In this document: piece after piece, positions 1 through 52,776 of the stretch
How the letters are laid out: each line of letters starts with the position of its first letter
Position numbering within the stretch: the first letter of the stretch is position 1
Virus record (IMG/VR): IMGVR_UViG_3300039309_000221
Location: 1 to 52,776 of that record
Length of the DNA: 52,776 bases
Origin: a virus
Taxonomy: Duplodnaviria; Caudoviricetes
Reading direction: 5' to 3' (one strand)
Notes under the pieces: generated by a model
The model's input: only the letters and a program-made list of their open reading frames with translations
Told to the model about the DNA's origin: nothing
Database searches by the model: none
Made by a program: the position numbers and the translations under genes

Positions 1-2
1 AA

Positions 3-626
3 TTAAGTGATGCAGATCGTCAGTTCTTAATATCACCAGAGAATAATATTCCTACTGCCGCACCGGGAGGAAAGGTTGATATTGGAGGAGCGAGAAGGAC
101 TAATAGACAGGAGACGGAAAGTATTGTCATCAAGCCATCGCAGGTCGTCAATCAGATTAGAAAGCCGCAGGCGCAGACACAGGCGCAAGCGTCAGTTCAA
201 CAACCTTCGCCGCAACAGCCGCCTAATCAGCAACTCATCCAAGCATCAGAGAGATACCCGATACAAATACCGAATATAGCTGGGAAGCAAAATATAAATA
301 TACCGAAGGATAATGATGTTTTTACGGATGTATCTTCGCCGACAGTAAGTTCTATTGTTCCCGTTATACAAAGAGTTGTTTCTTCCAATGGAAAAAATAT
401 TCATATAGCTTCGGTCGAAATTATTAATGCTGATACATTGGAAAGTATAAAAAGTACGAGGACAAATGCGGCTGGAAGATGGTCAATATCATTGCCAATA
501 GGAAGATATAGGACATTGATAAGTAAGACTGATATTATGACAAAAGAAAGAATGGAGGTGATAAATGATTTTGTCATCGATGGAAGACAATCTCCGTTAG
601 AGTTAGAAAACGCGGTTCTGAAATGA
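3..626 (+). CDS. Hypothetical protein, 5' truncated by window edge; Gln/Pro-rich linker then a possible small beta-sandwich domain
   Basis: Frame +3 is open from base 3 (LSDADRQFLISPENNIP...) to the TGA at 626; the track ORF 438..626 is only its C-terminal part. Confidence 0.75.
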   Translation, partial: LSDADRQFLISPENNIPTAAPGGKVDIGGARRTNRQETESIVIKPSQVVNQIRKPQAQTQAQASVQQPSPQQPPNQQLIQASERYPIQIPNIAGKQNINIPKDNDVFTDVSSPTVSSIVPVIQRVVSSNGKNIHIASVEIINADTLESIKSTRTNAAGRWSISLPIGRYRTLISKTDIMTKERMEVINDFVIDGRQSPLELENAVLK

Positions 627-943
627 GAAACAAAATATTAAGATACATAAAATACTTTTTTCATATTGGTAAAAATGATTGGGTTAATATAGATATTATT
701 AATAAAAGTAAAAAGAAATCAAAGTTTATAGATATTGATGGAAAAAAGTTAATATTGACAGAAGATTTATGCGGCGATTTTTATGAGAAGCGGATCGGTG
801 GATGTTTGGAGCCACATAGATTAGGCGGTCCTGCGGTAGAAAGCCTTAATGGATATAAGCAATGGTGGTATGAAGGAGAGAATATAAATTGTTCTTCGCA
901 GAAAGAGTTTGAGAGAATATTAAAGTTAAAACTATTTTGGTAA
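623..943 (+). CDS. Hypothetical phage protein with an HRxxGPA-type motif
   Basis: PHRLGGPAVESLNGYKQWWYEG motif; ATGA overlap with the upstream stop. Confidence 0.65.
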   Translation: MRNKILRYIKYFFHIGKNDWVNIDIINKSKKKSKFIDIDGKKLILTEDLCGDFYEKRIGGCLEPHRLGGPAVESLNGYKQWWYEGENINCSSQKEFERILKLKLFW

Positions 944-971
944 ATATATGAATAGAAATAAAAGATATATT

Positions 972-1290
972 AGAAGATAACAGCCACAATTGTCAATAAC
1001 CATCATATATTATGGTGGCTTGTGCGAAGAAATCTAACCAGTTTCTTTTGATCAAGACTAAAATATTGTACTAGACAAGAGTAAAATCAATAAGCAGATC
1101 AGGACCGTATATCTTTTCATCAAAAGAGAAATCTGCGAGACGGAAAAGAAATGGTGAATGTGCTAGCATAAAGCACAGCGGCTTAAAAGGTATATAGAGA
1201 ATGTTTCGCTAGTTTTCTTTCCCTACGATCTGCCTATGTCGAAGCGAGTTGGATAAAGTGCTTACGCACATTTTTTAGAAGGAAATAGAA
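972..1290 (+). ncRNA. Putative omega-RNA (HEARO-like) of IsrB; predicted guide about 972-991, scaffold from about 992
   Basis: About 300-nt non-coding gap directly 5' of isrB; begins GTCAATAACC-hairpin-GGTGGCTTG, resembling IscB/IsrB element left ends; TCGCT (1206-1210) can pair with AGCGA (1243-1247). Boundaries are approximate. Confidence 0.7.
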
Positions 1291-1296
1291 AATAAA

Positions 1297-2328
1297 ATGT
1301 CAGTTCCAGTTTTAGACAGAAATAAAATACCACTTATGCCTTGCTCTGAAAAGCGAGCTGCAAAGCTTATGGATAAGGGGCAAGCGAAGCCATATTGGCA
1401 AAAGGGTATTTTCTGCATAAAGCTGACCAAAGAGCCATCTGCAAGAAATTATCAAGAGGTAGCGTTGGGAATAGACCCAGGAAGCAAAAGAGAGGGTTAT
1501 ACAGTTGCTACTAAAAATAATGTTGTTCTTAACATAACTACAAATACGCCAGATTGGATTAAAATCCATATGGAAACAAGAAGAAATCTACGAAAAACAA
1601 GAAGATATAGGAAAACTCCATATAGAAAATGTAGATTAAATAGAAAAATAAACAAAGGATTTATTTGTCCAAGCACAAAAGCTCGTTGGTGTTCTAAATT
1701 AAGAATAATAAATCTTTTGAGAAGAATATTGCCTATCTCTTTAATAAATGTAGAAGATATAAAGGCGGAGAAAAAAGAAGGTAAAAGCAGATGGAATAGA
1801 AGTTTTTCTGGATTAGAAACTGGTAAAAATTGGTTCTATAAAGAAATAGTAAAATTAAATATTAAACTTATTTTGACAAAAGGAACAGATACGGCAGAGC
1901 ATAGAAAACAAAGAGGTTTTAAGAAATCAAAAAAGAAATTAGATTATATTTGGGAAACTCATAATGTTGATAGTCATTCATTAGCAGAAATAGTTTTAGA
2001 AAAAGAGATAAAACCTTATACTGGAATGTATAGAATAGATTTTCTTCGATATCGTAGGAGACAGTTGCATGTTCAAAACCCTATAAAAAATGGAAAGAGA
2101 AGACAATATGGTGGAACAGTTTCATTAGGACTATCAAGAGGAAGTGTTTTGCGTTATATAGGTAATAATAAAAGTTGGAAAAATAAAATCTATTATTTAA
2201 GCGGAACAAGTAATGGACAATTAACTATCTTAGATCTAAAAGATGATAGAAAAGTTTCTCATTGTATAAAAATAATAGATATAAATATATTATATATTAG
2301 TAAATATAAGGTATTATTTTGTAAATAA
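1297..2328 (+). CDS. isrB: IsrB RNA-guided nickase (IS200/IS605 OMEGA family, RRXRR domain)
   Basis: N-terminal PLMP motif, RuvC-I GIDPG, Arg-rich bridge helix RRNLRKTRRYRK, RuvC-II VED, RuvC-III HNVD; no HNH insert; 343 aa. Confidence 0.88.
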   Translation: MSVPVLDRNKIPLMPCSEKRAAKLMDKGQAKPYWQKGIFCIKLTKEPSARNYQEVALGIDPGSKREGYTVATKNNVVLNITTNTPDWIKIHMETRRNLRKTRRYRKTPYRKCRLNRKINKGFICPSTKARWCSKLRIINLLRRILPISLINVEDIKAEKKEGKSRWNRSFSGLETGKNWFYKEIVKLNIKLILTKGTDTAEHRKQRGFKKSKKKLDYIWETHNVDSHSLAEIVLEKEIKPYTGMYRIDFLRYRRRQLHVQNPIKNGKRRQYGGTVSLGLSRGSVLRYIGNNKSWKNKIYYLSGTSNGQLTILDLKDDRKVSHCIKIIDINILYISKYKVLFCK

Positions 2329-2357
2329 TAAAATTATTAAAAAATGGAATATAATTT

Positions 2358-3059
2358 ATGAGCTATAAAGCTACGATTTTGTGTATTGATCCTCCTTATC
2401 TTTTCAAGGATCCACTTACGATGAGCGAAACTCCTCGTGGAGCGATGTCGAATTATCCTCCTCTAACAATAGAAGAGCTAAAAAAACTACCAATAGCAGA
2501 TATTGCAGACCCATCGGGAGCACTCCTTGCGTTATGGTGTCCCTCATCGCTTATCCAAAGCGGGCTTGATTTAATGAAAGTGTGGAACTTTGATTTTAAG
2601 CAGACTTGGATATGGGTAAAAATTAAAAAGAACATAAATATGAATGGCGATATAAATGATGTTTTAAGTATGTATATGGGTCATACTTTTAGACAATGCC
2701 ACGAAATATGTTTATTGGGCATCAATAATACAAAAGTATATAAGAAGCGTATAAATAAAGCTCAAAGATCGGTTTCATTTGCTGCAAATGCAAGACATTC
2801 AGAAAAGCCAGAAGAATTGCAAAACAGATTAGATATTATGTTCGGAAATAATGTTAATAAAATTGAATTATTTGCTCGTAGGCAGAGAAAAGGGACTATA
2901 TGTATTGGCAATGAGGCTCCTATGACATTTAATGAAGATATTAGATTATCTCTTTCCAAATTAATGGATTTATCAGATGATAAAATATCTTTAATAAAAG
3001 AAACTATTAATTTAGATAAGATTGATAATGAAAAATTAGTTTCTATTTGGAATGATTAG
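2358..3059 (+). CDS. MT-A70 family N6-adenine methyltransferase
   Basis: IDPPY catalytic motif, LALW, WIWVK, HSEKP, IELFAR motifs. Confidence 0.9.
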   Translation: MSYKATILCIDPPYLFKDPLTMSETPRGAMSNYPPLTIEELKKLPIADIADPSGALLALWCPSSLIQSGLDLMKVWNFDFKQTWIWVKIKKNINMNGDINDVLSMYMGHTFRQCHEICLLGINNTKVYKKRINKAQRSVSFAANARHSEKPEELQNRLDIMFGNNVNKIELFARRQRKGTICIGNEAPMTFNEDIRLSLSKLMDLSDDKISLIKETINLDKIDNEKLVSIWND

Positions 3060-3078
3060 ATAATCTATTTCGTGAGCA

Positions 3079-3104
3079 GTAAATTACCGCTTTTAAGCGG
3101 TGGC
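3079..3104 (+). mobile_element. IS200/IS605-like end hairpin remnant
   Basis: GTAAATTACC-GCTTTTAAGC-GGTGGC with perfect stem ACCGCTT/AAGCGGT; same layout as the motif at 992. Confidence 0.4.
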
Positions 3105-3118
3105 AATTGATGAGGAAT

Positions 3119-3652
3119 ATGGTTGAGAAAAAAGTTCTTTTGTTAAATGAAACCTACGAAACTCTCTCTTTTATTAACGAGCGGCGGGCATTAAAATTAT
3201 TGTTTAAGGGCAAGGTTGATGTTTTGTCCGTTTGGAATGATGATGTTTTTCTTATCTCTGGCAAAATAAAGTTGCCAGCAATATTGAGATTGAGAAAGAG
3301 AGTTCGCAGAAATTATATTGCTAACAATGGATTTAGTCGCACCGCACTTATCCGCCGAGATGATAATTGTTGTCAATATTGTCAAAAGAGACTGACGCCT
3401 AATCAGCTCACCATAGATCATATTATTCCAAAACAGAGAGGTGGGCAGACAAGTTTTACTAATTGTGTCGTTTGTTGCAAGAAATGTAATTCAGAAAAGG
3501 GTAATAAAACACCAGAAGAAGTTGAAATGAAATTAATAAGGAAACCAGTAGCACCAACATTTTCTTCGTATTATTTTGTTTCTTGTGAGCAAGAGTTTTG
3601 GCATCCAGATTGGAACGATTATCTCGGATTAAATATCAATAAGAAAGTATAA
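3119..3652 (+). CDS. HNH endonuclease (McrA-like)
   Basis: VLLLN..YE.L N-terminus, CQYC, TIDHIIP..GG, NCVVCCKKCN; GAGGA RBS before ATG 3119. Confidence 0.9.
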   Translation: MVEKKVLLLNETYETLSFINERRALKLLFKGKVDVLSVWNDDVFLISGKIKLPAILRLRKRVRRNYIANNGFSRTALIRRDDNCCQYCQKRLTPNQLTIDHIIPKQRGGQTSFTNCVVCCKKCNSEKGNKTPEEVEMKLIRKPVAPTFSSYYFVSCEQEFWHPDWNDYLGLNINKKV

Positions 3653-3656
3653 TACA

Positions 3657-3812
3657 ATGAGCAACTACATTCCGTTTATCCATAAAAATGGCAAGGTAGA
3701 TAAGAAAAAAGATAAGATAGAACAAGTCTACCTCTATATAGAAGAAGATATAATAGAAGAGAAGAAAGAAGAAAAAGAGGAAGAAAAAATTACAATAATT
3801 GCGATATTTTAA
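3657..3812 (+). CDS. Small charged hypothetical protein (51 aa), below the ORF-track cutoff
   Basis: MSNYIPFIHKNGKVDKKKDKIEQVYLYIEED...IIAIF*, starting 4 nt after the HNH stop. Confidence 0.5.
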   Translation: MSNYIPFIHKNGKVDKKKDKIEQVYLYIEEDIIEEKKEEKEEEKITIIAIF

Positions 3813-3996
3813 GAGTTTTAATTTTGTTTATGGCTTAATTATTTGGTCATAAATCGATCAAGAAACATTATTACTATTATTGTAGAGCGGTTTGTCTCAA
3901 ATATTAAATCAATGTTAAGATTTCTTATTAAGAGATAGTTCTCTTGTATTTAGTTAAGAGATAATGGTTATCTCTCTAAAATACAGAGGTCTTCAT

Positions 3997-4257
3997 ATGA
4001 GCACACAAGTTATTCCCCAAGGCAGTTCAGTTGTCATTACTGACGACGAAAGAAATTATCAAGAAAGAGAAATTGAGAAAACATTACATCGTATGTCAGA
4101 TGTTGTGTCAAAAGATTTCTCCGACGCAAATAGTGATCGTTCTCACATTGCTCGCGATTTAGTGCAGAACGTTACATTCACACGACAGGATGTAGTTGCA
4201 GCTATCACAGCCGCAACCGCCGGTCTAACAAATCAAATTAACTCCACTCGAATATAA
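3997..4257 (+). CDS. Hypothetical protein, possibly 3'-truncated
   Basis: GAGG RBS before ATG 3997; its end overlaps an out-of-frame wHTH fragment. Confidence 0.55.
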   Translation: MSTQVIPQGSSVVITDDERNYQEREIEKTLHRMSDVVSKDFSDANSDRSHIARDLVQNVTFTRQDVVAAITAATAGLTNQINSTRI

Positions 4258-4450
4258 GCTATTAGTTTATTTAATAGAAAATATAGGTATTCCACAGACA
4301 AGAGAACAGTTATTGAAAACTATTTGGGAAGTTAATCCAAGCTCAAATACAAGAACAATTGATGTGCATATTAAAAGATTAAGGGGAAAGTTAGGGGCAT
4401 TAGCATTTTTGATAAAAACAGAGTTTGGAATAGGATATGTAATAAGTTAG
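4229..4450 (+). pseudogene. Start-less OmpR/PhoB-type winged-helix DNA-binding domain (Trans_reg_C)
   Basis: Frame +2 reads QIKLTPLEYKLLVYLIENIGIPQTREQLLKTIWEVNPSSNTRTIDVHIKRLRGKLGALAFLIKTEFGIGYVIS*; preceded by TAA 4226-4228 and has no ATG. Confidence 0.8.
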
Positions 4451-4461
4451 TATAATAATAA

Positions 4462-4653
4462 ATGTTTTGTCAGAATTGCTCAAAATTGCTTATATTAAGC
4501 ACAAAAAAGAAATGTTTCAAGTGTGGCGGATTGGTTATCTCAAATATTGCGGTTCTTTGTGAAAATTGTTCGGCGGCAGACAAGAAATGCTCCTGCTGCT
4601 TAAAAAGTTTAGTTCCGCCTCCTATGCACAAAAAATGTAATTGCGGGAAATAA
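4462..4653 (+). CDS. Small Cys-rich zinc-binding protein
   Basis: CQNC, CFKC, CENC, CSCC and CNC in 63 aa. Confidence 0.65.
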   Translation: MFCQNCSKLLILSTKKKCFKCGGLVISNIAVLCENCSAADKKCSCCLKSLVPPPMHKKCNCGK

Positions 4654-4663
4654 AGGTAAGATT

Positions 4664-5197
4664 ATGATCATTAAAAATAATGAAGAGGCATTGAGAATTA
4701 AATGTTCAGATGCAAATGAAGAAGAAGCAAAAGATATAATTCAAGCATTAGAAAAAGAGCTACAATATTCAGCATTAGCTGGACAAGAGGGTATTGGATT
4801 AGCTGCCGTGCAGATAGGTATTCCTAAAAATATTGCTATTGTTCGTATGGCGGATGCGAATATTAATTTGGTTAATTGCGGAATAGAAAAGATGTATGAT
4901 CCAGCAATGTTTCGTCAAGAAGGATGTCTATCATTCCCAAATCGATATGAGACAACGACACGACATCAAGAGATTGTTATCTCTAATAATTCGGTTTATC
5001 CAGAAAGTTTTATAGCATCGGGTCTTATCGCAGTTTGTTGTCAGCACGAGATCGATCATTTTAGCGGAAAGTTATTTATTGATCACACAATGAAACAGGT
5101 TAAAAGAAAAGTAGGACCTAATGACCCGTGCCCCTGCGGAGCAATAAATATTAATACGGGAGGAATAAAAAAGTTTAAGAAATGCTGCGGAGCCTGA
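4664..5197 (+). CDS. def: Peptide deformylase with C-terminal SEC-C motif
   Basis: GIGLAAVQIG, EGCLS and QHEIDH motifs; KVGPNDPCPCG...KKFKKCC tail. Confidence 0.93.
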   Translation: MIIKNNEEALRIKCSDANEEEAKDIIQALEKELQYSALAGQEGIGLAAVQIGIPKNIAIVRMADANINLVNCGIEKMYDPAMFRQEGCLSFPNRYETTTRHQEIVISNNSVYPESFIASGLIAVCCQHEIDHFSGKLFIDHTMKQVKRKVGPNDPCPCGAININTGGIKKFKKCCGA

Positions 5198-5203
5198 TAT
5201 ATA
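5195..5203 (+). promoter_or_regulatory. TGATATATA putative phage promoter element
   Basis: One of 7 copies noticed just upstream of gene starts; here it overlaps the def stop codon. Confidence 0.35.
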
Positions 5204-5209
5204 TGGTTT

Positions 5210-5524
5210 ATGCATTTTTTGTTGGATGAATATGAGTTCTCTATAAAAGGCATTCAAGTTCTTTATTTTTATGCTTCGTGGATGCCGCAGCATAAAAAAA
5301 TGTTATCATCTCTTTCTAAAATGGAAGAAAAGTATCAATATGAGTTCATAGCTTTTGATACGGACTATTTTAAGTCTTTTTGTAAAAGGTTCAATGTGTC
5401 ATCAATTCCGACAATAATTATTTTGGATGATGGAGAAGAGAAAAAAAGAATTGAAGGAATTGTTTTGATAAGTTCCGTTAAGAATATGTTTTTTAATTTT
5501 GATAAGGAGAAAAATAATGGCTAA
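5210..5524 (+). CDS. Thioredoxin-fold protein lacking CxxC
   Basis: VLYFYASW-MPQH-KKM in place of WCxxC; FNVSSIPTIIILDDGEE..RIEG cis-Pro loop. Confidence 0.75.
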   Translation: MHFLLDEYEFSIKGIQVLYFYASWMPQHKKMLSSLSKMEEKYQYEFIAFDTDYFKSFCKRFNVSSIPTIIILDDGEEKKRIEGIVLISSVKNMFFNFDKEKNNG

Positions 5525-6161
5525 TAATCCAGTTCGACCGACAAGACCAGTAACAGCACCGATAACATCAGCAAAACCAGTTCCATCGACACCTTCTACA
5601 TCTGCGGCAACGCCGGTAGTTAATCCGAGACCATCTGTCCATATAAACACTATTCCAAAGAGGACAGTGTTAGGGACAACATCGGCTCATCCTATTAAAG
5701 TAACAACAGCACCAGTTGCAACTCCACAAGTAACTCAAATGCCAGCTATTAAAACTGCTCCTGTTGTGAGAAAACCACCGATGACAACGGGAATAAAGGT
5801 TGTTAAGCCGGCGAGACCTGCTACAACTGCACCAACGACATCGTCTACAACGCCGGGGACAAAGGCAGCAACACCAACTACACCGGCAGTTAAAAAGCCA
5901 GTAGGAATGCGTGGCGCTCGTTCTGCGGCAGCAGTTGCGGCAGAGGCGGCAGCAAAAGCAAAGTTTGCAGGAATACCACAAGTAACAGTTCCTACGCATA
6001 CAACTCCGGCTACGACAACACCAACACCAGCAGCAGCAACACCAGCATCAACACCGACGGCAACACCGACGGCAACACCGACGGCAACACCGACGGCAAC
6101 ACCGACGGCAACACCGACGGCAACACCGACGACGACTACACCAAAAACAACAACAAAGTAG
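5517..6161 (+). CDS. Thr/Pro/Ala/Lys-rich low-complexity protein
   Basis: AAGGAG RBS before ATG 5517; almost no acidic or aromatic residues. Confidence 0.7.
   Translation: MANNPVRPTRPVTAPITSAKPVPSTPSTSAATPVVNPRPSVHINTIPKRTVLGTTSAHPIKVTTAPVATPQVTQMPAIKTAPVVRKPPMTTGIKVVKPARPATTAPTTSSTTPGTKAATPTTPAVKKPVGMRGARSAAAVAAEAAAKAKFAGIPQVTVPTHTTPATTTPTPAAATPASTPTATPTATPTATPTATPTATPTATPTTTTPKTTTK
6051..6131 (+). repeat. 12-bp tandem repeat ACACCGACGGCA, 6 copies plus a partial copy (TPTA peptide)
   Basis: Perfect copies 6051-6122, partial 6123-6131. Confidence 0.95.
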
Positions 6162-6171
6162 GAGAAATAAA

Positions 6172-6531
6172 ATGGTTAATAAAGTTAAGGCTCAGTCAGT
6201 TCCAGTAGTTCCAGTAGTTCAAGATCTAGCGGCAAAAAAGCTTCCAGATACAAAAGCAGGATCAATATGGCAAGAAATTGCTGGCGTTCCGATAGATGCT
6301 TTTGCGATACCTAATCAAATAGTTTCTGACTATTTTATTCCGTTTTTTGCGGAGCCAGATCGTTTGTTTCTAAAAGCGAAGACAAAGGCGACAGCCGCTA
6401 TTCAGTTTTTAGAAGCGACATTGGCAGCAAGATGTGTCGAAATTGTCAATATTAAGACAAGGCAGACGGCTCCTAAATATAATGTAGAGCTGACCGATAA
6501 GTATATTATTGTTTCACCAATATCGAGATAA
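6172..6531 (+). CDS. Hypothetical protein
   Basis: AGGAG RBS, operonic spacing. Confidence 0.7.
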   Translation: MVNKVKAQSVPVVPVVQDLAAKKLPDTKAGSIWQEIAGVPIDAFAIPNQIVSDYFIPFFAEPDRLFLKAKTKATAAIQFLEATLAARCVEIVNIKTRQTAPKYNVELTDKYIIVSPISR

Positions 6532-6533
6532 CA

Positions 6534-6998
6534 ATGCCTGCGTTTCAGGATGAATATAAACCATTAGAAAAAGGACAGAGGCGATCAGGGCTCAAAATTA
6601 ATAATGATGAGTCAATCGCTTCTGCCACTCCTAAAAAGCCAACTGCTCAACAATTTGAGGAAGCGGTTAAAGATGTTGAGAAAAAATCCTCATCTTTTAA
6701 GATTAAGATGGCAGAATTAGCTGATGCGTTTGTCAAATCGATCAATGATAAAACATTGAAGAAAAATAAATCGATTTTCTCCGTCGAAGTAGAAAAAGAA
6801 AACTTATCTAAACTAATCCAATTAGCATCTGAAATTAATTCAGACCCAAATGAAATTGAGGGAATTGGATCATTAGGACTTATTGTTCTTTTATTTAAGA
6901 CACTTCTTTCACAGAGAGATAGAATAAATGAATTAGAATATCGATTGTTTCAAGTAGAAAATGTGAATAAGATACATCTGGAAAAAACTAATGATTAG
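6534..6998 (+). CDS. Hypothetical helical/coiled-coil protein
   Basis: ORF track, operonic spacing. Confidence 0.7.
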   Translation: MPAFQDEYKPLEKGQRRSGLKINNDESIASATPKKPTAQQFEEAVKDVEKKSSSFKIKMAELADAFVKSINDKTLKKNKSIFSVEVEKENLSKLIQLASEINSDPNEIEGIGSLGLIVLLFKTLLSQRDRINELEYRLFQVENVNKIHLEKTND

Positions 6999-7170
6999 TC
7001 GCGAGAAACTTCTCGATCTTATAGTTGAAGAAAAAGAAAATTATTCCAAATATAGGGCATTATGCAAGTTATACGATGTTCCTCCAAATCCAATGGCGAC
7101 GGCGAAGTTCAAGGCGAAGATGGAGATTTTCTCCGAGCTTATGGAGGAGAGAATAATTTTCGAGAGTTAG
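6991..7170 (+). CDS. Small hypothetical protein (59 aa) overlapping the CHC2 gene
   Basis: MISREKLLDLIVEEKENYSKYRALCKLYDVPPNPMATAKFKAKMEIFSELMEERIIFES*; coupled to the upstream stop. Confidence 0.45.
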   Translation: MISREKLLDLIVEEKENYSKYRALCKLYDVPPNPMATAKFKAKMEIFSELMEERIIFES

Positions 7171-7685
7171 CACAAAAAGCTAATAGCGTTTCTCTTTCCA
7201 AAATATTTAGGTTTTACAAAATCAATATTGATGAGTTTAATAGAAAGATAGTTTGTCCTTTCCATAAAAATGGTAAAGAAGCATCTGCATCATTCTATTA
7301 TTATCCAGAAACTAACTCGTGGCATTGTTATGGATGTAAAGAGGGCTCTCGTGTTATCGATTTTGTTTCTCTTATAGAGAAATGTTCATACATTGATGCG
7401 ATCAATAAGGTTCTTTCTATATTTGAGAATGAAAATGAGATAGAAAATAGTTTTGATGATAGTATATTAAATAGAAAGTTTTTCTCTGAAAGATTAGAAA
7501 TAATGTTATCTTTTTCTGATCTGGTTCGAGAGTTTCGTTTAGAAAATGATAATGAAAAAGCTTTCAATTTTATTGAGAGTATTTGCCATATATTTGATAA
7601 TTTAGAGACAAAAAATAAGCTTAATAATGAAGCATTAAAATCAGTTATATCAAAGCTAAAAGAAAGAATTGATAATTATGCCTAA
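7062..7685 (+). CDS. CHC2 zinc-finger protein (DnaG primase zinc-binding domain, stand-alone); start uncertain
   Basis: CPFH...SASF...WHCYGC...VIDFV..IEKCSYIDAI; no TOPRIM domain. Confidence 0.8.
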   Translation: MQVIRCSSKSNGDGEVQGEDGDFLRAYGGENNFRELAQKANSVSLSKIFRFYKINIDEFNRKIVCPFHKNGKEASASFYYYPETNSWHCYGCKEGSRVIDFVSLIEKCSYIDAINKVLSIFENENEIENSFDDSILNRKFFSERLEIMLSFSDLVREFRLENDNEKAFNFIESICHIFDNLETKNKLNNEALKSVISKLKERIDNYA

Positions 7686-8853
7686 AATTGCAGTTATCCC
7701 AGATGTTCATTTAGGAGAGGCGACACAATTAGGAAGAGTGTCCCCAGGGACAAATATTAATAGTTGCATTATTGATCAAATTAATTTGCTCGATTTTTGT
7801 TTAGAGCAATCAATAGAGCGTGGAGTTAAGTATCTTATCTTTACAGGCGATATTTTTGATGAGCCAAAACCACCAATAACAATCATAACTCTTTTTTCTG
7901 CATTCTTAAAAAAATGCACAGATAATGGTATGATAGTTCATATTGTCGCTGGAAATCACGATATTCTTCGTATCGGGGAGACATACATATCTGCATTAAA
8001 TATTTTTGCTGAAATGGAATTAGAAAATATTTTTATTCATAATCAGATAGAAACAGCTTTTATAGAGACGACAAGTTTAACATTTGTCCCGTTTAGAGAT
8101 CGTAAATCTTTTGCATTATCCTCCAATACAGAAGCAATATTATTGATGGAAGAATTAATTAATTATGAGATCTCATCAATACCGCAATCATATAAAAAGA
8201 TATGTATCGGTCATATGGCATTAGAAGGATCTATTCCAGCATTAAATGAGATTGATGATATAGCTAATGAATTATTTTGTCCATTATCTATGTTCTCTTT
8301 ATTTGATATAACAATTCAAGGACATATTCATAAACCTCAAATATTGAAAAAACATCCATATATAGGGCACATTGGTTCATTATTTATCTCTGATTATGGA
8401 GAGGCAGATCAGAGAAAATATTTTCTTATTATTGATGATAATATTGAGGAAATAGATTTGCCGGTAAGAAAACTAAAAGAGATAGATATTATTGTTCCAG
8501 TTGGCACGGATAATAGCACGGAATATGTTCTCTCACAAATTAATAATGTTCCCATAGATAAATCTATTGTTCGTGTATCCATATCACTTTCTTCACCAGA
8601 TTTAGTTCCAGTTAATAAGGTGGATATTGAAAAGCATTTATTTGCTCGTGGAGCTTTTAATGTGTCAAGCATATCGCAGACAAAGAAATCGAATATTGTC
8701 AAAAATGAAAAGAATAAATCGATCAATCAAAAAATGGATGTTGCCTCATCAATAAAAATGTGGGCAAATAATTTTATTGACGAGAGTGAGAGAAGTCAAT
8801 TTATTGAGTTAGCATTGGATATTTTTAACGAATTGAAATCGAAAGAAAAATAA
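7678..8853 (+). CDS. sbcD: SbcD/Mre11-like metallophosphoesterase nuclease
   Basis: DVHLG, GDIFD, GNHD, GH, GHIH and GSL motifs. Confidence 0.9.
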   Translation: MPKIAVIPDVHLGEATQLGRVSPGTNINSCIIDQINLLDFCLEQSIERGVKYLIFTGDIFDEPKPPITIITLFSAFLKKCTDNGMIVHIVAGNHDILRIGETYISALNIFAEMELENIFIHNQIETAFIETTSLTFVPFRDRKSFALSSNTEAILLMEELINYEISSIPQSYKKICIGHMALEGSIPALNEIDDIANELFCPLSMFSLFDITIQGHIHKPQILKKHPYIGHIGSLFISDYGEADQRKYFLIIDDNIEEIDLPVRKLKEIDIIVPVGTDNSTEYVLSQINNVPIDKSIVRVSISLSSPDLVPVNKVDIEKHLFARGAFNVSSISQTKKSNIVKNEKNKSINQKMDVASSIKMWANNFIDESERSQFIELALDIFNELKSKEK

Positions 8854-8854
8854 T

Positions 8855-9718
8855 ATGAATAATGAAGTTGTTATCTACTATCGAAAATCTTTAATGGATA
8901 AAGATGAATTATTAGCTGCGAGAAAATATATTCGATGTGTTGATTTGTTAGCACATATACCAAAATATTATTGTGATAATAATTGTTCTGACATAAATAA
9001 TTGTCATTGCGATAATGCAGGTTGTTTTCCGCCGAAATTAACTATTGGTAGGTTTTCATTATTCCCATTTTATACAGATCAGGAAGCTGAAATAAATAGC
9101 GCTGGATCGAAACTTATCAATACATATGAGCAGCATAGATATGTCGCAGATTTGCAAAATTATGTTCTCGATCTTTGTGATATGACGCCGCTAACCTGGG
9201 ACAATATTATTGATGTTCCAGATGATATTCCTCTTATTGTTAAAGGAGAGTCAAATAGTAAGAAAAATGATTGGTCAAAATCTATGTTCGCGGCGAATAA
9301 AAAAGAAGCTATTAAAGTTATAGGTAGATTATATGATGATAGTTTAATATCTCAGCAAAAACTTTACATAAGACAATATGTCCCATTAGTTAAATATATG
9401 GATGGAATAAATGGAATGCCAGTTTCCAAAGAGTTTAGAGTTTTTGTTTGTTATGGAAAAATAGTTTCTTCTGCTTTTTATTGGCAGAATTATATTGATG
9501 ATATAGGTTTTATTCCGTCAGCAAATGATATTCCGGAAGAGTTTATACAAAAGGCTATTAATAGAATAGGGAATAAGTGTAATTTTTATACCATAGATGT
9601 GGCGGAGACACAATCTGGCGAATGGATTGTTATCGAACTTAATGATGGTCAATTTGCCGGACTATCGTGCCACGATCCGAATGAGTTTTATCGAAATCTA
9701 CTTTCTATTGTTTCATAG
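8855..9718 (+). CDS. ATP-grasp domain protein (R2K/DUF4343-like)
   Basis: IVKG..SKK..W, EFRVFV..GKIV, FYTIDVA....WIVIELNDGQFAGL. Confidence 0.75.
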   Translation: MNNEVVIYYRKSLMDKDELLAARKYIRCVDLLAHIPKYYCDNNCSDINNCHCDNAGCFPPKLTIGRFSLFPFYTDQEAEINSAGSKLINTYEQHRYVADLQNYVLDLCDMTPLTWDNIIDVPDDIPLIVKGESNSKKNDWSKSMFAANKKEAIKVIGRLYDDSLISQQKLYIRQYVPLVKYMDGINGMPVSKEFRVFVCYGKIVSSAFYWQNYIDDIGFIPSANDIPEEFIQKAINRIGNKCNFYTIDVAETQSGEWIVIELNDGQFAGLSCHDPNEFYRNLLSIVS

Positions 9719-9727
9719 AGTAATCAT

Positions 9728-11926
9728 ATGCTTCCTTTGAGATTATTTATATCTAACCTTTCCTGCCACGAAAACTCTTTTATTGATTTTTCGCAATTTA
9801 ATTCTGCGATTATTATTGGAAGAAAAGAAAATGATGATCTTCATTCTAATGGAACAGGAAAGAGCTCAATATTTATAGCTATTGAATATTGTTTATTTGG
9901 AGAATGCCCTTTCTCATTAGATAAAATTATACGCGATGACGCTGATGCCTGCCGCGTCGTCCTCGATTTTTCTATTGATGATCAAATATATCGCATATCA
10001 CGAAAAAGAACTCGCCGCGGAACATCAGATTTAACTCTTCTTATGCAAAATAATACGCCTAATCCTTCTTACTACAAAATTATCAAAAATGATTATTTTC
10101 CAGTTGATGATAAAACATTTTGGAATGATATTAGTGGTCGCCGTGCCTCTGATACAGAACGCTATATTGAAAAGCTTATTAAGACAAATATAAAGTCCTT
10201 TCGTAATTCGATCCATTTTGCCCAGAACGATTTTGATGGGTTATCTACTTTACGACCTGAGAAAAGAAAAGCTCTTCTAAAAGAGGCTCTTAACATTGCA
10301 GTTTATTCCAAGTTAGAAAAAATTGCAAAAGAAAGAGCTTCCTTTCTTATCAAAGATATAGATAAAGCAAAAGCTCTCATCGAAAACTTCGGAGACTTAA
10401 ACTCTGATCTCTTAAAATTAAAAGAGCAACTCTCCGAAACAAAAGCCTCTCTTTCTTTCACCTCGGAAAAATTAAAACAACCAACTCTCGAATTAGATGA
10501 GGCAAACAAAGAATTAAATACTCTTATTCTTCTCCATAAAGAGTTAGAAACAAAATATTCATCATTAATTAATCAAGAAAAAACTCTTTCCTCTGAAATA
10601 TCAAAAATCTCTTCTTCTCTCAAAGAATATCAAGATAAAAAATTATTAGCAATAAAAGCAGCAAAAAATATTGTTTCCGAAATTAAAGAGATTAAGGAAA
10701 ATATCTCTTCTCTTTCAGAAATTGATTTTAATCAAATAGATATATTAACCGAACAAGTGTCCGAATTAAAACAAAAGCAAACAATTAATAATGTCGCCAT
10801 ACAAAATAATATGGCAGAATTATCTGAATTAAGAACTCCAATGCCAGATGATTTTTGTAAGCATTGTAGACAGCGATTGTCAGAAGAACATAAAGCTGCG
10901 TGTAAAGCAAAAATTGTTTCCGATATAGATAAATGTCAGAAAAATATTGCAGTAGCAAAAAAAGAAATATTAACTCTCTCTACCCAAATGATAGATGCTC
11001 AATCAAAAATTGCAGCCCTCTCAAAACAGAAACAACAATTAGATTTGCTAACAAATAAACTTTCATTGAAGAACTCTGAGCTTTCCGAAAAGAAAAAGAT
11101 GCATACAGAGATAACAGAAATCATAGAAAAATTTTCTAACTCATTGTTAGAAAAAGAAAATGAATTAGCATTCATTAATTCTGAAATTGAAAAATCTTCT
11201 TTTTCAGAAGGTAAAGAAATAGAAAATAAAATATCAGATCAAAAGAAAAAAACAGCTGCCCTTTCTTTGATTATATCATCAATAAATAAAGAGATAATGC
11301 ACGGAACAAGCTTAAAAGCTATTATTGAAAATAATATTGAACAAAAAATAAAAGATCAAAGCAAATTGCAGGAATTAAAATCAAAATTAATAGCGATAGA
11401 AAAACAGTATTATACCTACCCATCGGTCATTAATGCCTTCTCTGGGACAGGTATACCCGCATTAATTATACAAAATTGCCTCGATGATCTTCAATCGAAA
11501 GCAAATGACATATTAAATCAATTAAAACCAGAGCTACAATTATCTTTCATAATAGAGAAAACAAAATCTGATGGTGAGGAGGCTGATACATTGGATATAG
11601 AGTATTCGTTATCAGGTCGTTCCCGTTCGTATGAGCAATTATCGGGAGCACAAAAACTTTCTGCAACATTTTCATTAAAACTCGGACTATCTTTTCTTCT
11701 TTCTGATCTATTAGGGACAAATATAGAGTTTCTTCTTCTCGATGAGGTAGATCAATCGTTAGATGCGGCGAGTATAGATCAATTCGCAGAGATTGTTCGA
11801 CATTTTCAAGATAAGTTTAAGATACTAATAATATCGCACAATGATAGACTAAAAGATAAAATTGCGACAAAAATCGTCGTATCACAAGACAGTAATATGA
11901 TTAGTAGAGCGAAAGTTCTTTTATAG
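9728..11926 (+). CDS. sbcC: SbcC/Rad50-like SMC ATPase
   Basis: Walker A NGTGKSS, Q-loop FAQ, coiled coil with CKHC zinc hook, LSGAQ signature, LLLDEV Walker B, ISH. Confidence 0.92.
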   Translation: MLPLRLFISNLSCHENSFIDFSQFNSAIIIGRKENDDLHSNGTGKSSIFIAIEYCLFGECPFSLDKIIRDDADACRVVLDFSIDDQIYRISRKRTRRGTSDLTLLMQNNTPNPSYYKIIKNDYFPVDDKTFWNDISGRRASDTERYIEKLIKTNIKSFRNSIHFAQNDFDGLSTLRPEKRKALLKEALNIAVYSKLEKIAKERASFLIKDIDKAKALIENFGDLNSDLLKLKEQLSETKASLSFTSEKLKQPTLELDEANKELNTLILLHKELETKYSSLINQEKTLSSEISKISSSLKEYQDKKLLAIKAAKNIVSEIKEIKENISSLSEIDFNQIDILTEQVSELKQKQTINNVAIQNNMAELSELRTPMPDDFCKHCRQRLSEEHKAACKAKIVSDIDKCQKNIAVAKKEILTLSTQMIDAQSKIAALSKQKQQLDLLTNKLSLKNSELSEKKKMHTEITEIIEKFSNSLLEKENELAFINSEIEKSSFSEGKEIENKISDQKKKTAALSLIISSINKEIMHGTSLKAIIENNIEQKIKDQSKLQELKSKLIAIEKQYYTYPSVINAFSGTGIPALIIQNCLDDLQSKANDILNQLKPELQLSFIIEKTKSDGEEADTLDIEYSLSGRSRSYEQLSGAQKLSATFSLKLGLSFLLSDLLGTNIEFLLLDEVDQSLDAASIDQFAEIVRHFQDKFKILIISHNDRLKDKIATKIVVSQDSNMISRAKVLL

Positions 11927-11933
11927 GAGATAT

Positions 11934-12596
11934 ATGTCAAAACAGTATAGAATAGCAATATCTGGAAAAGCGAATACAGGAAAAGATACTACCGCAAATA
12001 TGTTAGCAGTTTCAGAATTAGCTTGGAAATACGATCTTTATAGCTTTGAGGAGAGGTTCGCCTTTCGTTCCGGCTTTGGCGTTTCAGAATTAGCTTGGAA
12101 ATACGATCTTTATAGCTATGAAAAATTAGCTTTTGCTAACCCTATTAAAGAGATAATCTCTACAATGTTTCCATCACTGGATAGAGAATATCTTTTCGGC
12201 TCATCAGAGCATAGAAACAAAATAATAACAATATCACAGGAAACAGGACAGCCTATAACAATACGACAACTTCTTCAAGATATTGGTGAGAGATGTAAAT
12301 CTATTGATCCAATGATTTGGATTAATGCATTAGATTATAGTATCTCTCAAAATAAAGATCGTAAGCTTATTATTGTTTCAGATTTAAGATTTATTGATGA
12401 ATATAAATATCTCAAAAATAATGGCTTTTTCATTATCCGTATTATTAAGAATACGGATCAAAATATGACACATATATCAGAGACACAACAAGAATGTTTA
12501 ACAGATGATAAGTTTGATTATACCATTAATAATAATGGCTCAATAAATGAGCTAAATGAAAATGTGTCCAAAATAGTTGAAATATTGATGCAATAA
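11934..12596 (+). CDS. Deoxynucleoside monophosphate kinase (T4 gp1-like) with a 24-aa internal insertion
   Basis: ISGKANTGKDT P-loop, AFANPIK, RQLLQDIG, VSDLRFIDE, HISE, INNNGS. Confidence 0.88.
   Translation: MSKQYRIAISGKANTGKDTTANMLAVSELAWKYDLYSFEERFAFRSGFGVSELAWKYDLYSYEKLAFANPIKEIISTMFPSLDREYLFGSSEHRNKIITISQETGQPITIRQLLQDIGERCKSIDPMIWINALDYSISQNKDRKLIIVSDLRFIDEYKYLKNNGFFIIRIIKNTDQNMTHISETQQECLTDDKFDYTINNNGSINELNENVSKIVEILMQ
12009..12117. repeat. CRISPR-like repeat-spacer-repeat unit (37-bp direct repeats, 35-nt spacer) inside the kinase gene
   Basis: GTTTCAGAATTAGCTTGGAAATACGATCTTTATAGCT at 12009-12045 and 12081-12117; spacer TTGAGGAGAGGTTCGCCTTTCGTTCCGGCTTTGGC. Confidence 0.9.
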
Positions 12597-12631
12597 GTTA
12601 TCGATAATTAATCATTATCTCGCATTTGTAT

Positions 12632-12946
12632 ATGACACTCGACGATCTGAAAAGAGAAGTCGTGCCAAAGTTTCTCTCTATTGGAAGTGATAAGTTTTAT
12701 CGTATTTTATTGACTTCTTCATTGAATAAATTAGTATTATTGGGTAAAGGAGAATATAAAGGACAGCCGCCTGATATAGAATTGTTAAGAGGATATGATC
12801 AGTTTTTAATCTTGTATAGACGCGAAGGCGAAGATGTTGCGTTAGATATAGCAAAGGTTTTTCGTCGGGCTGCTCATAAAATACACTGGATAATGTTGAA
12901 AAAAGAAATGACAACAAAAAATGATAAGTTTTTGAGATTGGTATAA
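12632..12946 (+). CDS. Hypothetical protein
   Basis: ORF track; ATG 12632 preferred over TTG 12626. Confidence 0.65.
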   Translation: MTLDDLKREVVPKFLSIGSDKFYRILLTSSLNKLVLLGKGEYKGQPPDIELLRGYDQFLILYRREGEDVALDIAKVFRRAAHKIHWIMLKKEMTTKNDKFLRLV

Positions 12947-12947
12947 A

Positions 12948-14036
12948 ATGGCAGTCATCACGATAACAATAACACGATCGCAAAATGAGGTCATCTCCGG
13001 TATTCCTCAGAGTATTGAATTAAGCACCAATATTCCATCGTCAATATTTTATACATTGGATGGTAGCGTTCCGACAACATCGTCGCCAGTATATACAAAC
13101 ATAATTTATCTTCCGACTGATCCTGCTGAATTAACAGCATATTTTACAGAGCCAGAACCTGGCGTAACAGAAACTTATACAGGCGGAGATGTTCCAATTT
13201 CATACAATGGTGTCTCATCAGTTATTTTAAGCGTCTTTGCAACCAATGGCGTCGATAGCTCACCAGTTATCGTTGAAACATTTGAGACAACAATTTTGCA
13301 TAATGCTCGCCGCCCTCATAGTGCAACAGATGCACCCGCGGGTGTGTCATACAATAATCTTTACCCATTCGGAACTAATGAGATATATCCAAATCAAAGA
13401 TATCTTAATCCTGGGGATGCGGGAATTAATGTCAATAATCCAGAATTGCCAACAATTTCCAACGGGTTTGACATCGATGGATACGCAGCATTATTTACAA
13501 ATAAGCCATATAATGTTGAGAATTATGAGATAATCAATATTAATACAGATGCGGAAGGTCAGCAGGTCGCAGGATTACCAGCAGGGAATGTTTTAGATTT
13601 TCAGTATCCGCCAGCACCACAGGAAAGCACAGAACAGTTCTCGGATAATGTTAATAATGTTTTTGATCCACAGGCTTTTGTTATCTTTCAGGACGCTTCA
13701 ATGCAGGACCCAGAAGAACCGCAGCAATTAGTAGGACAGTTTTTTACATTGTATCAGGACAGAGATACGGAATTGATGAACGAATATCTCTCGGCAGGAT
13801 ATAACGATTTTCATACTTGCACGGGCTCATTCGTGCGTAGCAGTTATAATATTCGCACAAATGAGATAACATTTGCACATTTTGATAGTAAAAATTGTCG
13901 CTGGCTCTTTAATGTATGTCAATATAAGCCTATTGGAGATTGGAAAGGAGACTTCACTCCTATAATGGATCCTAGGGGCGAGGCACATCGCCGCGTGACG
14001 GAATGGATTCCTTTCAAAAACGTACGCTTATGGTAA
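12948..14036 (+). CDS. Acidic protein with an N-terminal Fn3-associated/CHB_HEX_C-like domain; possibly structural
   Basis: IELSTNIPSSIFYTLDGSVPTTSSPVYT motif. Confidence 0.6.
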   Translation: MAVITITITRSQNEVISGIPQSIELSTNIPSSIFYTLDGSVPTTSSPVYTNIIYLPTDPAELTAYFTEPEPGVTETYTGGDVPISYNGVSSVILSVFATNGVDSSPVIVETFETTILHNARRPHSATDAPAGVSYNNLYPFGTNEIYPNQRYLNPGDAGINVNNPELPTISNGFDIDGYAALFTNKPYNVENYEIININTDAEGQQVAGLPAGNVLDFQYPPAPQESTEQFSDNVNNVFDPQAFVIFQDASMQDPEEPQQLVGQFFTLYQDRDTELMNEYLSAGYNDFHTCTGSFVRSSYNIRTNEITFAHFDSKNCRWLFNVCQYKPIGDWKGDFTPIMDPRGEAHRRVTEWIPFKNVRLW

Positions 14037-14079
14037 ATAATTATAAATAATATTATCTTTCATCCGTCGTGCCCACCTC

Positions 14080-14088
14080 TGATATATA
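14080..14088 (+). promoter_or_regulatory. TGATATATA putative phage promoter element
   Basis: Intergenic, upstream of ATG 14123; recurrent motif. Confidence 0.5.
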
Positions 14089-14122
14089 CATAGGAACACA
14101 CAAAATAAGAAAAGATGTATAT

Positions 14123-14920
14123 ATGTCAGAAAATAACGAGCTTCGGTTATCGGTGAGTAAAGTAAAAGTTTATAGTCAGTGTCAGAAGAAATACTTCTAC
14201 CAGTATATCGCTAAGATGCCGATGCGCGATGAAGAAGGTTTTTTTATTCTCGGTAAATTATGTCATAAAGCTCTTGAACTTTTTCATTTACATTATATTA
14301 ACTTTCCTTTATCAAAAGATCCATATAATAAAATTATGGGCAAAGCTTTTAAGGATGCGTGTTTAGATGCAAAGAATGAATTAACAAAAGAGATAAAATC
14401 AGATGCTTATAGAATGATAGATAAATATCTAAAAAGTATATCTACTAATAAGAAAAATAATAAGATAGCTAATGTTCTTTTCGCTGAAAAGCAATTTAGT
14501 ATTCCAATCGCTAACGATGTGTTGCTTAGCGGCATCATAGATCGTGTCGATTTTGATGATGATCAGGTTTACCATATTTTAGATTATAAGACTACCAAAG
14601 AAAAAAGATATTTAGAAAACGACCTTTTACAGTTAAAGTGTTATTCTTATGTGCTACTTTATCAACAGCCAGAATTAAAAAAGATTAGGTGTTCTTATTA
14701 TTTATTGAAGCACGGAGAGTTAATAACAAAAGAGTTCTACCCAGAAGAGATATTAAAAGTTAAGGATGTATTTATAGATTATGCGAGTAGGATAAGAGCA
14801 GAGACGGAATATAAGCCAAATCCTAATTTTTTATGTCGATATTGCCCTTTTCTTGACTCGTGCAATGAGGGTAAAGATAAAGTTTCGCCACAATTAAAAT
14901 ACGGAGAGATTGATTATTAA
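14123..14920 (+). CDS. PD-(D/E)XK Cas4/RecB-like exonuclease with Fe-S cluster cysteines
   Basis: LSVSK...QC..KY, GIIDRVD, ILDYKT, QL..Y, CRYCPF...C. Confidence 0.88.
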   Translation: MSENNELRLSVSKVKVYSQCQKKYFYQYIAKMPMRDEEGFFILGKLCHKALELFHLHYINFPLSKDPYNKIMGKAFKDACLDAKNELTKEIKSDAYRMIDKYLKSISTNKKNNKIANVLFAEKQFSIPIANDVLLSGIIDRVDFDDDQVYHILDYKTTKEKRYLENDLLQLKCYSYVLLYQQPELKKIRCSYYLLKHGELITKEFYPEEILKVKDVFIDYASRIRAETEYKPNPNFLCRYCPFLDSCNEGKDKVSPQLKYGEIDY

Positions 14921-14934
14921 AGAAAGAAGTTAAT

Positions 14935-15693
14935 ATGGATCAAAGAGTGATAGATAATATGTTTCACATTAGATATGGAAATGGATCATTTTTTGATGAT
15001 GAGATCAAAGATTGTTCTTTTATAAAGAAAGTTATTAAGAATAAATATGGTATTGACTTATCAATATCAGAATGTTATGAGTTTTGGAGATGGAGAAGCG
15101 ATAAGTATGATGCAAGCTGGTTAAATATTGGTCAAACATCAGTTAAAGAGATTGAAGAATGGTTTGATAAGATATTTTTGTTTTTTAAGTCAGAGAATGA
15201 AAATAATTTAGAATTAGAGGAGGATAATATTTATGAAGATTGTATCCAGATAAGACAAATATTAAAGAATAAATATGATATCTATCTTTCAATAGATGAA
15301 TGCTATGATATTTGGCAGTTTTATTCAGATGAGAATAATTCTAATTGGAGCCAAATAAATAAAAAAGAGATTGAAAAAAGTTTTGTTGATTGGTGTTCAT
15401 ATTTTTGTTTTGAGATAGATGAATACCCAAAAATGGATCAGAATAGAATTAACGATATTTTTCATCAGATGCTATCTAATAACGGATCATTTCGATATAA
15501 TTTTGAGGCAGGAGATTGTGAATGGGCAAAACGAGCCATAAAGAATAAGCTTAATATAGATGTTTCGGTTGCGGAATGTTATGAGATTTGGAGATTTGGT
15601 ATAAAGAATATGAATGGAAGTGTAGTATCTTTTCACGATTATGAAGCCATTGAGTTTCTTAAAAAAATGTATGAAAGTTTTGATAAGGAATAG
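14935..15693 (+). CDS. Hypothetical protein with three internal repeats
   Basis: IKNKYGIDLSISECYEFW / LKNKYDIYLSIDECYDIW / IKNKLNIDVSVAECYEIW. Confidence 0.75.
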   Translation: MDQRVIDNMFHIRYGNGSFFDDEIKDCSFIKKVIKNKYGIDLSISECYEFWRWRSDKYDASWLNIGQTSVKEIEEWFDKIFLFFKSENENNLELEEDNIYEDCIQIRQILKNKYDIYLSIDECYDIWQFYSDENNSNWSQINKKEIEKSFVDWCSYFCFEIDEYPKMDQNRINDIFHQMLSNNGSFRYNFEAGDCEWAKRAIKNKLNIDVSVAECYEIWRFGIKNMNGSVVSFHDYEAIEFLKKMYESFDKE

Positions 15694-15696
15694 TTT

Positions 15697-15948
15697 ATGG
15701 ATCAAAAATCAATAGATAAAATGTTTTGTTCCGCCTTTCAATTTGACATAGATATTGCCAATATAATTATGGCACAATTAATTATTAAAGATAGATTGAA
15801 TATAAATCTTTCAATGTTAGAAAGTCTCTATTTTATAGAGTTTATGATGCCTACTGATGAAAAATGGTTTTGTATCGATACTTACGGAGAGCACGATGAT
15901 TTTGTCGTTTCAGAGTTTTATAAAATGTGCAAAGAATTAAATGGTTAA
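15697..15948 (+). CDS. Single-unit paralog of the preceding repeat domain
   Basis: MDQKSIDKMF...IIKDRLNINLSMLESLYF. Confidence 0.65.
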   Translation: MDQKSIDKMFCSAFQFDIDIANIIMAQLIIKDRLNINLSMLESLYFIEFMMPTDEKWFCIDTYGEHDDFVVSEFYKMCKELNG

Positions 15949-15970
15949 CCAAGGAAAAGGAAAATAAATT

Positions 15971-17221
15971 ATGTCAGATATAAAAGTTCAAGAGGTAGAA
16001 TACTGCAAGATTAATGTTTATTATGTTGCTGATGCTGATGAGATAGAGCGAAAGCAGGATCAGGTTCTTCAAGCTTTTAAGGACGCGCCAGTCCCTGGTT
16101 TTCGCAAGGGAAAGCAGACGATTAATGCAATAAAGATGCATTATCGCGACCAAATAAAAGAGGCTATGAAGCGCGCGTTGACAGAGAGTGCTTTTCATAA
16201 TACATTATTTGAGAAGGGTTATCGTCCATATGGAGAGCCTTATATTGGTTCTATGTTTTTTGAGCGTGGAGAGTTTAATTGTGATTTTATCATTCATATA
16301 AAACCAGATTTTGAGATTGCATCATATAAGGGATTAAATATTCCTAAACCTCATTCAGCAATGACGATAACAGATATATCTGCCGAAATAATGCAGCAGT
16401 TGCGAATTAAGTTCGGAGAGACAATACCATATGAAGATAATGATTTTGTTCAGGTTGGCGATAATATAATTATTGATTTTGATGGATCTATTAATGGACA
16501 AAATGTTCCCGCTTTATCAAAGCAAGGTGCAGTTATGGAAGTTGGCACATCAAAGTTGCCAGGGTTTGATGATATGTTGCTCGGAATGAAGCAAGAAGAG
16601 GAGAGAAAGTTTTCTCTCGTTGTTCCAGAGGGTAGTTTGCCGAGCTTAGTTGGGCAGACAATAGATTTTACGGTTAAATTATCGGCGGGGACTAAATCAA
16701 TACCTCACGCATTGAATGATGAGTTAGCTATTAAAATGGGCAAGGAAAGTTTTATTGAATTGCAGACTGATGTTGATGGAGCAGCGGCTAATAAGTATTC
16801 AATGGTATGTCGCCAAGCGATAATAGATATGGTTCAGAAAAAATTGATTATTGATAATCAATTTAAGGTTCCAGCTTTTATGACAGAGGCGGAAGGAAGA
16901 ATGCTTATCGAGAAAGCAAATCTAAAATGGGACGAAGTTGCACAAGTAGATAAGGATAAGTATTTAGAATTAGCGGAGGATAATGTTAAGTTGGCATTAA
17001 TTCTGGATAGAATTGCTGAAAATGATCCAGAGGCACAGCTGACTGATAATGAAACATTTTCGATAATAAAGGATCATTTAGCGAAGAAATACGGAGAGAG
17101 TAATGTTGACAACATATTGAAGGAAATGGTCAAAAATGGAAGTTTGCAGATGATGGCGGCACAGGTCAAAAATCAGTTTGTCCTCGATTTTATATGTAAG
17201 AATGTTAACATAATTGAATAA
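15971..17221 (+). CDS. tig: Trigger factor (ribosome-associated chaperone/PPIase)
   Basis: VPGFRKGK ribosome-binding motif; FKBP domain (GDNIIIDFDG, LPGFDDMLLGMK); 416 aa. Confidence 0.93.
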   Translation: MSDIKVQEVEYCKINVYYVADADEIERKQDQVLQAFKDAPVPGFRKGKQTINAIKMHYRDQIKEAMKRALTESAFHNTLFEKGYRPYGEPYIGSMFFERGEFNCDFIIHIKPDFEIASYKGLNIPKPHSAMTITDISAEIMQQLRIKFGETIPYEDNDFVQVGDNIIIDFDGSINGQNVPALSKQGAVMEVGTSKLPGFDDMLLGMKQEEERKFSLVVPEGSLPSLVGQTIDFTVKLSAGTKSIPHALNDELAIKMGKESFIELQTDVDGAAANKYSMVCRQAIIDMVQKKLIIDNQFKVPAFMTEAEGRMLIEKANLKWDEVAQVDKDKYLELAEDNVKLALILDRIAENDPEAQLTDNETFSIIKDHLAKKYGESNVDNILKEMVKNGSLQMMAAQVKNQFVLDFICKNVNIIE

Positions 17222-17468
17222 AGTTATGGATAGTAAAATAACTAAATTAGTAGATGAAGAAGTAAAAAATACAAAATATGTTTGTTCTGAATGTGGAGCA
17301 GATGCGATTTTTTACGAAGGCGAAGAGAATGATGAGGAGGATGATGACTACGAAGGCGAGAGTGAGTTTGGTTGGAAATTAATTTGTTATCATCCGAAAC
17401 AGATTAAGGATAGAGGTGGAAAATTAATAACAATAAATGCTGGGACAGCAATAAGAAAGGAAGTTTAA
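17214..17468 (+). CDS. Small acidic hypothetical protein with CxxC
   Basis: YVCSECG and an acidic tract. Confidence 0.6.
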   Translation: MNKVMDSKITKLVDEEVKNTKYVCSECGADAIFYEGEENDEEDDDYEGESEFGWKLICYHPKQIKDRGGKLITINAGTAIRKEV

Positions 17469-17469
17469 T

Positions 17470-17769
17470 ATGAGTTCTATATTCCCGAAGAAGTATCAAA
17501 AAATAATTGATGAGTTGCCAGAGTTTCGCGAGCAGGCAGAGGCGGCAAGCAAAGATGAGCTAAATCAAATAATTATTTTAGCCCAAGGAAATATATCAAA
17601 TATTGAGAAGGATTTAGAAGAAAATCAAGAAATAATTGATCAGAGAGAAAAATTGAAGCAAATGGTGGGTCCATACAAAGATGCGGTTCGTGTTCAGACG
17701 GCAAAGACAAAGTGGTGCCTTCATTTATTAAAAGAAAAAGGCGTAGAAATAGGAGGGAAAACCGAATAA
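17470..17769 (+). CDS. Hypothetical coiled-coil protein
   Basis: ORF track, AGGA RBS. Confidence 0.7.
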   Translation: MSSIFPKKYQKIIDELPEFREQAEAASKDELNQIIILAQGNISNIEKDLEENQEIIDQREKLKQMVGPYKDAVRVQTAKTKWCLHLLKEKGVEIGGKTE

Positions 17770-17784
17770 ATACTAATAAAACTT

Positions 17785-17820
17785 CATATAAGTAGAATTA
17801 ATTATGATTCTACTTATATG
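17785..17820. promoter_or_regulatory. Perfect 14-bp inverted repeat upstream of an endonuclease gene
   Basis: CATATAAGTAGAAT (17785-17798) / ATTCTACTTATATG (17807-17820). Confidence 0.6.
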
Positions 17821-17832
17821 TTGTGAGTTTTT

Positions 17833-19119
17833 ATGGTAAAAAGAAAAACAACAGAAGAGTTTATAATAGAAGCAAAAGAATTATATGGAGATAAGTTTGA
17901 TTATAGTAAAGTAGATTATAAAAATTGTAGAACTAAAATTATTATAATCTGTAAAAAGCACGGAGAGTTTGAGCAACTGCCTAACAATCATTTATCTGGA
18001 AGCGGATGCTGGTTATGTGGTATTGAAAATCAAAGAAAAGATCCAAATCTTTTTCTAAAAGAAGCAAAAGCTATTCACAATAATAAATATATTTATGATA
18101 AAGTCCAATATATAAATGATTGGACAGAAATAATAATTATATGTCCTATACATAATAAAGAGTTCAGACAATCACCAAATACTCATTTGCAAGGACACGG
18201 TTGTCCATATTGTGCAAATAACATTCAATTAACCAATGAGATTTTTGCAGATAAAGCAAATTATATACACAACTATCGCTATTCATATAATTATGTTGAT
18301 TATAAAAATAATCATACCAAAGTAAAAATAGGTTGTTTAATACACGGTATTTTTCAACAGACACCTAATGCTCATTTAAGTGGTGATGGGTGTCCAAGAT
18401 GTTCTAATTATGCAAGATTAGATACGGAGCTTTTTATTGAAAAAGCAAAATTAATCCAACCAGAAGGCAGATATAGTTATGATAATGTGTGTTATATAGA
18501 TCATCGCACGCCAATACAAATAACCTGCCTTTATCATAAAAAAGATTTTATACAAATGCCATATTTACATTTGCAGGGTCACGGTTGTCAAGATTGTTTT
18601 GCCAATGTAAAATACACAAATGAAACATATATAGAAAAAGCAAATATATTATATAATAATTTATATTGTTATGACAAATTAAATTATGATAATTGCAATA
18701 CCCCAATTATAATAATATGTAAAAAACACGGAGAGTTTAGTAGAAAGGCTTTTGTTCATTTACAAGGAGCTGGATGCCCCAAGTGTTATGAGTTTTCTAG
18801 TCGTTCTTCTAAAATAGAAGAAGAATGGCTAATCAGCTTAAATATTCCATCATTAAAGAAACAATGGCATATTTGTAAAACAAAATATTATGCAGATGGA
18901 TATGACCCAGCAACAAATACAATATATGAGTTTAATGGAGATTATTGGCACGGAAATCCAAATATTTATAAATCAGAAAATATTAATTTATCAGTAGATA
19001 AAACATATGGTGAATTATATAGAGATACTATTAAAAGAGAAGAAATAATAAGAAGCCTTGGATATAATTTGGTTGTTATGTGGGAAAGTGATTGGAAGAT
19101 ATTGAGAAAGGCGGCTTAA
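17833..19119 (+). CDS. Putative free-standing homing endonuclease: 5 Zn-binding repeats (DUF723-like) plus a Vsr/PD-(D/E)XK-like nuclease
   Basis: 5x CxxH..F...HL.G.GCxxC; C-terminal ADGYD..TNTIYEFNGDYWHGNP...WESDW. Confidence 0.8.
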   Translation: MVKRKTTEEFIIEAKELYGDKFDYSKVDYKNCRTKIIIICKKHGEFEQLPNNHLSGSGCWLCGIENQRKDPNLFLKEAKAIHNNKYIYDKVQYINDWTEIIIICPIHNKEFRQSPNTHLQGHGCPYCANNIQLTNEIFADKANYIHNYRYSYNYVDYKNNHTKVKIGCLIHGIFQQTPNAHLSGDGCPRCSNYARLDTELFIEKAKLIQPEGRYSYDNVCYIDHRTPIQITCLYHKKDFIQMPYLHLQGHGCQDCFANVKYTNETYIEKANILYNNLYCYDKLNYDNCNTPIIIICKKHGEFSRKAFVHLQGAGCPKCYEFSSRSSKIEEEWLISLNIPSLKKQWHICKTKYYADGYDPATNTIYEFNGDYWHGNPNIYKSENINLSVDKTYGELYRDTIKREEIIRSLGYNLVVMWESDWKILRKAA

Positions 19120-19401
19120 ATGGAGTTCTCGAAGACAGAAATTAAAAGTTGTTGCGGAGGAAGCTCTACCGTTTTAACATTATCGGGACCAATAACGGAT
19201 AATGTTGTTTCCCAATTAATATTATTTGGTTTTGATATAAAAGATATTTTTATCAAAGCTGGTATAGTTTATGCAGAAGGTCATAATGTCATCCTAACTG
19301 GACCAATAGGATCAAATCGTTTTAATATTAAGTTTCTATCTGAAAAAGATGTAGAGCAAAAGTTAAATGAGTTGGAAGCTATCATTAAAAAAATAGGATA
19401 A
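19120..19401 (+). CDS. Hypothetical protein
   Basis: ORF track, abuts the upstream stop. Confidence 0.7.
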   Translation: MEFSKTEIKSCCGGSSTVLTLSGPITDNVVSQLILFGFDIKDIFIKAGIVYAEGHNVILTGPIGSNRFNIKFLSEKDVEQKLNELEAIIKKIG

Positions 19402-19403
19402 CG

Positions 19404-20063
19404 ATGTCAAATAATAGCTATTCCTATTTTGCTAATATGGATAAAGTTTTTGTTTGCCATCACGAGGCGGGGCATACTACCGCAGGACTTATTTGTAGTA
19501 TGGTTGTGACCTCGGTTGAGATTTTTAGAGAAAAGAAAGGAGTTAAAAGATTTGGCGGGCTAACAAAGTTTGATTATATATGTTCTCGTGATATTGAAGA
19601 TATTGGAGTTCCTGATATTGAATGGGAATTAAAAATAAATGAGATTGCGATTAATTATGCAGGATTAGCGGCAGAGAAGATATTCTTTGAGAAGGTTTCG
19701 GGCTCAAAAAAGTTTCCCGGTATTTGGAAAGAAGGATCGCATTTAGATACAAAGTTTGCCTGCGATTTAATGACTAAATATAATTTAGCAAATGCTGGAA
19801 AAGAAAGATTAATATTAAAAAAGAATATTATTAATAATGTTAATAAGTTGCTCCTAAAACATTGGAGCGATGTTACTCTCATCGCACAGACATTATTCAA
19901 TAAAAATATACTGATGTATTCTGATCTACAAAAATTATTGATTAGTAAATCAGAAAATAAAGACTTTTGGAGAGAGCAGTTAAAGGGCACAAATAAATTA
20001 TTTGATTTATTTGATAATGATAAGTTATCGCCAGAAGATTTTAAGAAATTAATAAAAAAATAA
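19404..20063 (+). CDS. M41/FtsH-like zinc peptidase domain without ATPase
   Basis: HHEAGH, YAGLAAEKIF, GS..D motifs. Confidence 0.75.
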   Translation: MSNNSYSYFANMDKVFVCHHEAGHTTAGLICSMVVTSVEIFREKKGVKRFGGLTKFDYICSRDIEDIGVPDIEWELKINEIAINYAGLAAEKIFFEKVSGSKKFPGIWKEGSHLDTKFACDLMTKYNLANAGKERLILKKNIINNVNKLLLKHWSDVTLIAQTLFNKNILMYSDLQKLLISKSENKDFWREQLKGTNKLFDLFDNDKLSPEDFKKLIKK

Positions 20064-20154
20064 CAAATATCTCTGATAATACCGCCCAAGTTTTTAATTT
20101 GGATGTGCCTAATAAGCCGCGGATTGTTATCAAAATATAGAAAGGTAGTCCAAT

Positions 20155-23100
20155 ATGATCGATTTTGTTTCATTGCACAATCACACATATTATTCTATTC
20201 TCGACGCGATATCTGATCCAAATGATTTATTTTTGCGAGCGAAAGAATTAGGACAAAAAGCAATAGGGATAACAGAGCACGGCTCAATAAGTTCAGCGTG
20301 GGAGTGCTTAAAAGCATCAAAGCAAACAGGGGTGCGCCTAATTATAGGTTGCGAATGTTATTTTCAGGAGAATGTTGGATCTGATGAAAAGTTTCGACAT
20401 ATAATTCTTATCGCTAAAAATGCTATTGGATATAGAAATCTGCTAACTCTAAATAAGAGAGGATTTGATCAGGGAAAGGTTTTGTCCAAAAAGGTTTATT
20501 CTATTATTGATTGGAAATTATTGGAGCAATATTCAGAAGGATTAATATGTTTGACTGCGTGTGGTAATGGAATTATATCTCAATTATTAATGAATGGAAA
20601 GTTTGATGAGGCGGAGAGGACAATAATTCGATTAAAAGAATTATTTGGGAATAGTTTTGGATTAGAAGTGCATCCAAATAATATGGATAGAATGGGGACA
20701 TATTATTCAGACAAAATTGAACAGAGTTATATTAATAGAAAATTAATCAATTTAGGCAAAAAATTATCAGTAAGAGTGGTCGCGACCTGCAATTCTCATT
20801 ATATTAGAAAGGAAGAGAGTTCGGTGCACGACACATTGTTATCGATTGGATCTCATCAGCCTATATACTCTAATTTTAGATTGAAGTATCCATTAGATGA
20901 TTTTTATCTTAAATCGGGGGATGAGGTTTTAGCTTTTTTTACGAGAAACTATGGAGAAGAGGCAGCGAGAGGTTTTTGCGAGAATAGCATATATTTTGCT
21001 GATTTATGTGAAGCACCAGAATGGATCGATCCAAAGTTTTCTAATCCATCAGGAAAAGAATTGCCAGTATTCCCAATTAAAGATGAGACTGATTATGAAA
21101 AGTTTTTAGAATGGAAAGAGGCAAATATTGATAAGTGTCCAAAGGATGAAAAAGGAAACATTCTTAAAGACGATAGTTTATATTTGAGATATAAATGTTT
21201 TAATGCATTATTATCTTTTTTTGAGAGAAGACAAATTAAGGAATATAAAAAGAAAGAATATATAGATAGATTAGAAGAAGAGTTGGATACATTAGACTAT
21301 GTAGATGTATCCAGTTATATGTTAATCGTTTCTGACTATGTAAATTGGAGCCTAAATAATGGTGTGGCAGTTGGTCCTGGCAGGGGGAGCTGCGGAGGAA
21401 GTTTAGTTGCATTTTTATTAGGAATACATCAAGCTGATCCAATAAAATATGGATTAGTTTTTGCAAGATTTCACTCAAAGCTCAGAAAGTCTTACGCTGA
21501 CACAGACTTAGATTTCTCTAAAAAGAATAGGAATAAGGTTTTTAGTTATATAGAGCAAAAATATGGTAAAGATAATTTTTCACTTATCTCAAATGTTAAT
21601 ACGATAACACCGAAAGTTTATGTAAGAGATGTGGCACGGGCTTATGAATTAGGTGGGACAAAAGAAAATGCAGTTAAAATTGGTGATGATGTTGCCAGCA
21701 TTATATCAGCAGATTATCATTCAATAAATGAAGCGTTGAGTAAAGCACCATTATTTGAGGAATATTGTAAAAGATATCCAGAGTTCATAAAAAATAATAT
21801 GATATCTGGCGCATTAAGAAGCTGGGGAGTTCACGCGTCCGGGACTATTATTAGTAAAAGACCATTAACAGGATTAGTTCCAGTTCGCATAGATAAAGAT
21901 GGTGCGGCAGTTATAGAGTTTGATAAGGATACGGCAGAAGAAGTTGGATTAGTCAAAATGGATATTCTCGGACTTTCAGAATTAGATACAATGAATGATG
22001 TTATCGATATGATAAGAAAGAATGGAAAAGAGGTTCCAAATATAGATTTTGAGCAATATGATAAAGAAACTTATGATTTGATCTCATCGGGAGATACTTT
22101 TGGTGTTTTTCAATTTGGTAAATCTGGTGGGACTATCGATTTATGTAAAAAGATAAAGCCGAAGTCAATGGAAGACCTCGCTATAATAACTACATTAGCT
22201 CGTCCAGCATCAAAAGAGATTAGAGAAGATTTTATTAAGACAAAGAAAGGAATATTAAAAGTTCAATATCTTCATCCGTTGCTCAAAAATGCGTTTCATA
22301 AAACATATGGCTTTCCATTGTATGATGAAAGTTTATTGATCCTTGCAAAAGATGTTGCTGGTTGGGATCTTGCAGAAGCTGATAAATTAAGAAAACTAAC
22401 AAAAGAAAAAGGTAAAAATCCAGAGAAAGCAAAAAAATGGGAAAAGGAGTTTATTGAAGGGGCAGTAAAAAATGGCGTTTCTGAAAAAGATGCTAACGAA
22501 ATATGGGAGCGGGTCATATTGCCCTATGGCAAATATTCCTTCAATAAGTCGCACGCTATACTTTATTCTATCATAACATATAAGACTGCCTATCTTAAAG
22601 CACATTTTCCGATAGAGTTTCTTATGGCAAATCTTATGTCAGAATTATCATCAGGGGCACAGGATGCGGACGAGAAGGTTGTCAAAATTAAAACAGAGTT
22701 AAGAAGTCGTGGAGTTTCCATATTAGCGCCAAATATTAATACATCAGAAATGGACTACAAATTAATTGATGACAAAACACTATTGACAGGGTTAAATGCA
22801 TTAAAGTTTGTCGGCGAGGAAGCTATTCTCGATATTGTTGAGAAGCGACCATTTAAGAGTTTTTATGATTTTATGGTTCGCATCGACCCTCATAAAGTTA
22901 GATCAAATACAATTCAAGCACTTATTGCGTCGGGAAGTATGGATTGTTTTGGATTGCCACGAAAGTCAATGTTTCTCTATTGCTCTGATTATAGAAAGAA
23001 GTTGCAAGTTTGGGCGAAGAAGCATAATATAGAAACTGATGAGTTCTCATATCCGTGGGAAGAGACAGATGAATGGAAGTTGCACGAATTATATGCATTA

Positions 23101-23688
23101 GAGATGAATTATTTGGGAGAAGCATTTATATGCGCGCCCGCGGATGCATATGGAAAGTTTTTTAAGGATGATCATAATACGGTTGTTGATATTAAACAAA
23201 TGAAGGATAAAGAAAAAGTTCCTAATATGAAATGCATATTGCAAAGCTTTTTTGAGTTTAAGGTTAAGAAAGAGGGATCAAAATATTATGGAATGCCAAT
23301 GATTAAAGCGGTTATTCAAGATAAAAATGGAGAGCAATGCCCGATGACTATATTTTCAGATCGTTGGATGCAAATGCAAAGAATTATGAAGAGTATGAAT
23401 AGTAAGGCAGTTTTTGATAAAGGATTGGCATTATGTTTTGCTGGAAGCACAAATAATTATGAGGATGAGATTGGTATCATAATGGAGGATTTGTTTAGTA
23501 TAGCATTGCCGCCAGCATTGCCAATAGATCGTAAGGCAAAGAAAATTAATCTGAAACAGTTAAAAGAAAAAGTTCAGCAGGTTTTGGCGGGGACAGAAAA
23601 AGAAATTGAGGAAGAGATAGAGGACGATTTAATTAATGAAGGACTGCTCGATTTAGAAAATGATATGGAGTTTCCTGACTATGAATAA
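20155..23688 (+). CDS. dnaE: DNA polymerase III alpha subunit (family C)
   Basis: PHP domain (LHNHTYYSILD), GPGRGSCGGSLV, DTDLD, HASG, VKMDILGL, YSFNKSHA, OB fold; no intein seen. Confidence 0.97.
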   Translation: MIDFVSLHNHTYYSILDAISDPNDLFLRAKELGQKAIGITEHGSISSAWECLKASKQTGVRLIIGCECYFQENVGSDEKFRHIILIAKNAIGYRNLLTLNKRGFDQGKVLSKKVYSIIDWKLLEQYSEGLICLTACGNGIISQLLMNGKFDEAERTIIRLKELFGNSFGLEVHPNNMDRMGTYYSDKIEQSYINRKLINLGKKLSVRVVATCNSHYIRKEESSVHDTLLSIGSHQPIYSNFRLKYPLDDFYLKSGDEVLAFFTRNYGEEAARGFCENSIYFADLCEAPEWIDPKFSNPSGKELPVFPIKDETDYEKFLEWKEANIDKCPKDEKGNILKDDSLYLRYKCFNALLSFFERRQIKEYKKKEYIDRLEEELDTLDYVDVSSYMLIVSDYVNWSLNNGVAVGPGRGSCGGSLVAFLLGIHQADPIKYGLVFARFHSKLRKSYADTDLDFSKKNRNKVFSYIEQKYGKDNFSLISNVNTITPKVYVRDVARAYELGGTKENAVKIGDDVASIISADYHSINEALSKAPLFEEYCKRYPEFIKNNMISGALRSWGVHASGTIISKRPLTGLVPVRIDKDGAAVIEFDKDTAEEVGLVKMDILGLSELDTMNDVIDMIRKNGKEVPNIDFEQYDKETYDLISSGDTFGVFQFGKSGGTIDLCKKIKPKSMEDLAIITTLARPASKEIREDFIKTKKGILKVQYLHPLLKNAFHKTYGFPLYDESLLILAKDVAGWDLAEADKLRKLTKEKGKNPEKAKKWEKEFIEGAVKNGVSEKDANEIWERVILPYGKYSFNKSHAILYSIITYKTAYLKAHFPIEFLMANLMSELSSGAQDADEKVVKIKTELRSRGVSILAPNINTSEMDYKLIDDKTLLTGLNALKFVGEEAILDIVEKRPFKSFYDFMVRIDPHKVRSNTIQALIASGSMDCFGLPRKSMFLYCSDYRKKLQVWAKKHNIETDEFSYPWEETDEWKLHELYALEMNYLGEAFICAPADAYGKFFKDDHNTVVDIKQMKDKEKVPNMKCILQSFFEFKVKKEGSKYYGMPMIKAVIQDKNGEQCPMTIFSDRWMQMQRIMKSMNSKAVFDKGLALCFAGSTNNYEDEIGIIMEDLFSIALPPALPIDRKAKKINLKQLKEKVQQVLAGTEKEIEEEIEDDLINEGLLDLENDMEFPDYE

Positions 23689-23735
23689 AATATTTGTGAT
23701 AAAATTAGCCCAATGATGACGGGATCGAAAACTCG

Positions 23736-23744
23736 TGATATATA
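23736..23744 (+). promoter_or_regulatory. TGATATATA putative phage promoter element
   Basis: Intergenic, upstream of AAGGAG RBS and ATG 23764. Confidence 0.5.
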
Positions 23745-23763
23745 GAGGGACAAGGAGAAATCG

Positions 23764-24840
23764 ATGACAACAATAAAACAATTTTTAACCGCTCGACCAA
23801 AACTACTCACTCTTTATGTTAAGGTCGGAACGAGGCTGACCGACATATTAGCCTCGCTTTCTAAAAATGTTTCCGAGCATTTACGATTTATGCTTTATGA
23901 TAGAGAAAAAGATTTTGCCGAAAAGAAAGCTGCGGCAGAAAAGCTTTTAGAGGAGATGGAAGAAAATAAATATAAAGAGCTAAAATTATCAGAAATTGAT
24001 AAGATTAAAATGGATTTTCTTAAAAAAGAATATAGTAAGATAAATGATGTTAAAGTAAAACGACATTTTTCAGATACAGATTATATTGACCTAAATAGAA
24101 TTAGGCAATACGATATAGCTGAAAAAGTTTTTAATGAGATTAAAGAAAAGAATAAAGATATTGATTTTCGTAAGTTTCTGCAACTAACAGATTTATCAAT
24201 GATAGATAGTCCTCTTTCCCAAGAAAATACTTTTGATAAGGAAAAGTTTGAGGAAGCAAAAAAGACACACGAAAAAATAATGTTAGCTATTAAAAATATG
24301 AGCAATCGATTTGATAGATATGGGCAGCATAATCACGATCATATTAATTTTTCTGATTGGGAATTAGATGAAAATAATAATTATGCTAATAATGAAATTG
24401 AGGATATGGAAAAGCGACTTGTAATACTTGGAGAAAAAATACAATCAGTGAAAGCACAAAAAGAAATAGAAGAACAAAAGCCAGAACCAATTGTTTTTCA
24501 ATCATCGGTAGATATAAGCACACAGAGTATATCCGATTTTGATCAGCATTTGACGGATGCACAAAAAGATATTGAGGCAAATAAAGAAGTTTCACCAGTA
24601 ATCTCATTAATTTTAGATAAATCGCCGACAAAAGATGAATTAGAAGAGTTTAAGAAGACTTTCGAGGAAACAAAGAAAAATAATAATTGTTGTATGCTTA
24701 ATCATTCATCTAAAATAGAATTGGTCGAATTAAAGGAAGATGATAAGCAAATAACATTTGATGACTACATCAAAACCAAAGATACAGTCAATGCTAATGT
24801 TTCTGGTTTTGAGACAGTTATTGTGGGAGAAAACAAATGA
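23764..24840 (+). CDS. Hypothetical charged coiled-coil protein
   Basis: ORF track, strong RBS. Confidence 0.7.
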   Translation: MTTIKQFLTARPKLLTLYVKVGTRLTDILASLSKNVSEHLRFMLYDREKDFAEKKAAAEKLLEEMEENKYKELKLSEIDKIKMDFLKKEYSKINDVKVKRHFSDTDYIDLNRIRQYDIAEKVFNEIKEKNKDIDFRKFLQLTDLSMIDSPLSQENTFDKEKFEEAKKTHEKIMLAIKNMSNRFDRYGQHNHDHINFSDWELDENNNYANNEIEDMEKRLVILGEKIQSVKAQKEIEEQKPEPIVFQSSVDISTQSISDFDQHLTDAQKDIEANKEVSPVISLILDKSPTKDELEEFKKTFEETKKNNNCCMLNHSSKIELVELKEDDKQITFDDYIKTKDTVNANVSGFETVIVGENK

Positions 24841-25652
24841 AATGTTTCAGTTGTGAGACAGAAATTAACCCAAGGTGGAAAAATGCAATAGAGAGTAATG
24901 TTTGTCCTTTTTGCGGCGAACACATTGTTGATGAAAAGTTGAAGACATTGCTCTCAACATTAAGAGAAACAATGGATGGAATGAAAGAGTTTCAGCAAGA
25001 GCTCGATGATTGGATGTTATCAAATCATAACTACATAAAGACGAATGCAGAAAATCTGCATACTTTCATTCCAAAGGAAATATTAAAAGAGGCGGCGAAG
25101 GAAGATAAAGAAGAGTTTGAGAAGCGAAAGAATAAGAAGTTTAAGACAAAGGTGAGCACAGATTTAGGTGAAGAAGAAGTCGTCGTCGAACAAATACAAT
25201 CAAATGAAGAGGCAAACGAGTTTGCAAAGCGAGCAGAAGCGACGAAGTTTACAGAGAAAACACAATCATTAAAAGAAAAGGTTAAGCAGATTAAAAGCGG
25301 TGGCGCCGCTGCGTTGACAGCAATGGGCGGAGGCGTTATAACTGCTGATATGGTTTCTAATCTGGATAAAGCAGATGTTTCATTATATGAGAGCCAAATA
25401 ACAGGTGGTGCCGATATGGAAGCGCTGACAGGCGGCGAGCCATATGAATATGGCGATCCAAATGATGAAATAGATGATATAGGAGTTGATGATGATTTGC
25501 CACCATCACCTTTTGTTAATATGCCGGTTAAAAAAGCAGGAAGATCACAGCAGCAACAAGCCGATCTCGATAAATTAAGAGCATTGCAGGCAAACGCTGG
25601 CGGAGCGAGAAAAAGATTGCTTTCAGGAAAAGGTGGGTTTTCGAGAGGATAA
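24837..25652 (+). CDS. Hypothetical protein with N-terminal zinc ribbon
   Basis: MKCFSC...CPFCG. Confidence 0.7.
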   Translation: MKCFSCETEINPRWKNAIESNVCPFCGEHIVDEKLKTLLSTLRETMDGMKEFQQELDDWMLSNHNYIKTNAENLHTFIPKEILKEAAKEDKEEFEKRKNKKFKTKVSTDLGEEEVVVEQIQSNEEANEFAKRAEATKFTEKTQSLKEKVKQIKSGGAAALTAMGGGVITADMVSNLDKADVSLYESQITGGADMEALTGGEPYEYGDPNDEIDDIGVDDDLPPSPFVNMPVKKAGRSQQQQADLDKLRALQANAGGARKRLLSGKGGFSRG

Positions 25653-25653
25653 T

Positions 25654-26016
25654 ATGGTGATTAGAGTAGTAGATAATAAGAAACTACTAATGACGGTAGA
25701 GGAAAGTGCTCTTTATGATAGAATTGTGTCCAGTTATACGAATACTACAAATAATGGAAAAGATCTATTCCAAGATCTTTTTGAAACTGATGATAATGGA
25801 ATAATAAGAGCACTCATCCCTCCTTCGAAGAAAAGAACCTCATTTGAGGTATGGATATTTTTAGTTAATCTAATGGTCTCTCAACACATCGCTATTATGT
25901 ATGAACAAGCCGCGGATGTTGCGACACAATTTAAGGCAAAGATGGCGGAATTAGATAAAAAGATTGCAGAGGTAGATCAAAAACTAAAACGATTGGATAA
26001 GAAGAAAGGCGAATAA
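25654..26016 (+). CDS. Hypothetical protein
   Basis: GAGGA RBS before ATG 25654. Confidence 0.7.
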   Translation: MVIRVVDNKKLLMTVEESALYDRIVSSYTNTTNNGKDLFQDLFETDDNGIIRALIPPSKKRTSFEVWIFLVNLMVSQHIAIMYEQAADVATQFKAKMAELDKKIAEVDQKLKRLDKKKGE

Positions 26017-26018
26017 TA

Positions 26019-26531
26019 ATGGCTACATTAGGAGAGTTCATCGGAGAAGGAATGGAAGATGATTTTTTAGATTTTGATCTTTCCGAGATACAGGAAATAT
26101 TGAATAATCTCAAAAATACAAATGCTATTGATTTAGCACATAGTGAATATTTGCAGCAAAGATGCTTAAATGGAGCAGATGTTCTTATCGAGTATCTCGG
26201 TAAATTAACAAAAATGGCTGGGTTTTATGAAACAAAGATTAATACAGCGAAGAATAAAGCAAGCTTGGAATATCAGAGCCCCGATGGAAAAAAAGCGAGC
26301 ACCGATATAAGGATATGGGCGGGAGCGGTCGCTCCCGAAGTTGAAGAGCTGCAAATAAAAATGGCAAAAATAAAAGCAAGTCGCTTGGTCATCGAAAAGA
26401 AATATGATTTGTTGATCAAAGCTCATCATCATTGGAAGAGCATAAGTGATGGATATAAGAAGAGCATACTAGGATATTCAGCGCCAGTTTTTAATGACGA
26501 AAAAGACGAAATACCCGAAGGATATCGGTAA
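26019..26531 (+). CDS. Helical protein, possibly a UvsY-like recombination mediator
   Basis: 170 aa, predicted helical, directly upstream of the recombinase; function is inference only. Confidence 0.4.
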   Translation: MATLGEFIGEGMEDDFLDFDLSEIQEILNNLKNTNAIDLAHSEYLQQRCLNGADVLIEYLGKLTKMAGFYETKINTAKNKASLEYQSPDGKKASTDIRIWAGAVAPEVEELQIKMAKIKASRLVIEKKYDLLIKAHHHWKSISDGYKKSILGYSAPVFNDEKDEIPEGYR

Positions 26532-26580
26532 AATAAAAAGATATAGCGAAAAATCAAAAAAGATAAAAAGTCGTAGAGCG

Positions 26581-26589
26581 TGATATATA
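26581..26589 (+). promoter_or_regulatory. TGATATATA putative phage promoter element
   Basis: Intergenic, upstream of the recA-like gene. Confidence 0.5.
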
Positions 26590-26616
26590 GAGTATGAACA
26601 TTTTGAGAGGATGATT

Positions 26617-27849
26617 ATGGCGAAGGACGCAAAAACAGATAAACTTACTGCATTTTTTAGAAGCTTTGCAGAAGCAGATGAGGCACTTAATTTTAGAATG
26701 GCTTGTGAAACAGTGGGAGAAAAGACCGACGTTATATCAACTGGAACACCATCGCTCGACGATGCGTTGGCGTGTGGCGGATTGCCCTGCGGCAGATTGA
26801 TACAGTACTACGGTGCGGCGGCATCGGGCAAAACTTTAATGAGCCTATTAGCTATTAAAGAGGCGCAAAAAAAAGATCCTACTGCGCGACAGTTATTTAT
26901 AGATGCAGAACAGACTTTTTCTTCAACTTGGGCAGATACTCTCGGCGTTGATACTTCGCGTGTTATTCTAATCGAAGGAGATCTTTCTAGCAATGGAAGA
27001 CGCTTATTTGAGATGTTGCTTGGTGTTCCAAAAGAAAACGCAAAACATATTCTTTCAGGAAAGAGTAGAGAGGGACTGCTTGATAAAATAATGAATAAAG
27101 AGAAAGAGTATAACATAAATATTATTGTGCTTGATAGCCTTGGAGCAATCGTGCCGCCCCAAGAAGACACGGCAGCAATTGGTAAGCAAAATATGGCACT
27201 ATTATCAAGATTTTTGACAACAACTTTCCGTAAGCTTTCTCTTGAAGTTAAAAAAGCAAATATTCCATTTGTTATTATCAATCACCAAAAGGCATCATTT
27301 GATATGTATGGGGCAAGCCATAGCTATTCTGGTGGAAACTCATATACTCACTTTTTAAGCGTTAATATCTATTTTGAGGCAGTTAATCGCGCAGACGCAA
27401 AAATATTAGATGAGAATGAAAATAGAATTGGATCAACTATACGGGCGTGCGCGGAGAAGAATAAGCTTGGTCCGCACCCTCGTCGATGCGAATTTAAGGT
27501 TAATTTTAGCTCTGGTATTATTGATAGGCATGAAGAGATTGGAAAGCTTGCAACTGACTATGATATTGTTCTTCGTCCCAATAATGTGATGTATCAATAT
27601 GGTGATGTAAAATGGCGCGGCGAGGGAGCATTTTTAGACGCCATTAAATCCTCTCCATCTCTTGCTCTCGAATTAGAGCAAAAGATAGAGCAGGCAAGAG
27701 ACACGAAATGGGAAAGAAAACGAGCCGAACAAGAGGCAATAAAAGCTGGTGAAATCCCAACGGCATCTAAAAAGCCCTCGGCATTAGATTTTATTAATTC
27801 ATCAAAAGATGAAGAAGAAAATGATCTTTCAGAAGTTGAAGGAGAATAA
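26617..27849 (+). CDS. recA: RecA/UvsX-like recombinase
   Basis: ISTGTPSLDDAL..GGLP.GR, GAAASGKT, FIDAE, IVLDSL, INH (UvsX-like), KNK. Confidence 0.92.
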   Translation: MAKDAKTDKLTAFFRSFAEADEALNFRMACETVGEKTDVISTGTPSLDDALACGGLPCGRLIQYYGAAASGKTLMSLLAIKEAQKKDPTARQLFIDAEQTFSSTWADTLGVDTSRVILIEGDLSSNGRRLFEMLLGVPKENAKHILSGKSREGLLDKIMNKEKEYNINIIVLDSLGAIVPPQEDTAAIGKQNMALLSRFLTTTFRKLSLEVKKANIPFVIINHQKASFDMYGASHSYSGGNSYTHFLSVNIYFEAVNRADAKILDENENRIGSTIRACAEKNKLGPHPRRCEFKVNFSSGIIDRHEEIGKLATDYDIVLRPNNVMYQYGDVKWRGEGAFLDAIKSSPSLALELEQKIEQARDTKWERKRAEQEAIKAGEIPTASKKPSALDFINSSKDEEENDLSEVEGE

Positions 27850-27852
27850 CAT

Positions 27853-28188
27853 ATGTCATCAGATTTTGCAATAGCGCCAACATTAACTCTCCCATCGGCT
27901 ACGAGCCGAACGAAACCATCATATCTCATCGTTTTAGAGAGTAGTAGCTTCCTCCCATCGAAAAAAACTTCCGCCGCACCAGCGAGACGCTTCATAACAT
28001 TCGATAAGCCATCGCTGCTCAACGGTTTCGTAGAAGTAAAAGGATTTTGGACAGAGTTATCAGAAGAGATAATATCGGCTACATTTTCAGATGTAATCTC
28101 TAATATTCCAAAAGAAGAGGTGGTCGAACTTATGATACCGTTTCATAAGATTGACTATATGAAGAGTTTAGTATTCAAGCAGAAGTAA
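27853..28188 (+). CDS. Hypothetical protein
   Basis: GGAG RBS, ORF track. Confidence 0.65.
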   Translation: MSSDFAIAPTLTLPSATSRTKPSYLIVLESSSFLPSKKTSAAPARRFITFDKPSLLNGFVEVKGFWTELSEEIISATFSDVISNIPKEEVVELMIPFHKIDYMKSLVFKQK

Positions 28189-28203
28189 AGAAAGGAAATT
28201 ATT

Positions 28204-28458
28204 ATGAATATAACTAAAACGGAAGTTGTTTTGGATCAAGTTAATTTGACAAGAGCTTTACAGTTGCAAAAAATAGCGCTGCTTGATTATGGAGTTTCTT
28301 TAGAAGAAGACGGATCCTTACCAGAAGGTAAATATGGCACATATTGGAGAGTATGTTTATCTTGTGGTGATTATGGTGAGCAATTTGTGACTGATTATAC
28401 TATGTTTGCTTTATCACCATTAAATGGAATTGTTGAGTTTTTCGTTAGAAATGAATAA
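28204..28458 (+). CDS. Hypothetical protein
   Basis: AAGGA RBS, ORF track. Confidence 0.65.
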   Translation: MNITKTEVVLDQVNLTRALQLQKIALLDYGVSLEEDGSLPEGKYGTYWRVCLSCGDYGEQFVTDYTMFALSPLNGIVEFFVRNE

Positions 28459-28507
28459 AGATTTTGCAAAATAAACAGCAAAAATAAAGAAAGGAAAGGG
28501 TATTAAT

Positions 28508-28786
28508 ATGGCATATAATAAGAATGTAAATCAGGTTGATAATTTGGTTCTATCGAAGACATTGCGAACAATGGAGAATAATCATTCTTCATTTGTCGGA
28601 ACAATGACATCATTAAAAGCAAAGATAAACAGGATTTGCAGTAAAGGACAGAGAACGGCTCTACCAAAGTCCCCAGCGGCTTTGAGAGTTGTTGTCAACA
28701 GAATAGCAAATAGATTGCGATCCCGTGGAGTTTCGTTATTCTTTCGTAGAACGGCGCAAGCTCGATTGGCAAGCTTTCTCAAATAG
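28508..28786 (+). CDS. Small basic protein, possibly DNA-binding
   Basis: Arg/Lys-rich, 92 aa. Confidence 0.6.
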   Translation: MAYNKNVNQVDNLVLSKTLRTMENNHSSFVGTMTSLKAKINRICSKGQRTALPKSPAALRVVVNRIANRLRSRGVSLFFRRTAQARLASFLK

Positions 28787-28865
28787 ATCATCATTAAATA
28801 GTTTAATGTTGAAATAGATAGAGTTCAATAACGAACAATAGATAAAATAACAAAAGGAAAATAAT

Positions 28866-29669
28866 ATGGCAACACAGAAATATGGCGAGATATCATATAA
28901 TGAAGATGGCGGATCATCAAATAGAAGAGAAGGTAATGGTAAAGATCTATTCCTTCGACTTAATAAAGGTCCGGAGAATTATATAAGATTGCTAACAAAT
29001 CCATATCAGTATACAATGCATAAAATTATTCTTGATGTGAATAATAAGAAGGATTATGGGCAGAAAGTTGGATGCTCAATGGCTAATGGAGGGTCGTGCC
29101 CTGCGTGTGATTGGGTAGCCGCTCAATTAGCAAGTGGCGCGGCGACAGAAGAGGAAGCAAAGAAAATGGGACCAAAGATGCGGTGGCTATTTGGATGTAT
29201 TGATAGAACAACGGGACAATATAAAATATTAGATGTTTCTTGGGCAGTTTTCTCACAAATTAAGAAACATGCGCAAAATGTAAAACATTGGGGGGATCCT
29301 AAAAACTTCGATATAAATATAAATGTGGACCCAAATGCCCCTCCAATGAATTATTATACGGTGCAAACCGTTCCACCAGTAAGCAAAGTGCTTTCAGCAG
29401 AAGATCAGAGTATTAAGGACAAGTTCCTCGACCTTGATGATCTAAAACGAAGGTCAAGTCCTCCATCAGTTGAATCAGTTCAGAAACGAATGACCTATAT
29501 ATTAGGACACGCGGGAACAGAGGGAACTACAACAACACAAGCCAAAACAACAACTGCTACACCAGCGGTAGCAGCTAAAAAGCCAGTAGCCAAGCCTACG
29601 CCAAAACCAGTAGTCGTTCCTGATGAAAGTGATGATCAGGAGGATTTTCCTGACTATGATCAACAATAA
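28866..29669 (+). CDS. Single-stranded DNA-binding protein (gp32-like)
   Basis: FLRL..G.NYIRLL, H...C..CPAC, WGDP..FDINI, flexible linker and acidic tail DESDDQEDFPDYD; replication context. Confidence 0.7.
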   Translation: MATQKYGEISYNEDGGSSNRREGNGKDLFLRLNKGPENYIRLLTNPYQYTMHKIILDVNNKKDYGQKVGCSMANGGSCPACDWVAAQLASGAATEEEAKKMGPKMRWLFGCIDRTTGQYKILDVSWAVFSQIKKHAQNVKHWGDPKNFDININVDPNAPPMNYYTVQTVPPVSKVLSAEDQSIKDKFLDLDDLKRRSSPPSVESVQKRMTYILGHAGTEGTTTTQAKTTTATPAVAAKKPVAKPTPKPVVVPDESDDQEDFPDYDQQ

Positions 29670-29688
29670 AGTTAATTAAATATTAACT

Positions 29689-29724
29689 AAATAAGGGATC
29701 GAAAGTTAATTTGATCCCTTATTT
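29689..29724 (+). terminator. Hairpin (probable intrinsic terminator) after SSB
   Basis: AAATAAGGGATCGAA...TTTGATCCCTTATTT. Confidence 0.7.
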
Positions 29725-29747
29725 GTTATTATATTTTGGATATAAAA

Positions 29748-30860
29748 ATGGTAAAAAAGCATTCTTCAACAGAAGAGTTTAAAGGGAGAGCATATAAAAA
29801 ACATAATGGATACTATACTTATGAAAAAGTTGAATATATAGATGCTAAAACAAATGTGTTAATAACATGCCCAAAACATGGAGATTTTCCACAAACACCA
29901 AATCATCATTTATCTGGTCAAGGATGTAAAAAATGTTATCATGAAAGTAAAATAATAAAACAAGAAAACTTTATAGAGAGAACATTTATAATTCATAGCG
30001 GATATTATACATACAATAATGTTATATATAAAAACATGGACACCAATATATTAATAACATGTCCAAAACATGGAGACTTTCCGCAAAGACCTGATTCTCA
30101 TTTAGAAGGAAAAGGATGTCCTAATTGTGGATTAGAAAGACAGTCATTAAGACAAATATATTCAAAAGAAGAGTTTGAGCAGCTAGGATACAAAAAACAC
30201 AATGGATACTATACTTATGAAAAGACTGAATATGTAGATGCTAAAACAGATGTATTCATAACATGTCCAAAACATGGAGCTTTTTTACAAAAGCCAGTTT
30301 CTCATTTACAGGGACATGGATGTGGTTATTGTGCTAATGAAAAACGAGCAGAAAAATCCTCTTATTCGGAAGAAGAGTTTAAACAATTAGCTTATGAAGA
30401 ACATAATGGATATTATACATATAATAATACTATTTATATAAACAGTATAACAGACGTATTAATAACGTGTCCAATTCATGGAGATTTTCCACAAACACCA
30501 GTTTCTCATTTACAAGGACATGGTTGTTGGAAGTGCGCTGGAAGCACATCGAAAGGCGAGTCAGAATGGATAGCATCATTTAATAATCCAAATATAATAA
30601 AGCCAAAATCTTTAAGAATTAATGATAAGTGGTATAAACCAGATGGCTATGATGCAACAACAGGCACAATATATGAATATAATGGAGATTATTTTCACGG
30701 AAACCCAGCCTTATATAAGGCAGAAGATTTTCATCCAAATATTAAAAAGACCTATGGTGAATTATATCAAGAAACATTAAAAAAAGAAGATATATATAAA
30801 TCCGCAGGATATAAGGTAATATCTATTTGGGAAAGTGATTGGAAAAAGATAATTGAATAA
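29748..30860 (+). CDS. Putative free-standing homing endonuclease: 4 Zn repeats plus a Vsr/PD-(D/E)XK-like domain
   Basis: 4x ITCPxHG.F.Q.P..HL.G.GCxxC; KPDGYD...IYEYNGDYFHGNP...WESDW. Confidence 0.8.
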   Translation: MVKKHSSTEEFKGRAYKKHNGYYTYEKVEYIDAKTNVLITCPKHGDFPQTPNHHLSGQGCKKCYHESKIIKQENFIERTFIIHSGYYTYNNVIYKNMDTNILITCPKHGDFPQRPDSHLEGKGCPNCGLERQSLRQIYSKEEFEQLGYKKHNGYYTYEKTEYVDAKTDVFITCPKHGAFLQKPVSHLQGHGCGYCANEKRAEKSSYSEEEFKQLAYEEHNGYYTYNNTIYINSITDVLITCPIHGDFPQTPVSHLQGHGCWKCAGSTSKGESEWIASFNNPNIIKPKSLRINDKWYKPDGYDATTGTIYEYNGDYFHGNPALYKAEDFHPNIKKTYGELYQETLKKEDIYKSAGYKVISIWESDWKKIIE

Positions 30861-30864
30861 TTCC

Positions 30865-30900
30865 AAAGGGATCGAATTAGTTTTCGATCCCTTTTCTTTT
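30865..30900 (+). terminator. Intrinsic terminator
   Basis: AAAGGGATCGAA-TTAGTT-TTCGATCCCTTT followed by a T-rich tract. Confidence 0.8.
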
Positions 30901-30912
30901 TATCTCATATGT

Positions 30913-30921
30913 TGATATATA
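30913..30921 (+). promoter_or_regulatory. TGATATATA putative phage promoter element
   Basis: 6 nt upstream of the ruvC ATG, immediately after a terminator. Confidence 0.5.
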
Positions 30922-30927
30922 TGATGT

Positions 30928-31488
30928 ATGAGCATTAAAAGAATAATGGGATTAGATATATCGAGCAAAACTATTGGTTGGGGCATATTAGATGTTAATA
31001 TTGAAACAAAAGAGATTAAGTATATAGATAGTGGTATTTATCATCCCTTAAAAAAAGGACATTTAATAGAAAAATTGTCTCATACAAGAGAGGCAATAAT
31101 AGATATTATATATGAATATAATCCAGATGAAATTGTTATAGAAGATATATTATTATATATCGCAAATAGATCTACCGCCAAAACTATTGTTTGTTTAGCC
31201 ACATTTAACCGTATGATATGTCTTTTAGCATATGATTATCTTAATAAGATTCCTAATTTAATATCAGTTTCTAATATTAGAAAAAGTATTAAGTTAAATA
31301 AAAAAGATAAAATGCCTATAAAAGAAGAAATACCCGAAATAATTGAAAAAAGATTAAATATAAAGTTTCCGTATTATTACAATACGCGTGGTAAAGATAA
31401 AGGAAAAAAAATACATATATCAAGTTATGATAGAAGTGATGCGCTAGCATGCGCGTTATCATTTGCATTAGATATGAATAAAAAATGA
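30928..31488 (+). CDS. ruvC: RuvC-like Holliday junction resolvase
   Basis: IMGLDISSKTIGWG, PDEIVIED, DRSDALACA. Confidence 0.85.
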   Translation: MSIKRIMGLDISSKTIGWGILDVNIETKEIKYIDSGIYHPLKKGHLIEKLSHTREAIIDIIYEYNPDEIVIEDILLYIANRSTAKTIVCLATFNRMICLLAYDYLNKIPNLISVSNIRKSIKLNKKDKMPIKEEIPEIIEKRLNIKFPYYYNTRGKDKGKKIHISSYDRSDALACALSFALDMNKK

Positions 31489-32589
31489 AAAACTCAAAAC
31501 CAAGAATAAGATTAAATAATGAAATCTTTATAGAAAGATCTATTAATATTCATGGCAATGAATATGATTATTCTTTGGTAAATTATATAAATTGTGAAAC
31601 GCCAGTTATAATTATATGTTTAAAACATGGTGAGTTTAGTCAGTTTCCTCTTAATCATACTCGTGGTTATAAATGTCCCGAATGTTCTGGGAAAAGAAAA
31701 TATACTAATGAAACTTTTATAAAAAAAAGCAAATGAATTATATAATTATTTTTATGATTATTCTTTGGTTAATTATGTAAATAATAATACTAATATAAAA
31801 ATTGTTTGTCCAGATCATGGAATATTTGAGCAGACACCTATATCACATTTATCTGGTAATAAATGTAAATACTGCACTGGCAAAGCAAAATTAAATACTA
31901 CGATTTTTGCAGAAAAAGGAAAAATTATTCATAATAATTATTATAGTTATAATAATGCTGTTTATATTGATAATAAGACAAAAGTATTAATAACATGTCC
32001 TATTCATGGAGATTTTTTACAATCACCGACTTGTCATATTAATCGTAAGGCAGGATGTCCTCAATGCTCTAAATGTAAAAAATATACCAATGAAACTTTT
32101 GCCGAAAAAGGTAAAATTATTCATAATAATTTTTATGATTATTCATTGGTAGATTATATAAATAATAAAACAAATGTTAAGATTATTTGTCCAAATCACG
32201 GTGTATTTGAGCAATGTCCATCGTCTCATATCAATCATCGTAGTAATTGTCCGCTTTGTATGAGCAATTCATCAAGAGGTGAAATAGAGTGGATAGCATC
32301 ATTTAATAATCCAAATATAATAAAACCACCATCATTAAAAATTAATGGAAAAACATATCATCCAGATGGATATGATACAATAACAAATACCGTTTATGAA
32401 TATAATGGCGATTTTTATCATGGAAATCCTATAAAATATAATCCAGAAGATATTAATCCAAAAAATAAAATATCATATGGACAATTATATCAAGAAACAT
32501 TAGATAAAAAAGCAGCTTATGAAGCTGCCGGATATAAAGTAATATCAATTTGGGGCAGTGAGTGGGATAAAAGAACAAGGAGAAAGTAG
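31485..32589 (+). pseudogene. Zn-repeat endonuclease split by a +1 frameshift in an A8 run (ORFs 31485-31736 and 31765-32589)
   Basis: Removing one A at 31721-31728 restores ETFIKKANELYNYFYDYSLVNY and gives a 4-repeat paralog of 29748..30860. Confidence 0.85.
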
Positions 32590-32591
32590 TT

Positions 32592-33614
32592 ATGAATAAA
32601 TCAGAAGCATATTCAATATTAGGATTAGATCAATCTTCTTCGCAAGAAGATCTAAAAAAGAGATATAGAGAATTAGCAAAAACATATCATCCAGATGTTA
32701 ATAAAGACCCAGAAGCAGAGAATAAGTTTAAGCAAGTTGGTGAGGCATATGAGTATATATCTTCTGGAAAGGCGAATAATGAAGGAAACCCATTTGCGGG
32801 AGGTAATCCGTTCGCCGGTGGCAATCCATTTGGCGGAGGGTTTAGTCCTTTTTCTGGATTTGGATTTAATCCTTTTGGGCAACAACAAAGACATCAGCAG
32901 TTTCGTAGAGAAAACATAGAGTTAAATACCACAATATCGTTTAGAGAAAGTATTCTCGGATGCTCACGAGAATTAACATTTAGCAGGAATAGTAAATGCG
33001 AAGATTGTGAAGGCAATGGTCAGGTCGTCCAAAATAATGGTTGTGCTAAATGTGGAGGAAGAGGGCAGATCACAATTCGTAACGGAAACACAATGCATAT
33101 TCGCACCTGTGATGGCTGCGGTGGAAGAATAATACAACTGCCCTGTTCATCCTGTGGAGGAAAAGGTTGGGTAGACGCGACGGTCTCTATTAATGTAAAT
33201 ATTCCATCTGGCGTTACCTCTGATAATGTTTTAAGATTGCAAGGAATGGGACATTTTATTGGTTCTGTTATGAATATGGATCAGTATACGGAGGCATTGC
33301 TTCATCTATCTGTCACACCACAGGATGGATTAAGATTAGAGAATGATGAAGTAGTCCACGACGCATCAATATCTCTTCTCGACGCATTAGAGGGATGCTC
33401 TATCTATGTGCCTACAATCAATGGACAAAGCGAGATAACTATTCCTCCACTTTCTAAAAATAAAGATGAGGTCGTCCTGCCAGATTTAGGTCCGAATAAT
33501 GGAAATCAAAAGGTAATAATTAATATTAATTATCCAATGGATATTGAAAGATTGATAGCTGCATTAAAACCAGTGCCAGAGACAGAAATAGCAATCAATA
33601 TTGAGGAGAAATAA
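32592..33614 (+). CDS. dnaJ: DnaJ co-chaperone (class A)
   Basis: J domain YHPD, G/F-rich region, four CxxC zinc motifs (CEDCEGNG, CAKCGGRG, CDGCGG, CSSCGGKG), C-terminal domain. Confidence 0.95.
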   Translation: MNKSEAYSILGLDQSSSQEDLKKRYRELAKTYHPDVNKDPEAENKFKQVGEAYEYISSGKANNEGNPFAGGNPFAGGNPFGGGFSPFSGFGFNPFGQQQRHQQFRRENIELNTTISFRESILGCSRELTFSRNSKCEDCEGNGQVVQNNGCAKCGGRGQITIRNGNTMHIRTCDGCGGRIIQLPCSSCGGKGWVDATVSINVNIPSGVTSDNVLRLQGMGHFIGSVMNMDQYTEALLHLSVTPQDGLRLENDEVVHDASISLLDALEGCSIYVPTINGQSEITIPPLSKNKDEVVLPDLGPNNGNQKVIININYPMDIERLIAALKPVPETEIAINIEEK

Positions 33615-33615
33615 T

Positions 33616-33948
33616 ATGCCATTTAGTATAGTTTGTGAAAATTGCAAAAAGCAAAATGAACCAGTTATCGATCCGAAGACTGAAAAGGTATATTGCTCCC
33701 TCTGCGATAAAGAAATGAATAACATAACATATTTTGCAAAATCGCAAATGAAAGCGATAAAACAATTTAGAGAGAAAAGCACCAGCTCTTATTCAGTTAA
33801 ATGTGATAAATGTAATCGTGAAGGAGAGCCAAAGCTCCTTAATGGAGAGGTCGTTTGCTCAAATTGCAAAAAGAAGCTTGATAAATTATCACCAATATTT
33901 ATTAATATGTTGAAAGAACAATTAAGAAAGGGGCATAGCATTATATAA
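33616..33948 (+). CDS. Double zinc-ribbon protein
   Basis: CENC/CSLC and CDKC/CSNC; GAGGAG RBS. Confidence 0.7.
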   Translation: MPFSIVCENCKKQNEPVIDPKTEKVYCSLCDKEMNNITYFAKSQMKAIKQFREKSTSSYSVKCDKCNREGEPKLLNGEVVCSNCKKKLDKLSPIFINMLKEQLRKGHSII

Positions 33949-34718
33949 TGCTTAATCAAATTATCTCTGCCTGCCAATATTTACTTTCTTACTATCCAGA
34001 AGCAGAAGAATGTCGATCCTATATTGATAATCGTATATCAAAAGAAAGTCAAAGCTTTTTTCAATTTGGTTATTATCCAGAAGGTGATAAAATTAAAACA
34101 TTGATATCGATAGTCGGCGAGGATATATTAAGAGAAAGTAAGCTTTTGTTTTCTAAGGAAATAGGAGATGCACATTCGGTGAGAAAAGTATTCCCTTCCT
34201 ATTTTGAGAATTATCCATTAGTTGTCCCGTTTAGAGATACATATGGCGGTATTGTCGCTTTGGTTGCGAGGACATTATTGCCAGAGGATGAAAGAAAAGC
34301 AAAAGGTATAGCAAAATATAAGAATACAGTTTTTAAGAAAGGTAATTATCTTTTCGGATTATATGAGAATAAGAAGGAAATCTTGGAAAGAAATATGGTT
34401 TTTGTCGTCGAAGGTCAGTTTGATGTTATCAAATCATATCAATATGGGTTGAGAAATGTTGTCGCATTATCCTGCTCTAATATGTCATATGAGCAATTTG
34501 CATTAATAAAACGATATACAGATAATATAATCTTGTTGCTTGATAATGATGAGGCGGGCGAAAAAGGAAGAAAAAATATTATTGAGAGGTTTGGAGAGTT
34601 TGCAAATATACAAAACTTTTATCTGCCAAAGGAGGTTAAAGATATTGATCAATTCTTGCAAGAAAAATCATATGAAGAGCTGAAATATATTATAGAGGGC
34701 GATATGATTGATATATAA
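33948..34718 (+). CDS. dnaG: DnaG-type primase catalytic core (TOPRIM) lacking a zinc finger
   Basis: VVPFRD..G.IVAL.AR, AKYKN, FKKG..LFG, VVEGQFDV, LLDNDEAG, KDIDQF. Confidence 0.88.
   Translation: MLNQIISACQYLLSYYPEAEECRSYIDNRISKESQSFFQFGYYPEGDKIKTLISIVGEDILRESKLLFSKEIGDAHSVRKVFPSYFENYPLVVPFRDTYGGIVALVARTLLPEDERKAKGIAKYKNTVFKKGNYLFGLYENKKEILERNMVFVVEGQFDVIKSYQYGLRNVVALSCSNMSYEQFALIKRYTDNIILLLDNDEAGEKGRKNIIERFGEFANIQNFYLPKEVKDIDQFLQEKSYEELKYIIEGDMIDI
34709..34717 (+). promoter_or_regulatory. TGATATATA putative phage promoter element
   Basis: At the end of primase, upstream of the GAGGAG RBS of the HTH gene. Confidence 0.45.
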
Positions 34719-34746
34719 TACTTAAGCCCTTAAAGAGGAGATATGA

Positions 34747-35232
34747 ATGGCTTATCGAGAAAAAAAAGAAAGACGACCTGCAAGATCACAACAATATCAA
34801 CACTTAATGACGGAGAGCGCTTTTTCTAATGAAATGATGGAAACTTTTTCTAATGGAGAGAGTATCTATTCTCGATTAAATCCATTTGAGTATAATGAAG
34901 AGTTGCTCGATTTGGAAGATCAATTGAAGATTGAGTTTTGGAGAGTTGTCCGAACTGGATTGACACAGAAACAATGCGCAGTTATGGAATTGACAAGAGA
35001 TGGATATACACAAATGGAAATTGCGGGACAATTAGGAATAGGGCAAGCTAGCGTGACAAAAAACCTTTTTGGGAACCTATCTTATTTACCAAAGAATATT
35101 AGTAGTTCCGACAAAAGAAAATGTAAATCTTATGGCGGAACTATAAAAAAAATGAAGAGACTTGTAGAGAACGATCAAAAAATACAAGAAATATTAGCCA
35201 AGATGAATGAAATAAGGTCATTGAAGTGGTAG
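34747..35232 (+). CDS. Sigma70 region-4/LuxR-like HTH protein
   Basis: LTQKQCAVMEL..DGYTQMEIAGQLGIGQASVTK. Confidence 0.75.
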   Translation: MAYREKKERRPARSQQYQHLMTESAFSNEMMETFSNGESIYSRLNPFEYNEELLDLEDQLKIEFWRVVRTGLTQKQCAVMELTRDGYTQMEIAGQLGIGQASVTKNLFGNLSYLPKNISSSDKRKCKSYGGTIKKMKRLVENDQKIQEILAKMNEIRSLKW

Positions 35233-35312
35233 AAGCATAATGTAAGGAGATGAGTTATGACACTTAATATAGATGGATATACAACACAAGAACTAATTCC
35301 GCTTATTGAAGA

Positions 35313-35690
35313 ATGGAAAAAGATGAGTGGTATGGATATAAGAGTTGTTTAATAAGCACAATAAATTATGCAGCTTATATAATATTGGATAGAATTGATA
35401 GCACAACAAATACCTCTAAAAGAGTTTTTCTCTGGAATAGAATGTTTATTGGTAGCACAGATATGTTTGATACATCAGTCCCATATATAAAATATGATTG
35501 TCTTTATTGTATAAATGGATTATTCACAACAAAAACAATAAATATATATCATAAAAGAATTGGATTTGTTCTTGAAGAACCAACGGCAAAAAATCCAGTT
35601 TTAAGATTTTTTTATGATCCAGATGGAAATATAAATCCACCAGTTCATTGTGATAATGAAAAATATCTAAGAGATATTTTTATGCATTAA
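35313..35690 (+). CDS. Hypothetical protein; true start may be ATG 35257 in another frame
   Basis: ORF track; the strong RBS is at the out-of-frame ATG 35257. Confidence 0.55.
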   Translation: MEKDEWYGYKSCLISTINYAAYIILDRIDSTTNTSKRVFLWNRMFIGSTDMFDTSVPYIKYDCLYCINGLFTTKTINIYHKRIGFVLEEPTAKNPVLRFFYDPDGNINPPVHCDNEKYLRDIFMH

Positions 35691-35713
35691 AATAATAACT
35701 GAATAATTCATAG

Positions 35714-35760
35714 TGCCGCAGGGTTATTTTTAGCCTCTGCGGCATTTTTATTTTTTATTT
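35714..35760 (+). terminator. Strong intrinsic terminator at the replication/morphogenesis boundary
   Basis: TGCCGCAG...CTGCGGCA stem followed by a long T tract. Confidence 0.85.
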
Positions 35761-35811
35761 TTGACGAATAAAATACTATTATTAATAGTATATACTATTT
35801 TGTGGAGCCAT

Positions 35812-36270
35812 ATGCAAAAAAAATATTCCATTGACATAGAAAAATTGAGTGAGAAGCTTACTAAAAAAGCATACAAGCTCTCTGACGTTCAAGATAAGAT
35901 TGAGAAGGTCGCGTTTGATGTTGTTCGATTTAAGAATGATGATAAGTCAGCGGCTCTTTGGCAGGTGCAGAGTGCTGATGATGGAGATTATATTGTTGCA
36001 TTATACGAGCCTGAGGAAGAGAAAATAGCTTCGCATTGGGATGTTTCTCTTAACAAGATTGCGGGGCAGATACAAGTTTCATATAAAGGCGATCCTATTG
36101 TTAAAATTGCTTCATCAAAATTAGGAATACCTGCTAACGAATTAGACAAGGTTGCCGAATATCTACCTGCGAAGTTAGCAGAAAATAAGAAATTAGTTCG
36201 TTCTCTTCTCTCCGAATTATCGCCAGCGGTAAGAAAAGAAATACTCTCTAAATACCCGGAGCTTATCTAA
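35812..36270 (+). CDS. Hypothetical protein, probable virion/head-associated
   Basis: GGAG RBS before ATG 35812; many K-x-A motifs. Confidence 0.65.
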   Translation: MQKKYSIDIEKLSEKLTKKAYKLSDVQDKIEKVAFDVVRFKNDDKSAALWQVQSADDGDYIVALYEPEEEKIASHWDVSLNKIAGQIQVSYKGDPIVKIASSKLGIPANELDKVAEYLPAKLAENKKLVRSLLSELSPAVRKEILSKYPELI

Positions 36271-36280
36271 GGAATACTCT

Positions 36281-37885
36281 ATGAGCAAAAATAGCATACA
36301 AGAAATGGTAAGTTCTCTTGCGAAAACGCTGGATGATAATGAACAGTTGGCGACGCCAATACTTTCCTCAAAACTTGCTAAATATCAAGAGGTTTATCCT
36401 TATGATCAGACGATAGGAATGATGTCGCGAGTAATCGAGAAGATGGCATCAAATAATACTCTTTTCATTAAGAAAGCAGATTTTCGTTCTCTTTACCAAA
36501 AGATGTATTCTACTGGAACAAAACTTGCCGAACTTTTCCCAAATGAGTTAGGCGCGGCATATGAGCCCAAAATTGAAAGAACGAAGTATGAAATCAAAGA
36601 GGTTGAGCCTTATCAGATTAAGGATCAAGTTCTTGCTAATGCGTTAGCGAATGCTTTTGATAGTTCTATTCCACTTCGTGCATACGCACAAGTGTCCGCG
36701 GAGAAAGCGGTTAAAATTGTTTCTTCATCATTAGATAATTGCACAATACATCCGACGGAAGTTTCAATAGCTGATGGTAATGAGAGAATACTTCTTATCA
36801 AGGCAGATTATGATACTCCAAAAGGGGTAACATCAATATATGTTCCTGTCGAAGTTGTCAATAATAAGGTTGCAGACGCTGGTGTTTTCATAGGGAATAC
36901 TGGTGTTATCGAGATAAATAATCAAGAGGTTAAAAACTATATCGTTTCTAATGCTGGTGCGAAATTAAAGGCTACGGCAAAGACAATATTAGCATTTTTA
37001 ACAAATGCTATATCTGGCAATAAAGAAATATCTGATACAGAATTGGCATTAATAAAACTTAATTCGGAGAGACAAGAAAAAGCATCATTAAATGCTACGC
37101 CAATATTGGGGCAAAAAATAGCAGAAGTTGTTATCAAGGATGTAGTTCTTCCGAAGAGTGATGAGTTTTCCTCTTTTGAGAAAGAGTTCTCGTCGCCATA
37201 TGGAGTTGCTTCTTTTACATTTGGTGAGAATAAGATTAAAATAGGAAGAGAGAGTATAGAGAGAGAATTAATTGCCGCTGGATATAAGAACCCGCAAGTG
37301 ATAGTTTCTGCCTGCAATGAGGGAACAGTATTTTATGCCGTTTCTATTTCTGGTGGTAGAATTGGTTTTACGGTTCCAGTAAAAATAGCTAATGGTAAGG
37401 TCTCAAAACCTGATATTATGTTATGTAATGGATCAGTTTCTTCTTTCTCGAAAGAGGGAATAAATATGTTATCCATAAATAATCAATCTGATTTTAAGGC
37501 TGCTTCTGTCGCTTCTCCATTATACGGATTAAAACCGAGTGAGCTAATTGCTAATATTAAGCAGGCGTTAGCTGATGGCAATACAGCTAAGGCTGAGGAT
37601 GCTCTTAATATTCTTGAAAAATCTGGAAATGATAATGCTTATGCGATTGGTTTTGCTGCATTTATAGGAGGGCTTAATAAAACGGCGAGTGCTCCGGTTG
37701 AAGAAAAGAAATGTTCAATGATAATTAAGAGCGCGGCAAGTCAGCATCCTTACTGCGGACATTGTAATTTACCTCTTCATAAAACATATGTTGATGAAGA
37801 TGGTCATTGCCGACCATTATATCGCAAAGGTATGAATACAGATTATGATAGTGTCCTTTTCAATACGAGCAAAATACTCGGATAA
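36281..37885 (+). CDS. Hypothetical 534-aa protein, probable structural, C-terminal Cys cluster
   Basis: ORF track; repeated V..VPV...NGKV-like segments; C..CGHC..C tail after NKTAS. Confidence 0.6.
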   Translation: MSKNSIQEMVSSLAKTLDDNEQLATPILSSKLAKYQEVYPYDQTIGMMSRVIEKMASNNTLFIKKADFRSLYQKMYSTGTKLAELFPNELGAAYEPKIERTKYEIKEVEPYQIKDQVLANALANAFDSSIPLRAYAQVSAEKAVKIVSSSLDNCTIHPTEVSIADGNERILLIKADYDTPKGVTSIYVPVEVVNNKVADAGVFIGNTGVIEINNQEVKNYIVSNAGAKLKATAKTILAFLTNAISGNKEISDTELALIKLNSERQEKASLNATPILGQKIAEVVIKDVVLPKSDEFSSFEKEFSSPYGVASFTFGENKIKIGRESIERELIAAGYKNPQVIVSACNEGTVFYAVSISGGRIGFTVPVKIANGKVSKPDIMLCNGSVSSFSKEGINMLSINNQSDFKAASVASPLYGLKPSELIANIKQALADGNTAKAEDALNILEKSGNDNAYAIGFAAFIGGLNKTASAPVEEKKCSMIIKSAASQHPYCGHCNLPLHKTYVDEDGHCRPLYRKGMNTDYDSVLFNTSKILG

Positions 37886-37888
37886 AAA

Positions 37889-38689
37889 ATGGATATCATC
37901 AAGTTTGCAAAGTTGTTAAAAATAAAATACGCAGTTTCTGATGCTGATGCATTAGAGAAAAGCCTTCGGAGTGATATTGCTATGCTTTACAAATATCCAC
38001 ACGAGCTTTTCAATATTTTGGAGGCGTGTGCAAAAGCAAGTCCAAGTGGAGCAGTTTCTGAGCACGAAAAAAAAGTAGTTGCTGGTGCTAAGTTTTGTGA
38101 AAATCTTCTCTTCATAATTGATTATCTTTTTGAGGTAAGAGAAACAATATCGTTAAATGATCTTAAAATGGCATTAAATGAGTTAATTCGACTTATAGAA
38201 AGTCATCGTCCAATTATCGATGATAAAAAATCGGTCGTTGATTTATCGGATGTTTCCGCATTAATATTTGAGATGATAAGGGCGACGACCGTATCTGAAC
38301 GAACAAAAAGAGATCAGCAATTCGCAAAAGCAAGAGCCGGAGTTTCTCGAATATTAAGCTTTGCTCTTTCAATGTTAGAGAAAATATCAAAAATAGAGAT
38401 GACAAATCCTGATAAGTTCATATCGTTTGAGGAAGAAAATGAAGAGGCGAATAGATTTAAGCCGAAGAGAGCACCATTATCAGTCTACGATATTGTTGAT
38501 TTTATAAGACAGCACGGACCTGAATATGGAATAAAGGATAGAGAAGATTGGGGTAAAGTATTTCGTAATAATCCGCAAATGAAAGAAGAGATGACGACAA
38601 TTATTAATGCTATTAATCGAGGACATTATCCGAGTAATGCTCCTTATATAAAAGAGAAAATTGAAAAAATATTGAAAGGTGCGGAATAA
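37889..38689 (+). CDS. Hypothetical protein
   Basis: ORF track. Confidence 0.7.
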   Translation: MDIIKFAKLLKIKYAVSDADALEKSLRSDIAMLYKYPHELFNILEACAKASPSGAVSEHEKKVVAGAKFCENLLFIIDYLFEVRETISLNDLKMALNELIRLIESHRPIIDDKKSVVDLSDVSALIFEMIRATTVSERTKRDQQFAKARAGVSRILSFALSMLEKISKIEMTNPDKFISFEEENEEANRFKPKRAPLSVYDIVDFIRQHGPEYGIKDREDWGKVFRNNPQMKEEMTTIINAINRGHYPSNAPYIKEKIEKILKGAE

Positions 38690-38715
38690 AGACGCATATA
38701 TGTTAGGATAAACAA

Positions 38716-39435
38716 ATGAAAATATCTGAGCTTTTAATATCTATGGCAAAGTGGTTGGGATCTCCTAATAATGAGGCAATGTTACTTGCCGAATATGATG
38801 ATGAGTGTCTTTCTATTGTTGCGAGTTCTTGCGCGACAGCTGCGGAGGAATTAAAGAAAGCAGCTGAGTTAGTCGATCATATTGAGCCAGATCAGCCTTC
38901 GGTGTTAACGGCGGAGGGTATTGATGGATTAGCAGAAATAGCTACTGCTTTTGATGAGAGTAATGATGAGGGATTGAAAAAGCAGGCGGCAGTAATTGAT
39001 GAATTGCTTTTAACAATTGCGGCGCAGCCTAATATAACTTCGCAGTTGAAGAAACTTCAAGATGATAGATTAGAGCAGCTTCGATTAAAATATCAACAGC
39101 CAAGAGAAGATCAGAAGAAGGCTAATGGTATTCCTGAGATAGAAAAAGCACTGCAAAAAGCTAAAATTATGCAGCCGACGGAGATACACGATCAGCCATT
39201 AGTGGGGCGAAATTGCCCATCACATGTAGGTGCACAATTGGCACGCGTAGCAGATCATCAGTGGCAATGTGAGCTGGGCGGCGAAGTTTATGATTATGAG
39301 AATGGATATACCCTTGAAAATGGAACAAAGGTACCAGGCGGAGGAGTTCAGCATCAAACAGATCTGGTGACACATGAAAATCATCATGCAATCTTTGATA
39401 CAAGAGAAGGAAGATTGGGCACGAATAAACCTTAA
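38716..39435 (+). CDS. Hypothetical protein with C-terminal CPxH...QC zinc-like motif
   Basis: RNCPSHVG...WQCEL. Confidence 0.7.
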   Translation: MKISELLISMAKWLGSPNNEAMLLAEYDDECLSIVASSCATAAEELKKAAELVDHIEPDQPSVLTAEGIDGLAEIATAFDESNDEGLKKQAAVIDELLLTIAAQPNITSQLKKLQDDRLEQLRLKYQQPREDQKKANGIPEIEKALQKAKIMQPTEIHDQPLVGRNCPSHVGAQLARVADHQWQCELGGEVYDYENGYTLENGTKVPGGGVQHQTDLVTHENHHAIFDTREGRLGTNKP

Positions 39436-39459
39436 CATCGAAAATAAAACATAAATGCG

Positions 39460-39492
39460 AAGCGATAGTTATATTTAGCTATCGCTTTTTTT
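39460..39492 (+). terminator. Intrinsic terminator
   Basis: AAGCGATAGTTA...TAGCTATCGCTT followed by a T tract. Confidence 0.8.
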
Positions 39493-39527
39493 GTTTCACG
39501 GCTAATAATACGACATAGATATAAGCC

Positions 39528-40307
39528 ATGAACAAAAATATGCTGCAACGGATCATTGACCATCCTGACAAAAATGAGATAATAAGTAAGCTTTCATCTG
39601 GTATATCTGAGGATGATGTTTCAGCTTGGCTTTCTTCTAAGTATTCCAATGTGCACGAAAAAAGATTTGTTCTTACGGAGAGAAACTTAAAGTCATTTAA
39701 GGATAATTTTCTTGATACATATACAGTCATCCGAGATGATTTATTGAAGACAAAAGCAAATATGACATTAGCACCAGGAGAGCAACTTGCTTTATCGGTT
39801 AAGAAGAATAGTGCTTATAAAGATTTGCTTACCAGAACTGCAAATGAAGAATTAGATATTCGTCAGATTATTAAAAGGCTCGCCGCCGCTATTGAAGAGC
39901 GTCTCTCATTAACTTTTGATAGGTTAACAGAAGAGAATAATGTTAATATTAAGATAGATACTCTTTTTATGGAGCAAGTGAACACATTAAGTGGCGTCCT
40001 CGAAAAATACTATAAGTTTACAGAGATGCCACAGGCACAGGGACAGACAATAAATAACACAAACATAACAGTTTCTCTCATCGATGAGCATATAACATTT
40101 TTTCACGATATTTTTAGAGAGATGTTGACACATTTAGATACGGATAAAAGCTTATATTTGATAGAGCTTTTTAATGAGAAGTTTTCCAAATTAAAGCAGC
40201 CATCAAAAGATATAATTCCAGCAGAAATGAGATTAGCGGAAGCAAAGATGCTCTCTGAAACAATAAATAAAAAACTCGAAACGCAGGAAAAGATAAATGT
40301 CAAATAA
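39528..40307 (+). CDS. Hypothetical protein, possible terminase small subunit
   Basis: HTH-like N-terminus (HPDKNEI...G.S...V..WL), helical middle, QTINNTNITV segment; function is inference. Confidence 0.35.
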   Translation: MNKNMLQRIIDHPDKNEIISKLSSGISEDDVSAWLSSKYSNVHEKRFVLTERNLKSFKDNFLDTYTVIRDDLLKTKANMTLAPGEQLALSVKKNSAYKDLLTRTANEELDIRQIIKRLAAAIEERLSLTFDRLTEENNVNIKIDTLFMEQVNTLSGVLEKYYKFTEMPQAQGQTINNTNITVSLIDEHITFFHDIFREMLTHLDTDKSLYLIELFNEKFSKLKQPSKDIIPAEMRLAEAKMLSETINKKLETQEKINVK

Positions 40308-42015
40308 AGATATAGAGCTTGCTAAAAAGATAGATAAAATACTTTCTTCTATAAAAGATGAAGATATTGATTTTGATGCTCTCATCAAAGATGAATTAGA
40401 TAAGGTAGCATATCCTAATAATGAGTTTTTTCAGAAGGCAGGTCCAAAAGCGAATATAGATAAATGGTTAGCTGCGGTTCGTGATATTTATTATGCAGAA
40501 AAGAATGGAATGGATAGAGTTTCTTCTATAAATATGGTGACGAAGGATTGGGAAGATATAGAGAGATATCATTTTCTTAATTGGGTTAGATTTTATGAAG
40601 GTAAATCTCATATGAAATATAAAACAGCACAAATGTGGTATGATGGAGCGCCAGGTTATTTTTTTAATACTTCGCCGCAAAAGCAGGAGCAATCCGCCAT
40701 TGTTTCCGGCAATGATTTTAATAAAGTTCAAGAACAGATGGCAAATGTTATGCCGATAGAAGAGAAAAAATCTATTATAGAGAAGCAACGAGCAAAGATA
40801 ATAGGAAGATTGGATAGCGCAGAAAAATTATTAAGAAACAATGAAGGAAGATTATTTGCAGGAGATGAATTAGCTGAATTATTAGAAGCGATATATTCAT
40901 TGAAGAAAAAAGTTAATATGGTTAATAAAATATCCTCGACGACAAAATTGTATGAGGATATGATTGTTCGAGAAGGAAATGTTCTTTCCAAAAAAGGTTT
41001 TGTTAAAGCGGCACAGTTAATTTTTAAGATTGCGAATGGCGACGAAAGCTCTGCACCAGGAGCAAATCAAATGCCAATTATAAATCCAGCACCACCGGCT
41101 CCTCCGGCACAATATCAGGGACAGTTAGGAGGATTGCCATCAATGGGTCCTGGAATGCCACAAAATCCACCGGAGAGTGCGCCAAATGAGAATATGCCGA
41201 TATCAAAAGGAATATCAGATTTTTTGGATAACTTGGATACAGGAAAAATAACAGAAAAAGAAAATCTTGAAGATGAGAAAGATAATCATAAAGCAGATGA
41301 TATTGAAGTCTTTGATACATTAAATGTATCAGATGGTGAAGATGAATTGCTTGTTTCCGAAGCCCAATTGGCGGAAGAAGCGGTTGCCCCAAAAACAATA
41401 ACTGAACCAGTTCCATTAAAAGAAGTTCCATCAAAAGATAAACCATTAGAGGTTTCAGAAAATGAAGAGTCAAATGTTGAATCAAAGGGTAAAGATTTTG
41501 ATAACATAATAGAAACAGTTTTCGCAAATATAACAGTTTTCGATATTATTGCAAAATTAGAAGATGTAGCAAAGATATTTAAGACGAGAGAAATACCGAG
41601 ACAATTATCAATAGTTGATATGATGTTGGACAGTAAAGGAATAGCAGTTTATTTTCCTGCATTAGCAGAAGCGATTAACAAGTCATTAGAGGCAAATAAT
41701 TATATAGCGACAAGATTAGATGATGTTTTGAGCAAACTACAAGGAAGTATTCGATCAGATAATATTGATCTTAAAGGTGATGAAGTGTCAAAGCAAAGTC
41801 CAGAAGTAGATGAGCTAATAAGAAAATTAAGAGATAATGAAGAAAAAGAGAAAAAAGTTAAAAGAATTAAAAAAGAGCAAGAAATTAATGAAATAATGCC
41901 AGAGAAGGTTCCAGAAAAGGAAACACCAGAAATAGATCTAAAAGAGGTCGGCGAACAAACAGCACCAGTTCAACAAGCGCCAGCACCAATAAAACAACCA
42001 ATAAAACCAGTCTAA
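40297..42015 (+). CDS. Hypothetical 572-aa protein with Pro-rich and acidic linkers, probable head-associated
   Basis: ORF track; K-x-A motifs at domain borders. Confidence 0.6.
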   Translation: MSNKDIELAKKIDKILSSIKDEDIDFDALIKDELDKVAYPNNEFFQKAGPKANIDKWLAAVRDIYYAEKNGMDRVSSINMVTKDWEDIERYHFLNWVRFYEGKSHMKYKTAQMWYDGAPGYFFNTSPQKQEQSAIVSGNDFNKVQEQMANVMPIEEKKSIIEKQRAKIIGRLDSAEKLLRNNEGRLFAGDELAELLEAIYSLKKKVNMVNKISSTTKLYEDMIVREGNVLSKKGFVKAAQLIFKIANGDESSAPGANQMPIINPAPPAPPAQYQGQLGGLPSMGPGMPQNPPESAPNENMPISKGISDFLDNLDTGKITEKENLEDEKDNHKADDIEVFDTLNVSDGEDELLVSEAQLAEEAVAPKTITEPVPLKEVPSKDKPLEVSENEESNVESKGKDFDNIIETVFANITVFDIIAKLEDVAKIFKTREIPRQLSIVDMMLDSKGIAVYFPALAEAINKSLEANNYIATRLDDVLSKLQGSIRSDNIDLKGDEVSKQSPEVDELIRKLRDNEEKEKKVKRIKKEQEINEIMPEKVPEKETPEIDLKEVGEQTAPVQQAPAPIKQPIKPV

Positions 42016-42018
42016 TCA

Positions 42019-42774
42019 ATGAAGCTAAAAGAATTATTGCTTTTAATGCAAAATGCTGCCAAAGAGGCTAATAGCTCAAAACCATTGTTATGTGGAGGGA
42101 TTGCACGCGATCGTTATATGGGGCGATTAGAAAATATATCAGATCTCGATGTGACGACAGGAGATAAGACAGTTTCTGCCCTTTCAGAAAAGTTTGCGGA
42201 GATATTAAATAGAAAATACAATTTAGAGCGAAAGATAATGGATGATGGACATAGCACAATATTTATCGGAAATATAAAGATAGATTTTTCATCCAATTTT
42301 AATGTTCCCGGAATAGATCAAATATTAAAAAATATGGGAATAGAAAAAGCAACAGATTTACAAAAAGAGATGTTTAGCCGAGATTTTACCTGCAATGCGT
42401 TATTATTAGACTTTAATTTGAGGAATATAATAGATGAGACGAAAAGAGGAATGGCAGATATAAAAGATAAAAAAATAAAAACCTGCTTATCACCAGAAAT
42501 AACATTAACAACAAATAAGAATAGAATAGTCCGCTCTATATACCTTTCCTCAAAATTAGGATTTGATATAGATGAGAGTATAATTAATTTTATTAAAAGA
42601 AATCCAAATATATTAGGAAAGACCACAACAAAAAAATCAATGATAGATAAATTAAATGATGCGTTTAAGAAAGATGGTGAGAGAGCGAGCTATAATTTAA
42701 CAAAAATGGAGTTATGGAGAAAAGTCCCAATAACAGAAAATATGAAACCTTATTATCTTAAATATGTAAAATGA
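42019..42774 (+). CDS. CCA-adding enzyme/poly(A) polymerase family nucleotidyltransferase (short, atypical)
   Basis: GGIARD, DLD, SRDFTCNAL, R.VR...LGF. Confidence 0.85.
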   Translation: MKLKELLLLMQNAAKEANSSKPLLCGGIARDRYMGRLENISDLDVTTGDKTVSALSEKFAEILNRKYNLERKIMDDGHSTIFIGNIKIDFSSNFNVPGIDQILKNMGIEKATDLQKEMFSRDFTCNALLLDFNLRNIIDETKRGMADIKDKKIKTCLSPEITLTTNKNRIVRSIYLSSKLGFDIDESIINFIKRNPNILGKTTTKKSMIDKLNDAFKKDGERASYNLTKMELWRKVPITENMKPYYLKYVK

Positions 42775-44009
42775 CAAAACAATTCAATATATCAGATCAA
42801 AGATTTGGCACGCGGACGCATAAGCATCATCCGATTGATGAAGATTTACTTAAAGAGATTAAAAAAGAGAAATTAGGACGAATAGATAATTATGATGTAT
42901 GGATTGTCAATGGTGCGATTTTAAGAGATAAAATAGATATAGACTATACTACCGGGGGAAATTGTGCCCGTTATGGTTATATTCCAATCAATGAAATATG
43001 GATAGAAGAAGATAATTCACCAAAAGATTTAGCGTGCAATCTTTTTCACGAGCTAATAGAATGTTATTTGATGTTGCATCAACATATGACATATAATAAG
43101 GCACACGAGAAGACAGATTTATTTGAGAGTATTCTTCGCAATAGAATTGGAAGTAATGTTTCAAAAGATGAAATAATTCCATTAATAAAAAATATATATG
43201 AAGGCTGGATAGAAAATAAAGGATGGAATAATAAAGATTGGATAAATAAAAAAGCTTATTATCAAGGAACAGAAGAACCAAAACCTGGTCAAAAGCAATA
43301 TAAATCAGACAAAGCAATAATCGTCCAACCAAGATTTGTAGAGCCGTTTTATCGTAATTTTGATTATTGTGATTGCGAAGGTGTCTCTGGACCACCAAAA
43401 CACGGTCCAGGGACAGGTGTATATAAGAATATGGATGAAATAAAATCGATAGAGGAGTTTCGTAAATCCAAAGAATGGTTAAATAATAAATATAAGGCTG
43501 ATGATCAATATATCGAGGATACAGATAAAAATAGAAATGAAAGAATAAGTAGAATGAGGGTGAGAGCATCAATAATGAATGAAATTATGAAGACAGCAAT
43601 AGATTTTGCTATTGATGAGCAGATAACCTCAATACCGCAGGGTGATTATGGAACTGGCGATGAAATGGGAAGTTATAGCGATAGTGTCCCGATAGGCGGG
43701 AGAACAGATCAGTATACGCCAGGGACGGATTTTGACGGAAAAACAACAGATAAATTAAATTATGGTGTCGACCAAGTTGACAATAGAACAGAAAGAGAAA
43801 CATATAAGAAAGAAGAAAAGAAACCAAAATTAGAAGAATTATTGGATAGATATCTTTCACCAAGAGAGCCGGCAATATTTGGATTGCCTGATGGCATAGA
43901 GACGCCGGAAGATTTAGACCCAGAGAGCACAATAGCTCCAAATCAACAATGGTATGGAACAACTGATAGTGGAAATACGCTTCACAATAATTTTCCTGAA
44001 AATCCTTAA
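42771..44009 (+). CDS. Protein with N-terminal zincin-like HExxE domain and acidic C-terminal region
   Basis: YIP.NEIWIE...LFHELIECYLM....Y..AH. Confidence 0.55.
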   Translation: MTKQFNISDQRFGTRTHKHHPIDEDLLKEIKKEKLGRIDNYDVWIVNGAILRDKIDIDYTTGGNCARYGYIPINEIWIEEDNSPKDLACNLFHELIECYLMLHQHMTYNKAHEKTDLFESILRNRIGSNVSKDEIIPLIKNIYEGWIENKGWNNKDWINKKAYYQGTEEPKPGQKQYKSDKAIIVQPRFVEPFYRNFDYCDCEGVSGPPKHGPGTGVYKNMDEIKSIEEFRKSKEWLNNKYKADDQYIEDTDKNRNERISRMRVRASIMNEIMKTAIDFAIDEQITSIPQGDYGTGDEMGSYSDSVPIGGRTDQYTPGTDFDGKTTDKLNYGVDQVDNRTERETYKKEEKKPKLEELLDRYLSPREPAIFGLPDGIETPEDLDPESTIAPNQQWYGTTDSGNTLHNNFPENP

Positions 44010-44059
44010 AAATCTAATAATAAGAAAGCATAGTTAATATCATTCTTCGAGGAACACAT

Positions 44060-44965
44060 ATGTCATTAGAGAAAACAGCCCAAGAATTATTTATCGTTGA
44101 TCAAGGACCTTCGATTTATTCCGAAGAGCCTCATATGGAGCAACCTATTGAGGTTTCTATGGATGAAGCGGAGCCGGTTGAAGTTTCTAATGCACCAATA
44201 GAGGTTTCTGATAATGGAGAAAGTGATATTGTTATCTCTCTCTCCGATATTCCGGGAGCACCGCCAGGGACACCAGATCCAGAACCTGAATTAGAGGTTT
44301 CGGAAGAAGTAAAAGAAGAAAAGAAAGATGATGAGAATGATGCAAAGTCAAAAAAGAATGAAAAATGGGATTGGGCAAAACGAGGACCGACAGGATTTGT
44401 TGTCTGGATAAAAGAAAGATTTGATGATGTTCCAAAGCACTCTGGATTTGATAGTGCGGGCGTTGAACGAGCTGCTTCATATCTCGAAAGATTAGATAAT
44501 GAAATATCAAAAGCAATGAGATTAGATTTAGATGGTGAGCTGGACGCAGATAAGATAGAAGAGATTAGATCAAAGATAGAGGATGGAATAAATAGACTTC
44601 ACGATCGATTAACAAAAATAAAGAAATCAAAGAAACCTGCTAAAAAGAGAGCTGACTATATACAAGAAGGTATTGTTAAAGAGGCACAGAAGATAACTGG
44701 TGTCCAAGGTATTTTTGTCACCGTTGATCTATTTATATCAGCGATTGGTCGTGCAATGATTAATGGAATGGTATCATCTGGGAAAGATATTGAGTCACTT
44801 TTTTCGGCAGCGTGCGATAAATACAAATTAGATGATAGAGAGAAATTATCATTAACTCAATTTCTTTTTGATCTTGGTTATCCAATGATGCTTGATCGTG
44901 GAAATGTCCTTGATGAAGATTTTAATTGGGATAAATCCGAATGGATACAACAATTTAAGAGCTAA
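44060..44965 (+). CDS. Hypothetical acidic protein, probable head-associated
   Basis: GAGGA RBS; MSLEKTAQ N-terminus. Confidence 0.65.
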   Translation: MSLEKTAQELFIVDQGPSIYSEEPHMEQPIEVSMDEAEPVEVSNAPIEVSDNGESDIVISLSDIPGAPPGTPDPEPELEVSEEVKEEKKDDENDAKSKKNEKWDWAKRGPTGFVVWIKERFDDVPKHSGFDSAGVERAASYLERLDNEISKAMRLDLDGELDADKIEEIRSKIEDGINRLHDRLTKIKKSKKPAKKRADYIQEGIVKEAQKITGVQGIFVTVDLFISAIGRAMINGMVSSGKDIESLFSAACDKYKLDDREKLSLTQFLFDLGYPMMLDRGNVLDEDFNWDKSEWIQQFKS

Positions 44966-44969
44966 ATCT

Positions 44970-45596
44970 ATGAAAATATCAAAAAACTCAGAAAATATTG
45001 ATGACATTTGGGCAAAACGCTTTCAACAATCGCTTGAAAAATCTGCCGTTCAATCGAGAGAGGTCGACCGAAATCTTTTTGATCAGATTAATAGTGTTCT
45101 CGGCAATAAGTCAAAGTATCCATCAGTTCAAGCTGCGGTTGATGATATGAAAAATAGAAGTGGATTGACCGCATATCTTAACAAGAAGATGTCGGATGAA
45201 AAGGAAGAGAAGGTAGTGAAAAAGACCGCCGCGCCGTCAGCCGATGGGAACTCGGTTATCGATAAAAAAGTTGATGTCACCCCGATAGTTTTTAAAAAAC
45301 ATCCACAGATAGAAGAAACAATTCGTAATCATATAAAGAGTACGAGAGGTAATAATTCTATTCCTGCCATTATATTAAAAGTGAAGACAATACACGGAAA
45401 TGATGTTTCTGATGCGAGTGATTGGGAAGATGATAATTTGGTGAGATATGTAAGCCACGCTAATTTGGTTGAGAAATCTAATCATTGCCACGATAATGAG
45501 TTTCAAGGATTAGGAATTGTTGAAAATGTTTCCTCTGATAATGCCGATCCAGCAAATACCGATGCGTTTCATATTCTAATGCCCGCGAAGATATAA
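44970..45596 (+). CDS. Hypothetical protein upstream of terminase
   Basis: ATG 44970 preferred over the overlapping TTG 44892. Confidence 0.65.
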   Translation: MKISKNSENIDDIWAKRFQQSLEKSAVQSREVDRNLFDQINSVLGNKSKYPSVQAAVDDMKNRSGLTAYLNKKMSDEKEEKVVKKTAAPSADGNSVIDKKVDVTPIVFKKHPQIEETIRNHIKSTRGNNSIPAIILKVKTIHGNDVSDASDWEDDNLVRYVSHANLVEKSNHCHDNEFQGLGIVENVSSDNADPANTDAFHILMPAKI

Positions 45597-45601
45597 TCTA
45601 T

Positions 45602-47485
45602 ATGCCGCAAGAAAAAGTTGAAAAAATTGACTTATTTGAGAAATTAAAAGCAGATCTGCTTAAAATAGATCCTTGTGCTTGGTGCGAAACCAATTTAACG
45701 CTTGAAGGTGAACCCTTTCGTCTTCATGGAAATGGTTATCGCCCATTAATGGATATATACAGATACATAGGCATAAAAGCATTAGAACCAAATGCGAAAC
45801 CAGTAATATGGGTCAAAGGACGACAGGTTGGAGCAACTATTTGTGCTTGTGCGTTAGAAATGTATTTTATGGGGAGCGGACTTTTCGGCAACAAAGATAA
45901 GCCACCTATTCGTGTTCTTCATGCTTTTCCGCAGCTCGATCACGCAGCGGCATATTCGAAAACAAAGCTTAATCAAATGATAACAATGTCTCGCCAGGTT
46001 GATAATCCTGACGCAAAAAAAGGATCAAAACAAAAATCGCTAATGCAGTCATTAATTGACCAATCATCGTCAACTAATGATTCATTAACCTTTAAACAGT
46101 TTCAGGGCGGAAATCATTTATGGGTTGAGAGTACAGGAATCGATTCTGACCGCATAATGGGGCGTTCCTGCGACATTATGCTTTTTGATGAAATTCAGAA
46201 AATTCCCGGACTTGCCATAGGAAATGCATTAAAAATATTAACAGCATCTAAGTATGGCAAGCCATCAAAAGGGGTTCAGTTTTATTTTGGAACCCCCCGT
46301 CGCAAGGGATCAGATTATCATAAAATGTGGCAATCGAGCACACAGCAATATTATCATCTTGGTTGCGAAAAATGTCATCAATATTTTCCATTATATACAC
46401 CAGGGTCGGATAGCTGGAAAAAGATTTGGCTACATGGGTATATTGTTCAGTGCCCTCATTGCGGACAAGAACAAGATAAAAGGGATGCTGCGGAAAGAGG
46501 AAAGTGGTTTGCATTAAGAGATGAAAATGACCCAGAGTGCAGAATGATTGGTTTTCATCTTAACCAGTTATATATGCCACGGTTCCAAAAAGAAGATATA
46601 CTTGGTGAGGAACCAGGGGTTCATCCAATTAATACAGAGAGAGTTTTTCATAATGAGGTGCTTGGTGAATTTTATCAGGGTGATGCATCGCCAATAACGC
46701 CAGAAGAAATACGAGAAATGTGCGGAGAGCCCGAGAGAAGATTTGTATCACGAATAGAGCCAAACAAAGATCAAATAGTTGTTATGGGAATAGATTATGG
46801 ATTAAGAGCTAATCTTGAAGAGGCGGCAAATCCTGATAAAGTTAAATCTATCGGAATATCATATAGTGTTGCTACTATTATGTTAGTCAAAGGTCCAAAA
46901 TTATTATCTATTGAGTTTGCATTGAAGTTTAAGCGAAATGATCCAGCAAGTAAAAAAGAGCTCATCGATCAGCTTATGAGGCAATATAGTGTTAATCTTT
47001 GCGTCGGTGATATCGGATATTCTAATGATTTTTCGCAAACATTGCATACAGAATATGGTGATAGATATTTAGTTTCTCGATGTGCTGGTGGCAAGCTTAA
47101 TGATTTTGTTAAGTTTAGAACTGATACTTTTCCAAAGGAAATTGTTTTTGATAGAGATCATTATATAGGCGAGTTTATAGATTTGTTAAAAGGCGGAAAT
47201 ATTAAGTTCCCATTAGGAGATTATGAAAGAATTGCGTGGCTTATAGATCATTGTTCCTCTATGGAATTAAAACCAAGCATATCAAGATTTGGCGATCCAA
47301 GTATTCATTATGTAAAAGGTGGATCAGCTAACGATGGTTTAATGAGTGCTCTAAACGCATATATAGCCTATAAGTTTATCATAACAAAGGGATTTACCAC
47401 AAATAATCCATTAGTCATCGAGCAAGGGTTTAAGAACAGAGAAAAACCTCTCGCCGTTGGTGGATATATCTCACGACGAATATAA
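45602..47485 (+). CDS. terL: Terminase large subunit (lambda GpA-like)
   Basis: KGRQVGAT Walker A, LFDEIQ Walker B, GTP coupling motif, CEKC/CPHC, GFHLNQLY, NEVLGEFY, MGIDYG nuclease. Confidence 0.9.
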   Translation: MPQEKVEKIDLFEKLKADLLKIDPCAWCETNLTLEGEPFRLHGNGYRPLMDIYRYIGIKALEPNAKPVIWVKGRQVGATICACALEMYFMGSGLFGNKDKPPIRVLHAFPQLDHAAAYSKTKLNQMITMSRQVDNPDAKKGSKQKSLMQSLIDQSSSTNDSLTFKQFQGGNHLWVESTGIDSDRIMGRSCDIMLFDEIQKIPGLAIGNALKILTASKYGKPSKGVQFYFGTPRRKGSDYHKMWQSSTQQYYHLGCEKCHQYFPLYTPGSDSWKKIWLHGYIVQCPHCGQEQDKRDAAERGKWFALRDENDPECRMIGFHLNQLYMPRFQKEDILGEEPGVHPINTERVFHNEVLGEFYQGDASPITPEEIREMCGEPERRFVSRIEPNKDQIVVMGIDYGLRANLEEAANPDKVKSIGISYSVATIMLVKGPKLLSIEFALKFKRNDPASKKELIDQLMRQYSVNLCVGDIGYSNDFSQTLHTEYGDRYLVSRCAGGKLNDFVKFRTDTFPKEIVFDRDHYIGEFIDLLKGGNIKFPLGDYERIAWLIDHCSSMELKPSISRFGDPSIHYVKGGSANDGLMSALNAYIAYKFIITKGFTTNNPLVIEQGFKNREKPLAVGGYISRRI

Positions 47486-47499
47486 TATTGCTCATAATG

Positions 47500-47508
47500 T
47501 GATATATA
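47500..47508 (+). promoter_or_regulatory. TGATATATA putative phage promoter element
   Basis: Intergenic, upstream of the portal GAGGA RBS. Confidence 0.5.
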
Positions 47509-47529
47509 GGTTAATGAGGAAAATATAAA

Positions 47530-49362
47530 ATGCCTATTGATCGAGTTTCTGGATTATGGACTGGACCATCGAAGAGTGAAGCTTATCTTTCTGGAAGATC
47601 TGAGATACCGAAAGTATCCTCTCAAATGGTTAAAGGAATATCTGATTATCGCCGTGGGGTTCTTTCGCAAGAAGTAGAACAAGGACTTTTTCGTGATGGG
47701 TCGAGTCCTCCAAATAATAATGCGTTAACACCGAACTCTCACGCAACTGCAAGTGTCGGTATGAAGAAAACTGCCCAAATATTATCTGGCGGTGGATTTG
47801 GTGGTGCCGGCGGAACAGTCAAGCAGATACCTGAGGTGTATAGCCCATTATGGCTTACAAGTAATCTTAATTTACCAAGGGATAGAGCAACAATAAATGC
47901 TTGGTGTCGTTCATTCTATGCATTAAATCCTTTTGTTGCCAATGCGATTAGTTTGCATAGCACATATCCGATTAGCAAATTAAGTATTAAATGTCCAAAT
48001 AAGGAGATAGAAAACTTTTTTAATGATATGATTGAGGAGACAGACCTTCTTAACATATGCGTTCAGATAGCACAAGAATATTGGCTTCTCGGTGAGAGTT
48101 TTCCTTATGGAGAATATGACGAGATACACGGAAAGTGGAGCAGATTTGTTATCTACAATCCAGATTATATGATTGTCAAAAGATCAATATCTGCAAGCGA
48201 ACCTGAGATGTTTTTAAGACCTGATGAAAACTTGAAAAAAATTGTCACATCGACGCGTCCATCAGATATTATGCAGAAAAAACAGCTAAATCAACATATT
48301 ATTGATAGCGTCCGTCGCGGCGAAAATATACCATTGGATAATTTTAATGTTTGGCATTTGGCGAGAAGAATAAGCCCTTATGAGATAAGAGGAACAGGTC
48401 TACCAGTATCAATATTTAGAATACTCATGTTATTTGATCAAATGTACGAAGCTAAGTTTGCACAAGCACAAAATCTTATCAATCCCATCACGGTCGTCAA
48501 GATTGGAACAGATGGACCAGAAGGATTGCATCCGACACACGCCGATCTTGAAGCTTGGAGAGAGTTATTCGAGACGGCTCAATTTGATCGCGATTTTAAG
48601 ATATTTACACATGCTGGCGTAGCAATAGAGCGTATTGGAGCTAGTTCTGCTATCATAGATATTAATCCAGATATACAACAGATCATAAAAATGATCTACA
48701 TAGGACTTATGGTTCCACAGGTAATAATGGAGAGTGGAGATATAACATATGCTAATGGTGGTATAGCTCTCGATGTTCTTCGACAGAGATATATAGGGTT
48801 TAGAAATATGCTCGCTATGTGGTTAAGAAGGAAAATATTTGCACCTATTTGTGAGGTTCAAGGATTTTTCAATTATGAGAATGGAAAAAAGAGATTAATA
48901 GTTCCAGAAGTCGAATGGAACCATATGTCATTATTTGATACTATGGACTATATTGGTGTTATGAAGGAATTAGCATCGGGAGAAGATGCTGCGAAAAGAG
49001 CTTCATTACATTCTCTTTACAAATGCATAGGTCTTGACTACGAAGATGAAGTAAGAAAAATGAAAAAAGAAGCGATACAAAATGCTATCGCTCTCAAAGA
49101 AAAGGCGGCATTACAAGCTCTTGATCTTAATTCATTGCGCGCATTATCTGATACAGATGAAATACCTGCTCCTTCTGCTGACGCACAAAATGCGCCTACT
49201 GAACCTGGTCAAGAGCCTCCGGTGCCTGGACAATCTACCGGAATGCCTTCGTTAGATTTAAGCTCTCCGCCTCCGATGCCATCTGGTGGAATGTCAGCGC
49301 CTGAAACTCCACCAACAGCGCCACCGGCTGCTCCTCCGGCAACTCCGCCGGCAACTCCATAA
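47530..49362 (+). CDS. Portal protein
   Basis: Follows terL; CRSFY..NPFV.NAI, EYWLLGE.F, HLAR..SPYE.RG, Pro-rich C-tail. Confidence 0.8.
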   Translation: MPIDRVSGLWTGPSKSEAYLSGRSEIPKVSSQMVKGISDYRRGVLSQEVEQGLFRDGSSPPNNNALTPNSHATASVGMKKTAQILSGGGFGGAGGTVKQIPEVYSPLWLTSNLNLPRDRATINAWCRSFYALNPFVANAISLHSTYPISKLSIKCPNKEIENFFNDMIEETDLLNICVQIAQEYWLLGESFPYGEYDEIHGKWSRFVIYNPDYMIVKRSISASEPEMFLRPDENLKKIVTSTRPSDIMQKKQLNQHIIDSVRRGENIPLDNFNVWHLARRISPYEIRGTGLPVSIFRILMLFDQMYEAKFAQAQNLINPITVVKIGTDGPEGLHPTHADLEAWRELFETAQFDRDFKIFTHAGVAIERIGASSAIIDINPDIQQIIKMIYIGLMVPQVIMESGDITYANGGIALDVLRQRYIGFRNMLAMWLRRKIFAPICEVQGFFNYENGKKRLIVPEVEWNHMSLFDTMDYIGVMKELASGEDAAKRASLHSLYKCIGLDYEDEVRKMKKEAIQNAIALKEKAALQALDLNSLRALSDTDEIPAPSADAQNAPTEPGQEPPVPGQSTGMPSLDLSSPPPMPSGGMSAPETPPTAPPAAPPATPPATP

Positions 49363-49429
49363 AAAATAATTGATTGTTAGCAATATTCTTGCATTAGATA
49401 TAGTTATTAATAGCGAGGATGTTTGCCTT

Positions 49430-51469
49430 ATGGATAAACTCATTGAAAAAATTGCTCAAAGAAGAGGATTGCTAAACAAAATAAGAGAGAAGACAAATAT
49501 TTCTGGAATAGCGGCAGAGAAGTATTTTAATCCAGAGTTGCAGCAGGTAATGGATCATTTGCGTGATGTTGACGATGGTGTTCGAGCAATAGCAATAGGG
49601 CAAGCAGTTGGAGAGGCAAATGCTCCTGAAGATCCGATAAGTTTAAAGCAGATATTGAAATCTGTTAAATCTAATTTAGCTCGTCGTGAATATATGAAAG
49701 CCGCAGCTGATCTTGGGCGCTTTCATAAGAAGGTTTTCGATATAGCTCATTTACTATCATTGTTCACCGCTAATATAGATAAAGCTCATAAAAAGTTTCT
49801 TTTTCAAGATTTAGATGAAGAGACAGCAAATAAGTTAAAGTATTTGGCTAATAAATGGAAACCAAAAGCTGCTGATTATTTTACAGTTTCTCTTATCAAG
49901 AATGCTGGTATTATGGATTTTCTTCATAATATTGGAACGGAGCGTGGTCGTGCATTAGCATATTGGGAAAAGACTTATCCAGGAAAAGTAAAAAAGTTAA
50001 AAGAGCAAACTATATCACTTCTTTCGCAATCTGAAAAGCTTAATGGAACGATTAATCAATTATTTGCTGATCTCGCAAAGGCTCGTGCAGTAAGAAATCC
50101 TGATAACTACATTAATGTATCAAATAAGATGATTAATGAAATTAAGAAATATGATGAGAGTGATCGTGGTTTTAGAAAGTATTATGAAGAAAATATAAAG
50201 GGTGATTTAGAGCAGTTTTTTAAGGAACAAGAAGAAGCTGCTGCTAAAAAAGATCAAGAGGCTGCGCCAGTATCAAATGTCAAAATACCTTCTGCCCTTC
50301 CAATTCCAAGCTTAAAGATTAATAATCCAGTTCGTCCGATTGCCGCGCCATTAGATGTTGATTTTGGGCAAGAAAAACAAAATGTTTCTCCACAAAATAT
50401 AGCTCCGAAGCAGGAAGAAAAAACTCATTCATTAGATGAACTTATTCATAAAAAGGATCCAGTTTCTGGCGATATAACATTAATAGATCCAGATACATCT
50501 GAAATCATTGGACATATAGAGGGCAATAATCCACCAGCCGTATTGCCAAATAAACCAGCTGTTGTGGAAACTAAACCAGTAGTTCCAGAAGCAAAACCAG
50601 TCCCGGCAGCAAAACCAGTCCCGGCAGCAAAACCAGTTTCAGTCGAACAAAAGCCAGCAAAAAAGAGAGAAAATCTTTTGGATTTTAAGCTTCCACTTAA
50701 ACCACCAGGTAAAAAAGCTGAATATACAGCATTTTTAAAATCATTAGAAGCTCTTGCTGATGAGAGTCCTCTAATGTTGTCAAAATATATTTCTAAATAT
50801 GCAAAGCTAATTTTTGAGAATGATCCAGAAACTGCTCTTTCTCTAATGAAAATAGCGGCTCGTGCGGAGAATAATGATGGAAATAGAGTCTCCCGTATAA
50901 GAACTAATGTATCCGAAGCAGATATGAGTTCTGCAATATCATCTGCTTGGAGTAAATTATTCAATGGAGAAAAACCATCGAAAGAGCAAATAGCTCTTAT
51001 TCTTGCTCAAAATGCATTAGAGACAAATCATAGAAAGAGTATGTTTAACTATAATATTGGTAATATAACTACAAATGGTTTAGGCACTTATGATTATTAT
51101 GATGATCTGACTACATCAGAACAAATTAAGCCTGGTCTCTGGAAAAAAATGAACCTTAAATATCGAGCATACCCATCATTAGAAGCTGGTGCTGAGGATT
51201 ATTTGAGATTCATATCATCTGGACGATATTCCTCTGCTTGGGAGCATATTTTGCATCCAGATCCTGTCGCTTACTCAAAAGCATTAAAGGCAGCGGGGTA
51301 TTATACAGCCGATGAGAAAAAATACACTTCTGCCATAAATAAGTTATATGATAGCTACTCTAAATCGCAAGGTGCACAAACTTCACAAGAACAAGGTGCT
51401 TTTTCTAACTTAGAGGCATTATTGGATAGATACATTCAGATGACCTCATCCGCGTCGAGGAGAAATTAA
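49430..51469 (+). CDS. Large protein with C-terminal GH73/FlgJ-like glucosaminidase (peptidoglycan hydrolase) domain
   Basis: ILAQNALET...YNIGNI...YRAYPSLEAGAEDY..F...LKAAGYYTAD..Y. Confidence 0.75.
   Translation: MDKLIEKIAQRRGLLNKIREKTNISGIAAEKYFNPELQQVMDHLRDVDDGVRAIAIGQAVGEANAPEDPISLKQILKSVKSNLARREYMKAAADLGRFHKKVFDIAHLLSLFTANIDKAHKKFLFQDLDEETANKLKYLANKWKPKAADYFTVSLIKNAGIMDFLHNIGTERGRALAYWEKTYPGKVKKLKEQTISLLSQSEKLNGTINQLFADLAKARAVRNPDNYINVSNKMINEIKKYDESDRGFRKYYEENIKGDLEQFFKEQEEAAAKKDQEAAPVSNVKIPSALPIPSLKINNPVRPIAAPLDVDFGQEKQNVSPQNIAPKQEEKTHSLDELIHKKDPVSGDITLIDPDTSEIIGHIEGNNPPAVLPNKPAVVETKPVVPEAKPVPAAKPVPAAKPVSVEQKPAKKRENLLDFKLPLKPPGKKAEYTAFLKSLEALADESPLMLSKYISKYAKLIFENDPETALSLMKIAARAENNDGNRVSRIRTNVSEADMSSAISSAWSKLFNGEKPSKEQIALILAQNALETNHRKSMFNYNIGNITTNGLGTYDYYDDLTTSEQIKPGLWKKMNLKYRAYPSLEAGAEDYLRFISSGRYSSAWEHILHPDPVAYSKALKAAGYYTADEKKYTSAINKLYDSYSKSQGAQTSQEQGAFSNLEALLDRYIQMTSSASRRN
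50591..50637 (+). repeat. 18-bp tandem repeat GCAAAACCAGTCCCGGCA, 2 copies plus a partial copy (AKPVPA)
   Basis: Read directly; lies in a Pro-rich linker. Confidence 0.9.
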
Positions 51470-51861
51470 TGCCGACAGAAAAACAAATAATAGATCTTGC
51501 TAATACTTTTTCTTCCTCTGATAAAGAGAAAACATTAGCAGAGTTTCTTGCAGAGGCTCTTCGTGGTAAATATGTTGAGATATATTTAGGAGATGCTTAC
51601 GAAGAGATTAGCACTGAACAGGTATCGACGGCAGCTCTCGCAGTTATATGTGGGCGTGTAATCACAGCATATAAGGAGTGTTTGGTTTTAAGTGCTGCGA
51701 CAGTTGATAGAAAATTGAAAAAATTAAAGTTAGGCAATATGTTATTCATAAATGAGGGAGCTATACGCTTTTTGACAGAAGTTAATGATGATGGCATATT
51801 AAAAGATATGTATCTCAAATCAGAGGATACGCTTGACATTAAATCATTCGCGGGGCTCTAA
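51469..51861 (+). CDS. Hypothetical protein
   Basis: GAGGAG RBS, TAATG overlap. Confidence 0.7.
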   Translation: MPTEKQIIDLANTFSSSDKEKTLAEFLAEALRGKYVEIYLGDAYEEISTEQVSTAALAVICGRVITAYKECLVLSAATVDRKLKKLKLGNMLFINEGAIRFLTEVNDDGILKDMYLKSEDTLDIKSFAGL

Positions 51862-51862
51862 A

Positions 51863-52582
51863 ATGCTTAATGACATATTAATAAAGATAGCAGAATATGA
51901 GAGATTAGTTAAGATAGCATACATAAGAAAACTACCTAATGGAAAATATCGAGTTCTCTCTGAAAAAGGGAAAAACCTTGGAACATATGATTCACGATCT
52001 GCTGCGGCAAAACGCCTACGTCAAATTGAGTTCTTCAAACACAGAGATAAGCATAAAGCTGATGATAAAAAAATAGATTTAACAAAAGCTGATGATTATT
52101 CATATTCTGCAATATTGCGATGCTTAAAGCAAAATGCTGATAAAGATAAAGTTATCTCATTTATGAGTATATTTAAGAAATATTTTGATGAAGCGATTAA
52201 AAATAAGCTACAAAAACCTGAAAGAGTTGCTTTACAAAAGGCGTTAATAAAGTTCAATAAAATATGTCCTATAAAAGTTGATATTAAGTTAGTCAAAAAG
52301 GCAGCAATATCAGAATTAGGAGATCCTGAGCTTGTTGGTAAGTATTTATCTGGTGTCGTCCAATTTACATTGGGAAGAATATCACCAGAAAAAAGACAAA
52401 GAGTTCTTGATAAGGTTAAATCAAAGATCTATTATCTTAATGATTTAGAAATGGCGAGCAAAAAAATGCCGGCTGCCGCTTCTATTGGTCAAGCTATCGG
52501 ATTTATCAAAAATATATTAGCTAATCACGATGCGACATATATAAGACAGGTATTAAATAGTATAGCGAGGCATTTGGGATAA
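51863..52582 (+). CDS. Hypothetical basic protein, probable head-associated
   Basis: YIRKLPNGKYRVLSEKGKNLGTYDSRSAAAKRLRQIEFFKH module after VKIA. Confidence 0.65.
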   Translation: MLNDILIKIAEYERLVKIAYIRKLPNGKYRVLSEKGKNLGTYDSRSAAAKRLRQIEFFKHRDKHKADDKKIDLTKADDYSYSAILRCLKQNADKDKVISFMSIFKKYFDEAIKNKLQKPERVALQKALIKFNKICPIKVDIKLVKKAAISELGDPELVGKYLSGVVQFTLGRISPEKRQRVLDKVKSKIYYLNDLEMASKKMPAAASIGQAIGFIKNILANHDATYIRQVLNSIARHLG

Positions 52583-52583
52583 A

Positions 52584-52776
52584 ATGCTTCATCGATTAAG
52601 AAAAGTTATTCCTGGTGTTTATCGAGGATCGGCTCCGACCGAGCAGGATGTTCATTGGTTGAAAGAACATTTAGGTATTCGTAAAATTATATCATTAGAT
52701 AAAGAGAGTGGCGATAAAATAGATAATGTTTGTAAGGTGTTAGGAATAAGTCATATCATTATACCTATTGATGAGA
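52584..52776 (+). CDS. Protein tyrosine/dual-specificity phosphatase-like protein, 3' truncated by window edge
   Basis: MLHRLRKVIPGVYRGSAPTEQDVHWLKEHLGIRKIISLD...GISHIIIPID; the catalytic CX5R motif would lie beyond the window. Confidence 0.7.
   Translation, partial: MLHRLRKVIPGVYRGSAPTEQDVHWLKEHLGIRKIISLDKESGDKIDNVCKVLGISHIIIPIDE

What the first reader, a model, noticed from the sequence alone, without database searches (positions are those of the whole stretch)
972..2328. Intact phage-borne IsrB plus omega-RNA with no transposase in the window
Seen: a 343-aa ORF with PLMP, RuvC-I/II/III residues (GIDPG, VED, HNVD), a bridge helix and no HNH, preceded by about 300 nt of non-coding sequence starting GTCAATAACC...GGTGGCTTG. 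No tnpA and no clear right-end hairpin follow the stop. Known: IsrB is an omega-RNA-guided nickase whose guide comes from the sequence 5' of the scaffold. Inference: the guide is about AGAAGATAACAGCCACAATT. The unit may work as an RNA-guided homing or phage-competition nickase, and it is a new compact OMEGA ortholog.
Basis: partly seen in the sequence, partly recalled or inferred. Interest (0 to 1): 0.7.

Follow-up and report, generated by a model that had tools for sequence, protein, structure and literature searches.

The report
IsrB guide-RNA element in huge phage
A fragment of a very large phage carries an intact-looking RNA-guided DNA nickase gene (IsrB) with its guide RNA, a known kind of selfish element, here wedged just before the start codon of a phage methylase gene and with one transposon end worn away.

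Summary
ORF 1297-2328 is a 343-aa IsrB: Pfam RRXRR, phmmer E 2e-40 and a structural match (Z 26.7, 318 of 328 residues) to DtIsrB (PDB 8DMB). It has the PLMP motif, intact RuvC residues and no HNH. The 305 nt before it (992-1296) are a conserved, strongly covarying omega-RNA scaffold.

Rfam's HEARO model does not hit the window. A covariance model built from 22 relatives without the window hits only 992-1085 (E 4e-17).

New here: the element most likely ends at 2357, just before ATGA (2358-2361). That motif is the known IsrB TAM and also the start codon of the MT-A70 methylase gene. The G+C-rich hairpin that relatives carry at this end is absent, and the ancestral reading frame there holds three stops, while the 343 codons upstream hold none. 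At the inferred TAM-reading positions the window has Lys/His where the family has Arg/Gln.

No tnpA lies in the window, which is the norm for iscB/isrB. No empty site or RNA evidence could be obtained.

It is a new member of a known kind. This scan had already reported IsrB elements in huge phages on other DNA.

The parts
972..991 (+). Inferred 20-nt guide segment of the omega-RNA. It is flank DNA, not conserved among relatives.
   Evidence: Conservation among 7 and 24 aligned loci starts sharply at 992. DtIsrB uses a 20-nt guide 5' of the scaffold (PMC9581776). The guide's length and its transcription were not tested. It has a single match in the window at up to 3 mismatches.
992..1296 (+). 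Omega-RNA scaffold. SL1 hairpin 1000-1018; conserved 5' domain 992-1085; window-specific insert about 1105-1190; hairpin 1258-1269; Shine-Dalgarno-like AGAAGGAAA at 1277-1285.
   Evidence: CM R1, built from 22 relatives without the window, gives its only hit in the 52,776 nt at 992-1085: 91.4 bits, E 4.4e-17. The consensus structure has 62 pairs in 11 helices: 89.6% of cells paired against 32-41% when slid, and 39 pairs with changes on both sides against 14-24. The window forms 58 of the 62 pairs.
1297..2328 (+). isrB gene, 343 aa: PLMP domain, split RuvC (D60, E153, H222, D225), bridge helix 87-104, TAM-interacting domain; no HNH.
   Evidence: pLDDT 84.2, pTM 0.80; 8dmb_P E 2.6e-27, TM 0.75/0.78; Z 26.7, rmsd 4.2, 318 aligned, model 1-343 against DtIsrB 6-347. 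The frame has no stop in 343 codons, while the other two forward frames have 38 and 35.
2230..2262 (+). Codons for L312, K319 and H322 in the TAM-interacting domain. The family has His, Arg and Gln at these columns.
   Evidence: H in 29 of 31, R in 30 of 31, Q in 26 of 31; H 104, R 117, Q 92 of 120. The Arg-x-x-Gln spacing and the offset of 4 at the C-terminus match DtIsrB R323/Q326, the readers of TAM G3 and A4 (PMC9581776). The residue correspondence is inferred, not superposed residue by residue.
2329..2357 (+). Decayed stop-codon-side end of the element (the transposon LE in the TnpA convention): 6.9% G+C, no homologous hairpin. The old IsrB frame runs on to TGA 2359-2361 with extra stops at 2329 and 2338.
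   Evidence: An A/T-only 8-bp inverted repeat at 2312-2330 is not in register with the relatives' hairpin and does not resemble SL1.
2358..2361 (+). ATGA: inferred TAM / insertion-site motif. Its ATG is the start codon of the MT-A70 gene 2358-3059.
   Evidence: ATGA lies at the boundary of 8 of 8 viral copies, and in 5 of them the IsrB stop TGA lies inside it. The same holds at many metagenome loci. The IsrB TAM NTGA, ATGA included, is from PMC9581776. For the window alone the coincidence is only modest evidence, with a chance of roughly 0.1-0.2 by my estimate.

Best explanation
This is a non-autonomous IS200/IS605-type (ISC1-like) IsrB-omegaRNA element, spanning about 992-2357, resident in a huge phage. 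It inserted immediately 5' of an ATGA that is both the IsrB TAM and the start of the phage's MT-A70 methylase gene. The omega-RNA is probably transcribed by read-through from the co-oriented upstream gene. It carries the 20 nt of upstream flank (972-991) as guide, followed by a scaffold of about 300 nt. With IsrB it would recognise the uninterrupted allele (guide match followed by ATGA) and nick its non-target strand. In a recombination-rich phage infection this favours copying the element back in, either as retention or as homing into co-infecting genomes that lack it. The filled site is protected because GTCA, not NTGA, follows the guide match. In this copy the end that TnpA needs, next to the TAM, has decayed, so TnpA-driven transposition is probably lost. 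The nuclease gene and the RNA have nevertheless stayed intact. Shown: identity, fold, catalytic residues, RNA conservation and covariation, the 5' boundary, and decay of the other end. Inferred: the 3' boundary and TAM, transcription, nicking activity, and homing.
For: IsrB identity and a complete fold. Catalytic residues are invariant. The omega-RNA scaffold lies upstream of IsrB in every locus with enough sequence (that profile included the window). An independent CM hits only 992-1085. Covariation is strong. Relatives give full-length sub-threshold HEARO hits that start at the same first base. ATGA sits at the boundary in 8 of 8 viral copies and at many metagenome loci, and published TAMs agree: NTGA for DtIsrB, TTCAT on the other strand for GstIscB. 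Mobility of the family: a 327-kb relative has 5 copies plus one IS605 tnpA-tnpB whose hairpins resemble those of the IsrB elements, and L069 has a related copy in unrelated flanks. Selection on the window's gene: there are 0 stops in 343 codons where about 0.095 per codon is expected (P about 1.5e-15), against 3 stops in the 12 codons of the old frame from 2326 to 2361, the present stop included. dN is 0.31 to the nearest aligned relatives with dS saturated. A hairpin-less pair, L032/L033, still shows dN/dS 0.13. The identical insertion is present in two further assemblies of the same phage, and the exact protein occurs on 11 contigs.
Against: There is no empty-site allele, so the 3' boundary and the TAM of this copy rest on analogy. 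There is no RNA evidence. The window differs from the consensus at 9 of 97 highly conserved columns, third highest of 31 sequences. Four of these lie in the TAM-interacting domain, including Lys at the column that is Arg in 117 of 120 sequences, which makes the window unique. In DtIsrB, R323A and Q326A abolish nicking. The C-terminal tail present in relatives is cut off, although the model still aligns to DtIsrB residue 347. A nick alone is a weak trigger for homing. Only about 12% of the genome is in hand, so a tnpA elsewhere cannot be excluded. Rfam HEARO does not hit the window.
Confidence: 0.6

Rival explanations
1. It is an immobilised relic. The element can no longer transpose, the nickase has lost TAM recognition (Lys/His for Arg/Gln, truncated tail), and the open frame survives only because decay is recent or because read-through translation is tolerated.
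For: The end hairpin is lost. The triple L312/K319/H322 is unique among 120 proteins. The window departs from the consensus at 9 of 97 conserved columns. It is a single copy in the window. R323A and Q326A are dead in DtIsrB.
Against: The gene keeps 343 codons open at 30% G+C, while the adjacent 12 codons of the old frame, its present stop included, hold 3 stops. All catalytic residues and 58 of 62 RNA pairs are kept. The element's G+C matches the phage's, which argues for long residence and not recent arrival. His at the Gln column recurs in a second lineage, P0126, which keeps His and Arg at the other two columns. Lys and His are still hydrogen-bond donors.
Confidence: 0.22
2. It is still an ordinary TnpA-mobilised element. 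A tnpA lies in the unseen 88% of the genome, or in the host, and acts on an end I failed to recognise.
For: Only about 12% of the genome is in hand. A related phage carries one IS605 tnpA-tnpB for 5 IsrB copies. L032 and L033, which also lack a recognisable end hairpin, sit at two different sites.
Against: There is no hit to the relatives' end profile at E <= 10. Neither strand folds better than shuffles. The end is 6.9% G+C and has nothing resembling the element's own SL1 hairpin. G002, a 92% complete relative with one IsrB copy, has no Y1 transposase.
Confidence: 0.1
3. It is a domesticated unit serving the phage, for instance nicking competitor phages, or controlling expression of the MT-A70 gene it now precedes.
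For: The gene appears to be under purifying selection without a working transposon end. Its TAM readers are altered. It sits directly in front of a DNA methylase and two genes from a free-standing HNH gene. Published domestication of TnpB into RNA-guided regulators is known to me from an abstract only (PMC10705468, listing).
Against: The catalytic residues are intact, so it is not a dead-nuclease regulator. The guide is simply the adjacent flank, as in any element. It has no other match in the window at up to 3 mismatches and no exact match in IMG/VR.
Confidence: 0.08

Closest known systems
DtIsrB-omegaRNA of Desulfovirgula thermocuniculi (PDB 8DMB; Hirano et al. 2022, PMC9581776)
   Same: Domain order PLMP - RuvC-I - bridge helix - RuvC-II - RuvC-III - TAM-interacting domain with no HNH. 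About 345 aa. A guide RNA of about 300 nt directly upstream with its guide at the 5' end. An SL1 hairpin right after the first stem, and a Shine-Dalgarno sequence in the 3' hairpins. ATGA fits its NTGA TAM. Fold match Z 26.7 over 318 residues.
   Different: Only 28-30% identical. Lys and His stand at the positions inferred to equal R323 and Q326. The host is a huge phage, not a bacterium. No biochemical data exist for this copy.
ISC1-type (IscB1 = IsrB) IS200/IS605 elements of cyanobacteria and Chloroflexota; Rfam HEARO RNA RF02033
   Same: Same protein family: 39-49% identity to loci in Nostoc, Microcoleus, Scytonema, Ardenticatenales and Ktedonobacteraceae. Same omega-RNA 5' domain: R1 hits 14 of 20 such loci just upstream of the ORF. 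ISC1 as the HNH-less class is described in the review PMC13565253 (passage).
   Different: The 54-69% relatives of the window were found only on viral or metagenome contigs, many of 100-412 kb, so this looks like a phage-associated clade. HEARO's gathering score of 83 bits is not reached by the relatives (24-42 bits) or by the window (no hit).
[quoted passage not shown]
   Same: A non-autonomous element with its omega-RNA at the transposon RE and its TAM abutting the LE. The published TAM TTCAT is the reverse complement of ATGAA. Orientation matches the upstream gene. The nuclease targets the donor joint or empty site (passages).
   Different: IsrB is a nickase, not a double-strand cutter. Here the LE-side hairpin is gone, and no TnpA is known for this phage.
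IsrB elements in other huge phages noted earlier by this scan (e1-5401825, e1-5401766, e1-5401783)
   Same: Same clade, same ATGA boundary, insertion just before start codons (my own loci).
   Different: Those copies are multi-copy and keep both ends. This one is single in its 52.8-kb fragment, lacks the stop-side hairpin, has a shortened ORF and has altered TAM-reading residues.

Membership tests
IsrB (OMEGA RNA-guided nickase) | N-terminal PLMP domain | tested here: met
   PLMP at residues 12-15. Pfam RRXRR covers 3-157 at E 8.4e-37. The model's N-terminal beta-sheet aligns from DtIsrB residue 6.
IsrB (OMEGA RNA-guided nickase) | Split RuvC domain with its catalytic acidic/His residues | tested here: met
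   D60, E153, H222 and D225 align with the DPG, ED and H..D motifs of 8DMB. They are invariant in 31 of 31 and in 120 of 120 sequences.
IsrB (OMEGA RNA-guided nickase) | Arg-rich bridge helix inserted in RuvC | tested here: met
   Helix 87-104 in the model. The RRNLRKTRRYRK stretch aligns with that of DtIsrB.
IsrB (OMEGA RNA-guided nickase) | No HNH nuclease domain between RuvC-II and RuvC-III | tested here: met
   No HNH family at E <= 0.1. 68 residues separate E153 from H222. 318 of the 328 resolved DtIsrB residues align, and IscB chains align only with large unaligned inserts.
IsrB (OMEGA RNA-guided nickase) | TAM-interacting domain with the Arg and Gln that read TAM G3 and A4 in DtIsrB | tested here: inconclusive
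   The domain fold is present to the last residue. At the inferred columns the window has K319 and H322, where R occurs in 117 of 120 and Q in 92 of 120. The correspondence rests on spacing and offset, not on a residue-level superposition.
IsrB (OMEGA RNA-guided nickase) | Cognate structured omega-RNA of about 300 nt directly upstream, with its guide at the 5' end | tested here: met
   Searches show conservation, covariation and the boundary. Transcription was not tested.
IsrB (OMEGA RNA-guided nickase) | Guide- and TAM-dependent nicking of the non-target strand | not testable with these tools
   This needs biochemistry.
IS200/IS605-family (ISC1) transposon | Similar subterminal hairpins at both ends | tested here: not met
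   The omega-RNA-side hairpin (SL1, 1000-1018) is present. The other end has none. Relatives have both, and the two resemble each other.
IS200/IS605-family (ISC1) transposon | Y1 (HUH) TnpA transposase in cis or in trans | tested here: inconclusive
   There is none in the 52.8-kb window, but about 88% of the genome is unseen. One of the two distinct large relatives has a tnpA-tnpB element (G003, with G001 as its shorter copy), and the other, G002, has none.
IS200/IS605-family (ISC1) transposon | Insertion beside a short conserved target motif equal to the nuclease's TAM | tested here: met
   ATGA lies at 2358-2361, in frame with the old stop. It is at the boundary in 8 of 8 viral copies.
Rfam HEARO RNA (RF02033) | Score at or above the gathering threshold (83 bits) | tested here: not met
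   The window gives no hit at E <= 1 (6 kb), at gathering (whole window) or at E <= 10 (371 nt). Four of 7 relatives score 24-42 bits over the full model length.

The most novel reading that the evidence does not exclude
This is a phage-adapted IsrB-omegaRNA that no longer depends on any TnpA. With its transposon end gone and its TAM readers changed to Lys/His, it persists under selection as a pure RNA-guided homing nickase, a gene drive among co-infecting huge phages. It is parked so that the start codon of a phage methylase doubles as its TAM.
Probability: 0.22. Interest if true: 0.65.

Novelty: new member of a known kind. Interest (0 to 1): 0.38.

Why it matters
IsrB and IscB are the transposon-borne ancestors of Cas9, and their natural role has been worked out in bacteria as transposon retention. 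Copies living in huge phages offer a natural test of whether an RNA-guided nickase can spread or persist by homing alone. Phage genomes recombine intensely and meet empty alleles in co-infections. This copy is useful for that question because its transposase-dependent end has decayed while the gene and the RNA stayed intact. Its Lys/His variant of the TAM-reading pair could also widen the TAM range of this compact editor family. In itself it is one more member of a known family, and this scan had already reported the same kind of element in huge phages on other DNA.

Tried and rejected
Empty site. Relatives of the MT-A70 gene were not found in IMG/VR. Relatives of the upstream 106-aa ORF were too distant (37-65% over parts). 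Exact searches of IMG/VR with the first 26 nt of the methylase gene and with the 20-nt guide gave 0 hits. The 394-kb relative G002 was fetched whole and compared with the flanks of the five copies of the 327-kb relative. It showed no syntenic empty site.

RNA and population evidence. The look-up of sequencing runs listed 15 DNA runs holding at least half of the sampled words, and 5 metatranscriptome runs holding 12-19%. These runs were never laid, so they are evidence of nothing.

Promoters. The scan found 10 promoter-like sites against 9.4 expected, which is uninformative.

Single-sequence fold of 972-1296: z -2.19, weak on its own.

A link between loss of the end hairpin and loss of the TAM-reading Gln. 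All 5 non-Gln sequences were among the 9 hairpin-less loci of 31. That classification was made partly by eye and after the fact. The tree gave only 3 independent pairs on supported branches, so the test had no power. In 120 database proteins, with a peptide proxy for the hairpin, the link was weak (6 of 42 against 22 of 78, p 0.11). I do not claim it.

A candidate adaptor pseudoknot between the SL2 loop and a downstream GGT/GACTGG block was examined by eye only and dropped.

Literature. Four searches found no paper describing IsrB or IscB elements native to huge-phage genomes. One paper reports a host IsrB-like ORF inserted at an ATGA in cyanophage Mic1 (PMC11237433, passages). Altae-Tran et al. 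2021 was not in the library, and I did not ask for supplementary files. Their IsrB catalogues may already list phage-borne members.
Full report
WHAT IS THERE. The window is a complete IMG/VR record of 52,776 nt that CheckV rates 12% complete. It encodes a large terminase, a portal protein, an endolysin-like protein and a DNA polymerase, so it is a fragment of a very large phage. ORF 1297-2328 (+) is 343 aa.

The ORF matches Pfam RRXRR (PF14239, E 8.4e-37) and no HNH family. phmmer against PDB sequences finds DtIsrB (8DMB) at E 2.1e-40 over residues 3-281. GIDPG, VED and HNVD align to the corresponding DtIsrB motifs.

An AlphaFold2 model built from 31 aligned relatives has pLDDT 84.2 and pTM 0.80. 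It matches 8dmb_P best by Foldseek (E 2.6e-27, TM 0.75/0.78). VIA-align gives Z 26.7, rmsd 4.2 A and 318 aligned residues, with model 1-343 against DtIsrB 6-347. IscB and Cas9 chains follow with lower scores.

D60, E153, H222 and D225 are invariant in 31 of 31 relatives and in 120 of 120 database homologues.

THE RNA. Seven upstream regions, the window plus six IMG/VR relatives of 54-60% protein identity, are unalignable up to the base before GTCAATAACC. They are strongly conserved from that G onward, which is window position 992. The same holds for 24 loci.

RNAalifold on that alignment gave 27 pairs, 21 of them with compensatory changes. I then derived a fuller consensus structure after removing gappy columns and counted it on the alignment. 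It has 62 pairs in 11 helices and 89.6% of cells paired, against 32-41% when the 3' partners are slid by 1-3 columns. There are 39 pairs with changes on both sides against 14-24 when slid, a covariation score of 0.432 against 0.07-0.10, and 0 of 500 shuffles reaching the observed values.

That structure was derived from the same alignment, which favours it somewhat. The window itself forms 58 of the 62 pairs. Three of the four failures lie beside a window-specific insert of about 75 nt, where the alignment is unreliable.

Rfam finds nothing in the window: not at E <= 1 over 6 kb, not at gathering over the whole window, not at E <= 10 over 371 nt. Four of seven relatives give full-length but sub-threshold HEARO hits (24-42 bits, gathering 83) that start at exactly the same first base.

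A covariance model of the 5' domain, built from 22 relatives with the window left out, has one hit in the whole window on both strands: 992-1085, 91.4 bits, E 4.4e-17. It also hits 14 of 20 cellular IsrB loci just upstream of their ORFs. The RNA is therefore a divergent HEARO/IsrB omega-RNA. The 20 nt before it (972-991) are where DtIsrB carries its 20-nt guide (PMC9581776, passages). Its true length and its expression are untested.

THE OTHER END, AND THE TAM. In the relatives, conservation runs through the end of the ORF to a sharp edge. All 8 viral copies have ATGA at that edge. In 5 of them the IsrB stop codon is the TGA of ATGA, and the ATG opens the next gene, which stays open for at least 80 codons. 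Many of the 33 metagenome loci I printed show the same arrangement.

NTGA, and explicitly ATGA, is the TAM of DtIsrB, read 3' of the target. For IscB elements the omega-RNA sits at the transposon RE, and the TAM abuts the LE. The published GstIscB TAM is TTCAT, the reverse complement of ATGAA (Meers et al. preprint, passages). A host IsrB-like ORF was reported to have entered cyanophage Mic1 at an ATGA (PMC11237433).

In the window, the first ATGA after the stop is at 2358-2361. It is the start of the MT-A70 gene (Pfam PF05063). It lies in the IsrB frame, which reads TAA TAA AAT TAT TAA AAA ATG GAA TAT AAT TTA TGA. This is one codon shorter than the tail of the relatives.

I therefore place the element at 992-2357, with ATGA as the old insertion motif and TAM. 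For this copy alone the coincidence is only moderately unlikely. The argument rests on the family pattern, and no empty site was found to prove it.

DECAY OF THAT END. Relatives carry a G+C-rich hairpin just inside this end. It resembles their own SL1 hairpin at the RNA end, as expected for the two TnpA-recognised hairpins of IS200/IS605 elements.

A profile of that end finds it in most loci but gives no hit in the window at E <= 10. The window's last 80 nt fold no better than shuffles on either strand, while those of relative L002 do on the minus strand (z -2.24). The 29 nt after the stop are 6.9% G+C. The only inverted repeat there is A/T-only and out of register.

No Y1 transposase lies in the window. 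The 327-kb relative has five IsrB copies and one IS605 tnpA-tnpB element with similar hairpins. The 92%-complete 394-kb relative has one IsrB copy and no tnpA. Absence of tnpA next to iscB/isrB is the rule (about 1.5% association).

IS THE UNIT STILL WORKING? Several points favour this. The 343 codons contain no stop where about 0.095 stops per codon are expected from composition (P about 1.5e-15), and the other two forward frames have 38 and 35 stops. The 12 codons of the old frame from the present stop at 2326 to the old stop at 2361 contain three stops: the present stop and two more. The element's G+C equals that of the phage, which suggests long residence. The catalytic residues and the RNA structure are kept. 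The model's C-terminal strand aligns up to DtIsrB residue 347, inside the beta7 segment whose deletion kills DtIsrB. Another pair of copies without an end hairpin (L032/L033, 89% identical, in unrelated flanks) evolves with dN/dS 0.13, like hairpin-bearing pairs at 0.19.

Other points argue against it. The window departs from the family consensus at 9 of 97 highly conserved columns, third highest of 31 sequences. It has Leu, Lys and His where the family has His (104 of 120), Arg (117 of 120) and Gln (92 of 120). The Arg-x-x-Gln spacing and the C-terminal offset match DtIsrB R323/Q326, the residues that read G3 and A4 of the TAM. R323A and Q326A are inactive, and Q326R relaxes the fourth position.

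The window is the only one of the 120 sequences with Lys at the Arg column. His at the Gln column recurs in one other lineage (P0126). The TAM preference may therefore be altered, or the activity reduced; I cannot tell which.

MECHANISM AND RIVALS. The best reading is a non-autonomous IsrB-omegaRNA element that can no longer be moved by TnpA but whose RNP still targets the uninterrupted allele. The filled site escapes because GTCA follows the guide match. This gives retention or homing during phage recombination.

Only the anatomy is shown. Transcription, nicking and homing are inferred from DtIsrB, the Geobacillus work and the review PMC13565253, which lists 'transposon non-restorative homing' into co-infecting phages as a category (passages).

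The rivals are an inactive relic, an element that TnpA can still mobilise, and a domesticated function. Each is scored in its own section.

RELATION TO WHAT IS KNOWN. The exact protein occurs on 11 contigs, and the next relative is 69% identical. There are 1173 proteins with E <= 1e-30 among the candidates scored, and many of the closest lie on contigs of 100-412 kb. In one genome per species of bacteria and archaea, the best matches are 39-49% identical (cyanobacteria, Chloroflexota).

The window therefore belongs to an IsrB clade that so far appears on phage-like contigs. That search works through peptide patterns and is not exhaustive. This scan had already reported such elements in huge phages on other DNA, including the insertion before start codons and the ATGA TAM. 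My analysis of independent loci agrees.

Four literature searches found no paper on IsrB native to huge phages. I did not see supplementary catalogues.

VERDICT. This is a new, somewhat decayed member of a known kind. Interest is moderate and comes mainly from three features: the intact nuclease and RNA beside a decayed transposon end, the Lys/His TAM-reader variant, and the phage setting.

Noticed in passing
L001, L002, L003, L005, L009 (for example L005:5041-5044) and many of L029-L066: In relatives the IsrB stop codon TGA overlaps the ATG of the next phage gene (ATGA), so the insertion creates a stop/start overlap that could couple translation of the host gene to IsrB. In the window this overlap has been lost, because the stop lies 29 nt earlier.
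   Followed up: partly
L032:1074-2369 and L033:1599-2889: Two 89%-identical IsrB elements lie in unrelated flanks. Neither has a structured end on the stop-codon side, and their omega-RNA 5' domain differs from the GTCAAT type. dN/dS is 0.13. How they reached two sites is unexplained.
   Followed up: partly
L016:449-1884 (the same element in L015): The 327-kb relative carries one IS605 tnpA-tnpB element. Its end hairpins resemble those of its five IsrB elements but read on the opposite strand, which fits IsrB genes lying antisense to the TnpA-defined orientation.
   Followed up: partly
window 3107-3652: A free-standing HNH endonuclease gene (Pfam HNH_5, E 8.7e-17) lies directly after the MT-A70 gene. 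Two selfish-type nuclease genes therefore flank the methylase.
   Followed up: no
window 815-943 and L012 (at least seven places): The C-terminal 43 residues or so of the 106-aa ORF 623-943 (a Trp/Tyr-rich motif) recur many times along the 6-kb viral contig behind L012, as if they were a repeated module. No Pfam or PHROG family matches.
   Followed up: no
window 128-284: Nearly all differences between the window and a 99.5%-identical assembly of the same phage (L028) cluster here, inside the 5'-open ORF 3-626. They include a 3-nt deletion. The IsrB element is identical in the two.
   Followed up: no
window 1105-1190: A window-specific insert of about 75 nt in the omega-RNA, with two small hairpins, sits at a place where other relatives (L037, L043, L054, L063) also carry inserts of different sequence.
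   Followed up: no
window 700-2700: Five metatranscriptome runs hold 12-19% of the sampled words of this stretch. That amount is about the length of the omega-RNA, but the runs were never laid, so which part they hold is unknown.
   Followed up: no

What the first reader, a model, noticed from the sequence alone, without database searches (positions are those of the whole stretch)
12009..12117. CRISPR-like repeat-spacer-repeat inserted in frame inside the dNMP kinase: apparent ectopic Cas1-Cas2 integration in a phage gene
Seen: two perfect 37-bp direct repeats (12009-12045, 12081-12117) flank a unique 35-nt spacer with 20/35 G+C in an otherwise very AT-rich genome. The repeat starts GTTTCAG and on the minus strand ends ...TTCTGAAAC. 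The extra 72 nt keep the frame, duplicating VSELAWKYDLYS around FEERFAFRSGFG just after the P-loop helix. Known: many type I/III repeats are 36-37 nt and end in GAAAC, Cas1-Cas2 duplicates its target when inserting a spacer, and off-target integration at repeat-like sites has been shown experimentally. Simple slippage would not add foreign sequence between the copies. Inference: host Cas1-Cas2 wrote a spacer into the phage, and it persisted because 72 is a multiple of 3. It could identify the host, show a route to phage mini-arrays, or give a gene-embedded crRNA or decoy RNA.
Basis: partly seen in the sequence, partly recalled or inferred. Interest (0 to 1): 0.88.

Follow-up and report, generated by a model that had tools for sequence, protein, structure and literature searches.

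The report
Spacer-like scar in phage kinase gene
A huge phage from peat carries a real 72-base in-frame insertion in a nucleotide kinase gene, 35 unmatched bases between two copies of 37 bases of the gene itself, which is the footprint a CRISPR spacer-inserting enzyme would leave if it hit phage DNA instead of a CRISPR array.

Summary
Two perfect 37-bp copies (12009-12045, 12081-12117) flank a unique 35-nt insert (12046-12080). It lies in frame in a 220-aa dNMP kinase of a huge-phage fragment.

It is not an assembly artefact. Both junctions stand in independently built contigs of 4 of 4 peat or soil runs. The 220-aa forms are on record from 13 contigs.

The geometry (37 + 35) and the GTTTCAG start match a widespread class of real CRISPR arrays. 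Nothing of this shape occurs in about 3 Mb of related phage DNA.

Not shown:
- No source of the insert was found.
- No host array was found.
- No Cas1 or Cas2 is in the window, and no Cas1 in 5 related genomes.
- The repeat resembles real repeats only in its first 7 nt.

Best reading (about 0.6): a natural off-target Cas1-Cas2 integration into phage DNA, tolerated because it is in frame in a variable loop. A crRNA or decoy role is unsupported.

This scan had noted similar scars in other phages and bacteria. I treated those notes as leads only.

The parts
11934..12596 (+). dNMP kinase gene (220 aa) that carries the insertion. The P-loop GKANTGKD and the conserved core are intact.
   Evidence: ORF list. 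Pfam PF21448 at 62 bits. T4 dNMP kinase 1DEK is the nearest solved structure. AlphaFold2 model with mean pLDDT 79.
12009..12045 (+). Left copy of the duplicated 37-bp target ('repeat'). It starts GTTTCAG and encodes VSELAWKYDLYS.
   Evidence: Present once in allele P0014.
12046..12080 (+). 35-nt unique insert ('spacer'), 57% G+C, which encodes FEERFAFRSGFG in frame.
   Evidence: Absent from allele P0014. No match found anywhere searched.
12081..12117 (+). Right copy of the duplicated 37-bp target, identical to the left copy.
   Evidence: A 37-nt unitig in 4 of 4 runs has about twice the depth of the insert unitig.

Best explanation
The 72-nt unit is a scar of CRISPR adaptation that landed off target. 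During an infection a Cas1-Cas2 integrase loaded with a 35-nt prespacer attacked the phage's kinase gene. The integrase was most likely the host's. Its ruler would be 37 bp, and its natural repeats would begin G/GTT and probably GTTTCAG. The first attack came at G12009 on the top strand, a site that looks like a leader-repeat junction. The second came 37 bp away on the other strand. Gap repair then duplicated the 37 bp on either side of the new insert. Because 37 + 35 = 72 is a multiple of three, the insert has no stop in frame. It also lies in a variable loop between the P-loop helix and strand 2. The kinase therefore stayed open and probably active, and the allele spread in the peat phage population. 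Shown: the anatomy, the reality of the junctions, the empty-site allele, the fit of the geometry to real arrays, and the rarity of such units. Inferred: that Cas1-Cas2 did it, whose Cas1-Cas2 it was, and that the kinase still works.
For: (1) An exact 37-bp duplication flanks a unique 35-nt insert. (2) An empty-site allele exists: P0014 (196 aa) lacks exactly 24 residues and is otherwise identical but for S2P. P0013 (220 aa, 2 substitutions) keeps the insert, so at least two lineages carry it. (3) The junctions are real. In 4 of 4 runs laid, a 95-nt contig spans repeat-insert-repeat. The depth ratio of the repeat piece to the insert piece is 2.18, 1.72, 1.88 and 2.03, as expected if the repeat is passed twice per insert. 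The 220-aa forms are on 12 + 1 contigs and the 196-aa form on 1. Of these, 72 hold arrays with 35-38-nt repeats that start GTTTCAG. In 2 of 3 such loci examined, Cas1 and Cas4 lie beside the array. (5) G and GTT at repeat positions 1-3 are reported as the preferred attack site of Cas1-Cas2. Off-target sites are reported to resemble repeats in size and sequence (PMC6698737, abstract and passages). A segment end reading GTTTC is expected at 0.34% of window positions and GTTTCAG at 0.027%. (6) No other unit of this shape occurs in the window, in 1.17 Mb of loci that includes the window or in 1.81 Mb of four near-complete related genomes. Ordinary duplication in these phages does not produce it. 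(7) The insert falls where homologs vary in length and where the model is of low confidence (pLDDT 52-58 for residues 31-60) between confident core elements.
Against: No protospacer was found. There are 0 exact matches in viral, metagenome or genome collections, though those scans may leave out records near the window. There are only chance-level blastn hits in phages and plasmids, with E of 0.3 or more. Nothing was found in the window, in 5 related genomes at up to 3 mismatches or in 3.75 Mb of held loci. So no PAM and no proof of foreign origin. No Cas1 or Cas2 is in the window, which is only about 12% of the genome. No Cas1 is in 5 of 5 related genomes. The host is unknown. No spacer in the 120 array loci matches the window above chance. 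Beyond its first 7 nt the 37-mer is no more like the 72 real repeats than shuffles are: 69 of 300 shuffles do as well. The motif was also chosen after seeing the site. The last base of the duplicated segment is T, not the C (G on the other strand) usual at repeat ends. Only one scar was found in this lineage, so there is no recurrence to lean on.
Confidence: 0.6

Rival explanations
1. The insertion was made by another route. One possibility is a staggered double nick about 37 bp apart, filled in and joined with a captured 35-nt filler fragment by end joining. Another is replication template switching to an unseen part of the phage or host genome and back.
For: No cas gene, host array or protospacer was found. 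88% of the phage genome is unseen, so a local template cannot be excluded. The window is rich in nucleases that could nick DNA: an IsrB-like RRXRR protein, HNH enzymes, Mre11/Rad50-like proteins and a PD-(D/E)XK nuclease.
Against: From general knowledge, not tested here, no known nuclease, transposase or end-joining route gives a 37-bp target duplication with a 35-nt insert. Transposon target duplications are about 2-15 bp. The sizes and the GTTTCAG start fit CRISPR arrays closely. No second event of any similar geometry occurs in about 3 Mb of related phages that carry similar nuclease genes.
Confidence: 0.24
2. The longer form is the older one. On this view the kinase had an internal repeated motif kept identical by gene conversion, and the 196-aa allele is a deletion by recombination between the two 37-bp copies.
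For: The 220-aa forms are far more common on record, 13 contigs against 1. Recombination between 37-bp direct repeats is plausible in a phage that encodes its own recombination proteins. The direction of change was not polarised here.
Against: Homologs at 39-50% identity show no duplicated motif and no counterpart of FEERFAFRSGFG. The two copies are identical at all 37 nucleotides, synonymous sites included. The insert has 57% G+C in a gene of 29%. This view would still leave the origin of repeat-insert-repeat unexplained.
Confidence: 0.08
3. It is a working phage mini-array or RNA decoy. The repeat-insert-repeat would be transcribed within the kinase mRNA and then bound or processed by host Cas proteins. 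That would either guide them against a competitor or soak them up.
For: Viral mini-arrays and single repeat units with such roles are described (PMC11656645 passages; PMC10651486 abstract in the listing). The insertion allele predominates.
Against: Described viral mini-arrays carry repeats identical to host repeats (PMC11656645). Here the repeat is the kinase's own coding sequence, present once in the empty allele. It is like real repeats only in its first 7 nt and lacks the usual 3' end. It has no hairpin, with z-scores 0.6-0.7, and no Rfam CRISPR-DR match. The insert has no known target.
Confidence: 0.05
4. It is an assembly or chimera artefact.
For: The window is a metagenome contig. De Bruijn graphs break at the 37-nt repeat, and no laid contig spans the whole unit.
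Against: Both junction words (repeat to insert, insert to repeat) stand in contigs of 4 of 4 runs, two of them not marked as the possible source. The same 220-aa protein was called on 12 contigs and a variant with the insert on another. The depth ratio of repeat to insert is about 2 to 1 in all four runs.
Confidence: 0.02

Closest known systems
Non-canonical (off-target) spacer integration by Cas1-Cas2, the 'neo-CRISPR' loci of Nivala, Shipman and Church, Nat Microbiol 2018. That paper is not held. I know it from citing passages in PMC6698737, PMC7054753 and bioRxiv 10.1101/148544, and otherwise from recall.
   Same: A spacer-sized insert lies between two copies of a repeat-sized stretch of the target, at a site that resembles the start of a repeat and outside any array.
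   Different: The known cases are in E. coli chromosomes with over-produced Cas1-Cas2, plus circumstantial cases in two species. Here the target is a phage genome in the wild. The insert is in frame inside a conserved enzyme gene, and filled and empty alleles are both on record. The integrase and the spacer source are unknown here.
In vitro off-target integration by Pyrococcus furiosus Cas1-Cas2 (PMC6698737).
   Same: Paired attacks one repeat length apart, a preference for G, and GTT at positions 1-3. The site here starts GTT and the spacing equals a common repeat length.
   Different: That system has a 30-bp spacing and wants C at leader position -3 and C at the last repeat base. Here the spacing is 37 bp, position -3 is G and the last base is T.
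CRISPR mini-arrays and solitary repeat units of viruses (PMC11656645, and PMC10651486 on RNA anti-CRISPRs).
   Same: A single repeat-spacer-repeat unit in a viral genome.
   Different: Those repeats are identical to host CRISPR repeats and lie outside genes. Here the 'repeat' is the gene's own sequence duplicated by the event, with no likeness to real repeats beyond 7 nt.
Arrays with 37-nt repeats starting GTTTCAG and spacers of about 35 nt, found in Terriglobia, cyanobacteria, Chloroflexota, Leptospira and others.
   Same: The same repeat length, the same period (72) and the same first 7 nt. Cas1 and Cas4 lie beside two of three arrays examined.
   Different: The unit here has a single spacer, no leader or cas genes nearby, and a 3' end (...TATAGCT) unlike the common GAAAC-type ends.

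Membership tests
Off-target Cas1-Cas2 integration scar (neo-CRISPR unit) | Exact duplication of the target, of CRISPR-repeat length, on both sides of the insert | tested here: met
   37 of 37 nt identical, with exact limits. 72 real arrays with 35-38-nt repeats were recovered for comparison.
Off-target Cas1-Cas2 integration scar (neo-CRISPR unit) | Insert of spacer length, unique, not a copy of the flanks | tested here: met
   35 nt, present once in the window at up to 3 mismatches. The period of 72 matches real arrays.
Off-target Cas1-Cas2 integration scar (neo-CRISPR unit) | An empty site exists with one copy of the target and no insert | tested here: met
   P0014, 196 aa, lacks exactly 24 residues. 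This is at protein level only, because its DNA could not be fetched.
Off-target Cas1-Cas2 integration scar (neo-CRISPR unit) | The site resembles a leader-repeat junction (G1/GTT) and a cognate repeat | tested here: inconclusive
   It starts G, GTT and GTTTCAG. Beyond 7 nt it is no closer to 72 real repeats than shuffles are, with 69 of 300 doing as well. The cognate repeat is unknown.
Off-target Cas1-Cas2 integration scar (neo-CRISPR unit) | The insert can be traced to a protospacer, ideally with a PAM | tested here: not met
   0 matches and only chance-level hits. The searches were exact or near-exact and may leave out nearby records.
Off-target Cas1-Cas2 integration scar (neo-CRISPR unit) | A Cas1-Cas2 with a matching ruler is present in the host or the phage | not testable with these tools
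   The host is unknown. No Cas1 or Cas2 is in the window, and Cas1 is in 0 of 5 related genomes.
Off-target Cas1-Cas2 integration scar (neo-CRISPR unit) | Further scars of the same geometry in the lineage | tested here: not met
   None in the window, in 1.17 Mb of loci that includes the window or in 1.81 Mb of four related genomes.
Viral CRISPR mini-array or solitary repeat unit | Repeats identical or nearly so to a host CRISPR repeat | tested here: not met
   The repeat is native kinase coding sequence. There is no Rfam CRISPR-DR match and no likeness beyond 7 nt.
Tandem duplication by slippage | Copies lie head to tail with nothing between them | tested here: not met
   35 unique nt separate the copies, and they are absent from the short allele.
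Transposon or IS insertion | Short target duplication (about 2-15 bp, from recall) around an element with terminal repeats or a transposase | tested here: not met
   The duplication is 37 bp and the insert 35 nt, without inverted ends.
dNMP kinase (Pfam PF21448, T4 gp1-like) | Match above the curated cut-off, with a P-loop | tested here: met
   62.1 bits against 27.1. The profile matches T4 dNMP kinase 1DEK at E 9.7e-15. GKANTGKD is present.

The most novel reading that the evidence does not exclude
Host CRISPR adaptation enzymes write spacers into the genomes of infecting phages in nature, and some of these scars survive. They could remodel phage proteins in frame and serve as seeds of phage-borne mini-arrays. 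In the boldest form, this unit is kept because its RNA engages host Cas proteins, which would explain why the filled allele is on 13 of 14 contigs on record.
Probability: 0.07. Interest if true: 0.85.

Novelty: new variant of a known kind. Interest (0 to 1): 0.62.

Why it matters
If the reading is right, Cas1-Cas2 uses phage DNA as a target as well as a source. The phage can survive the hit, and the result is a heritable polymorphism in a wild population.

That would give a natural example of off-target adaptation outside the laboratory. It would also offer a simple route by which repeat-spacer-repeat units first arise in viral genomes, and a new source of in-frame insertions in phage proteins.

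The duplicated length (37 bp) and its first bases would record the ruler and junction preference of the unknown host's integrase. That could narrow the search for the host of a clade of 350-480 kb peat and soil phages.

My four literature searches that bear on this listed no paper reporting such an event in a phage genome. They cover only the held library, supplements were closed, and I did not read the listed papers in full.

Tried and rejected
**Source of the insert**
- Exact scans of viral contigs, metagenome contigs and genome contigs gave 0 hits.
- blastn against phages and plasmids gave only chance hits, with E of 0.3 or more.
- A relaxed local blastn found nothing in the window or in 3.75 Mb of held loci.
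- 5 related genomes gave 0 hits at up to 3 mismatches.
- The collection scans say they may leave out records near the window. They did not return the window's own sequence, so these blanks are weak.

**Other carriers of the repeat**
- There were 0 in viral and metagenome contigs, with the same caveat.
- I therefore could not see the DNA of the empty allele.

**Host**
- No spacer in the 120 array loci matches the window above chance. The best was 23 nt with 1 mismatch, outside an array.
- The nearest cultured phages by terminase are only about 26% identical. I draw no host from that.

**Repeat as RNA**
- There is no Rfam family match above chance and no CRISPR-DR match.
- The repeat has no stable fold.

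**Likeness to type II-B-like repeats**
- I saw a shifted TAGCT motif by eye in some GTTTCAGT(A/T)GCT... repeats.
- It needs a 3-nt shift and is not significant, so I rejected it.

**Depth of flanks against insert**
- The ratios to the flanks differ between runs (0.44 to 1.7). I first read this as mixed alleles.
- The repeat-to-insert ratio is near 2 in all four runs, which speaks against a large share of the empty allele there.
- Contig depths are rough, so I claim no mixture.

**Phage-borne adaptation**
- No Cas1 or Cas2 is in the window.
- No Cas1 is in 5 related genomes, and no array-like periodic repeats are in 4 of them.
- The 'Cas4-like' gene 14069-14920 matches the general PD-(D/E)XK family, not the Cas4 family that true Cas4 proteins of L048 and L013 match.

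**Not used**
- No complex prediction or fold search was run.

Full report
**What is there.** The window is a 52,776-bp IMG/VR virus record, linear, and estimated 12% complete.
- Its large terminase (45602-47485) has 104 relatives in IMG/VR at about 50-71% identity, on contigs of up to 481 kb. The window is therefore a fragment of a huge phage of roughly 350-480 kb.
- The stretch 11500-13000 is held by 19-20 public runs of peat and soil metagenomes from 19 studies.
- ORF 11934..12596 (+) encodes a 220-aa dNMP kinase. It matches Pfam PF21448 at 62 bits, and the nearest solved structure is T4 dNMP kinase 1DEK.
- Inside the ORF, the 37 nt at 12009-12045 recur without a mismatch at 12081-12117. Between the copies lie 35 nt found nowhere else in the window.
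- The bases just outside the copies differ, so the limits are exact.
- The protein reads ...NMLA-VSELAWKYDLYS-FEERFAFRSGFG-VSELAWKYDLYS-YEKLAF....

**Is it real?** Logan's independent contigs of 4 of 4 runs laid each give the same four pieces. Two of the runs may be the source sample and two are not so marked. The pieces are:
- the left flank, ending 30 nt into the repeat;
- a 37-nt piece equal to the repeat;
- a 95-nt piece, 12016-12110, made of 30 nt of repeat, the insert and 30 nt of repeat;
- the right flank, starting at 12088.

This is what a 31-mer graph makes of repeat-insert-repeat. It shows that both junctions exist in reads. The depth of the repeat piece is 2.18, 1.72, 1.88 and 2.03 times that of the insert piece, as expected if the repeat is passed twice for each insert. 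No contig spans the whole unit, and I had no raw reads. Separately, the identical 220-aa protein is on record from 12 contigs, and a 220-aa variant with two substitutions from one more.

**The empty site.** The 90% cluster of the protein has a third member, P0014, of 196 aa. It is identical to the window's kinase except for S2P and the absence of exactly 24 residues, which is one repeat copy plus the insert.
- Homologs at 39-50% identity have a loop of varying length at this place. None has a duplicated motif or a counterpart of FEERFAFRSGFG.

**Where the insert sits in the protein.** An AlphaFold2 model (mean pLDDT 79) has a confident P-loop core. Residues 31-60 have pLDDT 52-58 and lie between helix 17-33 and strand 62-66. 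The alignment to T4 dNMP kinase puts the site between the P-loop helix and the next strand. An in-frame addition there is plausibly tolerated. That is an inference, not a measurement.

**What made it.** Slippage gives adjacent copies, not copies around 35 unrelated bases. From general knowledge, transposons give far shorter duplications. The one described process that duplicates a stretch of about 30-38 bp around an insert of about 30-40 nt is spacer integration by Cas1-Cas2. [quoted passage not shown]
- Off-target integration at sites that resemble repeats in size and sequence is described in vitro for P. furiosus. That work reports a preference for G and for GTT at repeat positions 1-3 (PMC6698737, abstract and passages).
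- It is also described in vivo for E. coli by Nivala et al. 2018. I could not read that paper and know it from citing passages.

I tested whether the geometry here belongs to real systems.
- 72 of those loci hold arrays with 35-38-nt repeats starting GTTTCAG. They come from Terriglobia, cyanobacteria, Chloroflexota, Leptospira, Bacteroidota and others.
- I looked at three such loci. One Terriglobia locus has Cas7, Cas1 and Cas4 beside the array. One Leptospira locus has Cas4, Cas1 and a Cas9 with a Csx12 lobe. The third showed no cas gene in the ORFs I scanned.
- Integrases with a 37-bp ruler, spacers of about 35 nt and repeats starting GTTTCAG are therefore common.

In the window, a random segment end reads GTTTC at 0.34% of positions and GTTTCAG at 0.027%. 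The motif was noticed after the fact, so these are not clean probabilities.

**How unusual is the structure?** I scanned for perfect direct repeats of 22-24 nt or more separated by a unique stretch.
- The window's unit was the only one of this shape in 1.17 Mb that comprised the window and the related terminase and kinase loci. The two other hits were an 18-nt tandem repeat and a 30 + 24 unit.
- None was found in 1.81 Mb of four near-complete related genomes. The one hit there was a low-complexity 30 + 57 unit.
- The unit is therefore not a habit of these genomes. Equally, there is no second scar to support a recurrent process.

**What is missing.**
- The 35 nt have no match anywhere I could search.
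- Their 57% G+C is in the top 2.25% of windows of this phage. That is suggestive of an outside origin, not proof, and 88% of the genome is unseen.
- The window has no Cas1 or Cas2.
- Five related genomes, four of them 97-100% complete, have no Cas1. Four of them have no arrays. A host enzyme is therefore more likely than a phage one.
- The host is unknown.
- Beyond 7 nt the 37-mer is no closer to real repeats than shuffles are, and its last base is T rather than the usual C.

**Function of the unit itself.** The 'repeat' is the kinase's own coding sequence. It has no Rfam CRISPR-DR match, no hairpin and no usual 3' handle. Described viral mini-arrays carry host-identical repeats (PMC11656645). 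I therefore rate a crRNA or decoy role at about 5%. The excess of the filled allele (13 of 14 contigs) may be drift or hitch-hiking.

**Verdict.**
The footprint and the empty site are as predicted, but the enzyme, the host and the spacer source are inferred or unknown.
- My weights are: about 0.6 for a natural off-target Cas1-Cas2 integration into phage DNA, 0.24 for another insertion route, 0.08 for an old internal repeat with a deletion allele, 0.05 for a working RNA element and 0.02 for an artefact.
- Earlier notes of this scan describe similar 72-nt in-frame units in other phages and scars in bacteria. I used them as leads and did not check them. Some of those inserts were said to be copies of the phage's own genes. 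I found no such copy here, but I could only search 12% of this genome and its relatives.

Noticed in passing
It is followed by an MT-A70 methyltransferase and an HNH endonuclease. I looked for no link to the kinase insertion and saw none.
   Followed up: partly
window 17833-19119, 29736-30860, 31765-32589: These genes have internal repeats of 192-204 nt. Two of them match PHROG HNH endonuclease families in several stretches. They look like a family of multi-repeat homing-type endonucleases.
   Followed up: no
True Cas4 proteins beside arrays in L048 and L013 do match PF01930.
   Followed up: partly
G004:C1:202503-203120 (locus L206): The kinase homolog of a 481-kb related phage (43% G+C) has one in-frame TAG. 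It could be a broken gene or a reassigned stop codon.
   Followed up: no
window 6031-6131 and 50581-50637: There are perfect short tandem repeats inside ORFs: a 12-nt unit in 6.9-8 copies and an 18-nt unit in 2.7 copies.
   Followed up: no
L013:1-7246: A Leptospira array of 37-nt GTTTCAGTTGCTAGG... repeats lies beside Cas4, Cas1 and a 1453-aa Cas9 with a Csx12 lobe. From recall, this gene set is that of type II-B.
   Followed up: partly
loci L123-L202: The window belongs to a large clade of huge phages. 104 IMG/VR stretches encode a terminase 48-71% identical, on contigs of up to 481 kb, one of them with direct terminal repeats.
   Followed up: partly
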